Shown in pieces: positions 1 to 64,000 of a DNA stretch of 64,000 nucleotides (its first letter is position 1; each line of letters begins with the position of its first letter). Where the stretch lies: NCBI GenBank assembly GCA_050184225.1, contig JBFXAN010000012.1, forward strand, positions 1 through 64,000, in the 5' to 3' direction. A program made the translations under genes and the position numbers. Source of the stretch: Dehalococcoidia bacterium. Lineage in GTDB: Bacteria > Chloroflexota > Dehalococcoidia > CAUJGQ01. The notes beneath the pieces were generated by a model. It was not told where the DNA came from. It searched no databases and saw nothing but the letters and a program-made list of their open reading frames with translations.

Positions 1-87
1 GGCTGGGGTCATCAACGTCAGGTACGGGGCCACGAACGCCCATTCTTCATCTGTAACATCGGTCGGATACGCTTTGCGGTTCGGCAT
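1..87 (-). CDS. IS5-family transposase, N-terminal fragment (partial)
   Basis: Manual translation from ATG 87 gives MPNRKAYPTDVTDEEWAFVAPYLTLMTPA, the YP(S/T)D.(S/T)DEEW start typical of IS5-family (DUF4096) transposases. Not in the ORF track. Confidence 0.85.
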   Translation of the reverse strand, partial: MPNRKAYPTDVTDEEWAFVAPYLTLMTPA

Positions 88-124
88 GCCGCCATCGTAT
101 CTGGCGGAAGTTCATAACACGCTC
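1..124 (-). mobile_element. Left end of an IS5-family insertion sequence, truncated by the window edge
   Basis: The minus strand reads CTA|GAGCGTGTTATGAACTTCC (IS5-like terminus at a CTAG target), followed 37 nt later by a transposase start. Confidence 0.8.
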
Positions 125-3100
125 TAGCGGCACGGTCCGGTCGTCGGACAAACCCGCGTGTTCACGCGATCGTCATTGTTTCCAGTTTGGGGGTCAGGCT
201 CGGCCGCCGTGACCGCCGCCGTGGTCGTCAGTGTTCCGGCTGCGGCCGGCGTGACGGCCACCGTCACCTCCGTACTGGCGTTATCGGCCAGATTGCCGAG
301 AGCACACGTCAGGGTTGTCGTTCCCTGACAGGTTCCTTGCCCGGCGGTCACTGTGCCAAGCGTCACCCCTGCCGGCAGGACCAGCGTCAGGGTCACGCCG
401 GACGCGGCTCCGGGGCCGCCATTTCGCACCACGGCACGATAGGTCAGCGCCTGACCCACCCGCCCCCGCGTGGGCGAGGCTGTGAGCGTGACGCGAAGGT
501 TGGCGCGGTCTGCGTTCACGGTTGTGACATCGCTCGCGCTGTTATTGCTCGTGTTGGTTTCGCCCGCGACCGCCACCACCGACGCCGTATTGGTCACCCT
601 GGGAATCGCCGCGCTGCCCACACTCACGGTCAGGTTCACGCTGCTTGATGCCCCTGGATTAAGACGCTGCGATCTGATGCAGGTGACCGTCTGGCCCGCC
701 GCCGAACACGTCCAACCGCCGCCATTTGCCGAGATGAAACCAATTCCCGCCGGCAGGATGTCCGTGACGGTCAGGGGGTCGGATGTGGCTTGGTCGCCGA
801 TATTGCGCACGGTCAGCCGGTACCGGTCGTTCCGGCCCACGGCAAAGTCGCCGGTGTGCGTCTTCGTCAGTTCCAGGTCCGGCGCCGTCGATTGCACTGT
901 CGTCGGGTCACTGGCGCTATTGTTGCCGGGGTTGGTTTCATTCAGTACCGTGCCGACCGTGGCGGTATTCGTAACGCTGGGCGCGGCGGCGCCCGCCACG
1001 CTCACGGTGAGGGTGATCGTGGCCTGCGCGTTCACGGCCAGGTCGTTGCGCCGCGTGCAGGTGACGGCCTGCCCCGCCGCCGAGCAACTCCAACCACCGC
1101 CCCTGGCAGAGACGAAGCCGAGCCCGGCCGGCAGCGTGTCCGTCACCGTCACCGGCCCCTGCGCCCGCGCTGTGCCGGCGTTGCGCACGGTGATAGTGTA
1201 GCGGCCGTTGGTTCCGGTCGTGAAGTTGCCATCATGACTCTTCGCAATCGTCAGGTCCGGTCCGGTTGTTGGGTTGTTCACGGTCGTCGGATCGGTGGCG
1301 CTGTTGTTCGCCGTGTTCGTCTCGCCCGCGACCGCGGCAATCGCGGCGCTGTTCGTGACACTCGGCACCGCGGCGCTCGATACGCTCACGGTGAGCGTCA
1401 TCACCGCGGAGGCGCCCGTGGCGAGCGGTCCCGAATTCGTACAGGTCACCGTCTGGCCGGACGCCGAGCAACTGAAGCCGCCGCCGGTGCCCGAGACATA
1501 GCCGAGGCCGGCGGGCAGGGTATCGGTCAGCGTGAGGCCACCGGCCGCAACGGCGTTGCCGGTGTTGCGCACCGTCAGCGTGTACTGGCCGTTCGTGCCG
1601 GCCGTGAAGTTCCCGGTATGCGCCTTTGTGAGCTGCAGATCAGGTGCGGATGGCACACCATATGTAAAGCCGTTCGCAAGAGTACCTTCCAGCCCGCTCA
1701 GGTTCGTGACGACCACATCCACCGGACCAGCTCCATGGGCCGGTGTCGTCGCGGAAATCGACGCGCCGTCACTGCTGACCGTAACATCGGTGGCGCTGGC
1801 GCCGCCGAACGATACGGTCGCACCCGGCCCAAAGCCTCCCCCACTGATCGTTACTGCCGTGCCCCCCGCCGGCGGCCCGCTGTTCGGCGACACCGCCGTT
1901 ACGTTTGGTTGCGATGCGAAAGTAAAGGCATTCTCTCGAGTCATCGTCAGCCCGTTGGTGTTGGTCACCGTGACCGCCACTGGCCCGTTGCCCGCCGGCG
2001 TCTTGGCGGTAATCGTTCCCGCGTCCACAACAACGACATCGGTCGCCGGCGCATTGCCGAACGTCACCGTCGCGTCCGACTCGTAGCCCTGCCCGCGAAT
2101 CGTGACGTCTGTGCCGCCACTGATCGGACCAACACTGGGAGTGACTGACGTGATGGTCGGGAGAAATGCTGGAGCGATCGTGAGGGTCCAGGCTTCCAGC
2201 ACGCCCGTGTTCCCAGCCTGCTGGTCTGCTATCTCCAGACGCCAGTTGCCGTTCATTCCTGCGCCGGACTTGCCGATGAACGCTGACAGCGGCGCCTGCG
2301 GCCGATAGGCGCCGGCAAAGGGCGCCGACGCTGTAGTAATCGACGTGGACGCTGCATCGTCGAAGACGGTCCGATTGCTGGCCGAGATACCATAGTTGGC
2401 CCCGCTGCCACCATTCCGCGTGGACAAGGGTACCGTCGTGCCATCAGGGCCGATCAGCGAAATCGCTAGTTCGCCGGCGGCGGGATGTGTGAGATACAGA
2501 TCCACGGCCACCTTGGCGATGACGGTGGAGTCCGCAAAGCCGTTGATGCCCATCGTCGAAACCGTGGTTGACTGGTCGGCTAGTGGCGTCGGAGTACCAA
2601 CGTTAAAGCGTGGCGGTGTGGCGCTGTTGGCGATGGAGAGCCACCACTCGTTGGATAGACGGCTGACCGGCGGGGGATTGACGACGATGATACTCGCCGA
2701 ACCACCCGTTTCGATGTCAGCCGGGCTGACGCTGACCTGAAGCTGACTTTCACTGACGAACGTGGCCTGGCGCTCTACTCCGTTCCATCGAATCCGCGAC
2801 ATAGGTGTGAAGCCGCTTCCGAGCACGGTCAGGGTCGTGGCCGGGCCGCCCGTGTTCAGTGTCCCGGGTTCCAAACCGCTGATATGCGGCGTCTGTCCTT
2901 CGGCTACTGTGAAGGTCAGCGGCGTCGTGCCATCGATCAGCCGCCACTCGCCATTGATCCCGGCAGAAGGTTGCGCGAAGTAGCTACCCGGAGACTCGAA
3001 CTGTCGCGACTGTTCGTATGCAATCTCCTCGCCTGGCTGGAGCGTCACATGTACCATCGCCGCCGGGAAGCTGGCGTCGTCATCCTCCCACGTCGTCCCT

Positions 3101-5790
3101 TTGCGACCGGCCGCTCCCAGCCCCTCTACCACGATCGGCTGCGCGCCGGTGTTGCGCACACTGAAGCGAGCAGTGACCGTTTGGAACGTCTCGATCGTCG
3201 ATGGCGTCAGCGTCAGCGGTGACGAGATCGCCAGCCGGCCGACGGGCGGCGGGGGCGGAGGTGGAGGTGGTGGCGGAGGCGGCGGAGGTGGTGGCGGGGC
3301 CGGCACGCGCACACGCAGGGATGACGTACCCCGCCCGAAGTTGACCTGCTCCAGATCTGAAATGTCGCTGGTCACGTTCAGACTGAGACCCGTGTAGTTC
3401 GGATCGAGGAAGAGCGTCGCCTGGTAGCCACCGCTGACACGGATCGCGGCCACCGCATCGTTAAAGCCGTCATCGCCAACATCTGGGTCGTCGAGCGTGA
3501 ACAGTTTGCAAGCGCCTTGATAGTTCGGCGCACTGTAGATGCGCACGCCCCCTGCGGAGTCGTCGCAGGCGATACGCTGCACACGAATCGATGAGGAGGT
3601 GTTACCGATGGTGTGGCGGCTCAGGTCACCGTCAGACGCATTGATGCTCTCGCCATAATCCGTGTAGTTCGGACCACGAAAGAGCGTCGCCCGATACGGA
3701 CCGACGACCGCCACCGACCAAACGTTGTCGTTGAGCCCGTTGTCCGTCAGGTCAGGATCATCCGCCGTGAACCGCACCGATGCGCCACAAAAGTTCGGCT
3801 CGCTGAAGAGATAGATCCCCTCTGACGCGGTCGGCATCGTGCACGACGGCAATGCTGTCAGGGTGACAGGAATGCTCTTGGCAATCGGGTTTGTCCAGCT
3901 CGTGTCGCTGGCGGTGCGCGCTTCGGCGAGCACATTCCGGCTTCCACCGGGACATCCCCAGGTATCCCAGGTGAAGGAGACGCTGGGTGCGCCGGTCTCG
4001 AATCGGTCCGGCGTGCCGCAGCCGGTGGTGACGCGCACGGTGTTGTAGTTCGGGTCGCTCGACGACGCCTCAATCGCAATCCTGACGCCGACGTTCCCAC
4101 TCGAAGGATTCGCCGTCAGCGACAGACTCGGCGCCGCCGGCGGCGCTCCTGCCAGCGCCTGCTTTCGGTTCACCCAACCCGTGCCCTGCGTCGATCCTTC
4201 CGGCGAGCTGTCGGTGTTCCACCAGTCATCCTCGCCAACACACGTCGGTGAATTGTTGTTCGGGTTGATGAGGTTTACGCGCCACCCATCGTATGAGGCC
4301 GTGCCAGACAGTGGGTATTGCGGCCCTGGCCCCGTGCGGAACTCTGCTCCCTGTTTCAAAGGCACCTGCTGACCAGTGGCCCAATCCCCGTTCGAACAAC
4401 CGCCATCGCTGCCAGGATTACTTGGCCAGATGTAGATTTGCGCCGAAGACCGAATCGCGTTTGTCCAGTTCGGGTCATTTGGCAGACGTGCTTCAGCTGT
4501 GACTGTGCGCATCCCGCCTGGGCATCCCGCGGTAGACCAGTCAAATTGTGCCTTTGGAGCCCCAATCTCAAAGCGATCGGGTGTCCCGCATCCAGTGGTC
4601 ACTCGGACAGTGTTGTAGGTGGCGTCATCTGCTGCCGCCCATACAGAGATTGACTCTCCAGCATCGACATCGCGACCGCTGAACAAAATGGTGGGATTCG
4701 ATGGTCCTTCAATCGAACCTCCCGCCCCTCCGGGGGTTTCGATGATGGACGTGCCTTCTGGATGAAGCCCGCAGCCGCTCTTCCGAAGATTGCTCCATAG
4801 TTCCAGTTCATCGGCGCCAGGTCCTGTCCATGTAACAATAGCGCTGTAGTACTTTCCAGGCTTGAGGTCGGTCATCGTATAGGTTGTAGACGTTTGGTTA
4901 AGCCAGTCATTCTTGACATCTGCCACCTTAAAGCTAGCTGCAATGCCAGTTATGATGATGCGCTCCGAATTTTCCCCAGTCGAAACCTGTATCCAGTAAT
5001 TGGTTGCACCAGGAACTGGCGACCAGCGCCATGTAATGTCGCAGGTTGACCCATTGTCGCGAACCTCAGGGTTATACATCGTAGGCGGAGGTACCGCCGC
5101 CAATGCCGTTGCAGTATCCCCTGGTACTGGTGCGTATGCTTCCCCGTCATCGGGCCCTCTGCGCTGACAGTGGGAATTCGCCTCGTTCTCCGTCACAGGG
5201 ACTACCAGCGGATAACCGGAGAACCAGCGAATATCAAAGAGATCCTTGATATTCTGTGGGACCCCACTCTTCAAGACTCGAAAGTGTAGATGTGGGCCGG
5301 ATGACTTTCCAGTGTTTCCTACGTTGCCTATATGGTCACCTCGCCGAACCAATGTGTCACCATTCCCGGCTCGCTCTTCCATACCTGGTGCAAAGGCACT
5401 CAGGTGACCGTAGAGGCTCTCCCAATCGCCAGATGTGATCTTGATGTGTCGACCATATCCACCGCTTGTCGTGACTAATTGGAATGTGCCGTCCTGTGCT
5501 GCATATACGGGCGTACCTTCAGGTGCGGCGAAGTCGATAGCTTCCGTGTCACCAGGGAAGTCTGAGTGTGTATCGTGACACCGTGGCCCCTGAGTGATGC
5601 GGGAAAAACGTGCAAGCGGCAGGCGGAAACCTTGATCGCGGGCCGGTGAAAGCGAGGGCCTGGCGCTGACTGTACTGATTTCCCCTTCGTTCAGATCCAG
5701 GAAAACTAGCCCGGATAGCATCATACTTAGCAGGAGCAAGAGGGCAATTCTTCGTATCCATATATGTTGTGTACTGTGATCATTGTGCAT
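124..5790 (-). CDS. Large secreted multidomain protein: M23 peptidase, FN3-like, 2 internal repeats, 2 beta/gamma-crystallin domains, poly-Pro, IPT/TIG, proprotein convertase P-domain, 4 DUF11
   Basis: N-terminal hydrophobic signal; IDFAAPEGTPVYAA, YGHLS and GPHLHF (M23); LFSEPNFCG...NDNVWSV and IYSAPNYQG...NDAVAAI (crystallin); THPAAGEL...GNWRLEIAD (P-domain); PDL.LTK.H...NNSA.D.TTV repeats (DUF11). Confidence 0.9.
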   Translation of the reverse strand: MHNDHSTQHIWIRRIALLLLLSMMLSGLVFLDLNEGEISTVSARPSLSPARDQGFRLPLARFSRITQGPRCHDTHSDFPGDTEAIDFAAPEGTPVYAAQDGTFQLVTTSGGYGRHIKITSGDWESLYGHLSAFAPGMEERAGNGDTLVRRGDHIGNVGNTGKSSGPHLHFRVLKSGVPQNIKDLFDIRWFSGYPLVVPVTENEANSHCQRRGPDDGEAYAPVPGDTATALAAVPPPTMYNPEVRDNGSTCDITWRWSPVPGATNYWIQVSTGENSERIIITGIAASFKVADVKNDWLNQTSTTYTMTDLKPGKYYSAIVTWTGPGADELELWSNLRKSGCGLHPEGTSIIETPGGAGGSIEGPSNPTILFSGRDVDAGESISVWAAADDATYNTVRVTTGCGTPDRFEIGAPKAQFDWSTAGCPGGMRTVTAEARLPNDPNWTNAIRSSAQIYIWPSNPGSDGGCSNGDWATGQQVPLKQGAEFRTGPGPQYPLSGTASYDGWRVNLINPNNNSPTCVGEDDWWNTDSSPEGSTQGTGWVNRKQALAGAPPAAPSLSLTANPSSGNVGVRIAIEASSSDPNYNTVRVTTGCGTPDRFETGAPSVSFTWDTWGCPGGSRNVLAEARTASDTSWTNPIAKSIPVTLTALPSCTMPTASEGIYLFSEPNFCGASVRFTADDPDLTDNGLNDNVWSVAVVGPYRATLFRGPNYTDYGESINASDGDLSRHTIGNTSSSIRVQRIACDDSAGGVRIYSAPNYQGACKLFTLDDPDVGDDGFNDAVAAIRVSGGYQATLFLDPNYTGLSLNVTSDISDLEQVNFGRGTSSLRVRVPAPPPPPPPPPPPPPPPPPPVGRLAISSPLTLTPSTIETFQTVTARFSVRNTGAQPIVVEGLGAAGRKGTTWEDDDASFPAAMVHVTLQPGEEIAYEQSRQFESPGSYFAQPSAGINGEWRLIDGTTPLTFTVAEGQTPHISGLEPGTLNTGGPATTLTVLGSGFTPMSRIRWNGVERQATFVSESQLQVSVSPADIETGGSASIIVVNPPPVSRLSNEWWLSIANSATPPRFNVGTPTPLADQSTTVSTMGINGFADSTVIAKVAVDLYLTHPAAGELAISLIGPDGTTVPLSTRNGGSGANYGISASNRTVFDDAASTSITTASAPFAGAYRPQAPLSAFIGKSGAGMNGNWRLEIADQQAGNTGVLEAWTLTIAPAFLPTITSVTPSVGPISGGTDVTIRGQGYESDATVTFGNAPATDVVVVDAGTITAKTPAGNGPVAVTVTNTNGLTMTRENAFTFASQPNVTAVSPNSGPPAGGTAVTISGGGFGPGATVSFGGASATDVTVSSDGASISATTPAHGAGPVDVVVTNLSGLEGTLANGFTYGVPSAPDLQLTKAHTGNFTAGTNGQYTLTVRNTGNAVAAGGLTLTDTLPAGLGYVSGTGGGFSCSASGQTVTCTNSGPLATGASAVMTLTVSVSSAAVPSVTNSAAIAAVAGETNTANNSATDPTTVNNPTTGPDLTIAKSHDGNFTTGTNGRYTITVRNAGTARAQGPVTVTDTLPAGLGFVSARGGGWSCSAAGQAVTCTRRNDLAVNAQATITLTVSVAGAAAPSVTNTATVGTVLNETNPGNNSASDPTTVQSTAPDLELTKTHTGDFAVGRNDRYRLTVRNIGDQATSDPLTVTDILPAGIGFISANGGGWTCSAAGQTVTCIRSQRLNPGASSSVNLTVSVGSAAIPRVTNTASVVAVAGETNTSNNSASDVTTVNADRANLRVTLTASPTRGRVGQALTYRAVVRNGGPGAASGVTLTLVLPAGVTLGTVTAGQGTCQGTTTLTCALGNLADNASTEVTVAVTPAAAGTLTTTAAVTAAEPDPQTGNNDDRVNTRVCPTTGPCR
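3245..3300 (-). repeat. Poly-proline linker (about 18 Pro codons)
   Basis: GGN triplet run on the + strand; a long uninterrupted Pro run in the translation. Confidence 0.9.
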
Positions 5791-6061
5791 CAGATATCCC
5801 TCTTCGCCTCCTCAGCCCCAGATCGATCCACAAGATGTGGCAATTTCAGGCATTGCTACCAAGCTGGCCATGGGCTATGCAGGTGCATTTGCAACTGTCT
5901 GCCATAGCACACTGCGAGGCGGCAATCGAATGTGCCACTCCAATCCAGACCATGCCTGGTCGCTTGATCTGAAATAGCTACGAGCGGATCTCAGTTGCAG
6001 AAACATATGGCAGACCCGAGACGCTATCGAGTGACCAAGTCGTACACGGTTACCGGACCGG

Positions 6062-7822
6062 CTAAGGATAGAGGTCGCTCGCGGCAAGCCACGCCCATGT
6101 CGCGTCATCTGCCGGATGCCAGTCCATCGCCCACGCCACGCCGTAGTACTGCCACGACACCACAGCATGGAACGCGACCACTTCCCCGTCATCCGCCCGC
6201 CACGCCAACGGAAAGGTGACGCGAGACGCCGGCGGCGATGCCGGTGTGGCCCGCCAGTAATCGACAAGACAGTCCATCGCCTCCGGCTCGCGCCGCCGTA
6301 ACTCAGCCGCGGCCGCGTCCCATCCAGCAGACGACCGGCGCGGCCTCCTCCCGGCCGCGGCCGCACGCAGGTCGCTCGGGATCAGCGCCGTCGCCACCTC
6401 CTCCCAGTTGACGATGCGCTCGCGGGCAAAGGCGCTGATGAAAAACGTGACGACGTTGCGCTCGATCGGATTGCGAAGATGTTGGCGGATGTCCAGCCCG
6501 ATCACACGCACCGACGGCGGGTTCTGCGCCGCAACCTCGCAGCGGTCGTCCAGCGCGATGCAAGGCCACGGAAAGGCATCGATGTCCGCCTGGATCTGAT
6601 TCCATGACGGATGCTCGACGCCTCGTGGTGAGTACCACTTCGTCTCGTTTCGGCGCGGCATCCCCGCCAAGATCAACGCCCAGTCCGACGGCTCCGGCTC
6701 GAAACCCGCCCGCGTCAGCATCGCGTTGGTCGCCGCCGTGTCCAGTTGCATCGCCCGCGCCAGCCGCAACAGCGTGCCGCGCGCCGGCCGCCGCCTCGCA
6801 TGTTCGTACTTGTCCAGCGTGTTCTCCGACACGCCGCTCAGCCGCTCCAGTTCGTGCCGCGTCAGGCCGCTCCCCTCCCGCGCCGATCGCAACAACTCGT
6901 TCCATGAGCGGCCGCCGAGTGGAACGTACGCGTCACTCCACGCGCCACCATTTCCATCCCCCGCCGCCCCGGGCGTCCGACGCGCGCCCTCAACCACAGC
7001 GCCGGTGAGTCGTGCTCCCACCCAATCCCATGTCAATCCGTCGGCCGGGAACCAGTCGAACGCCCACAGCGCGTCGAAGTCATTCCATGGATAGGTGATG
7101 CAGTTGAACCGCAAGATCGTGCCGTCGTTCAGCCGCCAGATCGTGGGGAGGATCGTGATCCGGCCACCCGCATAGGTCCCCACATCGGTCCACAGGGCCA
7201 TCATCCGAGGCAAGGCCAGACCAAACTTGGTCGCGATCTCGTTGACCATCTGCCCAAAGTAATGCGCTTCCTCCTCCGGTTGCTCCATGTTGACCTGGTT
7301 GCTCTTGTACATACCGAGCAGGGTCGAGACGACCGCTTCCCAGTTCACCACCCGCCGCTTCGCATCGTCCTCGTCGTAGAAATGCGGCATCGCCGAGATC
7401 CGCATCAGATTGCGCTCGAACGCCGTCGGCAGATCGCGGGCGAAGTCGAGCTCGGCCACGAGGTTCGCCGCTTCGTTCCAGCCGACGATCTCATAGCGCT
7501 CGTTCACCACCAGGCACGGCCAGGTGTAGGACGCCAGTTCCTCTTGCAGCGTCGGCACGGGAATCCGCCGCGCTGCGATCCGCGCCAGCGGCCCCGTCGG
7601 CTCCGAGCTCTCTCCCGCTGCCTCAAGGATCGCGTTCGTCGCGTGTACGTCGGCTTTCAGCGTTCGGGAGATCTCGATCAGCCGTCCCCGCTCGGGCTTC
7701 GTCCGGCCCGCCTCGTAATTCCGGATCGTCTTCTCCGAGGCGCCGATCCGCTTGGCCAGCGCCGGCTGACTGATCCCCGCCCGCTCCCGCGCCTGACGCA
7801 GCAGCTCATTCCACAGCGCCAC
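6062..7822 (-). CDS. Transcriptional regulator with two tandem XRE-HTH + MmyB-like ligand-binding units
   Basis: Two repeats of WNELLR..RE..G...LA..G.SE.T...YE..R..P.R, each followed by a WPC..../W.(F/M)DW.PAD..TW.W domain. GTG start at 7822 with GGAGG 8 nt upstream. Confidence 0.85.
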   Translation of the reverse strand: MALWNELLRQARERAGISQPALAKRIGASEKTIRNYEAGRTKPERGRLIEISRTLKADVHATNAILEAAGESSEPTGPLARIAARRIPVPTLQEELASYTWPCLVVNERYEIVGWNEAANLVAELDFARDLPTAFERNLMRISAMPHFYDEDDAKRRVVNWEAVVSTLLGMYKSNQVNMEQPEEEAHYFGQMVNEIATKFGLALPRMMALWTDVGTYAGGRITILPTIWRLNDGTILRFNCITYPWNDFDALWAFDWFPADGLTWDWVGARLTGAVVEGARRTPGAAGDGNGGAWSDAYVPLGGRSWNELLRSAREGSGLTRHELERLSGVSENTLDKYEHARRRPARGTLLRLARAMQLDTAATNAMLTRAGFEPEPSDWALILAGMPRRNETKWYSPRGVEHPSWNQIQADIDAFPWPCIALDDRCEVAAQNPPSVRVIGLDIRQHLRNPIERNVVTFFISAFARERIVNWEEVATALIPSDLRAAAAGRRPRRSSAGWDAAAAELRRREPEAMDCLVDYWRATPASPPASRVTFPLAWRADDGEVVAFHAVVSWQYYGVAWAMDWHPADDATWAWLAASDLYP

Positions 7823-8218
7823 TCCTGCAACCTCCAACACCATCGCCCGCCGGCATCGATCAGCCGGCACCCGCCCGTCCTTCTACCGGCTGAGTATTTG
7901 AATGTCAAATCGCGTACACATCTCTATCAGATAGTTCTACTCCGATACGAACGCCTCTCATGCGATGGTCATTCACGCATTGCGAGCCGAACTTTTGTTC
8001 TCTATGCTTTCCGCATGAAAGCTCCATCACGAGCAACGACAACGCGGTGCCGTCCGGCCCAACGGCGCCACTCCACGACTCGCGGGGCGACACAGACGAT
8101 GAGCCGAACGATCAAGTTCGTGGCCCGTCTCCCGAATCCGACGACCACTGGGCAGAAACCCCACCAGATTCGCCGCGCTGCATCACACAAAATACGATTC
8201 AATCAAGCCACTCGACTC

Positions 8219-8260
8219 GACTCCCTATTCCCGACTCCCGATTCCCGCTACCCTATTCCC
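8219..8260 (+). repeat. Six tandem heptamers (GACTCCC/TATTCCC/GATTCCC type), STRR-like
   Basis: gactccc tattccc gactccc gattccc gctaccc tattccc directly before ATG 8261. Confidence 0.85.
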
Positions 8261-9652
8261 ATGCCGCTACCCGTCCGCTACGCCCAGCAGGTGCCGGAGA
8301 TCGCCCAGGTCTGGGAGCCCGCCGGCTACTTCGAGGCCCAGCTCTCGATCTGGCTCGCCCAGTGCGAGGCGATGCACGACCTCGACGGCGACCCCTCCGC
8401 CGACGACCTCGCTCAGATCCGCACCGCCCTCTGCCTCTCGCCCGAAGAGGTCGCCGAGCTCAGCATCCCCCACGGCCACGAGACCAACCGCCTGATCCGC
8501 ACCGTCCAGGCGAAGCTCCCCGCCCGCCTCGGCAACTTCATCCACCGCGGCAACACCAGCAGCGATGTCCTCGACACCTCCCTCGCCCTCCAGATCATCC
8601 GCTCACTCGACCTCCTCCGCGCCGATTTCGAGAAGGTCGCGGATGAACTCCAGGGCCTCGCCCTCCGTCACGCCCTCACGCCGCAGATCGCCCGCACCCA
8701 CGGCCAGCACGCCACCCCCCACACCTTCGGCCGCCAGGTACTCGGCTGGTACGCCGAGTCGCTCCGCTGCCTCGACCGGATCGAGCGCGCCCGCACGGTG
8801 ATCGCCGCCGGCAAGCTCTCCGGCGAGGTCGGCACCAGCGTCTTCATCCACCCTGAACTGGAAGAGAACGCCCTCGCCCGCCTCGGCCTCGCCGTCGACC
8901 CCGCCCCCACCCAGGTGATCAGCCGCGACCGCCACGCCGAGGTCGTCAGCCTGATGGCGGTCAACGCCGGCACCCTCAGCCGGATCGCCGTCGATCTCTC
9001 CCTGCTCGCGATCACCGACCTCGGCGAGGTGCGCGAGCCTTTCGACCCCGCCGCCCAGCAGGGCTCCAGCTCGATGCCGCACAAGCGCAACACTGAGCTC
9101 TGCGAGCGCGTCCGCGGCCTCACCCGCCGCATCCAGTCCGCCGCCCTCGAAGAGCTGGGCGCAATGGACCTCTGGCTCGAGCGTGATATCTCCCACTCCG
9201 CCACCGAACGCTTCACCTTCCCCGACTGCTTCGGCGCCCTCGCCTACAGCGCCCGCCTCGTCCAGACGATCCTCGCCGGCCTCGTCGTCTACGAGGAGCG
9301 AATGCAGGCCAACATCGACCAGACCCACGGCGCCATCTACGCCAACCGCCTGCTCAACACGTTGCTCGACCCCCCCGTATCCGCGAAAGCGGCCGCCCTG
9401 ATCAACGCGATCCTGGACGCCGAGCCCTCGGCTCCCCCGATGTCCCGCACCGATGCCTACGAACTGGTCAAATCCCTCGCTCAGACCGCGCTCGATACCG
9501 GTGTCCACCTGCGCGACCTCGCCGCCCAGGACGAGCGCATCACCGCCCTCATGCCAGCCGAGTCACTCGATGACCTCTTCGACCCCGACTTCTACCTGCG
9601 TAACATCCCCACCGCCTACCGCCGCCTCGGACTGACACCGCCCACCGCATGA
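8261..9652 (+). CDS. purB: Adenylosuccinate lyase (fumarate lyase superfamily), somewhat divergent
   Basis: TSSDVLDT, RTHGQHA, TQVISRDRHAE, GSSSMPHKRN and ERDISHS motifs. The ORF-track N-terminal extension overlaps the divergent regulator gene. Confidence 0.8.
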   Translation: MPLPVRYAQQVPEIAQVWEPAGYFEAQLSIWLAQCEAMHDLDGDPSADDLAQIRTALCLSPEEVAELSIPHGHETNRLIRTVQAKLPARLGNFIHRGNTSSDVLDTSLALQIIRSLDLLRADFEKVADELQGLALRHALTPQIARTHGQHATPHTFGRQVLGWYAESLRCLDRIERARTVIAAGKLSGEVGTSVFIHPELEENALARLGLAVDPAPTQVISRDRHAEVVSLMAVNAGTLSRIAVDLSLLAITDLGEVREPFDPAAQQGSSSMPHKRNTELCERVRGLTRRIQSAALEELGAMDLWLERDISHSATERFTFPDCFGALAYSARLVQTILAGLVVYEERMQANIDQTHGAIYANRLLNTLLDPPVSAKAAALINAILDAEPSAPPMSRTDAYELVKSLAQTALDTGVHLRDLAAQDERITALMPAESLDDLFDPDFYLRNIPTAYRRLGLTPPTA

Positions 9653-9669
9653 ATCCACACTTCATTCCA

Positions 9670-9699
9670 TCGTCGTATTGACCTACATGGAGTGAGCCG
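9670..9699 (+). promoter_or_regulatory. Conserved upstream element, copy 1 (TCGTCGTATTGACCTA...)
   Basis: 16-bp exact match to 10578-10593, with further partial similarity; contains a TTGACC -35-like hexamer. Confidence 0.6.
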
Positions 9700-9774
9700 G
9701 ACAATGCACGCTGACACGGCATCTCGATACGGAGATCAGCCGGACAGGACAGCAGGAGCAAGAGGAGGGCACGA

Positions 9775-10506
9775 ATGAAGACGAGCACCCTGATGGACCG
9801 GCGGAGATGGCTGGTATTGGCCGGCGCGACGGCGGCCGGCGCGAGCGGCATCGTGCTGGCGCTCGGCGGCAAGCGGCGGCTGGGCATCGTCACCCAACCG
9901 GCCACGGCAGGTGGCAAGAGCGACATGCTCCGCGTCAACCTTGGCTTCGTCAGCGCCTACCTGGTGATGCGGGGTAACGCGGCCGCGCTCGTCGACAGCG
10001 GCGTCGAGGGCAGCGCCGACGCGATCGGCGATGTGCTCCAGGGGGCCGGCCTCGGCTGGGACTCCCTCCAGCACCTGATCCTCACCCACAACCATCGCGA
10101 CCACCAGGGCAGCGCCGCCGCCGTGCTCGAGCGCGCGCCGCGGGCGCTGGTCTGGGCCGGCCCGCCGGACATTCCCGGGATCATGGTCAACCGCGACGTG
10201 CGCCCCGCCAACGACGGCGACGATCTCTTCGGGCTGCGCGTCATCGCCACCCCGGGCCATACCCCCGGCCACATCAGCCTGCTCGACCCGGAGCTGTCCA
10301 CGCTGCTCACCGGCGACGCCCTCTTCAACCAGAACGACATACTCAGCGGGTCGCCGGAGCGCTTCAACGCCGACACGGCACAGGCGAACCAAAGCTCCCG
10401 TCGCCTCGGCGAGCTCACCTTCGAGCGCGCCCTCTTCGGCCACGGCGAGCCGATCGAACGCGGCGCATCGGCAGCGGTGCGTCAGCTTGGAACAACCCTC
10501 CCCTGA
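9775..10506 (+). CDS. MBL-fold metallo-hydrolase with twin-arginine-like N-terminus
   Basis: DRRRWLVL signal; THNHRDH, TPGHTPGH, TGDAL and FGHG motifs; GGAGG RBS. Confidence 0.9.
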   Translation: MKTSTLMDRRRWLVLAGATAAGASGIVLALGGKRRLGIVTQPATAGGKSDMLRVNLGFVSAYLVMRGNAAALVDSGVEGSADAIGDVLQGAGLGWDSLQHLILTHNHRDHQGSAAAVLERAPRALVWAGPPDIPGIMVNRDVRPANDGDDLFGLRVIATPGHTPGHISLLDPELSTLLTGDALFNQNDILSGSPERFNADTAQANQSSRRLGELTFERALFGHGEPIERGASAAVRQLGTTLP

Positions 10507-10577
10507 CACACAGCACCCCCCGCCGAGCGCCGGCCTGACCGCTCCCCGCCCGGCGCACGAATCCGCGGTGGTGCGCT

Positions 10578-10607
10578 TCGTCGTATTGACCTATGTCGGG
10601 TAAGCAG
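10578..10607 (+). promoter_or_regulatory. Conserved upstream element, copy 2
   Basis: Same TCGTCGTATTGACCTA 16-mer upstream of the second MBL gene. Confidence 0.6.
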
Positions 10608-10664
10608 CGTGCTACACCCGACCCGACAACACCCCGCTCGATTCACAACGAGGATGCACCCACG

Positions 10665-11603
10665 ATGAGTCAGTACGAACCTCACCGACTCTCACGACGG
10701 CAGGCGATCGGCGTCGCCGCACTGGCCGGCGGCGGTCTCGCGGCCGGACTTCGGTTTGCGCCGCCAGCGGCACAAGCCCAGCCGATGCCGCCATCCTTCC
10801 CGCAGACGGTCGGCGGCTTCACCCGCCTCGCCGAGGACGTCTGGGTCTGGACCTTCAGCGGCTACAACTCCCTGATCATCGGCAGCGACGACGGCTCGCT
10901 CGTCACCGAGCCGAGCAGCCAGTCCAACCGCCAGGCATCATCCCTGCTCAAGGCGGCGGCGATGGCCATCACCAACCAGCCGGTGCGCTACGTCGTCTTC
11001 AGCCACGATCACGCCGATCACAACACCGGCGGCGATGTCTTCGCTGACACGGCCGAGTTCGTCTCCCAGGAAGGCGCCGCCCCCAAGATCGCCGCCCGCA
11101 ACGACCCGCGCTCACCCGTGCCCACAGTCACCTTCGCCGATCACACGACGCTCGACCTCGGCGGCAAGGCGATCGACCTGCACTACTTCGGCCGCAACCA
11201 CTCCGACAACAGCCTCGTCCTTTCCTACCCGGCCCGCCGCATCATCCACGCCGTCGACTGGATCGAGAACCAACGGCTCCCCTTCCGTGACCTCCAGGAC
11301 AGCTACCCGACCGAATGGATCGCCGGCCTCGAACGCCTCGACGCCGACATCGACTTCGACACGCTCGTCCCCGGCCATACCCCACCGACGACCAAGAGCA
11401 ACGTCCTCGCCACCCGCGACTACTTGGCCAACCTCATGTCCGCGATCCAGACCGCGCAATCACAGGGCCTCGCCGACAACTCACCCGAAATGGTCGCCTT
11501 CGTCCGCGACCAGCTCGCACCCGCCTACAGCACCTGGGGCAGCTTCGAGGAGTTCCTCCCGCTCAACATCCAGGGCATCATCCGCATCCAGTCCGGGGGG
11601 TAA
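10665..11603 (+). CDS. Tat-exported MBL-fold metallo-hydrolase
   Basis: LSRRQAIG...AQA signal; SHDHADH, GRNHSDN and VPGH motifs. Confidence 0.9.
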   Translation: MSQYEPHRLSRRQAIGVAALAGGGLAAGLRFAPPAAQAQPMPPSFPQTVGGFTRLAEDVWVWTFSGYNSLIIGSDDGSLVTEPSSQSNRQASSLLKAAAMAITNQPVRYVVFSHDHADHNTGGDVFADTAEFVSQEGAAPKIAARNDPRSPVPTVTFADHTTLDLGGKAIDLHYFGRNHSDNSLVLSYPARRIIHAVDWIENQRLPFRDLQDSYPTEWIAGLERLDADIDFDTLVPGHTPPTTKSNVLATRDYLANLMSAIQTAQSQGLADNSPEMVAFVRDQLAPAYSTWGSFEEFLPLNIQGIIRIQSGG

Positions 11604-11615
11604 CGAGGGAGACGA

Positions 11616-11775
11616 AACCGCAGAGGACGCAGAGGTTCACATTGTCATGCTGAGCGCAGCGAAGCATCTCTCGCAGTGCGTCTGTCACAGAACGAGATGC
11701 TTCGTCGCTGCGCTCCTCAGCATGACAACAAATGACCTTTGCGGCCCTCTGCGTCCTTGGCGTCTTTGCGATTCA
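11616..11775. repeat. Nested REP-like palindromic element between convergent genes
   Basis: Outer CGCAGAG/CTCTGCG arms enclose an inner inverted repeat, TTGTCATGCTGAGCGCAGCGAAGCATCTC (11642-11670) with GAGATGCTTCG...CAGCATGACAA (11694-11728). Confidence 0.85.
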
Positions 11776-12759
11776 CGTCTGTCGTTCGAGCGCCTCCGGA
11801 TTGACGCAGTTCGGCGGTCGCTCGCCGCGCAGGCCGGCGAGCAGGTTGTCCACCGCCATGTCCGCCATCTGCTCGCGGGTGGCGCGGGAGCCGCTGGCGA
11901 TGTGCGGCACGATGATCACGTTGGGCAGCGCCAGCAGCGGATCGTCCATCGCGATCGGCTCGGGGTCGGTCACGTCCAGCGCCGCCATCCCCGGACGGCC
12001 CTGCGCGAGCGCCGCGGCGAGGGCACGCTGGTCCACCACCGGGCCGCGCGAGGTGTTGATCAGCACCGCATCCGGCTTCATCATCGCCAGCTGTGCCGCG
12101 CCGATCAGGCCGCGCGTCTCCGCCGTCAGCGGCACATGCAGCGTGACGAAGTCCGACTCCCGCAGCAGCGTCTCCAGGTCCATCCGTCGCGCGCCGGTCG
12201 CCGCCTCGATCTCCGGCCGCGGGATCGCGTCGGTGTAGAGAATGCGCATGTCGAAGCCGTGCGCCCGCCGCGCCACCGCCTGCCCGATCTGCCCCATGCC
12301 GGCAATACCGATCGTCGCGTGATGCACATCGACGCCGAGCAGCAGGCCGGGGTCCCAGGTCTGCCACTTCCCCGCCCGCGTGAAGGCGTCCCCCGCCACC
12401 ACCCGCCGCGCCGCCGCCATCAGCAGCGCGAAGGCAAAGTCCGCCGTCGTATCCGTCAGCACCCCCGGCGTATTGCCGACGAGAATCCCCCGCGCCGTGC
12501 AGGCCGGTACGTCGATGTTGTCGAAGCCGACGGCCATGTTGCTCACCGCCCGCAGCCTTGGCGCGATGCCGAGCAACTCCGCGTCCACCCGATCGGTGAG
12601 CAGCGTCAGCAGCCCCGCCGCCTCCCGCGCCTCGGCGAGCAGCGTCTCCCGCGGCGGCGGCAGCTCCCCCTCCCACAGCCGCATCGCCGTCTGTTCTGCA
12701 AGCCGCTCCAGCGCGTCTCCCGGCAGCCTGCGCGCGACAAATACTCGTGGACCGCTCAT
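11773..12759 (-). CDS. D-2-hydroxyacid dehydrogenase (glyoxylate reductase/D-glycerate dehydrogenase type)
   Basis: AVGFDNID, NTPGVLT, GMGQIG, INTSRGPVVD, LDVTDPEP and PHIASG motifs. Confidence 0.93.
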   Translation of the reverse strand: MSGPRVFVARRLPGDALERLAEQTAMRLWEGELPPPRETLLAEAREAAGLLTLLTDRVDAELLGIAPRLRAVSNMAVGFDNIDVPACTARGILVGNTPGVLTDTTADFAFALLMAAARRVVAGDAFTRAGKWQTWDPGLLLGVDVHHATIGIAGMGQIGQAVARRAHGFDMRILYTDAIPRPEIEAATGARRMDLETLLRESDFVTLHVPLTAETRGLIGAAQLAMMKPDAVLINTSRGPVVDQRALAAALAQGRPGMAALDVTDPEPIAMDDPLLALPNVIIVPHIASGSRATREQMADMAVDNLLAGLRGERPPNCVNPEALERQT

Positions 12760-13298
12760 CGGGGCTGCCTCCGCCGCTGATCCGGTTCCTGGCCATTGAC
12801 GAAGCGCGGCTTATACTCCGGATCGCGGCCCGCAATCTGGTCGGTGTGCATCCGGTCATGACGATAGAACGAGCGCAGCCACTGCAACACGGTCAACTCA
12901 CCGAACATCGGCTGCCGCGCCGTCCGGTCGAAATCATCGAGCGTCAGTGACTTGATGAAGACGAGCGTTCCCGTACGCTCCGTCTCCAGCGCCGCAACCA
13001 ACTCGTCGACGCGGTGCGCGTTCGCCCGCTCGATCGGGATCGCCACCGCCGCGCCCCGCACCCCGGTCAGGTCCGCGCCGTTCTCCCGCAGCGCCGCGTT
13101 CACCCAGGCGATATACGAGCGCTCCATCTCCCAGAGATGCGACAGTTGCTCCTTCGCGCTCCACTCCTCCTCCCCCGTCTTCCCCTCCGGCCGCCAGATC
13201 GCCGCTTCCTCGCTCAGCCCTCGTGCCTGCGTCAGAAACCGCCCGCGCTCCTCCTCCATCTTCGACAACAACTCATCCACCTGCACCTGCGTCGCCAT
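12756..13298 (-). CDS. DinB-family protein
   Basis: WSAKEQLSHL and YRHDRMH motifs; ATG 13298 with GGAGG RBS; 4-nt overlap with the downstream gene. Confidence 0.85.
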   Translation of the reverse strand: MATQVQVDELLSKMEEERGRFLTQARGLSEEAAIWRPEGKTGEEEWSAKEQLSHLWEMERSYIAWVNAALRENGADLTGVRGAAVAIPIERANAHRVDELVAALETERTGTLVFIKSLTLDDFDRTARQPMFGELTVLQWLRSFYRHDRMHTDQIAGRDPEYKPRFVNGQEPDQRRRQPR

Positions 13299-13326
13299 CA
13301 CACACCTCCGCACCGAAATTCTAGGG

Positions 13327-13456
13327 GTTTTGAACCGCAGAGACGCAGAGGACACGGAGAACGCAAAGGATTGTTGTGCGTCGGTACGATATCCATGTCG
13401 CTAAACATCTAACCTTTGCGCCCCTCTGCGTCCTCTGCGTCTCTGCGGTTCAAAAC
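13327..13456. repeat. REP-like inverted repeat (CGCAGAG family)
   Basis: Perfect 27-bp inverted arms GTTTTGAACCGCAGAGACGCAGAGGAC (13327-13353) and 13430-13456; same family as the outer arms at 11616-11775. Confidence 0.9.
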
Positions 13457-13463
13457 AGGCTGG

Positions 13464-14357
13464 TCATGCTCGTGGGCCGGCGAGAGAGAGGTCCATCGGT
13501 TGGTCGATCTCGCCGCGGAACTCCTGGTAGAGGCGGTGGACGTTCGGGATCAGGCGCTCGGGCTCGCCCCATTGCGAGAAGCGGCCGAGCTTGATCCGGC
13601 GCACGACCTCTTCCTGCGGCGCACCCTCCTGGAAGCCGCGCCGGGCCTCGCGGCGGATCAGCGCCAGGTAGTCGCGCATCTCGCGCAGGTCGGACGTGTC
13701 GCCCACCGGACCGTGGCCGGGCACGATCGTCTCGACCTCCATCGCCTCGATCGCGTCGATCATCCGGATCCAACCGCTGATGTGTCCCTCGAACGCGAGC
13801 GGCGTCACGTAGTGGAAGGCGACATCGCCGGCAAAGAGCAGCTTCTCCTCAGGGAGATAGACGAGCACGTCGTCGACCGTGTGCCCCGTGCCGAGATGCA
13901 TCAACTCGATCCGGCGGTCGCCGAGAAAGAGCGTCAGCCGATCGGCGAAGGTGAGGTTGGGCGGCCGGATACCGGAGGCGGCGATGTCGTCGGCGAAATG
14001 CGGCGCCATCACGTTGAGCCGCTCCCGCGGCACGCCGACGCGCTCGATCTGCTCGCGGCAGCGGATATGGCCGATGATGTCGATGTCGGTGAAGTGTTCA
14101 TTGCCGAGCGTGTGATCGACGTGGTGATGCGTGTTGATCAGCTGCCGCACCGGTTTCGATGTCCGTCGCCGGATCTGTTCCTGAAAGGCGCGCGTCATCG
14201 ACGGCGTGAACAGCGCGTCGATCGCGACCGCCCCGTCCGGCCCGACGATCAGCCCGGCGTTGGCGATACAAAACCCGCCGGTGGCCTGCACGTAGGCGAA
14301 GACCCCGTCCGCTACTTCCTGCATCTCGGTGGACCACTCCGGCACCGGTTTCGCCAT
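13464..14357 (-). CDS. MBL-fold metallo-hydrolase (cyclase-like)
   Basis: NAGLIV, NTHHHVDHTLGN, GHTVDD, FAGD and VPGHG motifs. Confidence 0.9.
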   Translation of the reverse strand: MAKPVPEWSTEMQEVADGVFAYVQATGGFCIANAGLIVGPDGAVAIDALFTPSMTRAFQEQIRRRTSKPVRQLINTHHHVDHTLGNEHFTDIDIIGHIRCREQIERVGVPRERLNVMAPHFADDIAASGIRPPNLTFADRLTLFLGDRRIELMHLGTGHTVDDVLVYLPEEKLLFAGDVAFHYVTPLAFEGHISGWIRMIDAIEAMEVETIVPGHGPVGDTSDLREMRDYLALIRREARRGFQEGAPQEEVVRRIKLGRFSQWGEPERLIPNVHRLYQEFRGEIDQPMDLSLAGPRA

Positions 14358-14465
14358 GGAACCGCCTCCTTCGTACGCGTTCTGCTGTTATACGTCTCCA
14401 GCAGGATGACCTCAACCTCGCCGCCCCACCACACTCGACGGGAACTCATCATGCTGAGGTTGACG

Positions 14466-14675
14466 ATGAACACGATCGACCAGTTGATAGAACGCCTTGC
14501 CAATGACGAGCAGTTCCGGGCGCAGATCTTGGAAGATACGGACGCCGCTCTCGCCGAATACGACCTGCCTTCCGGCGACCGCGACCGGCTTCTCCAGCAA
14601 GCGGAGATGATCGAGGCCGGCGTCCAGGTCAATCCGCTGCAACCAACCGACGCCGACGATCGCCGTCGGGCGTAG
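14466..14675 (+). CDS. Small protein resembling the NHLP-clan (Os1348/Franean1_4349-like) leader fold
   Basis: MNTIDQLIERLANDEQFRAQILEDTDAALAEYDL...; GAGG RBS. It forms the C-terminal part of track ORF 13416..14675. Confidence 0.7.
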   Translation: MNTIDQLIERLANDEQFRAQILEDTDAALAEYDLPSGDRDRLLQQAEMIEAGVQVNPLQPTDADDRRRA

Positions 14676-14747
14676 ATCATCACGGGACACCCCGCACGCT
14701 CCCGTGTCAGGCGCGACCATGATGCATTCTCCGCGTAGGATGCCATC

Positions 14748-16340
14748 ATGGTCGAACCGGCGCCGGATGCAGCCAAGACGCGGCGGCAGGTGAACTGCGC
14801 CGGCGACGGCAGCGATCACGCGCCCGCGTCGCCGACACTGTTCATCGCTTCGTCGCTGCCGGCGTTGTTCGGCGTACTCCTCGTCCTGACCATCACGGCG
14901 CGGCACGGCCCAGGCGTGACGCCGGATTCAGTGTCGTATCTCTCCGCCGCGCGCAGCCTGCTGGCCGGCGAGGGGTTTCGAGGACCGGATGGCGAAGCGT
15001 ACGTCGCCTTTCCGCCGCTCTTCCCCGCCCTGATCGCGACAACATCCCTCGGCATGTTCGACCCGGTTGACGCGGCGACCGCCCTGGTCGCCGTATCGTT
15101 CGGCGTCACGATACTGGCGACCGGATGGCTGGCCGGCCGGATCACGGGGTCGGCGCCCGCGGCGGTGGCGGCAGCGCTGGCCGTGCTCCTCTCGACACCG
15201 GTGCTGGACGCCGCGCTCCACATCTGGAGCGAGCTTCTCTTCATGGCATTCTCGGCCCTGGGCCTCGGCGCGCTCGCCATCGAAACCACCCGCCCAACAA
15301 CCCGCCGAACCATGGCGACGGCAACCATCACCGCTGCGCTGGCGTCTCTGACAAGGTACGTAGGCGTCACCCTTACGTTGACCCAGATCCTCACCGCGTC
15401 CGCACGGCCGGGCGCGACGGCTGTCTCTCGGCTGCGCGCGGCAGGCGTAGCTCTTATCGGACTGATCCCGCTACTCCTTTGGCTCATCCGCAATTGGTTG
15501 GTGTCCGGCACGCCCGCCGGCGAGCGGTATCCCGCCGCCACGTCGTTCGCGGAGAACGCGCGGGCGGCGATCGAAGCGCTCCTGATCTGGCTCGTTCCCC
15601 TCAATGCACCGATGCGGTTCCACGCGCTCCTGCTGCTGCTGGCCGTGGCGCTGGTCCTGGCGGTCGTGGCCCCGCCGGCAATCCATGGCAGGTCGCACAA
15701 CCGCCGTCTGCTCTGGGCCTGCATGCCACTCGTCGCCTTCTGCTCCCTGTATCTCCTCTATCTGGTACTCGCGGCATCAGTCACGGCGCTCGACCCGATC
15801 GATGACCGCCTGATCGCGCCGCTGCTCCCGCCGGCGATCGTGCTGGTGTTCGCGCTCGGTCATGGCGCCGTTTCTCTGCACGGACCGTGGCAACGAACCG
15901 GACAAATCGTCGCACTTGTGCTGCTGTGCCTCTGGCTGACGGTTTCGGCCGGCGACACGATCCGGCTGGTCCGGCGGGCGGCGTCAGACGGCGTCGCCGG
16001 CTACGCGGATGCCACCTGGCAGCGTTCCGAAACGCTCGCCGCGCTCCGAACACAGCCGCCCTCCGGCATGCTCTACAGCAACGACCCCTTCGCGATCGCC
16101 TACCACACCGAACGCGAGGCCCGGCTCAGCCCGCGCCGCCATCCGTATCGATCGCCGGGGACGGCAGTCGACGACATACCGAGCCTGCAGGCGGCGCTGG
16201 CATCCGGCGATGAGGTCTTCCTCGTCTGGTTCGACGGCGTTCCCCGCGACTTCCTGTTCAGTCCCGGCGAACTTGCTATGATCCTAGAGTTGCAACCGGT
16301 TGCCCGGTTCGACGACGGCGCCGTCTACCGGCTACGGTGA
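14748..16340 (+). CDS. Polytopic membrane protein, GT-C/ArnT-PMT-like glycosyltransferase
   Basis: TPDSVSYLSAARSL first-loop acidic motif, FPPLFP, SELLF and LTRYVG; many TM segments. Confidence 0.7.
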   Translation: MVEPAPDAAKTRRQVNCAGDGSDHAPASPTLFIASSLPALFGVLLVLTITARHGPGVTPDSVSYLSAARSLLAGEGFRGPDGEAYVAFPPLFPALIATTSLGMFDPVDAATALVAVSFGVTILATGWLAGRITGSAPAAVAAALAVLLSTPVLDAALHIWSELLFMAFSALGLGALAIETTRPTTRRTMATATITAALASLTRYVGVTLTLTQILTASARPGATAVSRLRAAGVALIGLIPLLLWLIRNWLVSGTPAGERYPAATSFAENARAAIEALLIWLVPLNAPMRFHALLLLLAVALVLAVVAPPAIHGRSHNRRLLWACMPLVAFCSLYLLYLVLAASVTALDPIDDRLIAPLLPPAIVLVFALGHGAVSLHGPWQRTGQIVALVLLCLWLTVSAGDTIRLVRRAASDGVAGYADATWQRSETLAALRTQPPSGMLYSNDPFAIAYHTEREARLSPRRHPYRSPGTAVDDIPSLQAALASGDEVFLVWFDGVPRDFLFSPGELAMILELQPVARFDDGAVYRLR

Positions 16341-16428
16341 TCCACGGCCGTCGTTCACTGGCCGCCCACCATCGACCACCGAGGACACTGCCCTGGCTGA
16401 AACACTGACGCAACGAGGGCGGGTGCGC

Positions 16429-17883
16429 GTGCCCGCCGCCGACCACTCGCTGGGCCGGACCGTGTCCGGGCTGGCGGCGCTCGACTTCACCCGGCCGGGT
16501 CCGGCCGTGGCGCTCGCGATCGTCTATCTGCTGACGCGATTGCCCTGGATCGGTGTCGGCTATGGCTCCGACCCGGACGCGGCCCGCGTCGCGATCAGCG
16601 CCGACTGGCTCTGGCGAACCGGCGAGTTCTACCCTAGCCGCCTGCCCGGCTATCCGCTGTACGAGCTGCTGGCATCGGCGCTGTTCCCGTTCGGGCCGGT
16701 GGTGCTCAACCTCGCCACGCTGGCGATCTCCTTTGGGGGCGTGCTGATCTTCGCGACCATCCTCAAGCGGCTGCGCGTCGAGCCGAAGGGTGTGCTCACG
16801 CTCACCTTCGCCTTCGCGCCGATGATCTGGATCAACTCTTCGGTCACACTCGATTATCTCTGGGGCCTGACCTTCCTCCTCGCCGCCTACCTCGCCGTGA
16901 TCGACAAGCGGTGGCTGGTGGCTGGCGTCCTCTTCGGCATCGCGATCGGCTGTCGCCCGACCCTCGCGGCGATGGCGCTGCCCTTTTTCGTGCTGCTGTT
17001 CCGGGAGCGCCGCCTCCGGCCGATGGTCGAGTTCTTCGCTGTCGCCGGCATCGTCGGCTTGATCGCCTTCGTGCCGATCATCGTCAACTATCGCTTCGCC
17101 TTCCTCGACTTCTTTGATGTCCGCCCGACCTGGGGCAAGTTTGCCCGGACGCTCGGCGTCGAGGCGTTTGGCTTGACGACGATGCTTGGCTTCATCGTCA
17201 TCGCCCTGCTCTCCTGGCGGCGGTTCCTGCGACTGCCGGACCTGCTCCGACGAGACGCACACTTCGCCTTCGCGCTGCTGGCGGTACTGCTCGTCTTCAT
17301 GTCGTTCATCCGCCTGCCATTGGAGGAGGCCTACCTGACGCCGATGATGCCCTTCCTCATCCTGGCCGTCGTCCGTCTGTTCTCCCGGCCGGCGGTGCTC
17401 GCTTTCTGCGCGCTGCTGGTGATGGGCGGATTGGTGGACTTCCACACTGCATCGGACCAAGGCTGGACCCAGCCGGTCGCGGCCTTCACCGGGATCCGGC
17501 CACAGCCGGGCCGTGTCATCGTCGACTACGAGCTGCGCCACCACCGGCTGCGGGTCGCGGAGGGCATGCGCACGCTCGACCTGCCGCCGAACTCGGTGGT
17601 GACGGCGGGCTTCTACTATCCCATCTTCGTGGCGCAGTATCGAGACGAGCTTGAGTTGACGATGCCCGAAGGCGTCCGCCGCGACCTGATCGGGCCGCTC
17701 AGCGACCTCTCCGAGGCACGCGACGAACGCGGCGTCGTCTACATCTGGCTGATGTCCCCCGGCGACGCGCGCCGCTATCGGGCGGCGGGCTACCGCACCT
17801 ACACGATGGACCTCGATGGTTCGGACGTGCTCGTCACCTACGAGAACTATCTCCCCCAGCACGAGCGCTTCGCCGTGCGTTGA
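16429..17883 (+). CDS. Polytopic membrane protein, GT-C-like (start uncertain)
   Basis: GYGSDPDA first-loop Asp motif, SRLPGYPLYE, LDY and GCRP; about 11 TM segments. Confidence 0.65.
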   Translation: MPAADHSLGRTVSGLAALDFTRPGPAVALAIVYLLTRLPWIGVGYGSDPDAARVAISADWLWRTGEFYPSRLPGYPLYELLASALFPFGPVVLNLATLAISFGGVLIFATILKRLRVEPKGVLTLTFAFAPMIWINSSVTLDYLWGLTFLLAAYLAVIDKRWLVAGVLFGIAIGCRPTLAAMALPFFVLLFRERRLRPMVEFFAVAGIVGLIAFVPIIVNYRFAFLDFFDVRPTWGKFARTLGVEAFGLTTMLGFIVIALLSWRRFLRLPDLLRRDAHFAFALLAVLLVFMSFIRLPLEEAYLTPMMPFLILAVVRLFSRPAVLAFCALLVMGGLVDFHTASDQGWTQPVAAFTGIRPQPGRVIVDYELRHHRLRVAEGMRTLDLPPNSVVTAGFYYPIFVAQYRDELELTMPEGVRRDLIGPLSDLSEARDERGVVYIWLMSPGDARRYRAAGYRTYTMDLDGSDVLVTYENYLPQHERFAVR

Positions 17884-17920
17884 AGCGCCGGTGAGAAAGG
17901 GAGCGAACCGGGAGAAGCCG

Positions 17921-18562
17921 ATGCCGAAGGCCCGTGTCAGCCATCCGATCTTCGCGCGGATCTACGGCTGGGCCAGCCCCAAGACGGACGCGAATGGGCT
18001 GGCCGTGTACCGGCGGCGGCTGCTCGCCGGGCTCTGCGGCACGGTGATTGAAGTGGGAGCGGGTAACGGCCTGAACTTCGCCCACTACCCGCCGGAGGTA
18101 TCGCGCGTGCTCGCCGTGGAGCCGGAGCCGCACCTCCGCACCCTCGCCGAACGGGCGGCGGCTCAGGCGCCCGTCTCGGTCGAAGTGATCGACGGCGACG
18201 CCGAGCGGCTACCGATCGGTGACGCGACCTTCGACGCCGCCGTCGCCTCCCTCATGCTCTGCTCAGTCCGCGATCCGGCAAAGGCTCTGCGAGAAATGCG
18301 CCGCGTCGTTCGCCCCGGCGGTCAGTTGCGCGTCTTCGAGCACGTCCGCGCCGACACGCCCGCGCTCGGGCGCGTTCAGCGTCTCCTCGACGCCACGATC
18401 TGGCCGGCCGCCTGCGGTGGTTGCCACCTCCACCGCGACACGACGGCCGCGATCGAGCGCGCCGGGTTTACGATCGAACGGCTCGACCGAATTCACTACC
18501 CCGAGTCGGGCGTCTCATGGCCGGCGTCACCGTGCATTCTTGGGGTGGCGACGCGGCCGTAG
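17921..18562 (+). CDS. Class I SAM-dependent methyltransferase
   Basis: VIEVGAGNG, AVEPEP, GDAERLP and LCSV...VRPGG..FEH motifs. Confidence 0.9.
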   Translation: MPKARVSHPIFARIYGWASPKTDANGLAVYRRRLLAGLCGTVIEVGAGNGLNFAHYPPEVSRVLAVEPEPHLRTLAERAAAQAPVSVEVIDGDAERLPIGDATFDAAVASLMLCSVRDPAKALREMRRVVRPGGQLRVFEHVRADTPALGRVQRLLDATIWPAACGGCHLHRDTTAAIERAGFTIERLDRIHYPESGVSWPASPCILGVATRP

Positions 18563-18588
18563 ACGGCAATGCCGAGTGCGGGCGTCGG

Positions 18589-19806
18589 TCACTCGACTTC
18601 GTATTCCTCGACCGTCTCGAATCGATCGCCGCGCACCTGCTTGATCACGGCGACGACGACATCCTCCGGCACCCGCTCGCCGTTGGGGAAGAAGCGCACC
18701 TTGCCGCTCGCACCCTGGTGGTCGGTCCGGAGCACGGCCTCGCTGAGCGCCTTCCGGTCGATCTCGAGCGCGCCGTCACGGCGCTTGGCCGTGTCTTCGA
18801 CCGCCTCCAGGAGCACGACGGCGGCGTCATACGCCTGTGCGCTGAACGGTCCCGGCTCCTCGTCCCACCGCGCTCGATACGCATCGGCGAACGCGCCGAA
18901 CTTCTTCCCTTCCACCGGCCGCGCCTGCGTGACAAACGCGTCTTCGGCGGCGCCGTTGGACTCGCGGATGAAGGCGTCGACATCGATCAGCGCATCTGAC
19001 CCCATGAACGGCGCCGTGATCCCGGCATAGCGGATCTGTTGAATCAGGAACCGGCCGGCGGGCAGGAAGCCGGCATAGTAGATCAGGTCCGGCTGCGCCT
19101 CTCGGATCTGCCCGACGAGCGCAGTGAAGTCCCAGTCCGTCGCCTCGACGTACTCGTCGGCGATCAGGTGGCCGCCCCGCTGCTTCAGCGCCTCTTTGAA
19201 GGCGTCACGCTGCTGCTTGCCGTAGAAGGTACTGTCGTTGATCGCAAAGACGTGCGACGTGTCCAGTTCCTTGTCGGCGAACTTGGCGCCGCCGATCGCC
19301 GCCTCCTGGCCGTTCCAGGCGAGCCGAACGACGGTGTCCAGCACCTGCCCGGTCAGCACCGACGTCGTACACGAAGGTGTCAGCATCATCATCCGGGCAT
19401 CGTCATAGATCACCGAGGCGGGGACGCAGCCGCTGGAGCACATCGGCCCGATCACGCCGGCGACATTCGGCATCGCGCTGAACGCCTTCGCGACTGCAAC
19501 CGACTGTTCGGCCGAGCAGCCGTCATCCTTGACGATCACCTCGATCGGATGCCCCTTGACCTCCCCCACCTGCTCGACCGCCAGCCGCACACCGCGCTCG
19601 ATCCGCTCGGCATCGCCGCTGCTGTCGCCACTCAGCGCGATCGAGACACCAATCGCGAGCGGCTGCCCCGGCGGCACGACGACCGTACCGAAGTCATTGC
19701 TGTGGTCCGGTTCCCCGCAGGCGGCCGCCATCACGGCAAGGCACGCCAGCAAGAGAAGCACAGGCAACCGCCCACGGGTGATCGGTCTGGTGATCGTTGG
19801 AGACAT
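18589..19806 (-). CDS. Branched-chain amino acid ABC substrate-binding lipoprotein (LivK-like)
   Basis: Lipobox MAAAC; DDGCS, GPMCSS and QAYDA motifs. Confidence 0.88.
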   Translation of the reverse strand: MSPTITRPITRGRLPVLLLLACLAVMAAACGEPDHSNDFGTVVVPPGQPLAIGVSIALSGDSSGDAERIERGVRLAVEQVGEVKGHPIEVIVKDDGCSAEQSVAVAKAFSAMPNVAGVIGPMCSSGCVPASVIYDDARMMMLTPSCTTSVLTGQVLDTVVRLAWNGQEAAIGGAKFADKELDTSHVFAINDSTFYGKQQRDAFKEALKQRGGHLIADEYVEATDWDFTALVGQIREAQPDLIYYAGFLPAGRFLIQQIRYAGITAPFMGSDALIDVDAFIRESNGAAEDAFVTQARPVEGKKFGAFADAYRARWDEEPGPFSAQAYDAAVVLLEAVEDTAKRRDGALEIDRKALSEAVLRTDHQGASGKVRFFPNGERVPEDVVVAVIKQVRGDRFETVEEYEVE

Positions 19807-19991
19807 CACCAACTATCGTACCCAGCACCCGCGCCTTTGGTCTTGGCAAGTGGGATTGCTTCGAAAACTGAAAGCGCCGTACCTCAAGGAGACGCGTCGC
19901 CGATAGCGGGAATCCGCTATTCACCACCCAGGATAGTAGGTGGTGTCACAGAGTCAACGTGGGGTGATGAATCGGAGGTATGAAGCACGAG

Positions 19992-20684
19992 CTACGCTTC
20001 AACCGGTGCGATCAACTCCGGGCCATCGTTGCGGACGTTGTTGACCAGGGGCGCAACCGGGCGGACGGTGAGGCGATCGTCGGGGAGCGGGACGAGAAGA
20101 GACTGGGCGGCGTGGCCGTCGCGGAAGTCGGGGTCCAGCCATTGAAGGAGCGCGTCGCCTTCGAGGATGACCGGCATCCGGTTGTGGTACTGCGCCATCA
20201 ACTCGTTGGGCGGACAGGTGATCACCGTGTGCGACGTGACCAGTTCGCCGGTGTCCGGATCGGTCCACTCGGTCCAGAGACCGGCAAGGGCGATCGGTCC
20301 GCCACCGGCACGGTGAATATAGAGCGGTTGCTTACCCTTCCCCACCTTCTGCCACTCATAGAAACCGGAAGCGGGAATGATGCAGCGCCGGCCGCCGACG
20401 AGTGTGCGGAAGGCGGACCGCTCCAGCAACGTCTCGCTGCGGGCATTGAAGGTCTTGGAGGCGATCGAACGATCTCTCGCCCAAACGGGGATCAGCCCCC
20501 AGCGCGAAGCGGCCAGCTCCTGCACGTTATCGGCCGGCCGGAGGATCACGTCTTCCTGGGTTGGGGCGATGTTGTAATGACCGGTCCACGTGCCGAGGTC
20601 AACCCGCACCCGCGTCTCGGCAAATTCGGGGAACCCATACGCCTGGGCAAAGTCGTCACGCTCACGGGCAATGCGACCGCACAT
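19992..20684 (-). CDS. SOS response-associated peptidase (SRAP/YedK family)
   Basis: N-terminal MCGR, YNIAPTQ, FNARSET, FYEW and HNRMPVIL motifs. Confidence 0.95.
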   Translation of the reverse strand: MCGRIARERDDFAQAYGFPEFAETRVRVDLGTWTGHYNIAPTQEDVILRPADNVQELAASRWGLIPVWARDRSIASKTFNARSETLLERSAFRTLVGGRRCIIPASGFYEWQKVGKGKQPLYIHRAGGGPIALAGLWTEWTDPDTGELVTSHTVITCPPNELMAQYHNRMPVILEGDALLQWLDPDFRDGHAAQSLLVPLPDDRLTVRPVAPLVNNVRNDGPELIAPVEA

Positions 20685-20845
20685 AGCAATAGTATACTCG
20701 CAATCATACGGTGCCGTCCTCGTGATAAGCCCTACCGAACCACCAGTCTGCGGACGCTTGACCCCTGACCCCGAGGCTGCCAGCCTTGTCCCACGGCTCG
20801 GCCCGCGCCCCACCCGCGCGACTTCGGCACGGTAAACGGAGATTG

Positions 20846-22030
20846 ATGAAGATCGCCCTCGTCTCTGCCTATGACATCGCCGTTCCCGGTGGAGTCAACG
20901 CGCACGTCACCCACCTGGCCGAAGGTTTTCGTCTGCGTGGGCACTCCGTCCGCATCATTGCCCCGGGGCCGCGCGCGCTCCGCGTTCCGGGGACGATCAC
21001 ACTCGGCCGCGCGTTCCCGTTCCCGTCGGGTGGCTCGCTGGCGCGGGTGACGATCTCGCCGTGGCTCGTCTTCCATGTGAAACGGCTGCTCGCCCGCGAG
21101 CGCTTCGATGTTGTCCATGTCCACGAGCCGTTGATCTCGATGCTGACATTACTGTTCCTCCGCTACTCAGAGGCGCTCACGGTCGGTACCTTTCACGCCG
21201 CGCGTGAGGGAGGGCGTAGCCGAGGCTATGCGCTGACCGCCCCCCTGCTGCGGCCCTGGGCGAAGTATCTCGATGGGCGAATTGCCGTATCCACTGCTGC
21301 CGCCCGCCTCGCCTCCCGCTACTTCCCCGGCCGCTACGAGATCATTCCCAACGGCGTCGATGTCGAACGCTTCGCGACGCCGGTTCCCCGCCCAGCCACC
21401 CCTGTCGGCGAGCAGCAGCCGTACATTCTGTTCGTCGGCCGGCTTGAAGAGCGGAAAGGACTGCCCACCCTGATCGAGGCGTTCGCGCTGCTCAAACGCA
21501 ACCACCCCACCCTGCGGTTGGTGGTCGTCGGCGACGGCGGCCGGCGCGCCGGCTACGAGCAATGGGTCAAGGACCATGGTCTGGGCGATGTCCACTTCGC
21601 CGGCCGGGCATCGGCGTCGGATCTGGCCGGCTACTATCAGCACGCCGCGGTCTATTGCGCGCCGAATACGGGGAACGAGTCGTTCGGCATCGTGCTCTTG
21701 GAGGCGATGGCGGCCGGTTGTCCGGTGGTCGCGACCGATATCGAGGGTTTCGCCTCGGTGATCACGGATGGCGACGATGGGCTGCTCGTTCCGCCTCGAA
21801 ATCCAGGGGCCATGGCAGACGCACTGGCACGCGTGCTCGACGATCCGGTCGTCGCCCAGCGGCTGATCACCAACGGCCGGAGATGCGTCGTGCAGTACGA
21901 CTGGCCGGCCGTCACCGAGCGGGTACTCACCTACTACCGCTGTTTACTGGGGGAGAACCACACCACTCGCATCTCCACTGCGAGCGGTGATGTGGCACAA
22001 GCCGGCTTCGGTGACGGCGGTCAGGGATGA
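20846..22030 (+). CDS. GT4 glycosyltransferase, PimA-like (phosphatidyl-myo-inositol mannosyltransferase-like)
   Basis: PGGVNAH, VHVHEP, VGTFH, GRLEERKG and PNTGNESFGIVLLEAMAAG motifs. Confidence 0.85.
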   Translation: MKIALVSAYDIAVPGGVNAHVTHLAEGFRLRGHSVRIIAPGPRALRVPGTITLGRAFPFPSGGSLARVTISPWLVFHVKRLLARERFDVVHVHEPLISMLTLLFLRYSEALTVGTFHAAREGGRSRGYALTAPLLRPWAKYLDGRIAVSTAAARLASRYFPGRYEIIPNGVDVERFATPVPRPATPVGEQQPYILFVGRLEERKGLPTLIEAFALLKRNHPTLRLVVVGDGGRRAGYEQWVKDHGLGDVHFAGRASASDLAGYYQHAAVYCAPNTGNESFGIVLLEAMAAGCPVVATDIEGFASVITDGDDGLLVPPRNPGAMADALARVLDDPVVAQRLITNGRRCVVQYDWPAVTERVLTYYRCLLGENHTTRISTASGDVAQAGFGDGGQG

Positions 22031-22249
22031 CGGCGGACTGCGGTCGAAACGGCAGCGTGCCGATCGTGTGGGGCATTGCCCAACATCGCGAATCTATGTT
22101 TGACATAACATGTCGAGTCATGCGTCTCAGAAAACCAATATAGTTGCGCTAATTGTGTACTAACTGACGCACCCGCCATCGTCGTATCAGCCAGGAAATG
22201 CCGCGGATCGGACCGGCGTGCGTCCGGTGGTGCGGCGATGAGGGAGGAT

Positions 22250-25200
22250 ATGAAGGAACGAGACTCCTGCGTATCATCTAACCCGGAAGCCCCATCAGAG
22301 CTGATGATCGGTCTCGATGTCGGCTCGACGACCGTCAAAGCCGTGGTCATCGACCCGGCTACCGACGCCATCCTCTGGAAAGATTACCAACGTCACGAAA
22401 CTCGCCAGCCGGAGAAGGTGCTCGAGTTCCTCCGGCGCATCGAGGAGGAGTTCCCGCTCCCCGCCGATCGCTTCCGCGTCTTCATCACCGGCAGCGGCGG
22501 CGGCGCCATCGCCGACTACATTGGCGCCCGCTTCGTCCAAGAGGTCAACGCCGTCTCGCTCGCCGTCGAGCAGTCCTACCCGGACGCCGGTTCGGTGATC
22601 GAGCTCGGCGGTCAGGACGCCAAGATCATTATCTGGATCGAGGATCCGGTCACCGGTATCAAGCGCAAGCTGCCGAGCATGAATGACAAGTGCGCGGGCG
22701 GCACCGGCGCCGTGATCGATAAGATCAACGCGAAGCTCGGACTGAGCGGGCCGGAGTTGAAGGGCCTGCCCTACGAGGGCGTCAAGCTCCACCCGGTCGC
22801 CGGCAAGTGCGGCGTCTTCGCCGAAACCGACATCAACGGCCTCCAGAAGCAGGGCGTCCCCGCCAACGAGCTGATCGCCTCGCTCTTCGAGGCGCTTGTC
22901 CAGCAGAACTTGAGTGTCCTCACCCGCGGCAACACGCTCCGACCGACGGTGCTGCTGCTCGGCGGTCCCAACACCTTCCTGCCGGCGCTGCAGGACGCCT
23001 GGCGCCACCACATCCCAAACATCTGGGAGGAGCGCGGTGTCGCCCTGCCGGAGGGGGTCGATCCGAAGTCGTTGATCATCGTCCCCGAAAACGCGGAGTA
23101 CTTTGCCGCGGTCGGCTCCGTCCTCTTCGGGAAGGAAGAGGACGCCCACATCGGCCGCTACACGGGTACGGCGGCGCTCGTGGACTACGCCGAGCACGGC
23201 CGCAAGAAGATGCGCGAGGCGTCCGGATCGCCCGGCCTGCTCAAATCGCCGGACGAACTGGAAGACTTCGCCGCGAACTACACCGTACCGACGTTCGAGC
23301 CGGTGACCTTCACCCCCGGCCAGGTGGTCGAAGCCTACGCCGGCATCGACGGCGGCTCGACCTCGACCAAGGCCGTGCTGATGGACGCGGACGGCACGCT
23401 CCTGGTGAAGGCATACCAGCTCTCCCAGGGCAACCCGATCGAGGACACACGGGCGATCCTCGCCGCACTGCGCGAGCAGGTGGAGTCCCAGGGCGCCACG
23501 CTCGAGATCAAGGGAATGGGCACCACCGGCTACGCCAAGGACATGCTCAAGGACACGATCGGCGCCGATGTCGCCATCGTCGAAACCGTCGCCCACACCC
23601 AGTCCGCCCTCCACTACTATAAGGATGTCGACGTGATTGTCGATGTCGGCGGGCAGGACATCAAGGTGATCATCCTCCACGACGGCAAGGTGAAGGACTT
23701 CCGCCTGAACACACAGTGCTCGGCGGGCAATGGCTATTTCCTTCAGTCCACCGCGTCGCGGTTCGGCTTCAAGGTCGCGGACTACGCCGACGCCGCCTTC
23801 GGCGCGCAGCGGGTGCCGATCTTCAGCTACGGTTGCGCCGTCTTCATGGAGTCGGACATCGTCAACTTCCAGCAGCTCGGCTGGAGCCGCGAGGAGGTGA
23901 TGGGCGGGCTGGCGGCGGTGCTGCCCAAGAACATCTGGCTCTACGTCGTCCAGGAACCGAACCTGGGCAAGCTCGGCCACCGCTTCGTCCTCCAGGGCGG
24001 CACCCAGCACAACCTCGCCGCCGTCAAGTCGCAGGTCGACTTCATCAAGGCGAAGGTGCCGGGCGTCGAGGTCTTCGTCCACAAGCACTGCGGCGAGTCC
24101 GGCGCGATCGGCGCCGCGCTCGAAGCGATCCGCGTCGTGCGCGAGCGGGAGTCGAGCTTCATCGGCTTCCAGGCGGCGGAGGCGATCGAGTACACCTCGC
24201 AGCGGGACGAGTCGACGCGCTGCTACTTCTGCAAGAACAAGTGTCTGCGCACCTTCATCGACACGAAGACGCCGCAGGGCGACGAGCGCCGCTTCATCAT
24301 CGCCACCTGCGAGAAGGGGGCAGTCGAGGCGCTCGACGATATGAAGGTGATCAAGGCGAAGATCGAGGAGATCAAGAAGGCCAACCCGAACTTCGTCGAG
24401 ATCGCCGCCAACGACGCCTTCAAGCCGCAGAACGCCGAGCGCGCCCCGGCCCCGCCGCTGCCGCTCTCCGTCCGCCTCAACCCCAGGCGGCGGAAGCAGT
24501 GGGAGGTGGACCGGCAGACCTGGGAGGAGCGGCGGTCGAAGATGGTGGTCGGCATGCCCCGCGTGCTGAACGCCTACACCTACTCGCCCTTCTTCACCGC
24601 CTACTTCGAGAGCATCGGCATCCCCTGGCGGCAGATCATCTTCTCGCCGGAGACGGATGAAGCGATGTGGAAGGAAGGCAGCCGCCGTGGCTCGATCGAC
24701 CAGTGCTTCCCCAGCAAGGTGGCGCTGGCGCATGTCCACTGGCTGCTCACCGGCGCCAAGCAGAAGCCGGACATCATCTTCTTCCCATCCTTCGCGACCT
24801 TGAAGTCGGAACTGGAACACGCGCTCGATTCCTGCGCCTGCCCGACCGTCGCCGCGACGCCGGCAGTGACGAAGGCAGCCTTCACCAAGGAAGACGACGC
24901 CTTCGTTGCCGCCGGCTGCACCTACCACGATCCCGTGCTCAACATGGCCGAGCCGGAGTTGTTCGAGAAACAGATGCTCGAATGGGCGGCGCCGCTCTTC
25001 GGCGTGAGCCGCGAAGAGAACGCCTTCGCGATCGAGCAGGGCTACAAGGCGTTCGACCGCTTCAAGAACGGCATGCGCGTCAAGGCGCGGGAAGTGCTCG
25101 ACCAGCTGGAGCGGGAGAACCGCGTCGGCGTGGTCATGCTCGGCCGGCCGTACCACAACGACCCCGGCCTCAACCACGAGATCGTCGAGGCGATTCAGAA

Positions 25201-26119
25201 GATCGGCTTCCCGATCTTCTCGATCGACTCGCTGCCGGTGGACGACGACATCCTCGAACGGCTCTTCGGCGAAGAGGTCGCCCGCGGCGATATCCGCAGC
25301 CCGATGGATATCACCGACGTCTGGAAGAACGCCTACTCGGAGAACTCCAGCCGCAAGGCGTGGGGAGCCAAGTACGTCGCCCGCCACCCGAACCTGGTGG
25401 CGCTCGATCTCTCCAGCTTCAAGTGCGGCCACGACGCGCCGATGTACAGCATGATCGAGGAGATCGTCGAGACATCGGGCACGCCCTATTTCACCTTCCA
25501 TGACATCGACGAGAACAAGCCGGCCGGGTCAATCAAGATTCGAGTCGAGACAATCTCGTACTTTCTGGGACGCTACCAGGACGACCTGCGCGACAAGGCA
25601 AAGATGGAGGAGCGCATCCGGGAGGCCGTGCGCGCCTACGAGGAAGCGCTTCGCCGGGGCGAGACGCCGCCGGAGATCGATCTCAGCGCTTCAGAGCCGC
25701 GCAAGGGCATCGTCATCCCGCTCGGCATCGCGTTGAGCAGCAACGCCGGCAAGGTCGGCGGTAGCTGCGGCAGTGGCGGCTGTGGCACCGGCCACGACGA
25801 CGAGGGCGATGCCTGCGGGACGGGCGACTGTGGCAGCGGTTGCGGCTCGGGCTGCGGCACGTCGCCGGTAAGCAGCTTCGGGATCGGCGACGATCTGCTG
25901 CTGCCGGTGCTGAACAACCTGGCAGCGCCGGCATCGGGAGGCGGGTGCGGGAGCGGCTGCGGTTCGGGCTGTGGTTCCGGCTGCGGCACATCACCCCTCA
26001 TGACCCCGATCGGGATCGAGAGCGATCTGCTGCTTCCGGTGCTCAACGGCGCCCCGGTTGCGGCCGGCGTCGTACCGGACAAGGAAGACGTGTACGTGCC
26101 TTTGCCGGTGCTGAATTAG
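22250..26119 (+). CDS. Double ASKHA activase (BadF/BcrA/D) + DUF2229 reductase/dehydratase protein, PlsA/Ger-like, with a Cys/Gly repeat tail
   Basis: Two ATPase units (GLDVGSTTVK...ELGGQDAK...KCAGGTG; GIDGGSTSTK...DVGGQDIK...QCSAGNG), then CYFCKNKC, CFPSK, GRPYH and FKCGHDA; GGAGGA RBS before ATG 22250. Confidence 0.9.
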   Translation: MKERDSCVSSNPEAPSELMIGLDVGSTTVKAVVIDPATDAILWKDYQRHETRQPEKVLEFLRRIEEEFPLPADRFRVFITGSGGGAIADYIGARFVQEVNAVSLAVEQSYPDAGSVIELGGQDAKIIIWIEDPVTGIKRKLPSMNDKCAGGTGAVIDKINAKLGLSGPELKGLPYEGVKLHPVAGKCGVFAETDINGLQKQGVPANELIASLFEALVQQNLSVLTRGNTLRPTVLLLGGPNTFLPALQDAWRHHIPNIWEERGVALPEGVDPKSLIIVPENAEYFAAVGSVLFGKEEDAHIGRYTGTAALVDYAEHGRKKMREASGSPGLLKSPDELEDFAANYTVPTFEPVTFTPGQVVEAYAGIDGGSTSTKAVLMDADGTLLVKAYQLSQGNPIEDTRAILAALREQVESQGATLEIKGMGTTGYAKDMLKDTIGADVAIVETVAHTQSALHYYKDVDVIVDVGGQDIKVIILHDGKVKDFRLNTQCSAGNGYFLQSTASRFGFKVADYADAAFGAQRVPIFSYGCAVFMESDIVNFQQLGWSREEVMGGLAAVLPKNIWLYVVQEPNLGKLGHRFVLQGGTQHNLAAVKSQVDFIKAKVPGVEVFVHKHCGESGAIGAALEAIRVVRERESSFIGFQAAEAIEYTSQRDESTRCYFCKNKCLRTFIDTKTPQGDERRFIIATCEKGAVEALDDMKVIKAKIEEIKKANPNFVEIAANDAFKPQNAERAPAPPLPLSVRLNPRRRKQWEVDRQTWEERRSKMVVGMPRVLNAYTYSPFFTAYFESIGIPWRQIIFSPETDEAMWKEGSRRGSIDQCFPSKVALAHVHWLLTGAKQKPDIIFFPSFATLKSELEHALDSCACPTVAATPAVTKAAFTKEDDAFVAAGCTYHDPVLNMAEPELFEKQMLEWAAPLFGVSREENAFAIEQGYKAFDRFKNGMRVKAREVLDQLERENRVGVVMLGRPYHNDPGLNHEIVEAIQKIGFPIFSIDSLPVDDDILERLFGEEVARGDIRSPMDITDVWKNAYSENSSRKAWGAKYVARHPNLVALDLSSFKCGHDAPMYSMIEEIVETSGTPYFTFHDIDENKPAGSIKIRVETISYFLGRYQDDLRDKAKMEERIREAVRAYEEALRRGETPPEIDLSASEPRKGIVIPLGIALSSNAGKVGGSCGSGGCGTGHDDEGDACGTGDCGSGCGSGCGTSPVSSFGIGDDLLLPVLNNLAAPASGGGCGSGCGSGCGSGCGTSPLMTPIGIESDLLLPVLNGAPVAAGVVPDKEDVYVPLPVLN
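25750..26116 (+). repeat. Coding repeat: (CGSG)n-CGTSP-x4-GI..DLLLPVLN x2 plus terminal LPVLN
   Basis: Visible in the translation and as DNA similarity between about 25840-25918 and 25970-26048. Confidence 0.85.
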
Positions 26120-26167
26120 CCGGCAGGCGGATCGGTTTGGGAGTCACCCAGCACAAAGGGGACGGTT

Positions 26168-27751
<1,584 letters not shown>

Positions 27752-27770
27752 CGTCACTCAACGAAGACCG

Positions 27771-27804
27771 GCGCGAGGCCCGGCCAGTGAGCCGGGCCTC
27801 GCGC
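27771..27804 (+). terminator. GC-rich 14-bp stem-loop after the activase/dehydratase operon
   Basis: GCGCGAGGCCCGGC-CAGTGA-GCCGGGCCTCGCGC; only a short U tract follows. Confidence 0.6.
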
Positions 27805-27855
27805 TTGGCGAACATGCTGATCCGTGGCACCCTGGATTTCGGGAGGATCGAATCC

Positions 27856-28119
27856 ATGGTAGTAATACGCGAAGGGCGGATCGAAGGTGGTCGCCTGATC
27901 GTCGCGGACACAATTGCGCTGCCAGATGGCACCCCTGTGCGGGTCGAAATCGAGGTGCTCGACGAGCAGACTCAGGCGGGCAACCGCGAGATTCCTGCCG
28001 ACGAGGATTTGCTGCCGGGGTTTGGCATGTGGGCAAACCGCGAGGACATGCAAGATAGCGTCGATTGGGTCAATCAGCAACGTGACGCTTGGCGAGAGCG
28101 ACTCCTGCACGCCCAGTGA
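27856..28119 (+). CDS. Putative antitoxin (AF2212/DUF104-like)
   Basis: MVVIREGRIEGGRLIV....LPDGTPVRVEI, FGMWANR; GGGAGGA RBS; GTGA overlap with the PIN gene. Confidence 0.7.
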   Translation: MVVIREGRIEGGRLIVADTIALPDGTPVRVEIEVLDEQTQAGNREIPADEDLLPGFGMWANREDMQDSVDWVNQQRDAWRERLLHAQ

Positions 28120-28489
28120 TTGACACTGATATCCTTATCGACCACTTGCGTGGTGTAGCCGCCGCGACCGCCTTCCTCAATGCCAGGCGAGCGGCGGGAA
28201 GGAACACCGTCAGCATCATCTCGGCGATGGAGCTGGTCCAAGGCTGCCGGAATGGGCAGGAGTTACAGACCGTCCGTGCTTGCTGGCTGCGATGACCGTC
28301 GTACCAATGACCGGTCAGGCATCAGAATCCGCCTTGCAACTGATGGACGCCCACTTCCTCCGGCACGGACTTCGACTTCCGGATGCCCTCATAGCTGCTG
28401 CCGCGCTCGACCGCGGCGAGATGCTGAATACGCGAAACGCACGTCACTTCGGCGTTGTCCCCGGTCTGGCCATCGAGCGCCCATATTGA
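28116..28489 (+). pseudogene. vapC: VapC/PIN toxin, frameshifted near 28280
   Basis: IDTDILID...SAMELVQG in one frame, LPDALIAA...TRNARHF in the next; a single missing base at GCTTG restores the frame. Confidence 0.8.
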
Positions 28490-28497
28490 CAGCGGGA

Positions 28498-29901
28498 TTA
28501 GGTCGTCACGCCCAACTCCTGCTCGACCTCGGCCAGGGCACCGTCCAGGCCATCGACCAGCCAGTCGCTCTCGGCCGGGGTGATCACGAGCGGCGGGGCG
28601 ATGTTGACGATGTTGCCGGCGCGGCAGAGGATGCCCCGCTTCACCAACGCCGCCGTGAGCTTGTCCGGCAGGCCAGCATCTTCCGGGAACGGCTCATTGG
28701 TTGCCGGGTCTTGGACGATCTCCACCGCCAGCAGCAGGCCGCGCCCGCGCACGTCTCCCACGATCGGATGTTGCTCCTTGAGCGAGGTGAGCCGGCCCTG
28801 GAGGTAGGCGCCGGTCCGGGCCGCGTTCTCCGGCAGTTGCTCCCGCTCGATGATGCCGACGTTCGCCAGTGCCACCGCGCAGGACACCGGGTGCGTGCCG
28901 AAGGTGATGCCGAGGCCGAAGGTCTTGCTCTTGTCGCCCTCGAACGCGGCGGCGACCTTGTCCGACGCGGCGACGGCGGCGATCGGGATGTAGCCGGAAC
29001 TGATCCCCTTCGCCATCGTCATCAGGTCCGGCTCGTAGCCGAGGCCCGGTGAGGCGAACCACGCGCCCGTGCGGCCGAAGCCGTTGATCACCTCGTCAGC
29101 GATCAGGAGGATGCCGTACTTGTCGCAGAGCCGGCGGATCTCCGGCCAGTAGTCGTCCGAGGGAATGTAGCCGCCGTTGGCGGAGGAGATCGGCTCGCCG
29201 ATGAAGGCGGCGATCGTCTCCGGCTTCTCCGCCTTGATCACCTGCTCGATCGCGCCGACGCAGACGGCATCGCAGGCGGGTTTGCCTGCCTGCTTGCAGT
29301 GATAGCAGGGTGTGTTCTCGACAAAGACGACGCCAGGCAGCAGCGGCTCGTAAGGCGCGCGGTTGATGCCGGTCGAGCCGTTCACAGAGAGCGCCCCGGC
29401 GGTGACGCCGTGATAGGAGCCACGCCGGGCAATGATCTTGAACCGCTTCTTCTCGCCGAGATTGTACTGGTAGTGCTTCGCCATCCGGAGAGCGGTTTCG
29501 ACCGCTTCTGAGCCGGAGTTGACGAAGAAGAGGCGGTTGAGTGAGGGCGGCAACAGCGACGCGAGCTTGCTCGCCAGGTCGACGGCCGGCCGGCTCGCGT
29601 AGGCGAAGGTGTTGACGTAGGCCAGATCGCGCATCTGCTGCGCGGCCACCTCGCCCAGTTCGGCGCGGCCGTGACCGGCGTTGACCACCCAGAGGCCGGA
29701 CATCGCGTCCATGAACCGCCGGCCGCGCTGATCGGTCAGCCACACCCCCTCACCCTGGACGAAGACCTTGAGACCGTCCGGCTTGGCGAGTTCCGTGTAC
29801 TGCTGAGTATGCACCCAGAGATGCGCGAGACCCCGCGCGATGTAGTCGTCCATCTCGACATCGCTGGTTAGGTCCGGCCGTGCTTCCTGCTCGATCGTCA
29901 T
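28498..29901 (-). CDS. Class III PLP aminotransferase (omega-amino acid:pyruvate type)
   Basis: SGLW, NSGSEAVE, SYHG, ADEVINGFGRTG, MAKGISSGY and TFGTHPV motifs. Confidence 0.93.
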   Translation of the reverse strand: MTIEQEARPDLTSDVEMDDYIARGLAHLWVHTQQYTELAKPDGLKVFVQGEGVWLTDQRGRRFMDAMSGLWVVNAGHGRAELGEVAAQQMRDLAYVNTFAYASRPAVDLASKLASLLPPSLNRLFFVNSGSEAVETALRMAKHYQYNLGEKKRFKIIARRGSYHGVTAGALSVNGSTGINRAPYEPLLPGVVFVENTPCYHCKQAGKPACDAVCVGAIEQVIKAEKPETIAAFIGEPISSANGGYIPSDDYWPEIRRLCDKYGILLIADEVINGFGRTGAWFASPGLGYEPDLMTMAKGISSGYIPIAAVAASDKVAAAFEGDKSKTFGLGITFGTHPVSCAVALANVGIIEREQLPENAARTGAYLQGRLTSLKEQHPIVGDVRGRGLLLAVEIVQDPATNEPFPEDAGLPDKLTAALVKRGILCRAGNIVNIAPPLVITPAESDWLVDGLDGALAEVEQELGVTT

Positions 29902-29918
29902 CGTTGGCTCCTTTGAAT

Positions 29919-30036
29919 GCCCTCACCCCCGACCCCTCTCCCGCAACGGCGGGAGAGGGGAGCCTCACTCAACCGGGGTGTGCCAGTATCTCCCCCTCTC
30001 CCGCTCCGGCGGGAGAGGGGGCCGGGGGGTGAGGGC
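29919..30036. repeat. Inverted pair of CCCTCACCCC/CCCTCTCCC-GGGAGAGGG REP-like hairpins (REPIN-like)
   Basis: 29919-29960 and 29992-30036 are inverted copies, each with an internal hairpin; the element overlaps the 3' end of the amidohydrolase gene. Confidence 0.88.
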
Positions 30037-31642
30037 CAGCATACACCCGTCGTCCATCGACCCACGTCTCATCGATCACAATATCCCGTACCCGCTGGAC
30101 CGGCACGATAGTCGGATCCTCGGCCAGCAGCACGAAGTTGGCCAGTTTGCCTGGTGTGATCGATCCCTCCTCGTCGTCGGTGCCGCCCGCCCAGGCGCTG
30201 TCGAGCGTGTACATCCGGATCGCATCGAGCACGCTGACAGCCTGTTCCGGCGACAGTGCCTGCCTGCCGATCGTGCGGCGTTCGGCGGCGGCGGCGATCC
30301 CCCAGAGCGGCGGCAGGGCGAAGCACGGCGCATCCGAACTGCCGCCGACCGGCACGCCCGCCGCGTGAAGTTGCGCCACCGGCCAGTTGAGAAACTGCTT
30401 CGGCCGGGTGTGATAGGCCGGCCGGTCGCCGTACTGCCAGATACCAACCGGCTGCGTCACAACGCCAACCTCCAGCGCCCGCACCTGTTCAATCTCGGCG
30501 TCGGTCGCCCAGAAGAAGTGATCGATGCGGAAGCGCGAGCGACTGGTGGGTGCGGCTGCGCGGGCGTGCGTCAACCCGGCGAGCGCCGCCGCGATCGCGC
30601 GGTTGCCGATCGCGTGAATGGCGACGGTCAGGTGCCGGCGGGCGGCCTGCTCGACTAATTCGTTGAGTCGTGCCTGCTCATAGAAGAGGATGCCCTCATC
30701 GACGCCGTCATCGTGGCCGCCGTGGCCCGGCAGCCGCGTGGCGGCGGTGACGCCGGCGCCGTCGGCGAAGAGCTTGATGCCGCCCCGCCGGATCCTGGGC
30801 GGCCGATCGGCATCGAAGTCGCCTCCATCCAGCCAGGCGGCAGGCGAGTCAAAGAGGCCACGATCGGAACCGCGCAGCGGTGTGTAATACAGCGGTAGAC
30901 GCCCGCTCGCGGCGGCGCGGCGCATCAGATCGAGAAACATCGGTGGCACCCAGGCATCCTGGAGCGCCGTGATGCCGAGCGCGAGATGGCGGCGACCGTT
31001 TGCCTCGACCAGATCGAGGAGTTGCGGCTCGTGTCGCTCGATCAGAGCCGCCATCGAGTGACGCTGCGGTCCGTTCGTTGCTGCTTCAGCCAGCAGGCCG
31101 ATCGGCTCGCCGGTTGGGTCACAGTCGATCGTGCCGTACGGCCGGTAGGTATGGCTCTTGACGATGCCGATCAACTCCAGCGCGCGGCTGTTCGCCACGA
31201 CACGGTGATAGGAGGAGTGGACGGCGACGACGGGGTGCTCCGGCGCCGCTTCGTCGAGTTCCCAACGAGTCGGGTGGCGGCGTTCGGTGAGCCGGTCATC
31301 GGCATAGCCGACCGCGCGGATCCAGCCGCCCGCCGGCGTCGCGTGCGCCGCCTCGGCGATCCGGGCCTGGAGCGCAGGGATATCGGCGACGGCGTCGGGA
31401 CTGATATCGACGGCGACCGGGTTGAGCGTCGTTGGACCGAAGTGATTGTGCGCGTCGACGAAGCCGGGGATCAGGCAGCGGCCGCCGAGGTCGATCACCT
31501 CTGTCTCCCGCTCCCGCGCCTGGAGGAGCGATGCGGACTCGCCGACCGCCGCGATCCGGCCGTCTTTGATTGCCACCGCGCTCGCCCGCGGTCGGGTCGG
31601 ATCGATGGTGTGGATCGTGACGTTGGTCAGGAGGGTGTGCAT
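29969..31642 (-). CDS. Amidohydrolase 3 family (YtcJ-like)
   Basis: PGFVDAHNH, KLFADG, HAIGNRA, RIDH, GSSDAP and GSITPGKLANFV motifs. Confidence 0.92.
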   Translation of the reverse strand: MHTLLTNVTIHTIDPTRPRASAVAIKDGRIAAVGESASLLQARERETEVIDLGGRCLIPGFVDAHNHFGPTTLNPVAVDISPDAVADIPALQARIAEAAHATPAGGWIRAVGYADDRLTERRHPTRWELDEAAPEHPVVAVHSSYHRVVANSRALELIGIVKSHTYRPYGTIDCDPTGEPIGLLAEAATNGPQRHSMAALIERHEPQLLDLVEANGRRHLALGITALQDAWVPPMFLDLMRRAAASGRLPLYYTPLRGSDRGLFDSPAAWLDGGDFDADRPPRIRRGGIKLFADGAGVTAATRLPGHGGHDDGVDEGILFYEQARLNELVEQAARRHLTVAIHAIGNRAIAAALAGLTHARAAAPTSRSRFRIDHFFWATDAEIEQVRALEVGVVTQPVGIWQYGDRPAYHTRPKQFLNWPVAQLHAAGVPVGGSSDAPCFALPPLWGIAAAAERRTIGRQALSPEQAVSVLDAIRMYTLDSAWAGGTDDEEGSITPGKLANFVLLAEDPTIVPVQRVRDIVIDETWVDGRRVYAGPHPPAPSPAGAGEGEILAHPG

Positions 31643-31909
31643 CAGACTCTCCTACCTCCGGAACGGATCGACTCCCCTGGACAGAACAGGCCCATGGTAG
31701 ACAGGTTGCGTGGCAAACGCGAACTCAGGGGAAAACCGCACCGCGGCGAGGCCGGCACGCCATTCTTGACCGAACCAATCGACTTACATAGCATATGGAC
31801 GTCACGTCAATTGCGCGCTTCTCTTTTTATGTCTGGCAGATATGTAGATGACGGTATGCGGCGGGCGTCGGAGCATGTCCTCGACTGCCGGTTTCCTTGA
31901 GGTCATGCT

Positions 31910-33139
31910 GTGCCCGAACCCAACTTATCAGAACACCAACGCGATCGACCGACGCTCGCACCTCAGCTCGCGCCCCGCGCGTTGGCAGGGCTTCGTGTGA
32001 TCGACGCCGGCCAGGTCCTCGCCGGTCCGTTTGGGCCGACGTTGCTCGCCGACTTCGGCGCCGAGGTGATCAAGATCGAACTGCCCGGCGAGACGATCCG
32101 GCCGGAGCAACGCTTGAACCGCGCCGTCGAGTCGCGCAGCAAGAAATCAATCACGCTCGACCTGCGACATCCGGCCGGCCGCGAGTTGTTTCTCAAGCTG
32201 GTCGCCGTCTCCGACGCGATCGTCGAGAACTATACGCCGGGCACCTTTGAGAAGTGGGGATTTGACTACGAGACGCTGTCGTCCGTCAATCCCGGCATCA
32301 TCCTCGTGCGCGTCTCCGGCTATGGGCAGACCGGGCCATATTCGCAACGACGCGGGTACGATCGGATCGGCCAGGCATTCGGCGGTCTGTTGCACGTGAC
32401 CGGTGAACCGGACCGCCCACCAGCGCACCCCGGTTTCATGCTGGCCGACTATCTCACGGGGATGTTCAACGCCTTCGGCCTGCTGATCGCCGTGTACAAC
32501 CGCGACATCGCCGGCAGCGGGCGCGGCCAGGTGGTCGATGCCTCGCTCTACGAATCGATCTTTCGGATGAGCAGTACGCTCGCCGGCGAATATGCGCTCA
32601 GCGGGACCGTGCGTGAACGAGCGGGAACGTTCCGGCCGTGGTCGGTGCCCGCCAATCAGTATCGGACGGCGGACGGCCGCTGGCTGTTGATCATCGCGTC
32701 GAGCGACCGGCTAATGGAGCGGTTGCTGGAAACGATCGGACGGGCGGATCTGATCGACGATCCGCGCTTTGCGCGGTTTGAGCGGGCAAAGCACGCCGAG
32801 GCGCTCGACGAGGTGATCGCCGCCTGGGTGGAGACGAAGACGCTGGCCGAGGCGATGGAGACTCTCGAAGCAGCGCAGGTGCCCTTTGGCCCAGTGAACA
32901 CGATCGCCGATATCTTCGCCGATGAACACATCTGGGCACGCGGCAACATCGCCGCCGTTCCCGACCCCGTGCATGAGACGGTCTATGTCCCCAGTGTCAC
33001 CCCACAGCTATCGACGACGCCGGGCGCGATCTATGGACCGCCGCCGGAGCCGGGCGAGCACAACCGCGAGATCTACCAGGGTCTGCTCCGCCTCTCGGAT
33101 GAGGAGATGGAGCAGCTTCGCGCCGATCGCACCATCTAA
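31910..33139 (+). CDS. Family III CoA-transferase (CaiB/BaiF)
   Basis: LAGPFG..LLADFGAEVIKIE, KKSITLDL, ENYTPG, GYGQTGP and LADY motifs. Confidence 0.93.
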   Translation: MPEPNLSEHQRDRPTLAPQLAPRALAGLRVIDAGQVLAGPFGPTLLADFGAEVIKIELPGETIRPEQRLNRAVESRSKKSITLDLRHPAGRELFLKLVAVSDAIVENYTPGTFEKWGFDYETLSSVNPGIILVRVSGYGQTGPYSQRRGYDRIGQAFGGLLHVTGEPDRPPAHPGFMLADYLTGMFNAFGLLIAVYNRDIAGSGRGQVVDASLYESIFRMSSTLAGEYALSGTVRERAGTFRPWSVPANQYRTADGRWLLIIASSDRLMERLLETIGRADLIDDPRFARFERAKHAEALDEVIAAWVETKTLAEAMETLEAAQVPFGPVNTIADIFADEHIWARGNIAAVPDPVHETVYVPSVTPQLSTTPGAIYGPPPEPGEHNREIYQGLLRLSDEEMEQLRADRTI

Positions 33140-33157
33140 TCACACGGAGTACGAACG

Positions 33158-33946
33158 ATGTCGTTCCCGACCGTCGACTATGAGCGACGTGGCCATGTGG
33201 CGTGGGTCACGATGAACCGTCCGGAAGCGCTCAACGCGATGAACGATGAGCTGAAACGCGACCTGAAGCTGGCGTGGGAAGAGGTGCGCCAGGATCGGGA
33301 CGTGTGGGCCGTGATCCTGACCGGGGCCGGCGGTCGCGGGTTCTGTGCGGGGGCCGACCTGCGCTCCTCGCGTGCGGGCGAGCCGCCGGTTGACGACCCG
33401 TACTGGTTGATGCAGACGACGGACTCGCTCGAGAGCGGCCTCGAAGTATGGAAGCCGATCATCGCTGCCGTGAACGGCCACGCAATCGGCATCGGCCTGA
33501 CCCTGGCGATGGCGAGCGATTTCCGGATCGCCTCGGAGAACGCGACGTTCGGATTCCCGGAGGTGCGGCTCGGCATGCCGACCGTGATGGGGGCGATCCG
33601 CGCGCCGCAGGTGATCGGCATGTCCAACGCGCTCGACCTGTTGCTGACGGGCGAGCGGATCGACGCGGAGACGGCGCTGCGCTGGGGGCTGGTGCGCGAG
33701 CTCGTGCCGCTCGATCGGCTGTACGAGCGTGCCGAGGATCTGGCGGCGCGGCTGTGTCGCTCTGGTCCACGGGCGGTGCAGGCGACCAAGGAGATCGCGG
33801 TGCGCGGCCAGGGCCTGCCGTTCGGCGATGCCTTCCGCCTCGGCGAGGCGATCCGGCGGCTGGCGCGGGATGCCGCAAAGAACGACATCCAGGAAGGGTT
33901 GGCGGCCTACCGCGAGCGGCGCGAACCCCAGTTTCACAACCACTAG
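33158..33946 (+). CDS. Enoyl-CoA hydratase/isomerase family protein
   Basis: NRPEALNA, FCAGADL, KPIIAAVNGHAIG and PEVRLG motifs. Confidence 0.92.
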   Translation: MSFPTVDYERRGHVAWVTMNRPEALNAMNDELKRDLKLAWEEVRQDRDVWAVILTGAGGRGFCAGADLRSSRAGEPPVDDPYWLMQTTDSLESGLEVWKPIIAAVNGHAIGIGLTLAMASDFRIASENATFGFPEVRLGMPTVMGAIRAPQVIGMSNALDLLLTGERIDAETALRWGLVRELVPLDRLYERAEDLAARLCRSGPRAVQATKEIAVRGQGLPFGDAFRLGEAIRRLARDAAKNDIQEGLAAYRERREPQFHNH

Positions 33947-33996
33947 GCTGCCACGCGCACGGCGGGCAGACCGACCGGTGGGGAGAGGGCAATCCA

Positions 33997-35670
33997 ATGA
34001 CCAACGACCATATGGGCTTTCCGAAGACGGTGACACGACGCCGGCTGCTTGCCGCCAGCGCGATCGGCGGCGGGGCGGCACTGGCGTTCCTGGCGGCATG
34101 CAGCGGCAAGGCCGATGAGGCCGGCTCCGACGCGGGTGCCGACGTCGCCAACACCCTGACGCAGTCCACCGCGGAACCGAAGCGCGGCGGTTTGGTCCGC
34201 GCGAATATGGGCGCGCAGAACGTCTTTCTCGATCCGCACATGACCGCGCTGCCCGGCGTGTCGTGGCTGTGGGGCAACGTCAGCCACCACCTGGTGGAGG
34301 TCAACGCCAACCGCGAGATTACCGACGAGGGGCTGGCCGCATCCTGGGAGACGCCGGACGCGCTCACACTCACGTTCAAGCTGCACGACGGCATCGCCTT
34401 CCACGACGTGGCGCCTGCAAACGGCCGGGCGATGACGGTCGAGGACGTGATCTACAGCATCGAGCGAATTCGCACACCGGACCCGCAGTTCGCCCGCCGC
34501 AGCCTCTTCGAGGCGATCGACAAGATGGAGGCGACCGACCCGCGCACGCTGAAGGTGACACTGAAGCGGCCCTATGTGCCGCAGATGTTCTACTTCGGTT
34601 CGGGCTGGGCGTTCATCGTCAACCGGGAGACGGTGGAAAAGTACGGCGACCTCAAGGGACCGGAGGGCGCGATCGGCGTCGGGCCGTTCATTCTCGAACC
34701 CGGCTATACGAAGGAGCAGGGCGGCAAGCTGCGGCGCAACCCGAACTACTTCCGCGCGGGCCTGCCGTATCTCGATAACGTTGACCTGATGGTGTTCCAG
34801 GACGCGCAGACGGCGCAGTCGGCTTTCACGGCGGGGCAACTCGAGATCATGGGCATCAACGCGGACGCCCGCAGGATCGTGTCGGGCGCGGTGCGTGGCG
34901 CCCAGTTCGCGCCGGTTTCGCACGGCGGCCGACGGTACTCGGTCGAACTCAACGTGAAGCGGCCGCCGTTCGACGACGCTCGTTTCCGCAAGGCGGTACA
35001 TCTCGCGCTCAACCGGCAGGAGATCGTCTCGCTCGGCTGGGGCGATGAAGGCGACCTCCTTGGTGGCATTCCGCCGAGCATGGGCGATTTTGCGATTCCG
35101 GCAGCGGAGCTGGAGCAGATGCCCGGCTATCGCGCGAACAAAGACGAGGACCTGGCCGAGGCGAAGAAGCTGCTGGCGGCGGCCGGTCTGGAGAACGTCG
35201 AGGTGGAATGGTTTGACACCGAGTTGGCGATTCCTTCCGGCCAGATCGTACCGCCCCAACTTCAGAAGATCGGCATCCGCTCCAAGGTGAACCGAGTCGA
35301 ATACGGCGCGTACAAGACGGCGGAGAACAACCGTGAGTACGGCGCCTTCTTCGGCGGCTATACCGTCGATGCCGAGCCGGACGCGGTCCTGCGGGTGTAC
35401 AGCTACTCGACCGGAAGCCGGAACTACAACGAGAACGCCGACCCACGGATCGACCAGATGATCGACGCGCAGGTAAGTGAAGTGGACACGAAGCGACGGG
35501 CGCAACTCGTGCAAGAACTTCAGCGGTACATGATCGAAACGAACGCCGAGCACCTGCTCGCGAACGGCCGCACGTTCAAGGCGCTGCAGGCGCAGGTGCG
35601 TGGCTTCTTGGTTCCGCCCTGGAGTGACAGTGACCGCCAGGATCTGACCCGGACCTGGCTGGACACATAG
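33997..35670 (+). CDS. ABC transporter substrate-binding lipoprotein, family 5 (Tat signal)
   Basis: TRRRLLAA...LAAC; LAASWE, GVGPF, RNPNYF..GLPYLD and PFDDARFRKA motifs. Confidence 0.92.
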   Translation: MTNDHMGFPKTVTRRRLLAASAIGGGAALAFLAACSGKADEAGSDAGADVANTLTQSTAEPKRGGLVRANMGAQNVFLDPHMTALPGVSWLWGNVSHHLVEVNANREITDEGLAASWETPDALTLTFKLHDGIAFHDVAPANGRAMTVEDVIYSIERIRTPDPQFARRSLFEAIDKMEATDPRTLKVTLKRPYVPQMFYFGSGWAFIVNRETVEKYGDLKGPEGAIGVGPFILEPGYTKEQGGKLRRNPNYFRAGLPYLDNVDLMVFQDAQTAQSAFTAGQLEIMGINADARRIVSGAVRGAQFAPVSHGGRRYSVELNVKRPPFDDARFRKAVHLALNRQEIVSLGWGDEGDLLGGIPPSMGDFAIPAAELEQMPGYRANKDEDLAEAKKLLAAAGLENVEVEWFDTELAIPSGQIVPPQLQKIGIRSKVNRVEYGAYKTAENNREYGAFFGGYTVDAEPDAVLRVYSYSTGSRNYNENADPRIDQMIDAQVSEVDTKRRAQLVQELQRYMIETNAEHLLANGRTFKALQAQVRGFLVPPWSDSDRQDLTRTWLDT

Positions 35671-35689
35671 GCGCCAGCATTGCCTGGTC

Positions 35690-35733
35690 CCCCTTGGGAT
35701 GGCCGGCGGATTGATGTCGGTGATCCCAAGGGG
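35690..35733 (+). other. Intercistronic stem-loop after the SBP gene
   Basis: CCCCTTGGGAT...ATCCCAAGGGG 11-bp stem; typical position for an mRNA-stabilising or partial-terminator hairpin. Confidence 0.6.
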
Positions 35734-35768
35734 AGCGTCAGGTTGTCGCCCAATCAGGACGTGGTACG

Positions 35769-36719
35769 GTGCAGCGATATATCGCCCAGCGCATTCTGCT
35801 CGTTATTCCAACCCTGGTGATCCTGACCACGGCCGTGTTCGCACTGGTGCGGCTGGTCCCCGGCGACCCGGTTGCGATCCTCCTATCGGAGCAGGCGTTC
35901 TCCACGCAATGGGACCATGAGCAACTGCGGCACGAGCTCGGCCTGGACCAGCCGATCGCGCGACAGTACATCGACTGGGTGAGCGGCCTGGCGCGGGGCG
36001 ACTTCGGTGTCTCGTTATACTCCGGCGAGGCACTGGGGCCGACACTCGTGGAGCGGTTCAAGGTCAGCGCCGAGATCGCGGCGCTGGCGATGTTGGCTTC
36101 AGTGCTGATCTCGACGCCGGTCGGCGTGATCGCGGCCGTCCGCGCGAATACGCCGGTGGACTATCTCGCCCGCGGCATCTCGATCCTCGGCCTCTCCATT
36201 CCCAGTTTCTTCATGGGTACGGCGCTGCTGGTCTACGGGTCGATCTGGTTCAACTGGATACCGTCGGTTCGGTTGATCCCGTTCACCGACGATCCCCTCG
36301 GCAACCTGGCACAGTTTGCCCTGCCCGCGCTGATCATCGGCATCCACCTTGCGGCGGTGCAAATGCGCATGACGCGCGCCGTCCTCCTGGAAGTGCTCCG
36401 CCAGGACTATGTCCGCACGGCGAGGGCGAAGGGGTTGGCTGGCCGGTCGGTGATCGTCCGGCACGCGCTTCGCAATAGCCTGCTGCCCGTGATCACGATC
36501 ACAGGGCTCCAGTTTGGGGCATTGCTCGGTGGAACGGTGATCTCTGAGACATTGTTCAATCTGCCGGGCCTGGGCCTGCTCATGGTGGAAGCAGTCCGCC
36601 AGCGGGACTATCCGGTGATCCAGAGCGTCAACATCGCCTTCGCGCTGATCGTGATCGTCACCAATCTCGCGGTTGACTTGAGCTACGGCTTCATCGATCC
36701 GCGCATTCGGTATCGGTAG
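35769..36719 (+). CDS. Peptide/nickel ABC permease (DppB-like)
   Basis: LVPGDP, GDFG.S and QDYVRTARAKGL...RHALRN motifs. Confidence 0.93.
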   Translation: MQRYIAQRILLVIPTLVILTTAVFALVRLVPGDPVAILLSEQAFSTQWDHEQLRHELGLDQPIARQYIDWVSGLARGDFGVSLYSGEALGPTLVERFKVSAEIAALAMLASVLISTPVGVIAAVRANTPVDYLARGISILGLSIPSFFMGTALLVYGSIWFNWIPSVRLIPFTDDPLGNLAQFALPALIIGIHLAAVQMRMTRAVLLEVLRQDYVRTARAKGLAGRSVIVRHALRNSLLPVITITGLQFGALLGGTVISETLFNLPGLGLLMVEAVRQRDYPVIQSVNIAFALIVIVTNLAVDLSYGFIDPRIRYR

Positions 36720-36733
36720 AGAGAGACGGTTCT

Positions 36734-37630
36734 ATGACCCAGCCGACCGACGTGGTACCGGTGATCGCGGAGTCGCGCCGAGGGCGCTCGCCCCGGGCGA
36801 AGCTGCTGCGCCTGGCGCGGGAGACACCGCTTGGCGCGGCGGCGGCGGTAATCGTGGCCGCGCTGTTTGTCGTCGCCGCGATCGGACCGCTGGTCACGCC
36901 GTACGACCCGAACCAGAATTCGGCCGGCAAGCGGCTCAGCCCTCCCAGCAGCCAGCATCTCGCGGGAACGGACAACCTTGGCCGGGATGTGTTCAGCCGG
37001 ACGATCGCGGGCGCGCGGATCTCGGTGGTCGTTGGATTCGGTGCGGTGGCGATCGGCATGATTGCGGCCAGCTTGATCGGCGTGCTGAGCGGTTATTTTG
37101 GTGGCGCTGTCGATACGGTGATCCAGCGGTTCGTCGATGCCTATATGGCGTTCCCAAACCTGCTACTCCTGATGACCGTCGTCGCCGTCCTCGGACCCGG
37201 CATACCACAATTGATCGTCGCGCTGGGCATGTCATCGGCGCTGGGAAGCTCGCGCGTGCTGCGATCGGCGACGCTGGCCCTCAAAGAGAACCAGCACATC
37301 GAAGCGGCCCGCGCGATCGGCGCCGGTCACACGCGGATCATCGCCCGCCACATCCTGCCGAATATCTTCGCGCCGCTGATGATTCTGGCCACTGGCGGGC
37401 TCGGCACCGCGATTCTGGCAGAGGCGTCGCTCAGCTTTCTTGGCTTCGGCGTGCCGCCGCCGGATGCATCCTGGGGCAACATGATGACCGGCTACGGCCG
37501 ATCGGTGCTCTACCTGGCGCCGTGGATGATGCTGGCGCCCGGCATCGCGCTGAGCCTCACCGTCTTCGGCTTCAACATCCTCGGTGACTCACTGCGCGAC
37601 CTGCTCGACCCGCGCCTGCGCGGCCGCTAG
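36734..37630 (+). CDS. Peptide/nickel ABC permease (DppC-like)
   Basis: GTDNLGRDVFSR, EAARAIGA..RII.RHILPN and EASLSFLG motifs. Confidence 0.93.
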   Translation: MTQPTDVVPVIAESRRGRSPRAKLLRLARETPLGAAAAVIVAALFVVAAIGPLVTPYDPNQNSAGKRLSPPSSQHLAGTDNLGRDVFSRTIAGARISVVVGFGAVAIGMIAASLIGVLSGYFGGAVDTVIQRFVDAYMAFPNLLLLMTVVAVLGPGIPQLIVALGMSSALGSSRVLRSATLALKENQHIEAARAIGAGHTRIIARHILPNIFAPLMILATGGLGTAILAEASLSFLGFGVPPPDASWGNMMTGYGRSVLYLAPWMMLAPGIALSLTVFGFNILGDSLRDLLDPRLRGR

Positions 37631-37704
37631 CCACCGGGAGCAATCCATGGCTATGTTCGCTTCCGCGCGATGATCGCGGTTGCGCCGGGTGGGATGGCGG
37701 CCCA

Positions 37705-38186
37705 GCGGTGAAGTCGAACGTATCGGCAAGCCAGAGGCCGCGGGTCCGGACGCCCACATCGTATGCGTGATACAGAACGGCCCGCTCCTCCGGCGGCAGG
37801 CCGGCGTAATCGTGATCTTCCAGGGCACGTCCCGCCCGGATCGAGGCGGCGATCGCGGCCATTGCTTCCCAGAGTTCGGTCCAGAACCCGGTAGAGTTGA
37901 CGAACGAACCGGGTTGGCCGCGCACGAGGTAGCGATCGGCCTCCGGGGTATTGGCGAAGCAATCATCGGTGACGCTGATCAGGCCGATCCTGACCAGGTA
38001 GTAGAGCAGCCCACCGAGACGGCGCGGCTCGCACCCGATCTCGGCAGCGAGTTGATCGAGCGTGCGCGGGGCATCATGCAGCACGGTGAAGAGGTCGAGC
38101 TGCAGGCCGGCGAGGAGCGCGTAGCCCTCGGGGATGGCGCCGGTGATGGATTGAATCGTGGCCGGCTGGATTGGTTCTGCATTCAT
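37705..38186 (-). pseudogene. Truncated O-methyltransferase (dimerisation domain only)
   Basis: AGLQLDLFT...FANTPEADRYL...FDFTA, then similarity is lost before the expected LDVGGG SAM motif. The ORF runs on to 37572, overlapping the opposite-strand permease. AGGAGG RBS before ATG 38186. Confidence 0.72.
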
Positions 38187-38227
38187 TAGTCGCTCCTCCT
38201 GCTTGGCGATGTCGTTAACTATCGCCG

Positions 38228-39775
38228 CTACGGACCAGCGGCCGGAATGATCCACTCCGGCGGACCCATCTGGGCGATACATGCGGCATCGGGTCTGCGC
38301 GTCGGATTTGCGAGGAACTGCAGCATGATCGAATGCGCGCAGGCGAAGCCACCGGTGGTGACGTGACCGACTCCGGGGAACTCAAAGAAGGTACTCCGCA
38401 GGAGCGTCCGCGCCACCATCCGGCCATAGGCCGGCGGCGTGATCGGATCGTATTGGCCGGAGAGAATGAGGGTGGGGATGGCGCTGACGACGGGGAGCTT
38501 GACCGTCGGGAGGAGGCGGGCAGCGCCCCAGGTCGAGCAGACGCGGAAGAAGTCTTCCTGGGTGAAGATGTCGCCGATCTCCGGCCGTACCCGTTGCCGC
38601 GCCGCCGCGACCTGCGCCGGATGGGTCAGACTCCCCTCTTCGGCACACTGCACCGAGTAGTTCATGCCGTGACTCAGATCGTCGTCGAAGATCAACCGGC
38701 CGGCCGCGAGCGCCAGCAGGCTGGAACCTCTGGCGTGCAGGCTCGCCTCTGCCAGTGGCAGGATTGGGATCAGGTCGGTGTGATAGAGGGCGTCAAACAG
38801 GGTGCGTACCAAGCGATCACCGGTCAACACGATGTCGTGGACGACACCAGTGCGCGGATGCTGGGCCTGGTAGCGCAACGGCGTGGCGTTGAACTCGGCG
38901 ACAAGCTGGTAGAAGCGCGCTTCGAGGTTGGGAAAGGCGGCGGCACAGCGCGGAGATGCGGCACATTCATCGAAGAGGAGCCAGAAGGAGCGGGCGACGT
39001 TGCCGGGAATCTCCACCAACTGCTGCACCTGCGGCGCCAGCGGTGAGTCCAGGACGACGGCGCGGAGGGTCGAGGGATATGCCTGCATGACGGCCAGCGC
39101 CAGGCGGGCGCCGTAGGAGACGCCCCAGAGATCGACCTGCTGGTAGCCGAGTGCACGTCGAATGTCGTCGATGTCGGCGGCGCCGGCCGCGGTGGTGTAG
39201 GCGGCGAGGCTGACGCCGGCGCGGCGCAGCCGGTCATGACAGCGGTTTGCCGCCTGCACGCGAGCTTCGGATTCCTGGGCACGGCTGAGATGCTGACCGA
39301 GTTGCTGGTACTTGACGTCAATCAGTTCCTGGCAGGCGAGTGATGGCTGAGAGAAGCCGACTCCTCGCTGGTCGATCAGCACGAGGTCGCGGCGGGCTGT
39401 GAGGTCGGCGGCAAGCTGACCGGTGATCGAGGGAGCGAACCCTGAGAGGACGGCGGTGCCGGGGCCGCCGCCGAGGAAGAGCAGTGGCGGCGCGGCGCGG
39501 GAACTGTCCCGCGCTCTGAAGATGGCGACCGCGAGCCGGATAGTCGAACCCCGGTGCTGAGTGCGATCCTCGGGCACGAAGACCACGCCACACGTCACCG
39601 TCTGACCTTCGGTCTGGTCCGGCGCCGGCGTGAAGGGGCACGCCGTCCGTTCGAAGCGCGGCGGCGCTTGAAAGACGAACGGCACCGGCGCTTGGGCGGC
39701 GATCGTACGCCGGTCACAGAGCAGGGCCACGCCGATCACCAGGACACAGAACAGGGCCAGGCGCGGGCTGATCAT
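38228..39775 (-). CDS. Secreted alpha/beta hydrolase (TAP-like peptidase/esterase)
   Basis: Signal peptide; GGGPG, DQRGVG, GVSYG nucleophile elbow, GQYDPITPP and GVGH motifs. Confidence 0.9.
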   Translation of the reverse strand: MISPRLALFCVLVIGVALLCDRRTIAAQAPVPFVFQAPPRFERTACPFTPAPDQTEGQTVTCGVVFVPEDRTQHRGSTIRLAVAIFRARDSSRAAPPLLFLGGGPGTAVLSGFAPSITGQLAADLTARRDLVLIDQRGVGFSQPSLACQELIDVKYQQLGQHLSRAQESEARVQAANRCHDRLRRAGVSLAAYTTAAGAADIDDIRRALGYQQVDLWGVSYGARLALAVMQAYPSTLRAVVLDSPLAPQVQQLVEIPGNVARSFWLLFDECAASPRCAAAFPNLEARFYQLVAEFNATPLRYQAQHPRTGVVHDIVLTGDRLVRTLFDALYHTDLIPILPLAEASLHARGSSLLALAAGRLIFDDDLSHGMNYSVQCAEEGSLTHPAQVAAARQRVRPEIGDIFTQEDFFRVCSTWGAARLLPTVKLPVVSAIPTLILSGQYDPITPPAYGRMVARTLLRSTFFEFPGVGHVTTGGFACAHSIMLQFLANPTRRPDAACIAQMGPPEWIIPAAGP

Positions 39776-40032
39776 GGGCGATTGCCTCCTGTAGTAGGCC
39801 AGCCGGTCACCGTCGCGTCGCAGACTGAAGCGGAGCGGCTCAGGGTGGTGATGTGAGCTGCTTTGCCTGCTCGATCGCCCCGCCATACACCTCCAGCGGC
39901 ATGAACGGGATGAATTTCGGTTCGGTGCCGGTCCTCTGACCAGGCGCGGGGGAATGTGCCCGCGCCGAAGCCGAAGATGCGTCCCTGGTCGAAACGGATG
40001 GCGGTCTGCCGCCCGTTGCACGATTAGGCTGA

Positions 40033-41211
40033 TCAGGAGCCGAGCGGGCCGGGATCCATCCCGAGCAGGAGCCGCCCCGCGCGCTCGTAGTTGACCGGCG
40101 ACACGCCCAGGTGCTGCGCCGCCACCTGCACGTCACGCAGGCACCGGTCCAGCGGGCTTTGGCGATAGACGGCGGTGCCGCCACCGGCCTGGTACATCGA
40201 CTCTGTCACCTGGCGGGCGGCGGCGGCGGCATAGGCCGGCGCCGCGGCGAGCATGGCCTCCTGTTCGGGGGTAAGTGGCGCTCCTTGACAGGCGGACTGC
40301 CAGGCGTCGCGAACGGTTGCGTAGAGCAAGCCCCGCGCTGCCTGCAGCGTCGCTTCCGCCTGGGCGACCTGGGCCTGGATCACCGAGCGATCGCGCAGTA
40401 GGGTGGTGCCGAAGGTGGGCACCTTGGCAGCCGCCAGGGCTTTCAGGGTCTCGATCGCTGTCCGGGCGATGCCAAGCGGGACGGCGGCGACGGCAGCGGG
40501 GAACCATTGGAAGATAGACACGCGATAGAGCGGGTGGTCGAGGCGCGGCCGGCCGGTGAGGAAGGCGAAGTTGTGGTCTTCCGGAACGAACAGATCGGTG
40601 ACGGCGATGTCGTGACTACCCGTGCCGCACAGACCGCCGCTGTCCCAGGTGTCGATGATCGCGCACTGGCCTACCCGGAAGAACATCAGCCGCAGGTCCG
40701 GCGTGCCATCGACGCCTAGGCGCGGCTGCTCTCCGTCGACGACGAGGCTGACACCGGAGAGCCAGGTGCAGTGATCGCAGCCACTGGCGAACGGCCAGCG
40801 CCCGCTCACTCGATACCCGCCCGGAACCGGTATGGCGCGGCCCCGTGGTGTGAACGAGCCGCCCATGACGGCCAGGGCGTCGGACCCGAAGATGGCGCGG
40901 GCGCCGGACTCGGGCAGGTAGGCGCCGATCATCCCGCCCAAGGCGCCGATCATCAGGCACCAGCCGACCGATCCGTCCAGTTCCGAAAATGCTTCGATCA
41001 GCTGGAACAGGCGCTCCGGTTCGAGTTCGTCACCGCCGAGGTCAGCGGGAACCCACAGGCGGAAGAGACCCGCCTCGGCGATCGCCGTCACCAGCGACGG
41101 TGGCAGGCGGCGCTCCCGTTCGAGGGACTCCCGTGCCGCGATGATCTGCGGCGCCAACGCCGTCGCCGCGACGACCGGATCGAAGGATGTGGCCGAGTCG
41201 ATTGTTACCAT
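40033..41211 (-). CDS. Flavin-dependent monooxygenase of the acyl-CoA dehydrogenase fold (HsaA-like)
   Basis: DGSVGW, SGRWPFASGC, DTWDSGGLCGTGSHD and LDRCLRD...QH motifs. Confidence 0.88.
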   Translation of the reverse strand: MVTIDSATSFDPVVAATALAPQIIAARESLERERRLPPSLVTAIAEAGLFRLWVPADLGGDELEPERLFQLIEAFSELDGSVGWCLMIGALGGMIGAYLPESGARAIFGSDALAVMGGSFTPRGRAIPVPGGYRVSGRWPFASGCDHCTWLSGVSLVVDGEQPRLGVDGTPDLRLMFFRVGQCAIIDTWDSGGLCGTGSHDIAVTDLFVPEDHNFAFLTGRPRLDHPLYRVSIFQWFPAAVAAVPLGIARTAIETLKALAAAKVPTFGTTLLRDRSVIQAQVAQAEATLQAARGLLYATVRDAWQSACQGAPLTPEQEAMLAAAPAYAAAAARQVTESMYQAGGGTAVYRQSPLDRCLRDVQVAAQHLGVSPVNYERAGRLLLGMDPGPLGS

Positions 41212-41284
41212 GGTCTGCTCCTGTGCGATGGGCGTCCGCGCCCGATTCCGCGAGGCTGCATCATTGGCAGCAATGGCCGTCGAG

Positions 41285-41770
41285 CTAGGGATGCGTGCCC
41301 GCCGACCAGGCGCTCGGCATCTGGCCGGCGCCGAAGTCGAGGATGCGGACCTCGTTGGGGCGGACGGCGATGCGCGCCCAGGCGGGGAAGGTCTGCTTGA
41401 CGAGGGAGAGGAAGTCGTTACCGGCCTGCTCGCCGACGTAGCGTTGCGCGGCCAGCAGCCACTCGGGGAAGGGTTCGGGGGCGACGGTGACGTTTGCCGT
41501 GCCTCGGATCATCAGCACCTTGCAGGGCCAGTCGTTGGTATCGATCGTGAGGCTGACGGCGGGGTACTTGGCGAGGGCGCGCATCTTGGGTGAATTCGGC
41601 GGGGCGCCCATCAGGATCTCGTCGCCGGTCCAGTGGAACCAGATCGGGATGACGCGGGGGGTGCCGTCGTGCCAGGTGTAGGCGAGCCGCGCCGGGATGG
41701 TGGAGCGGAGCATCTCCTGGGCGACGGGGTCAGTCGAGAGGATCGTGCGGGCGTCGCTGGTGGCGGTCAT
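41285..41770 (-). CDS. Pyridoxamine 5'-phosphate oxidase-like (split barrel flavin/F420-binding) protein
   Basis: ARLAYT..DGTPRVIPIWF and K......P.VSLTID motifs. Confidence 0.82.
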   Translation of the reverse strand: MTATSDARTILSTDPVAQEMLRSTIPARLAYTWHDGTPRVIPIWFHWTGDEILMGAPPNSPKMRALAKYPAVSLTIDTNDWPCKVLMIRGTANVTVAPEPFPEWLLAAQRYVGEQAGNDFLSLVKQTFPAWARIAVRPNEVRILDFGAGQMPSAWSAGTHP

Positions 41771-41982
41771 CGCGCTGTCCTTTCTGCGATCGGGTGGGTA
41801 CTCGGCTTGGGAGCGTGCCGATCGAGGTCACGGTCTCCGCCCGTGCTCATCCGTCCAGATAAACGTTGCCGGTTCAAGAATTGGCGTTTCTTGTTCATTT
41901 CACTTCGGGCTATCTGGAACCGTCGCACTATCACTGCACCCGTTTCTCCGGCTTCGGTGGCGTCGTTCTGTTCGAGGTCGAT

Positions 41983-43023
41983 CTACTCCCCGGCCCGGCC
42001 GGAGATGACGATGTAGCCGGGTGCGGGGCGTTCGACGCGGATGTCGGTGCAGCCGGCGGCATTGAGCCAGCCGGTATACTCCTCGGCGGTCCAACAGCGG
42101 GAGGTGGACATGATTCGGAAGAGGAGCGTGAAGCCGTCGATGAAGAGGTCGGGTGGGTCGTCCGGGGCCGGCTGTTCTCCTTCGACGATCGCGATCGTGC
42201 CGCCGGGGGTGAGTGCCTGCCGTGCCCGTTGGATCAGGTCCGTGTTTTGCGTCGCGGAGAAATGGTGCAGGACGTTGGTGCAGAGGATTGCATCGTAGTC
42301 CGTTCCGAGATCGTCGGTGAGGGCGTTACCGGCGCGATGGGTGACGACGTTGTCGATGCCCGCCTCTCGCGCCAGCCCGCGGGCGTGTTCGACCGCCGGC
42401 GGGAGATCGAGCACAACCGAGGTCAGTTCCGGATGGAGCCGGCAGACTTCGGCGCCGATGAGCCCGTGCGCGCCGCCAATTTCGAGCATCCGGCGGGCGC
42501 CGTCCTTGACGGGGACGAGTGGCGCGACCAGTGGGGCTTCGAAGCCGGCGAACTCTAGCATCGCCCGCTGGTAGGCCGCCCAAGCGGCGGGGTCCTTCTC
42601 CGTGCCGTGGAAGTCGATCCCGTCGCCGGTACGGACGACCTGTTCGAGTTGCGAGGTCATATCCCACTGGCTGTAGTTAAACTCGGCGAGGCCGACGAAC
42701 GGAACAACGGCGCCCCGGATCAGACTCGATCGGGCGCGCGGCGTAAGGTCGTACCGTGGACCCGTGGTGGTGACATAGCCGGTGGAACACAGCACCCGCA
42801 GGACGAGTTCGACACTTATTGCATCAAGGTTCAGGTCTGTGGCAATCTCCGACGCCGTGCGTGGTCGGTCGCGCAGCGCCTCGAACAGGCCGAGGCGGAC
42901 GGCGGCCATGATCGATCGCGTCTGAAGCATGGGCATGGTCAGGTCGATGGCCGGCACGAGCGGCGAGCCGGGGCCGAAGACCTGCTCTTCCTCCGGGGTT
43001 TGGGGAATGATGCCGTATCGCAT
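41983..43023 (-). CDS. O-methyltransferase (dimerisation + SAM domain)
   Basis: AAVRLGLFE, LEIGGAHG, LDLP, NVLHHF and LTPGG motifs. Confidence 0.9.
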   Translation of the reverse strand: MRYGIIPQTPEEEQVFGPGSPLVPAIDLTMPMLQTRSIMAAVRLGLFEALRDRPRTASEIATDLNLDAISVELVLRVLCSTGYVTTTGPRYDLTPRARSSLIRGAVVPFVGLAEFNYSQWDMTSQLEQVVRTGDGIDFHGTEKDPAAWAAYQRAMLEFAGFEAPLVAPLVPVKDGARRMLEIGGAHGLIGAEVCRLHPELTSVVLDLPPAVEHARGLAREAGIDNVVTHRAGNALTDDLGTDYDAILCTNVLHHFSATQNTDLIQRARQALTPGGTIAIVEGEQPAPDDPPDLFIDGFTLLFRIMSTSRCWTAEEYTGWLNAAGCTDIRVERPAPGYIVISGRAGE

Positions 43024-43128
43024 TGGATGCTCCTTGTGTTGAGCGGCGTGGGTCGGGCGATCCAGCGTTAGTGATGCGGTCCGCCGTGGCGCCGCGACCC
43101 ACGTCCGTGCGGTGACGGATAGGCATCG

Positions 43129-43368
43129 TTAGCGGGCCGAAGCGCTTGGCATGGTTGAGTTGGCAGCGTTGGCGCGGAGCCGCTCGCCGAGGCGGACGAG
43201 CCACAGGCCCAGCCGTTGGGTTGGACCGCTCACGCCGTTCCGGTCTTGTTGCAGCAACCGGAGATCCTCCTCCATCGCCATGCGGCGGGCGCCGGCCGGA
43301 AGAATTACATCCTCGAGATGCCGCAGCGCGGCGTGGGCCTGATAGTCGATCGTCGGGTCCGGTACCAT
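43129..43368 (-). CDS. Small hypothetical protein
   Basis: GAGGAAGGGAG RBS; RLGLWLVRLGERL amphipathic segment; first gene downstream of the LuxR regulator. Confidence 0.55.
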   Translation of the reverse strand: MVPDPTIDYQAHAALRHLEDVILPAGARRMAMEEDLRLLQQDRNGVSGPTQRLGLWLVRLGERLRANAANSTMPSASAR

Positions 43369-43444
43369 TACATGACTCCCTTCCTCTTTGCGGTCATGCC
43401 GCACCAACTGATGACCTGAGCGTAGAACCGGTTTGATGCGCCGC

Positions 43445-43532
43445 CATCCGTGGCCGTACTCAACCGCGGTACTCAATCGGCGACGCGGGAATGTGTTGGG
43501 GACGCGGGAAACGCTTAGGGGGTAGTACCTAT
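43445..43532 (-). promoter_or_regulatory. Direct-repeat operator cluster downstream of the LuxR-type regulator
   Basis: GTACTCAA at 43456 and 43469, related AGTACCTAT at 43524, and GACGCGGGAA at 43482 and 43501. Confidence 0.55.
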
Positions 43533-43544
43533 GGTGCGGCGGCG

Positions 43545-46064
43545 CTAGAGGAGGCTGTGACGGAAGGCGTAGGCAGTGGCTTCGGCGCGGCTTCGGGTGC
43601 CGATCTTGGCGTAGATGCGGGCGGTGTGGTTTTCGACGGTGCGGACGCTGAGGACGAGGGTGTCGGCGATCTCCTGGTTGCTTTTGCCTGTCGCCAGGAG
43701 ACGGAGGACTTCGGCTTCGCGGGCGCTGAGCCCGTCGGGATATATCGTGACTTCTGGAGCGGCAGCTCTTTTCGGTTCGATCGAGGTGAGAGCTTCGGCG
43801 ATGGCGTGGTCTTGGGAGAGCGACTGTCCAGAGGTCCGGGCGGACTCGAAGATCGATGGATCGAGGTGGTCACGCAGCTGCGCGATGGTGTGTTCGTGCG
43901 CGGCGGCATCGGCGAGCGACCATGACTCGGCGATGCCGGCTGCCTCGCGGATGGCGGCGGCAGCAGCGATCAGCCGGAGCGCCTGTTCGGACCGGCCGCG
44001 TCGTTGCGCGACGATGCCGAGGCCATTGAGGCCAATGGCGATACCATCCTGGTCACCTACCCACTGCAGCAGCGGTAGCGACTCCGCAAAACATGCCGCC
44101 GCGCGGTCCAGATCTCCCTCTTGCAACGCCAGTTCGCCCAGGAGATTGAGCGTCTGGCCGGTACCCCAGAAGTCGTCTGCCGGTCTGATCAGCGAAACGG
44201 ACTCTTCAACCAGGGGGCGCGCGGCGGCATAATCACCCTCGTGTGCGGCGATCAGGCCAAGAAAGTACAGGGGCATGGCGAGAAGCCAGGGGTCGTCTAT
44301 CGTTCGGGCGCGCGACTCCGCCTCACCGAGCAGGAGTTGCGCGCTGCGATAGTCGCCCTGTTTGATCCGAATCATGTTCAGGTGACACTGCAGCAGCACA
44401 AGTTCCCAGTCTGAACCACCTCCCCGGCAATGCGTGAGAGCTTCCTCCACGATGGTGTGTCCCGCGACCGCATCACCTTCGAAGAAGACAGTCATGCCCA
44501 GATGGGTGAGGGCCAGGGCAAGCGCCCGCGAGTCGCCAACCTCACGAAAAATACGGGCGCTCTCCTCCAACATGTCGCGGGCTGGAACCAGATCGACCTG
44601 GATCCAGGCGAGCAGTCCGGCGGCAAGCAGGGCGTTTGCCCGTGCGGCCGAGTCTGCCGGCGCGATCCGCATCGCGTTTTCGGACCAATCACGTCCCTGG
44701 CGGACCGCACACAGCGCCCAGTACCACATCAATGCGTAAACGAACCTGCCCATGAGCTCGGTGTGCGAACGCTCCAGGCAGAACGCCAGTGCCGCGTTGA
44801 GGTTGTCATGGTTGCGGTGCGTGCGTTGCATCCACGCGTGTCGCGCCGGGCTGCGGATGCCAAGTGATGCCGTCTCGGCAAAGGTGACGAAGTAGCCGGC
44901 ATGCCGTTCCTGCTCGGAGTCCATCTCTCCGTTCGCGACGAGTTGTTCCAGTCCGTATTCGCGGATCGTTTCCAGCATCCAGAACCGCGGCTCGCCTTCG
45001 TCCGTCTCTTCTTGGAGCAGCAGGCTTTGGTCGACCAGTGACGCCAGGGACTCGATCAGATCGATCGATTGGCCGGCGTGTGGGTCAACGATCGCCTCGA
45101 TCGCTTCGAGATCTGCTCCGCCCGCAAAGACGGCGAGCTGTCGAAAGAGGGCTTGTCCGGCTGGTTCGAGCAGGTCGTAGCTCCAGGCGATCGCGCTGCG
45201 CATCGTTTGGAGCCGTTCTGGTTGGTCGCGAGCGCCACCGGCGAGGAGCGATAGGCGTCGTTCCAGCCGCGCCAGCAAAGCGCGAGGTGAGAGCAACGGA
45301 ACGCGGGCAGCAGCAAGCTGAATCGCCAGGGGCAACCCGTCGAGGCGGCGACAGATCTCCGCGACGGCGGGGGCGCTTTCGGGTGTGAGGGTGAAGTCCG
45401 GTCGTGCTGCCGTCGCCCGCGCGACAAACAACTGCCCTGCCTCCGACTCGATAACGGCTTCAAACGCAGTGCTGTCGCCGGTGCTCTCCGCGTGGGGTAG
45501 CGTGAGGGGCGGCACCGGATATTGGTGCTCTCCGGTGAGGTGCAGCAGCGCGCGGCTGGTGACGAGAACGGTCAGTCCTGGGCAAACGACGAGCAGTTCA
45601 GAGATCAGTGATGCGGCCGGTGCGAGGTGCTCAAAGTTGTCGAGCAGCAGCAGCAGGTGCTTGTCCCGCAGATGCGCGGCAAGTTGTTCCGATGGAGAGA
45701 GCACCGGTGACTCTCGCAATCCCAACGCGCGTGCCACGGCAGAATCAACCAGCGAGGGATCGCGCAGTGAGTCCAGTGAGACGAACGCGGCGCCGTCTTC
45801 GAACCTGCCGGTGAGAACGGCCGCAACGTGTAGGGCAAGCCGGGTCTTTCCGACGCCGCCGGGGCCGGTCAGTGTCAGCAGGCGGGCATCACTTCGGCGG
45901 AGAATCTGGCAGATGGCATCCACTTCGCGCCCGCGGCCGATCAGCGGCGCAAGCGGGAGTGGGAGCGCGGGTCGTTGCTGGCTTGGCGTGGACGAGGGGG
46001 TGCCCGGAACGTGCGAGAGTGGTGCGGCCGGCGTTGTGTCGGGCGCATCAGCGGGGGTTTCCAT
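43545..46064 (-). CDS. STAND ATPase-TPR-LuxR transcriptional regulator
   Basis: [34 protein letters not shown] and C-terminal LSAREAEVL...TVENH HTH. Confidence 0.93.
43561..43721. repeat. 161-bp near-identical repeat, copy 1 (LuxR HTH coding region)
   Basis: 3 mismatches to 46878-47038 by manual alignment; 115-bp perfect run. Confidence 0.9.
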
Positions 46065-46253
46065 GAGCACCTCATGCTGATCCCTGGAGGTGTGGCACAC
46101 GCAGACTAGTCCAGCGTCCGTCACGGGATTATCCGATTCTGTTCCATATAACGCTCGATCGCAATACCAGCCGGCGATTCAATCATGCCGGTTGCTGGCG
46201 ACTCGGCGTATGATGGAGGTACGACCAACATCTACCGCGTCGGGGTCGCCTCC

Positions 46254-46487
46254 ATGACCACACTCGATCGCATTACGGTCGATCCGGACCGCCTCAACGG
46301 ACAGCCGTGCATTCGCGACCTGCGACTGACGGTGCGGCGTGTGTTGGAGGCGCTGGCCCTCTATCCCGTCCGGGCTGACCTGTTTCGTGAATATCCGGAA
46401 CTCGAAGAAGAGGACATCCGTCAGGCGCTCGAATATGCTGCCGCCTATCTGGACGATCGGATTGTCGAACTCACTCCTGTTCGATGA
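46254..46487 (+). CDS. DUF433-family antitoxin
   Basis: RITVDPD..NGQPCIR..R and YPELEEEDIRQALEYAA motifs; ATGA overlap with the toxin gene. Confidence 0.9.
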   Translation: MTTLDRITVDPDRLNGQPCIRDLRLTVRRVLEALALYPVRADLFREYPELEEEDIRQALEYAAAYLDDRIVELTPVR

Positions 46488-46852
46488 AGTTCCTGCTCGA
46501 TCAAGGCGTGCCACGCACGGCCGCTGCACTGCTGCGTGCCGCGGATATCGACGCTGTGCATACAGGTGAAGTTGGACTAGGAACCGCAACGGATACAGCC
46601 ATCCTTCAGTTCGCTCATTCCGCGGGTTTCGTGGTGGTCACGCTGGATGCGGACTTTCACGCTCTGCTCGCTCACTCTGGTGCAACATCTCCGTCGGTGG
46701 TCCGGATTCGTCAAGAGCGACTCGTTGCAGAAACCGTCGTCGGGATTGTTCGCGCGGTCATTCGTGAGGTTGCAAATGAACTGCAGCAGGGCGCGGCGGT
46801 CACGGTTCAGGCCAGCAGAGTGCGTGTACGTCGGCTACCCATCATTCGCTGA
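46484..46852 (+). CDS. DUF5615-family PIN-like toxin
   Basis: MKFLLDQGVP, DAVH, ATD..I and VTLDADF motifs. Confidence 0.9.
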   Translation: MKFLLDQGVPRTAAALLRAADIDAVHTGEVGLGTATDTAILQFAHSAGFVVVTLDADFHALLAHSGATSPSVVRIRQERLVAETVVGIVRAVIREVANELQQGAAVTVQASRVRVRRLPIIR

Positions 46853-46861
46853 CCAGATGGC

Positions 46862-49798
46862 CTAGGAGAGGCCCTGGCGGAAGGCGTAGGCGGTGGCTTC
46901 GGCGCGGCTTCGGGCGCCGATCTTGGCGTAGATGCGGGCGGTGTGGTTTTCGACGGTGCGGACGCTGAGGACGAGGGTGTCGGCGATCTCCTGGTTGCTT
47001 TTGCCTGTCGCCAGGAGACGGAGGACTTCGACTTCGCGTGTCGAGAGGCCGTCGGGGTAGGCCGGCATCCGACCATCGCTGGGGACGACGCGGTGCTTCA
47101 AAGCTCGGGCGCGGTCCAAAGACGGCGTCATGCCCATCTGCTGGAACTCGCCGATGGCGAAGTCGAGGTGTGTGAGGGCATTGGGTTGTTCGTCGGTGGC
47201 GCCGGCAAGCAGGAGTTCGGCCAGGTGCAGACGGGTGAGGGCGATCTCGGGGCGGAAGCGGATGCGGGCGCAGGACTTCAATGCCTGCTCGTAGTAGGTT
47301 CGCGCCGCCACGGGGTCGCCGAGGAGTGCGGCCGCCGTACCCAGGTGGCGGGCGGGGCAGGTGAGGGTGAACCCGATCGATGAGAGTGCGGCGACGGGCC
47401 GGAGGTGATCGGCAAGGATGGCGGCGGTCTCTCGATCCTCGACCAGGACAGCGGTCTCCAACACCCAGACCGCGATGTCGATCGCAAGCTCACCTTCTCG
47501 GAGAGAACTCTTGAACGTCTCAAGGAACGTGCAGAGTTCCTGCTCCGCCTCTGACTTCCGTCCCATATGCGCCAGGCATGCCATGCGGGTCCAGGGCCAC
47601 ACGATCAGCGGGAGGGCTTCCGCCGCTCGTCCGAGATGGATGAGCGGCCGCGTGGTGACGCGCTCGGCAAAGACACGGCCCAGACGCGACATCCCTAACT
47701 CATCCGCGCGTTCGATGAGACGCTCGCCGCTTCCAGCCGCGGCTTCGAGCCGGCCGTCAACGGTGTCGAACGGCGTCTGGCCCACGATATTCGATGCGGC
47801 GATCTCCAGGAAAGGATTCCGGGTGCGTGCCGCCAGCGTGCGAAACTCGTGTGACATCGCTTCGGCCCGAACGCGGTCGCCCTGATCGAGGAACTTGCCG
47901 CTGCCGGGGCCGAGCAGGTTGGCCAGCGTTCGCAGATGAACGCCGTCTCGGGAGTGTTGCATCAGTTCGATCGCCAGTTGATAGACATCGTGCGTACGAA
48001 GCGGCGCCCACTCATAGGCGAGGAGCACGACGGACGCGGCGAACAGCGCCTCGTCATCGTTCAACTCGCGGGCGAGGTCCACGGCACGCCAGGCAAGGTT
48101 CCAGGACTTGCGCGGCCGGCCGGCCAACCGCGCGACCACGGCGAGGGCGGAATCGGCACGCACGCGGGCGGCGGAATCCGGTGCGGCATGACGATCCGCC
48201 TGTTCCGCCCAGAAGCGGTACTCGGGGGTCGCGGCCATCTCGAAGCTGCCGATGAGGAACAGCGCATCCAGCGCCATCTGGCAGACCTGGGAGGCGCGAT
48301 CAGCGTCACCGACGGATTCAGCCGCGTGCAGCGCGTCCGGCGCGACTTCGTCCACGGTGCGACTGGGTTCGCCGGTGTTGTTGAGGGTGTGACCGAGGGC
48401 GAGCAGGAGGTCGCAGCGTGCCGCCGCGTCAGTCGGGTCCGTGAGGTCCAATGCCGCCTGCAGGTGCGCCGTCGCTTCCTCCCAGGCGAAGACCTCGATG
48501 GCGTGCTCGGCCGCCGCCCGAGTGTACTCCAGTCGTTTGTCGGAAGCGGCGGCAGCGCCCGCCGCTTGAAAGTGGAGCGCGAGCGCACCGGCGTGCGGCC
48601 CGAGCCGAGCCGCGTGGACACCCTCGATCGCCTCAGCCGCCCGCAGGTGCAGATGTTGCCGGCGTGGCAGACTCAGTCCGGCGAGGATTGTCTCGCGGAT
48701 CAGCGCGTGGGTGAAGCGATACCCTCCGTCATCCTCGCGGAGCAGTCCCGCGCCCTCGGCCTGTTCCAGCGCCGCGACGAGTCGTGAGTCCGGCTGGATC
48801 TCACCCATGGCGGCGAGCAGATCGAGCGCAAATCCGGCGCCGAGGATGGCACCGGCGCGCAGCAGCGCGTTGGCATCGGCGTCGAGGCGTGCGAGCCGGC
48901 GGCCGATCACTTCGCGAACTCCTTCAGGGATGCCCCACTCCGCGACCGCTGTGCTGGTGTCGGTCAGGTCGCGTCCCTCGCCGCGGAGGTGCTGCACCAC
49001 TTCCTCGACGAAGAACGGATTCCCGTCAGTGCCCCGCTCGACCGCGGCGGTAACGGCAGCGGCGGGTAGGGCGCCCGCCAGCCCCTCGATCAGGGCGGCG
49101 ACATCTTCAAGAGAGAGGGCGCCGAGTGTGAGCCGCTCTGCCCGGCGCTCGCGGCGCAGATCGGCGAGTACGTCGACGAGTGGATGTGTGCGCTCCAGGT
49201 CGGTCGTGCGGAATGTGGCGACGACGAGGAGCGGGGCGTCGGCGATTCCGCGAACGAGGTGCTGGAGGAGGAGCACGGTTGGTTTATCTGCCCAGTGCAG
49301 ATCTTCGAGTACGAACAGAAGTCGCTGCTGCCGGGCGATCGACTGGACGAAGGCGGTCATGCTCTCAAAGAGATGATAGCGTGCGTGTTCCGGATCGGCG
49401 GTCTGAGCAACAGGCAGATCGGGAAGCCGGTCACGTATTTCGGGGAGGAGGAGTGCGACTGCCGCCGCGTTCCTACTCAACTGCTGGCGCAACGCTTCCG
49501 CCGACTCGCCATTGACGTGGCCGCGCAGCGGCTCGACAAAGGGTACATATGGCGGCATACCCTCCGCGTCGAATGCATGTCCGATCAGCACTTGCCAACC
49601 ATCAGCCCGCGCGCGTCGCGTCAGTTCGGTAACCAGGCGGGTCTTACCGATCCCCGGTTCGCCGCCGACGAGTACCACGCCGCCCGCGCCCCGACCGGCC
49701 GCGTCGAGGCGTTCCAGGAGAAACCGCAACTCACGCTGCCGGCCGACCAAAGGGGTGTGAGTGGACCGTCCGGGCATCGTGGCCTCCGACCGAGACAT
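46862..49798 (-). CDS. AAA ATPase-LuxR transcriptional regulator
   Basis: LVGRQRE, GEPGIGKT, LEDLHWAD, TDGNPFF, YRFTHALIR and C-terminal LuxR HTH. Confidence 0.93.
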   Translation of the reverse strand: MSRSEATMPGRSTHTPLVGRQRELRFLLERLDAAGRGAGGVVLVGGEPGIGKTRLVTELTRRARADGWQVLIGHAFDAEGMPPYVPFVEPLRGHVNGESAEALRQQLSRNAAAVALLLPEIRDRLPDLPVAQTADPEHARYHLFESMTAFVQSIARQQRLLFVLEDLHWADKPTVLLLQHLVRGIADAPLLVVATFRTTDLERTHPLVDVLADLRRERRAERLTLGALSLEDVAALIEGLAGALPAAAVTAAVERGTDGNPFFVEEVVQHLRGEGRDLTDTSTAVAEWGIPEGVREVIGRRLARLDADANALLRAGAILGAGFALDLLAAMGEIQPDSRLVAALEQAEGAGLLREDDGGYRFTHALIRETILAGLSLPRRQHLHLRAAEAIEGVHAARLGPHAGALALHFQAAGAAAASDKRLEYTRAAAEHAIEVFAWEEATAHLQAALDLTDPTDAAARCDLLLALGHTLNNTGEPSRTVDEVAPDALHAAESVGDADRASQVCQMALDALFLIGSFEMAATPEYRFWAEQADRHAAPDSAARVRADSALAVVARLAGRPRKSWNLAWRAVDLARELNDDEALFAASVVLLAYEWAPLRTHDVYQLAIELMQHSRDGVHLRTLANLLGPGSGKFLDQGDRVRAEAMSHEFRTLAARTRNPFLEIAASNIVGQTPFDTVDGRLEAAAGSGERLIERADELGMSRLGRVFAERVTTRPLIHLGRAAEALPLIVWPWTRMACLAHMGRKSEAEQELCTFLETFKSSLREGELAIDIAVWVLETAVLVEDRETAAILADHLRPVAALSSIGFTLTCPARHLGTAAALLGDPVAARTYYEQALKSCARIRFRPEIALTRLHLAELLLAGATDEQPNALTHLDFAIGEFQQMGMTPSLDRARALKHRVVPSDGRMPAYPDGLSTREVEVLRLLATGKSNQEIADTLVLSVRTVENHTARIYAKIGARSRAEATAYAFRQGLS
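46878..47038. repeat. 161-bp near-identical repeat, copy 2
   Basis: Matches 43561-43721 at offset 3317. Confidence 0.9.
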
Positions 49799-50039
49799 CT
49801 GATTTGCTCACAGCCGGATTGTACGGCTTCAGCGCGCTCGCGGAGGTGATGAAGTTGGCATGTGTCAGGGGCAATCGATGGCCCGCCGCCATCGGAGCGG
49901 AAGGAAGCCAAGCAAGTTGGCGAACAATGACACGTTGACGGTGATCTGATCGGTGCCGGCTGGTGGTGTCGTTATGTGGGTGCGACGCTCCGATAGAGTC
50001 AGTGCGAGTGGACCGGAATTGCCGGCGGCGGCTGGTGTG

Positions 50040-50426
50040 TCAGCGGATGAGACGGATCTCGACGCTGATGGTGAGGGACTGCCAAGTCCGGTCGGCGGTC
50101 ACGACCGGGAGATTCCTGCCTTGTGCAAGCGCCAAGCACGCGCGGTCGCCAAGTGAGAGTCCCGCCTCCCGTGTGACCGGCCGCAACATACCGGCACGAA
50201 GTGCTTGATCGGTATCGAAGGCAACGATTTGCAGGACGAGTCGCGCTAATCGTGCCCGGATCTCGCGCTCAGGAATCCCCCGATCAGCAAGCTTTGCCAC
50301 GACCTCAGAGAAATTGACACTGCTGATCAGAGCGCCGGCAGCGACCACCGACGCAGCTTCGGCGGCGCCCGGTTCGTTCTGAACCAAGGTCAGGACCGCG
50401 GAAGAGTCGACCACACTGTTACTCAC
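50040..50426 (-). CDS. vapC: VapC/PIN toxin
   Basis: VVDSSAVL...EPG, SSVNFSEV, LSLGDRACLA and TADR motifs. Confidence 0.92.
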   Translation of the reverse strand: MSNSVVDSSAVLTLVQNEPGAAEAASVVAAGALISSVNFSEVVAKLADRGIPEREIRARLARLVLQIVAFDTDQALRAGMLRPVTREAGLSLGDRACLALAQGRNLPVVTADRTWQSLTISVEIRLIR

Positions 50427-50763
50427 GGGCTGCCTCAGCGCGGCGCTCGGCGATTAGTTCCTCGCTGAGTGAGTGGCCTTCTGGTACAAACGAGCGCACC
50501 CACTCCTGGACGCGTCGAATCGATTCGTCGATCGAGACGACCCGAACTTCACCTTCTTCGAGGGAGAGCACGACTACCTCGCCGGGCTGCCATCCGAGCG
50601 CGCGTCGAAACTCGGCAGGGATCACGATCCGGCCGCCTACGTCGACTTTCGTCCGGACATGCTGGGTGCTCCCAGTCTCTCGGTTCTGAGGGTGCGTGTC
50701 ATGGACACCCTCTACCGGGGTTTTGTCGCGCGGACCATTTGGTATGTCCTCCACTTCTGGCAT
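50419..50763 (-). CDS. AbrB/MazE/SpoVT-family antitoxin
   Basis: KVDVGGRIVIPAEFRRALG..PG and LSEELIAERR motifs; overlaps the toxin start. Confidence 0.9.
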   Translation of the reverse strand: MPEVEDIPNGPRDKTPVEGVHDTHPQNRETGSTQHVRTKVDVGGRIVIPAEFRRALGWQPGEVVVLSLEEGEVRVVSIDESIRRVQEWVRSFVPEGHSLSEELIAERRAEAARE

Positions 50764-50798
50764 GAATCAATTCTATACCATCAGATCAGCATCATGGA

Positions 50799-51695
50799 TC
50801 ATGCGCCGTCGAGGAGTAGCCGGTCGAGCAGCGCCTCCAAGTCTTCGTCGCCGTAGAAGCGGATGACGATGCGACCGCCTTTGCGCGATCGTTCGAGGCG
50901 TACCTGAGTGCCGAGTGAGCGTTGCAGGCGGTCTTCCAGGTCGGCGAGGAGCGGGTCGGTGGGGCGCTTCGGCGTGGTCTCGTGCGGCGGCCGTTCGTCC
51001 GTCTCTGCTGCGCCACGCAACCGGCGCACGAGTTCTTCGGTCTGGCGGACGGTGAGGTCGCGGGCGATCACCTCCTGCCAGGCGTGGAGGCGGCGGTCGT
51101 CGTCGGGGAGGCCGAGGAGGGCGCGGGCGTGGCCTTCGCTGATCTCGCCGGCGGCAAGGCTTGCACGGATCGCCTCGGGGAGACTTTGCAGTCGTAGGGT
51201 GTTGGCGACGGCGGTGCGGCTCTTGCCCGCCCGCTCGGCGACGGCTTCCTGTGTCAGTCCAAACTCGTCGATCAACTGGCGGTAGGCGTCAGCCTCCTCC
51301 AGGGGATTGAGATCGGCGCGCTGGATGTTTTCGATCAGGGCGAGTTCGAGCAGATCCTGATCCGTCGCTTCACGGACCACAACCGGCACCCGGGTCAGTC
51401 CGACGGCACGCGCCGCGTGGAGCCGCCGTTCCCCGGCGATCAACTGGTAGCTGACACCGCCGCCATCTGTGATGCGACGCGAGACGACGAGCGGCTGAAT
51501 GATGCCATGGGTCCGCACGCTTTCGGCCAGTTCATCCAGCGCGGCGGGTTGGATCTGGGCGCGTGGTTGGCGGGGATTGGGGGCGATCAGGTCGATATCG
51601 ACCTCGTCAGCGCCGCCGGTCTGCGGCAGCAACGAACCGAGGCCGCGCCCCAGGCCGAAGCGCGACGAGCGGGGTGTGGAATTCTCATTGGTCAT
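50799..51695 (-). CDS. parB: Chromosome partitioning protein ParB/Spo0J
   Basis: GLGRGL, PNPRQPR, GIIQP, IAGERR, ENIQRADLNPLEEA and GHARALL motifs. Confidence 0.95.
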   Translation of the reverse strand: MTNENSTPRSSRFGLGRGLGSLLPQTGGADEVDIDLIAPNPRQPRAQIQPAALDELAESVRTHGIIQPLVVSRRITDGGGVSYQLIAGERRLHAARAVGLTRVPVVVREATDQDLLELALIENIQRADLNPLEEADAYRQLIDEFGLTQEAVAERAGKSRTAVANTLRLQSLPEAIRASLAAGEISEGHARALLGLPDDDRRLHAWQEVIARDLTVRQTEELVRRLRGAAETDERPPHETTPKRPTDPLLADLEDRLQRSLGTQVRLERSRKGGRIVIRFYGDEDLEALLDRLLLDGA

Positions 51696-51977
51696 GGGTC
51701 ATCTGGTCCTTGCGCTGCAACCGGCGATCGGGAAGGGGTGGTGAGTTTTATCAGCGTCAGTAGACCGGATCGCGCGGGCCGCGACAATCTTCGATGAGGG
51801 ACAGCGGTGAAAACGGGATGAACTGAGCCGAACGGCTCAGTTCTCATGTCAGCGTGGCATAGGAACGCCGTGCGGGCAACGGACGAATGGGCGATGGTGC
51901 GCGGGCGGTGGATGCCGCATGCTGACGGTCGGTCGTCCTTGACAGATGGACGACAACCCTCGATGGAGGCTCCTCAC

Positions 51978-52649
51978 ATGATACGCCATGCACCACTCAG
52001 CCGCGTGCTCTGGATCGGCGGCGCGCAGTGGTCGGGCAAGACATCGGTGGCCCAGCTGCTAGCCGCGCGCCATCCACTGCTGCTCTATGTCTACGATTAC
52101 CACGACGCACGCTCCCATGCCGATCGCTCCTGCGCCGATCCCGAACGGTTCCCGCATAGCCATGCCTTTCTCGCAGCGCTGGACCGCAACCCGGACGACG
52201 TATGGGTGACGCCATCGCCGGATGTAATGGCGGCGGACGCACGGCATAGCTTCCGCGAGCGGTTCGCGATGGTATGCGAAGACCTCGCGGCGCTGCCGGC
52301 GGGGGTGCCGGTGCTGGCCGAGGGTTGGGGACTGCGGCCAGACCTGATCGCGCCGCTGCTGGATGACCGGAGACGCGCCGTCTTCCTCGTGCCGACCGAA
52401 GACTTTCGAGAGCGGCAGGTGCGGACGTTGCCTCGTGCCGGACGGCTCCAAACGCCGGGCGTCTCTGATCCTGATCGGGCACAGCGCAACCGCGTCGAAC
52501 GTGACCGGCTGCTCGCGCGGGATGTCGTGGAGTCGGCAACCCGGCTCGGACTGCGTGTGATCACGGTGGACGGCAGTCAATCGGTGGCGGAGGTCGCCGC
52601 GCTGGTTGAGGCGCAGTTCCGACCCTTCCTGCCCCCGTGGCGCTACTGA
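51978..52649 (+). CDS. P-loop kinase-like hypothetical protein
   Basis: LWIGGAQWSGKT Walker A-like motif, LAEG and ITVDGS; GGAGG RBS. Confidence 0.75.
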   Translation: MIRHAPLSRVLWIGGAQWSGKTSVAQLLAARHPLLLYVYDYHDARSHADRSCADPERFPHSHAFLAALDRNPDDVWVTPSPDVMAADARHSFRERFAMVCEDLAALPAGVPVLAEGWGLRPDLIAPLLDDRRRAVFLVPTEDFRERQVRTLPRAGRLQTPGVSDPDRAQRNRVERDRLLARDVVESATRLGLRVITVDGSQSVAEVAALVEAQFRPFLPPWRY

Positions 52650-52660
52650 GGAGCGCCGGC

Positions 52661-53443
52661 TCAGAGATGGCGTCTGCTCGCGACCGAGCGATGTTCCTGT
52701 GCGATCACTTCGTCGGCGAGGGAGCGGTAGGCGCGGGCGCCGGGGGAGGAGGGGTCGTAGTCGAGGATCGAGCGGCCATGGCTCGGGGCCTCGCTGAGGC
52801 GGACGGAGCGGGGAACGACGGTGCGGTAGGTTTGGCTGAAGTGGCGGCGCACTTCGGTGACCACATCCTGGGCGAGGTTGGTGCGGGCGTCGAACATGGT
52901 CATGACCAGCCCGCGCAGGCGCAGCGATGGGTTCAACCGCTGGCGCACCAGTTCGAGCGTCCGTGCCAGGTGGCTCAGACCCTCCAGCGCCAGATACTCG
53001 CACTGCACCGGCACGATCACCTCGTCGGCGGCGGTGAGCGCGTTCACGGTCAGCAGGCCGAGCGAGGGCGGACAGTCGACGAGGACATAGTCGAAGTGGC
53101 CGCGCACGTCGGCCAGCGCCCGCCGCAGGCGTTGCTCGCGGTCCTCGACCGCCACCAGCTCGATCTCGGCGCCGGCCAGGTCACGCGAGGCGGGCAGGAG
53201 TAGGACCCCGGCGGCGGTCGTTTCGTCGATCACATCCGTGGCCGGCACACCGCCGAGCAGCACCTCATAGGTATCGCGTCCGGGTTGCGCCTCGCGGCCG
53301 AGGGCGCTGCTCGCGTTCGCCTGGGCGTCCATATCGACGACGAGCACGGACCGTCCGCCGGCCGCGAGCGCGGCGCCCAGGTTGACCGTGGTGGTGGTCT
53401 TGCCGACGCCGCCCTTCTGATACGCGAACGCGATGACGGTCAT
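52661..53443 (-). CDS. parA: Chromosome partitioning ATPase ParA/Soj
   Basis: QKGGVGKTTT, DMDAQAN, DCPPSLG, PVQCEY.ALEG and PRSVRLSEAPSHG motifs. Confidence 0.95.
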   Translation of the reverse strand: MTVIAFAYQKGGVGKTTTTVNLGAALAAGGRSVLVVDMDAQANASSALGREAQPGRDTYEVLLGGVPATDVIDETTAAGVLLLPASRDLAGAEIELVAVEDREQRLRRALADVRGHFDYVLVDCPPSLGLLTVNALTAADEVIVPVQCEYLALEGLSHLARTLELVRQRLNPSLRLRGLVMTMFDARTNLAQDVVTEVRRHFSQTYRTVVPRSVRLSEAPSHGRSILDYDPSSPGARAYRSLADEVIAQEHRSVASRRHL

Positions 53444-54357
53444 CGGCGGGTTCCGTCCGGCAGCATCTGGGGATCGACCTCACGAGCGTGCCCGACCGCG
53501 CGCAGCCGTACGAGCGTGTCCTCCCGGGTCGGCGTCAGCGGGCCGCGCGTCTCCACGGATAGGCCGGCGACGGCGGCAGCGAATCGAGCGGCGTCGATCG
53601 GATCCGCCCCCTCGTCCTGGGCGACCATGAACGCCGCCGCGAAACTATCGCCGGCGCCGGTTGGGTCGATCTCGTCGACCGGCGCCGCGGGCACGGACCA
53701 CCAACGGCCTTCCATGTGGATCTTCGCGCCACGCCGCCCGGCCGTCAGCACGACCACGGGCACCGTTGTCAGCCATGCCGGCGGCACCGCACGTCCGGCC
53801 GCGCCGGCGAGGTCCTCTTCCGAGAGAAAGAGCACGCGGGTGCGGCGGAGCACCGGCAGGGCGTCCCACGCATCCGGCGCCATCAGCGTCACACGGCCGT
53901 CTGCATCCGTCCGGCGCAGAAAGCCCTGGGCGCAGACACCCACGCTCCCGCTGAACCGGGCCGCAAGCGCCGGCGTCACCTCATGGTAGACCGGCCCGAG
54001 CAGCACGACGCGGGCATCCGCCCACGCGGTGGGCAGCGTCTCCGGCGGGATCGCCGTTCCCACCGCTGGGAGATACTGAACGCGATGGCCGTCCGCCGTG
54101 TAGATGTTCTCGAACGATGTCGCCTCCGGCGCGTCCGCCCGTGCCACGGCGATCTCCGCGGCGAGACCGGCCGTCACGACATCGGCGGGCGCCGCCGTGA
54201 CGACGCCGACCCGCCGGCCCAGGCCCCGTGCCACTGCCGCCGCGTAGACAGCGGTGCCGCCTGACACCCAACCGTCCGGCGTTTGGTCACGGGTCACATT
54301 CCCGCAGACGACGAAGTCAGCCGCGGCGTGCGGGGTGCGACGTGCTGAGTTCGCCAT
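53440..54357 (-). CDS. PfkB-family carbohydrate kinase
   Basis: GG.A.YAA and DPTGAGDSFAA motifs. Confidence 0.9.
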   Translation of the reverse strand: MANSARRTPHAAADFVVCGNVTRDQTPDGWVSGGTAVYAAAVARGLGRRVGVVTAAPADVVTAGLAAEIAVARADAPEATSFENIYTADGHRVQYLPAVGTAIPPETLPTAWADARVVLLGPVYHEVTPALAARFSGSVGVCAQGFLRRTDADGRVTLMAPDAWDALPVLRRTRVLFLSEEDLAGAAGRAVPPAWLTTVPVVVLTAGRRGAKIHMEGRWWSVPAAPVDEIDPTGAGDSFAAAFMVAQDEGADPIDAARFAAAVAGLSVETRGPLTPTREDTLVRLRAVGHAREVDPQMLPDGTRR

Positions 54358-54391
54358 ATTGGTCCCTGTTCCCGCTTGATTATCCCACACT

Positions 54392-55258
54392 CTATCCGTC
54401 GCTCCGCAACCGCCGCCGGATTCGCTCCAGCCAGGAGCGCCGCCCGCTATCGGCCAGCGGCGGCCCGTTCAGCGCCAGTTGCGCCGGGCGGTCGATCGCG
54501 GTGAGCAAGCCGGCGCCGAGGCTGCGAGCGATCTCGCTTGCGGCGATGCCGTCGCGCACCGAGGCGGCAGCCATCTGCACCATCGCCGGATGGTGGGTGA
54601 CGAACCCGCTGGCGCGCCGGCCGTGGCTGAGGTCGGCGCCGAGCGCCTCCTCGTCATCGACGACGACGAGCAGCCACTGCTCGTGCGCCGGGCCGTCGAT
54701 GTCATGGCGAAAGAGCGCGCCCTCACAGCTGCCGCATGGCGCGGGACAGGCGCGCTGGCACAGGGTCGTCACTAGCACGCCACGCTCAACCGCATTCCGG
54801 ACCGCGTCCGCCAGCGGCAGTGCGGTCGAGGGCGTCACGGCGAGCACCACCTGTGCGGTCGCGGACTCCACCATGGCCCGTGCCCGTGCCAGCAGCTCGG
54901 CTTGATCGGCGACCGCCGCGGTGACCGGCTCCGTCACATCAGCGCCCAGCCGTTGCAGGGAGCCGGCGGCGCCGTCCAGACGTTCACGGTAACCGCGGGC
55001 GAGCCGCTCCAGCAACTCCGCCGCCGGACGAGCGGCATAGCGGGAGCCGCGGCCGGCGGCGAAGGCGGTCACGGCGCCACGCTCTTCCAGCCGTTGCAAC
55101 GCCGGATAGACGTTCGGCCGTGGCACGCCCGAGCGCTTGCTCACCTCATAGCCGCTCAGCGGCCCATCCGCGAGCAGCGTCACATACACCCGCGCCTCGT
55201 AATCGCCGAACCCGAGGGTGGTGAGCTGTCCGACCGCGTCCTGTACGGAGTTGTTCAT
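54392..55258 (-). CDS. TrmB-family transcriptional regulator with a Cys4 motif
   Basis: LGFGDYEARVY..LL...SGYEVSKRSGVPRPNVY wHTH; CQRACPAPCGSC in the effector domain. Confidence 0.88.
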   Translation of the reverse strand: MNNSVQDAVGQLTTLGFGDYEARVYVTLLADGPLSGYEVSKRSGVPRPNVYPALQRLEERGAVTAFAAGRGSRYAARPAAELLERLARGYRERLDGAAGSLQRLGADVTEPVTAAVADQAELLARARAMVESATAQVVLAVTPSTALPLADAVRNAVERGVLVTTLCQRACPAPCGSCEGALFRHDIDGPAHEQWLLVVVDDEEALGADLSHGRRASGFVTHHPAMVQMAAASVRDGIAASEIARSLGAGLLTAIDRPAQLALNGPPLADSGRRSWLERIRRRLRSDG

Positions 55259-55266
55259 ACAACTAC
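55247..55266. promoter_or_regulatory. Palindromic operator, copy overlapping the TrmB start codon
   Basis: GGAGTTGT-TCAT-ACAACTAC. Confidence 0.7.
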
Positions 55267-55379
55267 TGTCCTGGGCAGTGCGACCGCCGTCAAGCATCGC
55301 GGGCCGTAGCCCGACCTGTCTCTTTGGACAGGTGGTGGACTGGCCGCCTTGCCGGCGCACGCTGCTGAGCCTGTCGTAA

Positions 55380-55403
55380 TAGTAGTTGTGTATATAACTA
55401 CTA
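55380..55403. promoter_or_regulatory. Palindromic operator upstream of the divergent operon
   Basis: TAGTAGTTGT-GTAT-ATAACTACTA; the outer 8 bp form a perfect inverted repeat in an AT-rich island. Confidence 0.75.
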
Positions 55404-55424
55404 GTGATTCGCAAGGAGGCGCTC

Positions 55425-55688
55425 ATGAGACGTACCGCAGTAGCAGCCGGCATGCCCTCCCAGCGGGGGCGGAGGCCACGCCGCATCCATCAGGGGATAC
55501 GGGCATCGCTCATTGCGAGCGGCATCGTCCTCCTGCTGTCCGGCGCGCTGGTCGACATCGGCCACCACGCCGGCCTGCCGGGCCTCACTGCTGAGGCGCT
55601 GGGCGAGGCCGGACACATGGTGACGCTGGCCGGCATGGTGCTCACCGCGACGGGGGTGGCGCTGGTCGCGGCGCTTCGACGGCGGTAG
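55425..55688 (+). CDS. Small 2-TM membrane protein with D-x3-H...H motif
   Basis: AAGGAGG RBS; LVDIGHH and EAGHMVTL. Confidence 0.75.
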   Translation: MRRTAVAAGMPSQRGRRPRRIHQGIRASLIASGIVLLLSGALVDIGHHAGLPGLTAEALGEAGHMVTLAGMVLTATGVALVAALRRR

Positions 55689-55732
55689 CGGGCAGACCCG
55701 CGCCGCCGATCACACGTTTTGGAGGTTGATCG

Positions 55733-56056
55733 ATGCCGTACGGAAACTTCATCAACAATGTCCCGCCCGCCATCTTCCTGCTCATCCATCTGACCGCGTT
55801 CCTCGTCGGCGTGTTCCTCGCGTATCGCTCGTTCGAAGCAGACGCGACGCTCGCCGGCGTGGGGTTCCTGCTCTTCGCGCTCGCCGAGATCTGCTACATG
55901 ACCTACCACCTCGATTGGACCGTGTTCCTCTTCGCGCACACGATCTCCGAGGTGCTCGATCTGGCCGCATTCGTGCTCATCTTCGCCGGCGCCGTCCAGC
56001 GTGTGGCGGCTCGCGGGCAGACCGAAGGGCGGCCGGCGCGGGTGACACAGCCATGA
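55733..56056 (+). CDS. Small 3-TM membrane protein with His/Glu residues in the helices
   Basis: GGAGG RBS; LIHL, AEICYMTYHL and FAHTISE; ATGA-coupled to the cupredoxin gene. Confidence 0.8.
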   Translation: MPYGNFINNVPPAIFLLIHLTAFLVGVFLAYRSFEADATLAGVGFLLFALAEICYMTYHLDWTVFLFAHTISEVLDLAAFVLIFAGAVQRVAARGQTEGRPARVTQP

Positions 56057-56445
56057 CGAAGCACCGTGTTCTCCAGACAGCGCTGGCCGCCGGCATCGCC
56101 CTGATCGTGGTGGTGATCGTCGGGTGCGCGGGCGATGCAACCGGGTCCGGCGCGCCGGTCGAGACGAACGAGGTGACGATGCCGCGAAGTTACCGGTTCG
56201 CGCCGGAGACGATTCAGGTCACCGCCGGCACGACGGTCACCTTCCGCAACGACGACAACTTCACGCACTCGGTCAAGCTGCGCGACGGCAGCGAGCCGGA
56301 CCACCGGGTTTCACCCGGCGAGAGCGTCCAGATCACGTTCGCGCAGCCGGGCACCTTCAACTACGAATGCAGCTTGCACCCGCGGGACATGCGCGGCACG
56401 GTCATCGTCACCGGCGCGCCGCCCGCGGCGGACTACGGAGGATAG
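56053..56445 (+). CDS. Plastocyanin/azurin-like type-1 copper lipoprotein (cupredoxin)
   Basis: Lipobox IVGC; F.PE.I.V..GTTVTF.N...HSV and YECSLHPRDM supply the H, C, H, M ligands. Confidence 0.9.
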   Translation: MTKHRVLQTALAAGIALIVVVIVGCAGDATGSGAPVETNEVTMPRSYRFAPETIQVTAGTTVTFRNDDNFTHSVKLRDGSEPDHRVSPGESVQITFAQPGTFNYECSLHPRDMRGTVIVTGAPPAADYGG

Positions 56446-56450
56446 AAGCC

Positions 56451-57158
56451 ATGTCGCATCGTCACTTCATCATTCCGGCCGAACCAACCCGACAGCAGCG
56501 ACGCCTGCCGCTTGTTCCGATCGCGCTCCTGCTGGCGCTCCTCACCCTCGTCGCGCTCGGCGGGACGCGTGTCACGGCCCATCAATCGCACACGAACGGC
56601 GCGACAGAGGAGGCCAAGGAGCGGCGCGTTGCCTTCCATGACACGATGCGCCGGTTGTGGGAGGACCATATCGTCTGGACGCGCATGTATCTGGTGAGCG
56701 CGATCGCCGAGTTGCCGGACACCCAGGCGACAGCGGAGCGATTGTTGCGCAACCAGACCGACATCGGTGACGCGATCAGACCCTACTACGGGGATGCCGC
56801 CGGCGATCAACTGACCGCGCTCCTGCGCGACCATATCCTGATCGCCGTCGATCTCGTGGCTGCCGCGAAGGCAGGAGACACGGCGCGGCTTGCGGGCGAG
56901 CAATCGCGATGGGAGGCCAACGCCGACGCGATCGGCGCCTTCCTCAATGACACCAACCCGCGTCACTGGCCGCGCGACGAGATGGCGGCGATGATGCGCA
57001 CCCACCTTGAGGTCACCGCTGCCGAGGCGCTCGCCCGGCTGCGCGGCGACTGGGCCGCCGATATCGCTGCCTACGACGCCGTGCACGAGCAGATCCTGCG
57101 CATGGCCGACATGCTCAGCAGCGGCATCATCGAGCAGTTCCCGGAGCACTTCCGCTAG
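56451..57158 (+). CDS. Secreted helical His/Met-rich protein of unknown function
   Basis: Signal-like segment; MRRLWEDH..WTR, LLRNQ.DIG.AI.PYYG, LRDH, MMRTH and MADMLSSGI. Confidence 0.8.
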   Translation: MSHRHFIIPAEPTRQQRRLPLVPIALLLALLTLVALGGTRVTAHQSHTNGATEEAKERRVAFHDTMRRLWEDHIVWTRMYLVSAIAELPDTQATAERLLRNQTDIGDAIRPYYGDAAGDQLTALLRDHILIAVDLVAAAKAGDTARLAGEQSRWEANADAIGAFLNDTNPRHWPRDEMAAMMRTHLEVTAAEALARLRGDWAADIAAYDAVHEQILRMADMLSSGIIEQFPEHFR

Positions 57159-57187
57159 CGTCCGGGGCGGCTGAAGGGAGAAATGAG

Positions 57188-58414
57188 ATGCAAATCTACA
57201 AGTACGTCATCCTCGGCGGCGGTATGGTCGCCGGCTACGCGGCCCGGGAACTGGTCGAAGGCGGGCTTCGCTCGGGGGATTTGGCGATCATCTCCGCCGA
57301 CGGGGCGCTACCGTATGAGCGGCCGCCGCTGTCGAAGGGATTCCTGGCCGGCAAAGAGGAGGAGACGAGCATCTTCATCAACGATCGTGCGTTTTATGAC
57401 GCGCACGGCATCACGGTCCACCTCGGCACCGCGATCGACGCGGTCGACCTCGGGCAGCAGCGCCTGCGCCGGCAAGCAGGCGAGGAGATCGGGTACGATA
57501 AGCTGCTGATCGCCACTGGGGCCAACGTCCGCAGGCTCGCCGTGCCGGGGGCGACGCTCGACGGCATTCTCTATCTGCGCTCGCTGCACGACGCGAAGCG
57601 GATCCTCGCCCAGGCCGAGGGCGCGCGAAGGGCGGTCGTGATCGGCGCGGGCTTCATCGGTATGGAGGTGGCGTCGGTGCTGGCGCAGCGGGGAATCGAG
57701 ACGACGATCGTCTATCCAGGCGAGCGCGTCTGGCAGCGCTTCTTCACACCGGAGATATCGGCGTTCTTCCAGCGCTACTATGAAGGTCGGGGCGTGTCCC
57801 TGGTGGCAGGAGAACGCGTCGTGTCGTTCGCGGGACAGGAGCGCGTCTCCGGCGCGATCACTGCATCCGGGCGGCAGTTGCCCGCCGACCTCATCGTCGC
57901 GGGAATCGGAGTGGTCCCGGCGACGGACGTCTTTGAGGGGACCGGATTACAGCTCGACAACGGCATCGTCGTCAATGAATACCTGGAGACGAGCGAGCCG
58001 GACGTGTATGCCGCCGGCGACGTTGCCAGCTACTACGATGTGATCTTCGACAAGCAGCGGCGGGTGGAGCACTGGGACAACGCCGTCGAGCAGGGCCGGC
58101 ATGCCGCGCGGCTGCTGATGGGAGACCGCGTGCCGTTCGTCCACGTTCCGTATTTCTTCTCCGATGTCTTCGACCTCTCGTACGAATTCTGGGGGGACAC
58201 CGCCGTCGCCAGCGATGTCGTCTATCGCGGTGACGTCGCGGGTGGCTGTTTCAGCGCCTGGTGGTTGAAGGATAGCCGGGTAGTCGCGGCCTTCGTCATG
58301 AACCGTCCGGATGAAGAGCGCGAGCTGGCGCCAACGTGGATCAGCGAGCGCCATCTGGTTTCTGGACGGGACGTACGAGACGACCGCGTGCCGCTGCACG
58401 CGAACGGCGCGTGA
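57188..58414 (+). CDS. FAD/NAD(P)-dependent oxidoreductase (ferredoxin reductase/MDAR-like)
   Basis: GGGMVAG, PYERPPLSK, ATGA, GAGFIGME, YAAGDVA, RVEHW and PYFFSD motifs. Confidence 0.93.
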   Translation: MQIYKYVILGGGMVAGYAARELVEGGLRSGDLAIISADGALPYERPPLSKGFLAGKEEETSIFINDRAFYDAHGITVHLGTAIDAVDLGQQRLRRQAGEEIGYDKLLIATGANVRRLAVPGATLDGILYLRSLHDAKRILAQAEGARRAVVIGAGFIGMEVASVLAQRGIETTIVYPGERVWQRFFTPEISAFFQRYYEGRGVSLVAGERVVSFAGQERVSGAITASGRQLPADLIVAGIGVVPATDVFEGTGLQLDNGIVVNEYLETSEPDVYAAGDVASYYDVIFDKQRRVEHWDNAVEQGRHAARLLMGDRVPFVHVPYFFSDVFDLSYEFWGDTAVASDVVYRGDVAGGCFSAWWLKDSRVVAAFVMNRPDEERELAPTWISERHLVSGRDVRDDRVPLHANGA

Positions 58415-58443
58415 GGCTCCTGGCCGGCACTGTGAGGCACAAA

Positions 58444-59157
58444 GTGCACGATGAACATGCACCGACCGCGATCCTGTTCGACGTCGATGGCTGCCTGATC
58501 TCAACCGGTGGGGCAGGCAGCCGCGCGTGGCGGCGCGCCTTCGAGGTACTGCACGGCGTCCCGGCCGATATCGGGGAGTTCACCGAGGCGGGCATGACCG
58601 ACCCGGACGTGGGGAGGCTCACGTTCACGCGGGTGATCGGCCGGGAGCCGGCCGATCGCGAGATGGCCCGGCTGCTCGCGGCCTATCTCGAAGGTCTGGC
58701 CGCCGAAGTCGCGCGGTCGCCGGACTATCGGGTGATGCCGGGAGTAACGGCGTTGCTGCCCCGGCTGGTGGGGGCCGGCATCCTCCTGGGCGTGGTCAGC
58801 GGCGCGTTGGAGGCGGCGGCCCACATCAAGCTCGCCCGCGCTGGTCTGAACCGGTTCTTCTGCTTCGGCGGGTATGGGTCGGATTCTCGCGATCGGGGGG
58901 AACTCACGCGCCTCGCGGTCGCGCGTGCCGGCGGGATCCACGGTCACGCGCTGGATCCCGGGCGGGTGCTCGTCGTCGGCGACACGCCGCGGGATATCGA
59001 GGCGGCGCACGCCGCGGGCGCGATCGCGGTTGGTGTGGCCACCGGCAGGTACTCGGTCGAGGCGCTGCGGGCAGCGGGAGCAGACCACGCGCTGCCGACG
59101 CTTGAACATCCCTTACCCGGCGTGCCGGACCGGTCGGATAAGGGAGCGACGGCATGA
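58444..59157 (+). CDS. HAD-family hydrolase (phosphatase)
   Basis: LFDVDGCL, GMTD and VGDTPRDI motifs; start GTG 58444 or 58411. Confidence 0.88.
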   Translation: MHDEHAPTAILFDVDGCLISTGGAGSRAWRRAFEVLHGVPADIGEFTEAGMTDPDVGRLTFTRVIGREPADREMARLLAAYLEGLAAEVARSPDYRVMPGVTALLPRLVGAGILLGVVSGALEAAAHIKLARAGLNRFFCFGGYGSDSRDRGELTRLAVARAGGIHGHALDPGRVLVVGDTPRDIEAAHAAGAIAVGVATGRYSVEALRAAGADHALPTLEHPLPGVPDRSDKGATA

Positions 59158-59354
59158 CCAGGGGAGGCTGCACGAAAGGATCGGGGAGCGAGTCTCAGAC
59201 GCCCCAGAGAGACGGGAACTCTCCGGGCATTGGGCACGGGCCGAAGTCCGCTCACGGGGCTTGAACGCGCGGCTACACTGGTGATGACGTGCGGCCCCGC
59301 TGAGCATCCGGGTCAGAGATTCACCCCGATTGAATGAGCCGAAGGAGGCCGGCA

Positions 59355-60980
59355 GTGGACCGGTTACAGCAGTTGCTCGGTGAAGGTCAGGCGGTCTGGC
59401 TGGACTACACGAAGCGGTCATTTACGGCGTCGGGCGAGCTGGCCCGGCTGGTGCAGCGGGGCGTACGCGGCGTCACCAGCAATCCCACGATCTTTGAGAA
59501 GGCGATCATCGGGAGCACAGAGTATGACGATGTCGTGCAACGGCTGTCGCTGGCGGGTTTGGACGCGGTCGCGATCTACGAGGCGCTGACGGTCGAGGAC
59601 ATCGCCGCGGCGGCCGATGTGCTGCGCCCCGTGTACGATGCCACACACGGCGCGGACGGCTTCGTCAGCCTGGAGGTCAGCCCGACGCTGGCGCACGACA
59701 CGGCGGGCACGGTGGCGGCGGCCACACGACTATTCGCGGCGCTGGACCGGCCCAACGTGATGATCAAGATCCCCGGCACGGCGGCGGGCGTCCCTGCGAT
59801 CGAGGAGTCGATCGCGGCCGGCATCAATATTAACGTGACGCTGCTCTTCTCCCTGGCGAACTACGAAGCGATCGCGTTGGCCTACATCAAGGGGCTGGAG
59901 CGCCGCGTCGCTGCGGGCGAGGACATCGCCCACCTTCATTCGGTGGCGTCGTTCTTCGTCAGCCGCGTCGATACCGCGGTGGACAAGGCGTTGGCATCTG
60001 TCAATGGCGCCGCCGCGCTTCTCGGTACGGTAGCGGTCGCCAACGCGAAGGTCGCGTACGCCCGCTATCAACAACTCTTCAGCGGGCCACGCTGGACCGC
60101 GCTGGCAGCGAAGGGCGCGCGCGTGCAGCGTCCGCTGTGGGCCAGCACCAGCACCAAAAACAAGGCGTATTCGGACGTGATGTACGTGGACCAACTGATT
60201 GGCCCAGACACGATCAACACGATGCCCGTCGCGACGCTCGAAGCATTCATCGATCACGGCACGATCGCGCCGACGCTAACGCGCGATCTGGATGGTGCTC
60301 GCGCCGTGCTCGCGTCGCTCGCGGCGATGGGTGTCGACCTGAACGCGGTCACGGCGGGGTTGCTTGAGGAGGGGGTCGAGTCGTTCACGCAATCGTTCGT
60401 GACGCTGCTGGCGGGGATCGAGGCCAAGCGCGCGCAGTACGTCACGACGATGCCGCGTGATCCTGTGACACAAAAGGCGGTCGCCGGCATGGCGTCGGAG
60501 GAGGTTCCTCTCACGATGGACGGGATCGCCGGCAGTAACAACCCGGAGTACATCATTCCTGTGAAGGTCTATCGCGGCGACGACCGCATCACGATCGCGG
60601 CGCCGATGCCGGGCATGGAGGTCAGCGGCATTGTCGTCACCGTGATGGCGGAGCATCATGTCGTCCTAGACGGCAAACGGGGCGGACTCTACCCGGGCGA
60701 GACCGAATCCCTCATGGATGAGTGGAATCCCGGTCCCTATCATCGCGATCTGGAGGTGCCGGATTCCGTCGACGGTGAACGCGCGAATGTCACCTATAGC
60801 AACGGCGTCCTGGTCGTGAGCCTGCCGATCGTCGAGACCACCCGCGAGGCCCGCCTCACCCTGACCGCGCTCAGCGCGACTCACGGGGAACGGTTCGGCG
60901 AGAGCGGCCACCCAGACGACCAACCTGCCGCCGAGGTGAGCGACCCTTCGGCCCGGACTCATCACCACCCGGTGGGATAG
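59355..60980 (+). CDS. tal: Transaldolase with an in-frame C-terminal Hsp20/alpha-crystallin domain
   Basis: WLD, TSNPTIF, SLEVSP, MIKIP, NVTLLFS, SFFVSRVD and LWAST motifs, then PVKVY....I.APMPG...ANVTYSNGVLVVSLP. AAGGAGG RBS before GTG 59355. Confidence 0.88.
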   Translation: MDRLQQLLGEGQAVWLDYTKRSFTASGELARLVQRGVRGVTSNPTIFEKAIIGSTEYDDVVQRLSLAGLDAVAIYEALTVEDIAAAADVLRPVYDATHGADGFVSLEVSPTLAHDTAGTVAAATRLFAALDRPNVMIKIPGTAAGVPAIEESIAAGININVTLLFSLANYEAIALAYIKGLERRVAAGEDIAHLHSVASFFVSRVDTAVDKALASVNGAAALLGTVAVANAKVAYARYQQLFSGPRWTALAAKGARVQRPLWASTSTKNKAYSDVMYVDQLIGPDTINTMPVATLEAFIDHGTIAPTLTRDLDGARAVLASLAAMGVDLNAVTAGLLEEGVESFTQSFVTLLAGIEAKRAQYVTTMPRDPVTQKAVAGMASEEVPLTMDGIAGSNNPEYIIPVKVYRGDDRITIAAPMPGMEVSGIVVTVMAEHHVVLDGKRGGLYPGETESLMDEWNPGPYHRDLEVPDSVDGERANVTYSNGVLVVSLPIVETTREARLTLTALSATHGERFGESGHPDDQPAAEVSDPSARTHHHPVG

Positions 60981-60994
60981 GAGCGGACGACGCG

Positions 60995-61402
60995 ATGCCG
61001 GTCTTCGTGAAACGCACCTATGAACCGGCCGCTGATGGAGACGGTGAACGGTTTCTCGTGGACCGGCTGTGGCCGCGCGGGGTGAGCAAGGCGAGGGCGG
61101 CGCTGACCGACTGGCTCAAAGACCTCGCCCCGAGCACCGAACTGCGCCAATGGTTCGGGCACGAGCCAACGCGCTGGGCCGAGTTCCAGCAGCGGTACAT
61201 CGCGGAACTGGACCGGCCCGAGACGAAGGCGCTCGTGCAGATGCTTGCGGACAAGGCGCGGACCGGGCCGGTGACGCTGGTCTATGCGGCGCGGGACACG
61301 GAACACAATGAGGCGGTGGTCCTCCAGCGTCTGATCGAGCAGCGGCACCATCCCACCGAACGCGCGGATAGCGAGCGGCAGGACACCGCGTCCCACGGCT
61401 AG
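60995..61402 (+). CDS. DUF488 (YeaO-like) protein
   Basis: KRTYEP...DGERFLVDRLWPRGVSK, APSTELRQWF and HNEAVVL motifs. Confidence 0.92.
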   Translation: MPVFVKRTYEPAADGDGERFLVDRLWPRGVSKARAALTDWLKDLAPSTELRQWFGHEPTRWAEFQQRYIAELDRPETKALVQMLADKARTGPVTLVYAARDTEHNEAVVLQRLIEQRHHPTERADSERQDTASHG

Positions 61403-61749
61403 CGCCGGCCGATTGAGGAGACGTGCCGGCTATGATCGATGATGCCACGCTCGTGGCTCGGCCCTTCGCTCAGTCCACCCGCGTCTATCGCATCGTCGTC
61501 CGGTGGAAAGGGCGTGCCGGAGTACGGCCCACTGCTGTCGCCTGTCAGTCGTTGGGCAAGCATCGCGGCTGCGGCCGCCGTGTCAATCGGCTTGTGGTGC
61601 TTCGGCGTTGCGAGGACCGAATACCCGCGACCAAAGCGGCGCCGTTGCCGCGAGCGCCGCGTGACACGGAACGTCGCACCGAGAACGGTCCCTCCGATGA
61701 CGGCGAGGGCAAGCACCAACAGTGCGTATTCATTAACAAAGGTTGACAT
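61399..61749 (-). CDS. Hypothetical membrane-anchored protein
   Basis: GGGAGG RBS; N-terminal TM helix followed by an Arg-rich stretch. Confidence 0.55.
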   Translation of the reverse strand: MSTFVNEYALLVLALAVIGGTVLGATFRVTRRSRQRRRFGRGYSVLATPKHHKPIDTAAAAAMLAQRLTGDSSGPYSGTPFPPDDDAIDAGGLSEGPSHERGIIDHSRHVSSIGRR

Positions 61750-61822
61750 GGTCCTCCCTCTTCAGCCCGCTCCAGTGTGAAATCTCACGGCACGCCGAAC
61801 CCAGTTGGCCCGCGAGACGATG

Positions 61823-62206
61823 TCAGGCGGTGCCGGAATACGCCGGTGGGTCACTCGCCGGGAAGGACAGAGCGCTGGCCCGGTCGACAGCGTCGAGGTA
61901 CGTGAGATCGACCTCCCGAGGCTCCGCCACGTCCTCGTTTCCTGCCGGCCGTTCCCAGGTGGAGGGCCGGCGCTCCGGAACATCTTCGACGCCCTGCGAA
62001 GGCAGCAGCCTCCCCGCGGGGTGGCCGATCCGCTGGACGGGTGCGTCATCCGAAAACTGCTGCCAGCTCATCGGTGACCGGCGAGCGACCGCCGGTTGGA
62101 GCTGCCGGCGACGCTCGAACATGGCATGCCGCAGCGCCGCGACGACGATTCCAACGCTGGCCAGTGCCAGCTGCATCGATAGGCTCTCGAAGAACACGTT
62201 CGACAT
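61823..62206 (-). CDS. Hypothetical membrane-anchored protein with C-terminal SFPASDPP motif
   Basis: AAGGAGG RBS; VDRASALSFPASDPPAY. Confidence 0.7.
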   Translation of the reverse strand: MSNVFFESLSMQLALASVGIVVAALRHAMFERRRQLQPAVARRSPMSWQQFSDDAPVQRIGHPAGRLLPSQGVEDVPERRPSTWERPAGNEDVAEPREVDLTYLDAVDRASALSFPASDPPAYSGTA

Positions 62207-62326
62207 AGTCGGACCTCCTTGGCTGTTGCGGCCGCGCTACGGTTTTAGCGGAGTCATCGGCGCGGAAGCGCGGCATACTCGCACGTAGCGAACTCTGCGC
62301 CGCATCGCTGATCAATTGATTCGTCA

Positions 62327-62800
62327 CTACTCCACACTCAGAACCGTCAATGCCCGGAGACCGGCCGGAACCGTGACCTGCACCTGATCGCCCGGCCGAC
62401 GGCCGAGCAGTGCAACACCCACCGGGGACGCCGTCGATACATGACCCCGGACTGCGCCTGCCTCCAGCGGACTTACGAGGACGAAGGTATGCATCCGTCC
62501 GCTGCCGTCGCGGGCGAGAACCCGGCTCCCGATCGTGATCGCCCCGGGCGTGTACGGCGCATCCTCCGCAGGCTCCGTGGCCAGCAGCTGCTCCACCTCT
62601 CGGATGCGTTGCTGTACCCGCGCCAGGTCCTCCAGCGCCAGCCGCAGGTCCTGATCCTCCGGATTGCCACCATCGCGCAGATCTCGCAGTCGCTCGCGAG
62701 TCTCCGGTTCGTGCTTCCGGAGCAGACGATCTAATTCCTCTTGCAAACGAGCGCGCCCGGTTGAGGTCAGAAGCACGGATCGCTGTAGTTCAGCCGTCAT
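62327..62800 (-). CDS. GreA/GreB-family elongation factor paralog
   Basis: LT..G..RLQEEL..L, ITIGSRV and S.ASPVG.ALLG...GD.V.V..PAG motifs. Confidence 0.85.
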   Translation of the reverse strand: MTAELQRSVLLTSTGRARLQEELDRLLRKHEPETRERLRDLRDGGNPEDQDLRLALEDLARVQQRIREVEQLLATEPAEDAPYTPGAITIGSRVLARDGSGRMHTFVLVSPLEAGAVRGHVSTASPVGVALLGRRPGDQVQVTVPAGLRALTVLSVE

Positions 62801-63279
62801 GACTCACCTCCTAATTCCCACAGGGGGACCGTCGAGGCATTGACAGACGGTTTGCTGGACCCGTTCGACGTCCCGACACTCAGGCCGGTGGCCACCGGCC
62901 GGCCGTCGCGATGGGCGAGGCCCCGGAGCACGTCGCCACGCGAGATGATGCCTGCGAGCCGACCGTCTTCCACCACGGGCAGGAGGCGCACCCGCCACTC
63001 CTCCATCAACGCCGCCGCCTCGTAGAGCTCGGCGTCCGGCGAAACCAAGGGCGGCCGGTGTCGCATTACCTCGCCAACGGTGAGCGTGTCCAGGTTGCCA
63101 CCCTTGCGATAAGTGCGGATGAAGTCCAGATCGGTGACCATACCCAGCACAGCGTCATTGGCATCGACGACGGGAAGACCGGTGATACCCACCCGGGTCA
63201 CCAGTTCCGCTGCTGTCCAGGCGCGGTCATCCGGGACCACCGTGATTATGTTGGTCGTCATGGCATGACGTACTCGCAT
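62797..63279 (-). CDS. CBS domain pair protein
   Basis: ITGLPVVD...LGMVTDLD and LPVVE.G.LAGIISRGD motifs; GAGGAGG RBS. Confidence 0.9.
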   Translation of the reverse strand: MRVRHAMTTNIITVVPDDRAWTAAELVTRVGITGLPVVDANDAVLGMVTDLDFIRTYRKGGNLDTLTVGEVMRHRPPLVSPDAELYEAAALMEEWRVRLLPVVEDGRLAGIISRGDVLRGLAHRDGRPVATGLSVGTSNGSSKPSVNASTVPLWELGGES

Positions 63280-63364
63280 GGGTTCCTCCTCGGAAAGATG
63301 GGGCATCGTTTCCAATCCCCACCGTCCTTGTGGTGCTGTGGATGTGCGGTCCTTGGCGGCGGCG

Positions 63365-63766
63365 CTATCTCACCGGGATGGCAGCCTGCCGGCCGGAATC
63401 GACGAGCGTCACCAGAATGTCGCGGCGCGACACGATTCCCACCAGCCGGCTACCGGCGCAGACCGGCAGCCGGCGCACCTGCCACTCCTCCATCAGATCG
63501 ATCGCAGTGGTTAGATCCATCTCCGGCCCGACGAATAACGGCCGCCCGTCCATCACCGCCGCCACCGTCACCTGGCTAAGGTCCACGCCGGTTCGTGCCG
63601 CTCGAAGCAGGTCGATTTCGGTCACGACACCAAGGACGTGCCCGTCTTCGTCGATTACCGGCAATCCGGTGATGTCGCGCTCGATCAGGTCACGAGCCGC
63701 CGCTGCGGCGGACTCATCGGGCGTTATCGCGACCACATACGTAGACATCGCCTGATACACGAACAT
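63365..63766 (-). CDS. CBS domain pair protein (paralog of the neighbouring gene)
   Basis: ITGLPVID...LGVVTEID and MEEWQVRRLPV...GIVSRRD motifs; GGGAGGA RBS. Confidence 0.9.
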   Translation of the reverse strand: MFVYQAMSTYVVAITPDESAAAAARDLIERDITGLPVIDEDGHVLGVVTEIDLLRAARTGVDLSQVTVAAVMDGRPLFVGPEMDLTTAIDLMEEWQVRRLPVCAGSRLVGIVSRRDILVTLVDSGRQAAIPVR

Positions 63767-64000
63767 GGCATCCTCCCGGCTCGGTCGCGGCGACGGGACG
63801 CCGCACCGTACAACAGTTGCTGATCTCCAGTCTGACCGGCCGGCGGGAACGTCCAGGGGTACGACCATGAACGTTCCATGAAATCCGGATGTTCTTCGTA
63901 CCGCGCCCACGCGCCCAGCCCGTTGTGGACCATCAGCAACGAACCGGCATCGTCGGCTATGTCTCGTGGACACGAACCAGACAGGACTTCGACGAATGAA

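Follow-up and report, generated by a model that had tools for sequence, protein, structure and literature searches.

A recurrent Chloroflexota gene cassette encoding two small membrane proteins and a type-1 copper lipoprotein beside cysteine-bearing regulators

Organization of the locus

The window analyzed here is a 64,000-nt stretch of DNA from a Dehalococcoidia bacterium (GTDB lineage Bacteria; Chloroflexota; Dehalococcoidia; CAUJGQ01), corresponding to positions 1–64,000 of the forward strand of contig JBFXAN010000012.1 in assembly GCA_050184225.1, and the segment followed up spans positions 54,392–59,157. Open reading frames and profile matches confirm every gene that a first-pass annotation had placed in this segment. 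A 288-aa TrmB-family regulator is encoded on the minus strand (54392..55258). On the plus strand follow genes for a two-transmembrane (2-TM) protein of 87 aa (55425..55688, preceded by AGGAGG), a three-transmembrane (3-TM) protein of 107 aa (55733..56056), a type-1 copper cupredoxin lipoprotein of 130 aa (56053..56445), an exported helical-bundle protein of 235 aa (56451..57158), an FAD/NAD(P)H ferredoxin-reductase-type flavoprotein of 408 aa (57188..58414) and a HAD-family hydrolase (58459..59157). These genes are packed as tightly as first described, with successive gaps of 44, -4 (an ATGA overlap), 5, 29 and ~44 nt.

A conserved three-gene core

Neighborhood comparison with 80 related loci (counts out of 80 exclude the window locus and counts out of 81 include it) shows that the conserved unit consists of the 2-TM protein, the 3-TM protein and the type-1 copper lipoprotein, and is thus smaller than the seven genes first proposed; the co-occurrence of these three genes with a regulator gene does hold elsewhere. 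The cupredoxin gene lies directly 3' of the 3-TM gene in 76/80 loci, and the other four comprise three at contig ends and one with a Rieske ferredoxin instead. A hidden Markov model for the 2-TM protein, made from the same loci in which its matches were counted, matches in 78/81 loci, and in 76/81 the match is directly 5' of the 3-TM gene. All three genes could be delimited in 58 loci. There, the 2-TM gene runs into the 3-TM gene by 14 nt in 34 cases and by 1 nt in 10, and the overlap between the 3-TM and cupredoxin genes measures 4 nt in 36 cases and 1 nt in 8. The three genes are translationally coupled. Searches of Pfam, NCBIfam and the literature found no described or named system like this cassette, in line with the first-pass annotation, which could match it to no named pathway. 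A compact module of this kind recurs in many (soil) Chloroflexota.

The 3-TM gene is the most conserved of the cassette. Its product is 56–69% identical to the window protein across 52 other aligned sequences, and H19, E52, Y55, M56, T57, Y58, H59, T63, H69 and E73 are invariant in all 53. The family is small, with only 176 representatives matching among 1.84 billion, and has no Pfam or NCBIfam match; structure prediction, suggested earlier for the membrane proteins, was run on the 3-TM protein and gave three helices (AF2, pLDDT 87.9) with no specific fold match. The 2-TM protein likewise lacks a Pfam or NCBIfam match and a specific fold match, and no Pfam family, AmoC included, was found at E values up to 10. 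Across 53 sequences it retains D44 in 51, H48 in 46, and H64 and M71 in all. The membrane-protein ligands singled out at first pass (H19, E52, H59, H69 and E73 in the 3-TM protein; D44, H48 and H64, arranged as D44-x3-H48 and H64, in the 2-TM protein) are therefore invariant or nearly so.

Charge distribution suggests an orientation for both proteins. The N- and C-terminal flanks of the 2-TM protein are basic (2.8 and 5.1 K/R), and the D44–H64 loop is acidic and carries His residues, with 0.25 K/R, 3.0 D/E and a mean of 3.9 His (range 2–7); the 3-TM protein has 0 K/R at its N-terminus and 2.4 in its tail. Under the positive-inside rule, the conserved His, Asp, Glu and Met residues of both proteins would all occupy the outer half of the bilayer. 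In both alignments, an invariant Met is found next to His residues. No conserved haem-type His pair near the inner face and no trans-membrane route is visible in the pair.

The cupredoxin matches Cupredoxin_1 (2.7e-12) and Copper-bind (3e-10). Its lipobox Cys (C25) and the full H/C/H/M ligand set recognized at first pass (H72, C106, H109 and M113) are invariant in 53/53 sequences, and identity to the window protein is only 40–53%. Among solved structures, its closest relatives are a nitrite-reductase-tethered cupredoxin (3.5e-23), amicyanin and plastocyanin, and the protein is without a His/Met-rich insert. In the window its start codon overlaps the 3-TM stop codon, and the lipid-anchored Cys25 is expected to place it on the same outer side as the ligands of the membrane pair.

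Cysteine-bearing regulators and a candidate operator

The window regulator most likely starts at the ATG at 55258 and does not correspond to the 364-aa long ORF running to 55486. It matches the Pfam TrmB helix-turn-helix (PF01978) at 65.1 bits (cut-off 25.6), scores 50.6 against a cut-off of 600 for the NCBIfam sugar-TrmB equivalogs, and has no sugar-binding domain match. Its C-terminal domain carries CQRACPAPCGSC, the C-x3-C-x3-C-x2-C motif reported at first pass, which is kept in 8/8 cassette-linked TrmB copies and in 14/16 full-length relatives from a class-wide search. A perfect palindrome, TAGTAGTT-N8-AACTACTA (55380..55403), ends 22 nt 5' of the 2-TM start codon and is a candidate TrmB operator; it is the sole site in the 6.8 Mb genome when up to 3 mismatches are allowed. 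Other genomes also carry GTAGTT-N8-AACTAC 5' of their Cys4-TrmB genes, and it is absent from all 88 other loci. A weaker second copy (55245..55268) lies over the TrmB start codon; its 19-nt core (55249–55267) is 84% identical to the matching 19 nt of the main site, and its left arm is degenerate.

A Cys-bearing regulator adjoins the cassette in 68/81 loci, divided among two families, RegA (56) and RegB (4), and TrmB (8). TrmB, first presented as the regulator of this system, is thus a minority solution found at 8/81 loci, and a SufR/ArnR-like (COG2345-like) Cys regulator is present in 60/81, which points to Fe-S or redox sensing and lends support to the Fe-S-sensing part of the initial proposal. 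RegB matches the SufR model TIGR02702 at 4.6e-16, RegA has no match to it at E 0.01, and the SufR-model scores are far below the equivalog cut-off (59 against 178.8 bits); RegA and RegB are related (hhalign probability 96%, E 3.6e-9). Invariant in RegA are a GRP motif, C174, C188, N191 and C219/C220, a pattern corresponding to the signature that a preprint describes for [4Fe-4S] SufR-like COG2345 proteins (10.64898/2025.12.26.696629). A search of the window genome found a single 3-TM copy and no RegA match, which fits one regulator replacing another.

Accessory and neighboring genes

The remaining plus-strand genes, included in the initial seven-gene regulon, are not part of the shared unit. 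The helical protein, an accessory, adjoins the cassette in 18/81 loci (17/80 besides the window), and in two genomes it lies directly 3' of Cys4-TrmB with no cassette within the fetched stretch. It belongs to a family of at least 3500 homologues, has no Pfam, NCBIfam or specific fold match, and is modeled by AF2 as an all-helix bundle (pLDDT 85.6). The label "His/Met-rich" was an overstatement, as the 235-residue translation contains only ~11 His and ~8 Met; H73, H128, H185, H212, M181 and M218 are, however, invariant or nearly so. The flavin reductase (Pyr_redox_2, 2.3e-64; Reductase_C, 2e-10) is an occasional accessory in 5/81 loci (4/80 besides the window), located after the helical protein here and in L018 and L030, following a Rieske-domain ORF in L083, and also occurring in L065. 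The hydrolase, assigned by HAD Pfam families, has a relative in 2/80 loci, ~3.6 kb off and on the opposite strand, and is probably a bystander outside the conserved module.

Proposed function and alternatives

Our tentative reading, to which we assign a probability of roughly 0.38, is that the cassette handles copper at the outer face of the membrane under redox control, the membrane pair binding copper on behalf of the cupredoxin. The Cys4 TrmB would bind the palindrome ahead of the operon and, at its own start codon, the weaker second copy, while its cysteine site would hold an Fe-S cluster or otherwise answer to redox state, so that the module may respond to oxygen, to nitrosative or oxidative stress, or to Fe-S status. 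The 2-TM and 3-TM proteins would bind each other and form an outward-facing site that captures copper and passes it to the cupredoxin, with the 2-TM protein also exposing its variable, His-rich loop on the outer side. The copper-loaded cupredoxin would then act as a small electron carrier, with the helical protein and flavin reductase as optional additions. Several observations count against this reading. The 3-TM protein is under tighter constraint than the cupredoxin. This exceeds what would be expected of a helper that simply delivers copper, and it better suits a core with a catalytic or electron-transfer role. The conserved polar residues appear confined to the outer membrane half, with no complete transport path visible, and the neighbor clusters examined at the 80 loci showed no conspicuous gene of classical copper homeostasis (CopA, CopZ, CsoR or a multicopper oxidase cluster). 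An Fe-S cluster, moreover, is not the only candidate occupant of the Cys4 site, which could instead contain structural zinc or bind Cu(I).

A possible but doubtful alternative takes up the extreme conservation of the 3-TM protein and makes the membrane pair a small membrane-embedded metal center and electron-exchange partner of the cupredoxin. The electron source would be either quinol or, by transfer through the membrane, a reductase in the cytoplasm, and the chain would feed a terminal enzyme such as an oxidase or copper nitrite reductase. Electron carriers are indeed the nearest solved relatives of the cupredoxin, a nitrite-reductase-tethered domain being the best, and Rieske-domain proteins are close to the cassette in 6 loci. 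SufR-like relatives such as ArnR are reported to govern respiratory genes. One clade has a NirK-like gene and an Rrf2 regulator 2–8 kb from the cassette, but NirK exceeds its family cut-off in only 5/50 carrier genomes; similarly, the ferredoxin-reductase-type flavoprotein would suit such a chain but is limited to five loci. The outer-half placement of conserved residues and the missing inner-face haem-type His pair also argue against this scheme, and the variable 2-TM loop resembles metal capture, for which His-rich loops are known in other metal transporters, more than electron transfer.

The outward loop also fits copper detoxification, an unlikely reading in which the Cys regulators would sense Cu(I) and the cupredoxin and its membrane partners would bind or oxidize excess extracellular copper, a role proposed for CopI. 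Cysteine clusters typify the Cu(I)-sensing regulators of the CopY and CsoR types, and CopI is described as a cupredoxin-like copper-tolerance protein (PMC13308877). The cassette cupredoxin, however, scores 12.5 bits against the CopI model cut-off of 280 and lacks a His/Met-rich insert; the majority regulator has a SufR-like [4Fe-4S] signature and no known copper-sensor fold, and the neighbor clusters examined showed no conspicuous gene for a copper-export ATPase or chaperone.

Because His/Asp/Glu sites and His-rich loops are not copper-specific, the pair might instead handle Ni, Co, Zn, Fe or another small ligand, with a purely regulatory link to the cupredoxin. We consider this improbable: 3-TM and cupredoxin start and stop codons overlap in 44/58 loci, the adjacency of the two genes in 76/80 argues for a common function, and the invariant Met beside His in both membrane proteins is a common combination in Cu(I) sites. 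Finally, small hydrophobic ORFs are easily over-read in GC-rich DNA, but the idea of functionally unrelated neighbors with chance residue patterns has almost no credibility and is already contradicted by the conservation data, as 80 other loci from many lineages repeat the gene order, the overlaps and the residues, a pattern beyond chance, and the operator–regulator pairing recurs as well.

Relationship to known systems

Like SufR and ArnR (COG2345), the majority cassette regulator combines a winged helix and a GRP AT-hook with two Cys 12–13 residues apart, a ligand-capable residue and a later Cys, and, like ArnR, it adjoins genes other than suf. Unlike SufR, the cassette regulators fall well below the equivalog cut-off (59 against 178.8 bits), and their cluster binding is putative; unlike SufR/ArnR loci, the window carries a Cys4 TrmB-family protein instead. 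This protein shares the N-terminal TrmB winged helix of TrmB and TrmBL1 but differs from these sugar sensors in its equivalog scores and in the sugar-binding domain, for which it has no match. OxsR illustrates that a TrmB-family protein can act as a cysteine-based redox sensor (PMC9426492). It is a single-domain protein relying on one Cys, whereas the window TrmB adds a second domain, in which four Cys form a compact motif with the last three spaced C-x3-C-x2-C.

In the 2-TM protein, D-x3-H...H, carried by a helical hairpin close to the outer face, recalls the CuC site of PmoC/AmoC, where Asp156, His160 and His173 are reported as confirmed ligands (PMC12576850). The likeness is one of motif only, as the protein has two helices rather than many and no Pfam match. 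The cupredoxin shares its fold family and full His-Cys-His-Met type-1 ligands with amicyanin, plastocyanin and nitrite-reductase-tethered cupredoxins. Unlike these proteins, it is lipid-anchored, is encoded with two small membrane proteins, and has no conserved dehydrogenase or cytochrome partner beside it. In CopC/CopD and CupA, an extracytoplasmic copper protein is paired with a membrane protein, or a cupredoxin-like protein is membrane-anchored, and the cassette resembles these systems, as well as CopI, in this general plan. It departs from all of them in having membrane proteins without a family match and a copper site that is canonical type-1, and from CopI in its score.

Gene layout in the window

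The TrmB-family regulator gene (54392-55258, - strand) is divergent from six + strand genes, which encode a 2-TM membrane protein (55425-55688), a 3-TM membrane protein (55733-56056), a cupredoxin lipoprotein matching Cupredoxin_1 and Copper-bind (56053-56445), a helical protein (56451-57158), a flavoprotein with Pyr_redox_2 and Reductase_C domains (57188-58414) and a hydrolase of the HAD families (58459-59157). Genes, strands and packing are as the first-pass annotation had described them: the 3-TM stop and the cupredoxin start share an ATGA, the remaining gaps measure 5-44 nt, and the G+C content of the cassette region is ~67%. Neither Pfam nor NCBIfam, loose thresholds included, has a family that matches the 2-TM, 3-TM or helical protein, and a Pfam search of the two membrane proteins at E values up to 10 returned nothing except one chance-level row. 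Scans of the operon found 0 promoter-like sites and 1 terminator-like site, the latter inside the HAD gene, neither count exceeding that in shuffled sequence.

Directly behind the TrmB gene, on the same strand, lies a block (50799-54390) of ParB-like and ParA-like ORFs, named by reading their translations, and a PfkB-family kinase assigned by Pfam, whose stop is 1 nt from the end of the TrmB stop codon. On the other side, a transaldolase (TAL_FSA, 2.7e-80) fused to a C-terminal Hsp20/alpha-crystallin domain (1.9e-06) occupies 59334-60980 (+), and its relatives are found within ~2.5 kb of the 3-TM gene in three related loci (L034, L069 and L091). The window also encodes a DUF488 protein (60995-61402, +; PF22752, 1.9e-39) that is 53% identical to the product of the gene directly 3' of the cupredoxin gene in the relative G017 (locus L008, 3755-4141, - strand). 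Because the two genes adjoin in that relative, the window's block of helical protein, reductase, HAD and transaldolase genes may have been inserted between those for the cupredoxin and DUF488.

Distribution of the cassette

The 2-TM, 3-TM and cupredoxin genes form a real, compact and widespread module that appears in no library or paper searched. In a first survey of 60 relatives, the 3-TM protein was present in five, four of which share the same neighbours: if the contig extends far enough, a TrmB homologue, followed by genes for the 2-TM protein, 3-TM protein and cupredoxin; no helical protein, reductase or HAD gene was found in those four neighbourhoods. A wider scan with the 3-TM alignment, against one genome per species for 185,579 species, identified 151 loci encoding a 3-TM relative. 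The best 80 of these 151 were analysed. By record title, 74 are from Chloroflexota (Limnocylindria, 'Chloroflexia', Dehalococcoidia, Thermomicrobiales and Anaerolineae) and six from other phyla, and all 80 are metagenome-assembled genomes. One locus from a genome flagged as unpublished (L069) is counted in every 80-locus tally and contributes one row to each of alignments A3, A4 and A7; no conclusion hangs on this locus by itself.

Gene order in these loci is strongly constrained. With the window proteins as tblastn queries, the cupredoxin gene was found directly downstream of the 3-TM gene, on the same strand, in 76 of the 80 loci. Three loci (L041, L060 and L084) end within ~160 nt of the 3-TM gene, and at L091 a Rieske-type ferredoxin (~1150-1467, domain assigned by eye) lies 3' of the 3-TM gene in the cupredoxin's place, with a cupredoxin 5.8 kb off. 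The sequence of the 2-TM protein diverges too far to be traced by tblastn, with hits in only 2 loci; wherever a locus has room, though, a small ORF of like design is directly upstream of the 3-TM gene. A 2-TM HMM, built from the same loci on which it was scored, matches in 78 of 81 loci and adjoins the 3-TM gene in 76. Where all three genes could be delimited (58 loci), the 2-TM/3-TM overlap measures 14 nt at 34 loci and 1 nt at 10, and the 3-TM/cupredoxin overlap 4 nt at 36 loci and 1 nt at eight. Apparent 3-TM–cupredoxin fusions, seen as long hits in a representative search, were rejected as frameshifted or chimeric gene calls once read out.

Genes outside the cassette are ordinary housekeeping genes, common only within clades. 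All-against-all ORF clustering of the neighbours, made noisy by shadow frames in the GC-rich DNA, was used only to find candidates. The six-gene operon proposed at first pass is conserved in part: the regulator, the membrane pair and the cupredoxin recur together, while the helical protein is adjacent in 17 of 80 loci, the reductase is present in four and HAD relatives in two, ~3.6 kb off and on the opposite strand. The statement that the system matches no named pathway stands, as the cassette is described neither by Pfam and NCBIfam models nor in the literature searched, which covered TrmB regulators with cupredoxins and copper, and Chloroflexi cupredoxin lipoproteins and copper resistance.

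Conserved residues and topology of the membrane pair

The His, Asp and Glu residues first picked out in the two membrane proteins prove invariant or nearly so across 53 sequences of each. In the 3-TM protein, H19, E52, Y55, M56, T57, Y58, H59, T63, H69 and E73 are invariant, and conservation reaches 90% or more at about half of the positions. In the 2-TM protein, H64 and M71 are present in all 53 sequences, D44 in 51 (Glu in the other two) and H48 in 46; the stretch from D44 to H64 varies in length and contains 2-7 histidines. AlphaFold2 models the 3-TM protein as three helices (12-35, 39-59 and 62-98; pLDDT 87.9). Charge counts place its N-terminus outside and its tail inside, and both ends of the 2-TM protein inside with the His-rich loop outside. 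On this topology, which follows the positive-inside rule, the conserved polar residues of both proteins would all lie in the outer half of the membrane, on the side of the lipoprotein. The best structural match to the 3-TM model (VIA Z 8.4, rmsd 5.3, 81 aligned) is within the background for helical models, and prediction of the 3-TM/2-TM complex from alignments A4 and A3 scored 0.12 and 0.16 against a mark of 0.32, returning no verdict.

The cupredoxin lipoprotein

The third cassette protein has the features of a type-1 (blue) copper protein of the plastocyanin/azurin family. Its domain scores above gathering for both PF13473 (47 against 27) and PF00127 (40.8 against 21.2), and the full His/Cys/His/Met ligand set reported at first pass (H72, C106, H109 and M113) is invariant in 53 of 53 sequences. 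So is C25 of the lipobox (VGC at 23-25); the lipoprotein call is made from this reading and from C25 conservation.

Three types of regulator

The window regulator belongs to the TrmB family (PF01978, 65.1 bits against 25.6, residues 12-74). It scores far below the cut-offs of the sugar-sensing TrmB/TrmBL1/TrmBL2 equivalogs (50.6 against 600, 41.5 against 500, 35.1 against 530 and 29.4 against 650), and these NCBIfam alignments reach only about its first 170 residues. Its four-cysteine (Cys4) motif, noted from the outset, is invariant in all eight TrmB proteins that accompany the cassette; their identity to the window protein is 35-56%. Across the class, 11 of the 401 genomes searched contain TrmB relatives, at 17 places in all, and the motif is present at 14 of the 16 full-length ones: eight accompany the cassette, four lie elsewhere, and two immediately precede the gene of a helical protein in a stretch that, as far as covered, contains no cassette. 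The two motif-less paralogues, both from one genome and each preceding a secreted acidic repeat protein, indicate that the TrmB fold does not depend on the cysteines. At their locus (L112, G075:C76, 3780-8010), the repeats of these very acidic proteins contain EEHMVTEF.

A second regulator, the winged-helix protein RegA, is encoded divergently to the 2-TM protein at 56 of the 81 loci. G79, R80 and P81 (GRP) are invariant in 32 sequences, as are C174, C188, N191 and C219/C220; the pattern C-x13-C-x29-31-CC occurs in 53 of the 56 RegA proteins, and a weak HTH_20 match falls below Pfam's cut-off. RegB, found at four loci, has GKP at the position of RegA's GRP and matches the cyanobacterial SufR model TIGR02702 (4.6e-16) below its cut-off (59.2 and 56.0 bits against 178.8), and RegA gave no TIGR02702 match at E 0.01. 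Profile comparison relates RegA to RegB (probability 96%, E 3.6e-9). A preprint (10.64898/2025.12.26.696629) describes a SufR-like COG2345 signature of a GRP AT-hook and three cysteines, with Glu, His, Asn, Asp or Cys as the fourth [4Fe-4S] ligand, and names a family member, ArnR, that controls nitrate respiration. RegA has these COG2345 features, combining a winged helix and a central GRP AT-hook with three cysteines and a ligand-capable residue three positions after the second.

The window genome contains one 3-TM copy and no RegA match, so TrmB appears to stand in for RegA here. The last three cysteines of the TrmB motif are spaced C-x3-C-x2-C, the spacing of the [4Fe-4S] sites of radical SAM enzymes. 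Four-cysteine sites in all three regulator types, and a SufR-like signature in two, make a dedicated copper sensor seem less likely than one for Fe-S or redox state.

Candidate operator and promoters

A perfect 24-bp palindrome, TAGTAGTT-N8-AACTACTA (55380-55403), stops 22 nt short of the 2-TM start codon, and a weaker copy lies over TrmB's own start. In six other cassette loci, GTAGTT-N8-AACTAC is found just upstream of the TrmB gene, where it overlaps the -10 element of a promoter of the TTGACA-N17-TATAGT type, recognised by eye. This sequence occurs a single time in the 6.8 Mb genome of the window, even at 3 mismatches. Of 117 loci, among which many places are represented more than once, 29 contain it, each with a TrmB homologue, and the remaining 88 do not; at one (L108) the TrmB gene is cut short before the Cys4 motif. 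Among TrmB loci lacking the exact site, G007 has a half site, and G105, one G099 paralogue and two G075 paralogues have none. The co-occurrence links regulator and operon and is suggestive of autoregulation, and we infer that TrmB binds the palindrome.

At RegA-type loci (e.g. L018, 5649-5730), the RegA/2-TM intergenic regions share TTGACA-N17-TGTATCACTAG, with the 2-TM ATG within a few bases of it and TCTATCAC close to the RegA start. Such close spacing at both starts suggests that the RegA and 2-TM transcripts are leaderless. The window operon, unlike these loci, has AGGAGG instead.

Accessory and nearby genes

The helical protein gene, where adjacent, is downstream of the cupredoxin in 13 loci and upstream of the 3-TM gene in four. 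Its family has at least 3500 members, the commonest phyla in atlas rows being Actinomycetota, Bacillota and Chloroflexota, and many homologues (in a set of P0002-P0016 and others) are tandem duplications of ~400 residues, roughly twice the length of the window protein. An N-terminal hydrophobic segment precedes a confidently modelled helical bundle in which E71, H73, H128, H185 and E192 are invariant and H212 nearly so. Fold searches stayed within the helical-model background (best Foldseek E 0.08; best VIA Z 9.5, rmsd 4.5, 143 aligned), and its profile found nothing below E 0.1 among solved structures. Atlas look-ups returned 'hypothetical protein' clusters and a 'glycosyltransferase family protein' label; the 'glycosyltransferase' assignment, borne by two database labels, was rejected for want of a supporting family. 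Since its gene directly follows a Cys4-TrmB gene in two genomes, the helical protein falls within the same regulatory circle.

The flavoprotein is of the ferredoxin-NAD(P)+ reductase type (Pyr_redox_2, 2.3e-64; Reductase_C, 2e-10), its best NCBIfam rows falling under equivalog cut-offs. Its gene directly follows that of the helical protein in L018 and L030, as in the window. At L083 (~1697-2290), an ORF with apparent CDGSH-type and Rieske-type Fe-S domains, both assigned by eye, lies between the cupredoxin and a ferredoxin-reductase gene.

A link between the cassette and copper nitrite reductase is only a lead: among carrier genomes, the one set searched, NirK scores above cut-off in 5 of 50, and 3 of the 80 loci, all of one clade, contain a NirK-like gene. 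In the clade of L022 (6746-11929; also L018, L029, L045 and L075), genes for a membrane protein of the DoxX type and a receiver-type protein come after the cassette, and then those for a NirK-like multicopper protein with a divergent Rrf2 gene and for a sensor kinase with a NarL-type response regulator. DoxX, Cu-oxidase and Rrf2 were assigned there by Pfam, and the kinase, receiver and NarL by reading the sequences.

Possible functions of the module

Outward-facing His/Asp/Glu/Met sites, a His-rich capture loop and a canonical type-1 copper protein together point to copper at the outer membrane face. The most likely mechanism, to which we give a probability of roughly 0.38, is that the 2-TM/3-TM pair captures copper and loads it into the cupredoxin. 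A role of the pair in membrane redox chemistry, tentative in itself, is kept close behind by the very strong sequence constraint on the 3-TM protein, the kinship of the cupredoxin with electron carriers, and the occasional reductase and Rieske neighbours. On a bolder and rather improbable reading, the pair would make up a redox centre of minimal size, with copper or two metals, within the outer leaflet of the membrane, and the pair and the blue copper lipoprotein would be a novel type of membrane oxidoreductase. One possible version is an iron-free bypass from quinol to cupredoxin that Fe-S-sensing regulators would turn on upon failure of iron-rich respiratory complexes. Copper detoxification is an unlikely purpose, and the handling of another metal is less likely again.

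Three of the protein families (2-TM, 3-TM and helical) have no family or specific fold match, and the first two are firmly tied to a blue copper protein in at least 151 species-level genomes, most of which come from Chloroflexota of soil and groundwater that are uncultured. Copper loading by the pair would account for the metallation of an exported blue copper protein in some of these bacteria; electron exchange would make the pair a small respiratory component of a new kind. The exchange of a SufR-like regulator for a Cys4 TrmB-family one on the same cassette offers a clean test of Fe-S or metal sensing by TrmB-family proteins in bacteria. All parts are short and easily synthesised, which makes the question ready for the bench.

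Comparison with known systems

RegA carries the signature described for SufR-like COG2345 proteins. The SufR equivalog cut-off is reached by neither RegA nor RegB. The cupredoxin is distinct from CopI (NF051440), scoring 12.5 bits against a cut-off of 280. The membrane pair showed no sequence relationship to AmoC/PmoC in the Pfam search. The ligands of the PmoC CuC site are confirmed in PMC12576850, and the D-x3-H...H motif, as a motif only, is common to that site and the 2-TM protein. The proposed 2-TM/3-TM redox centre would echo the ligand pattern of PmoC CuC.
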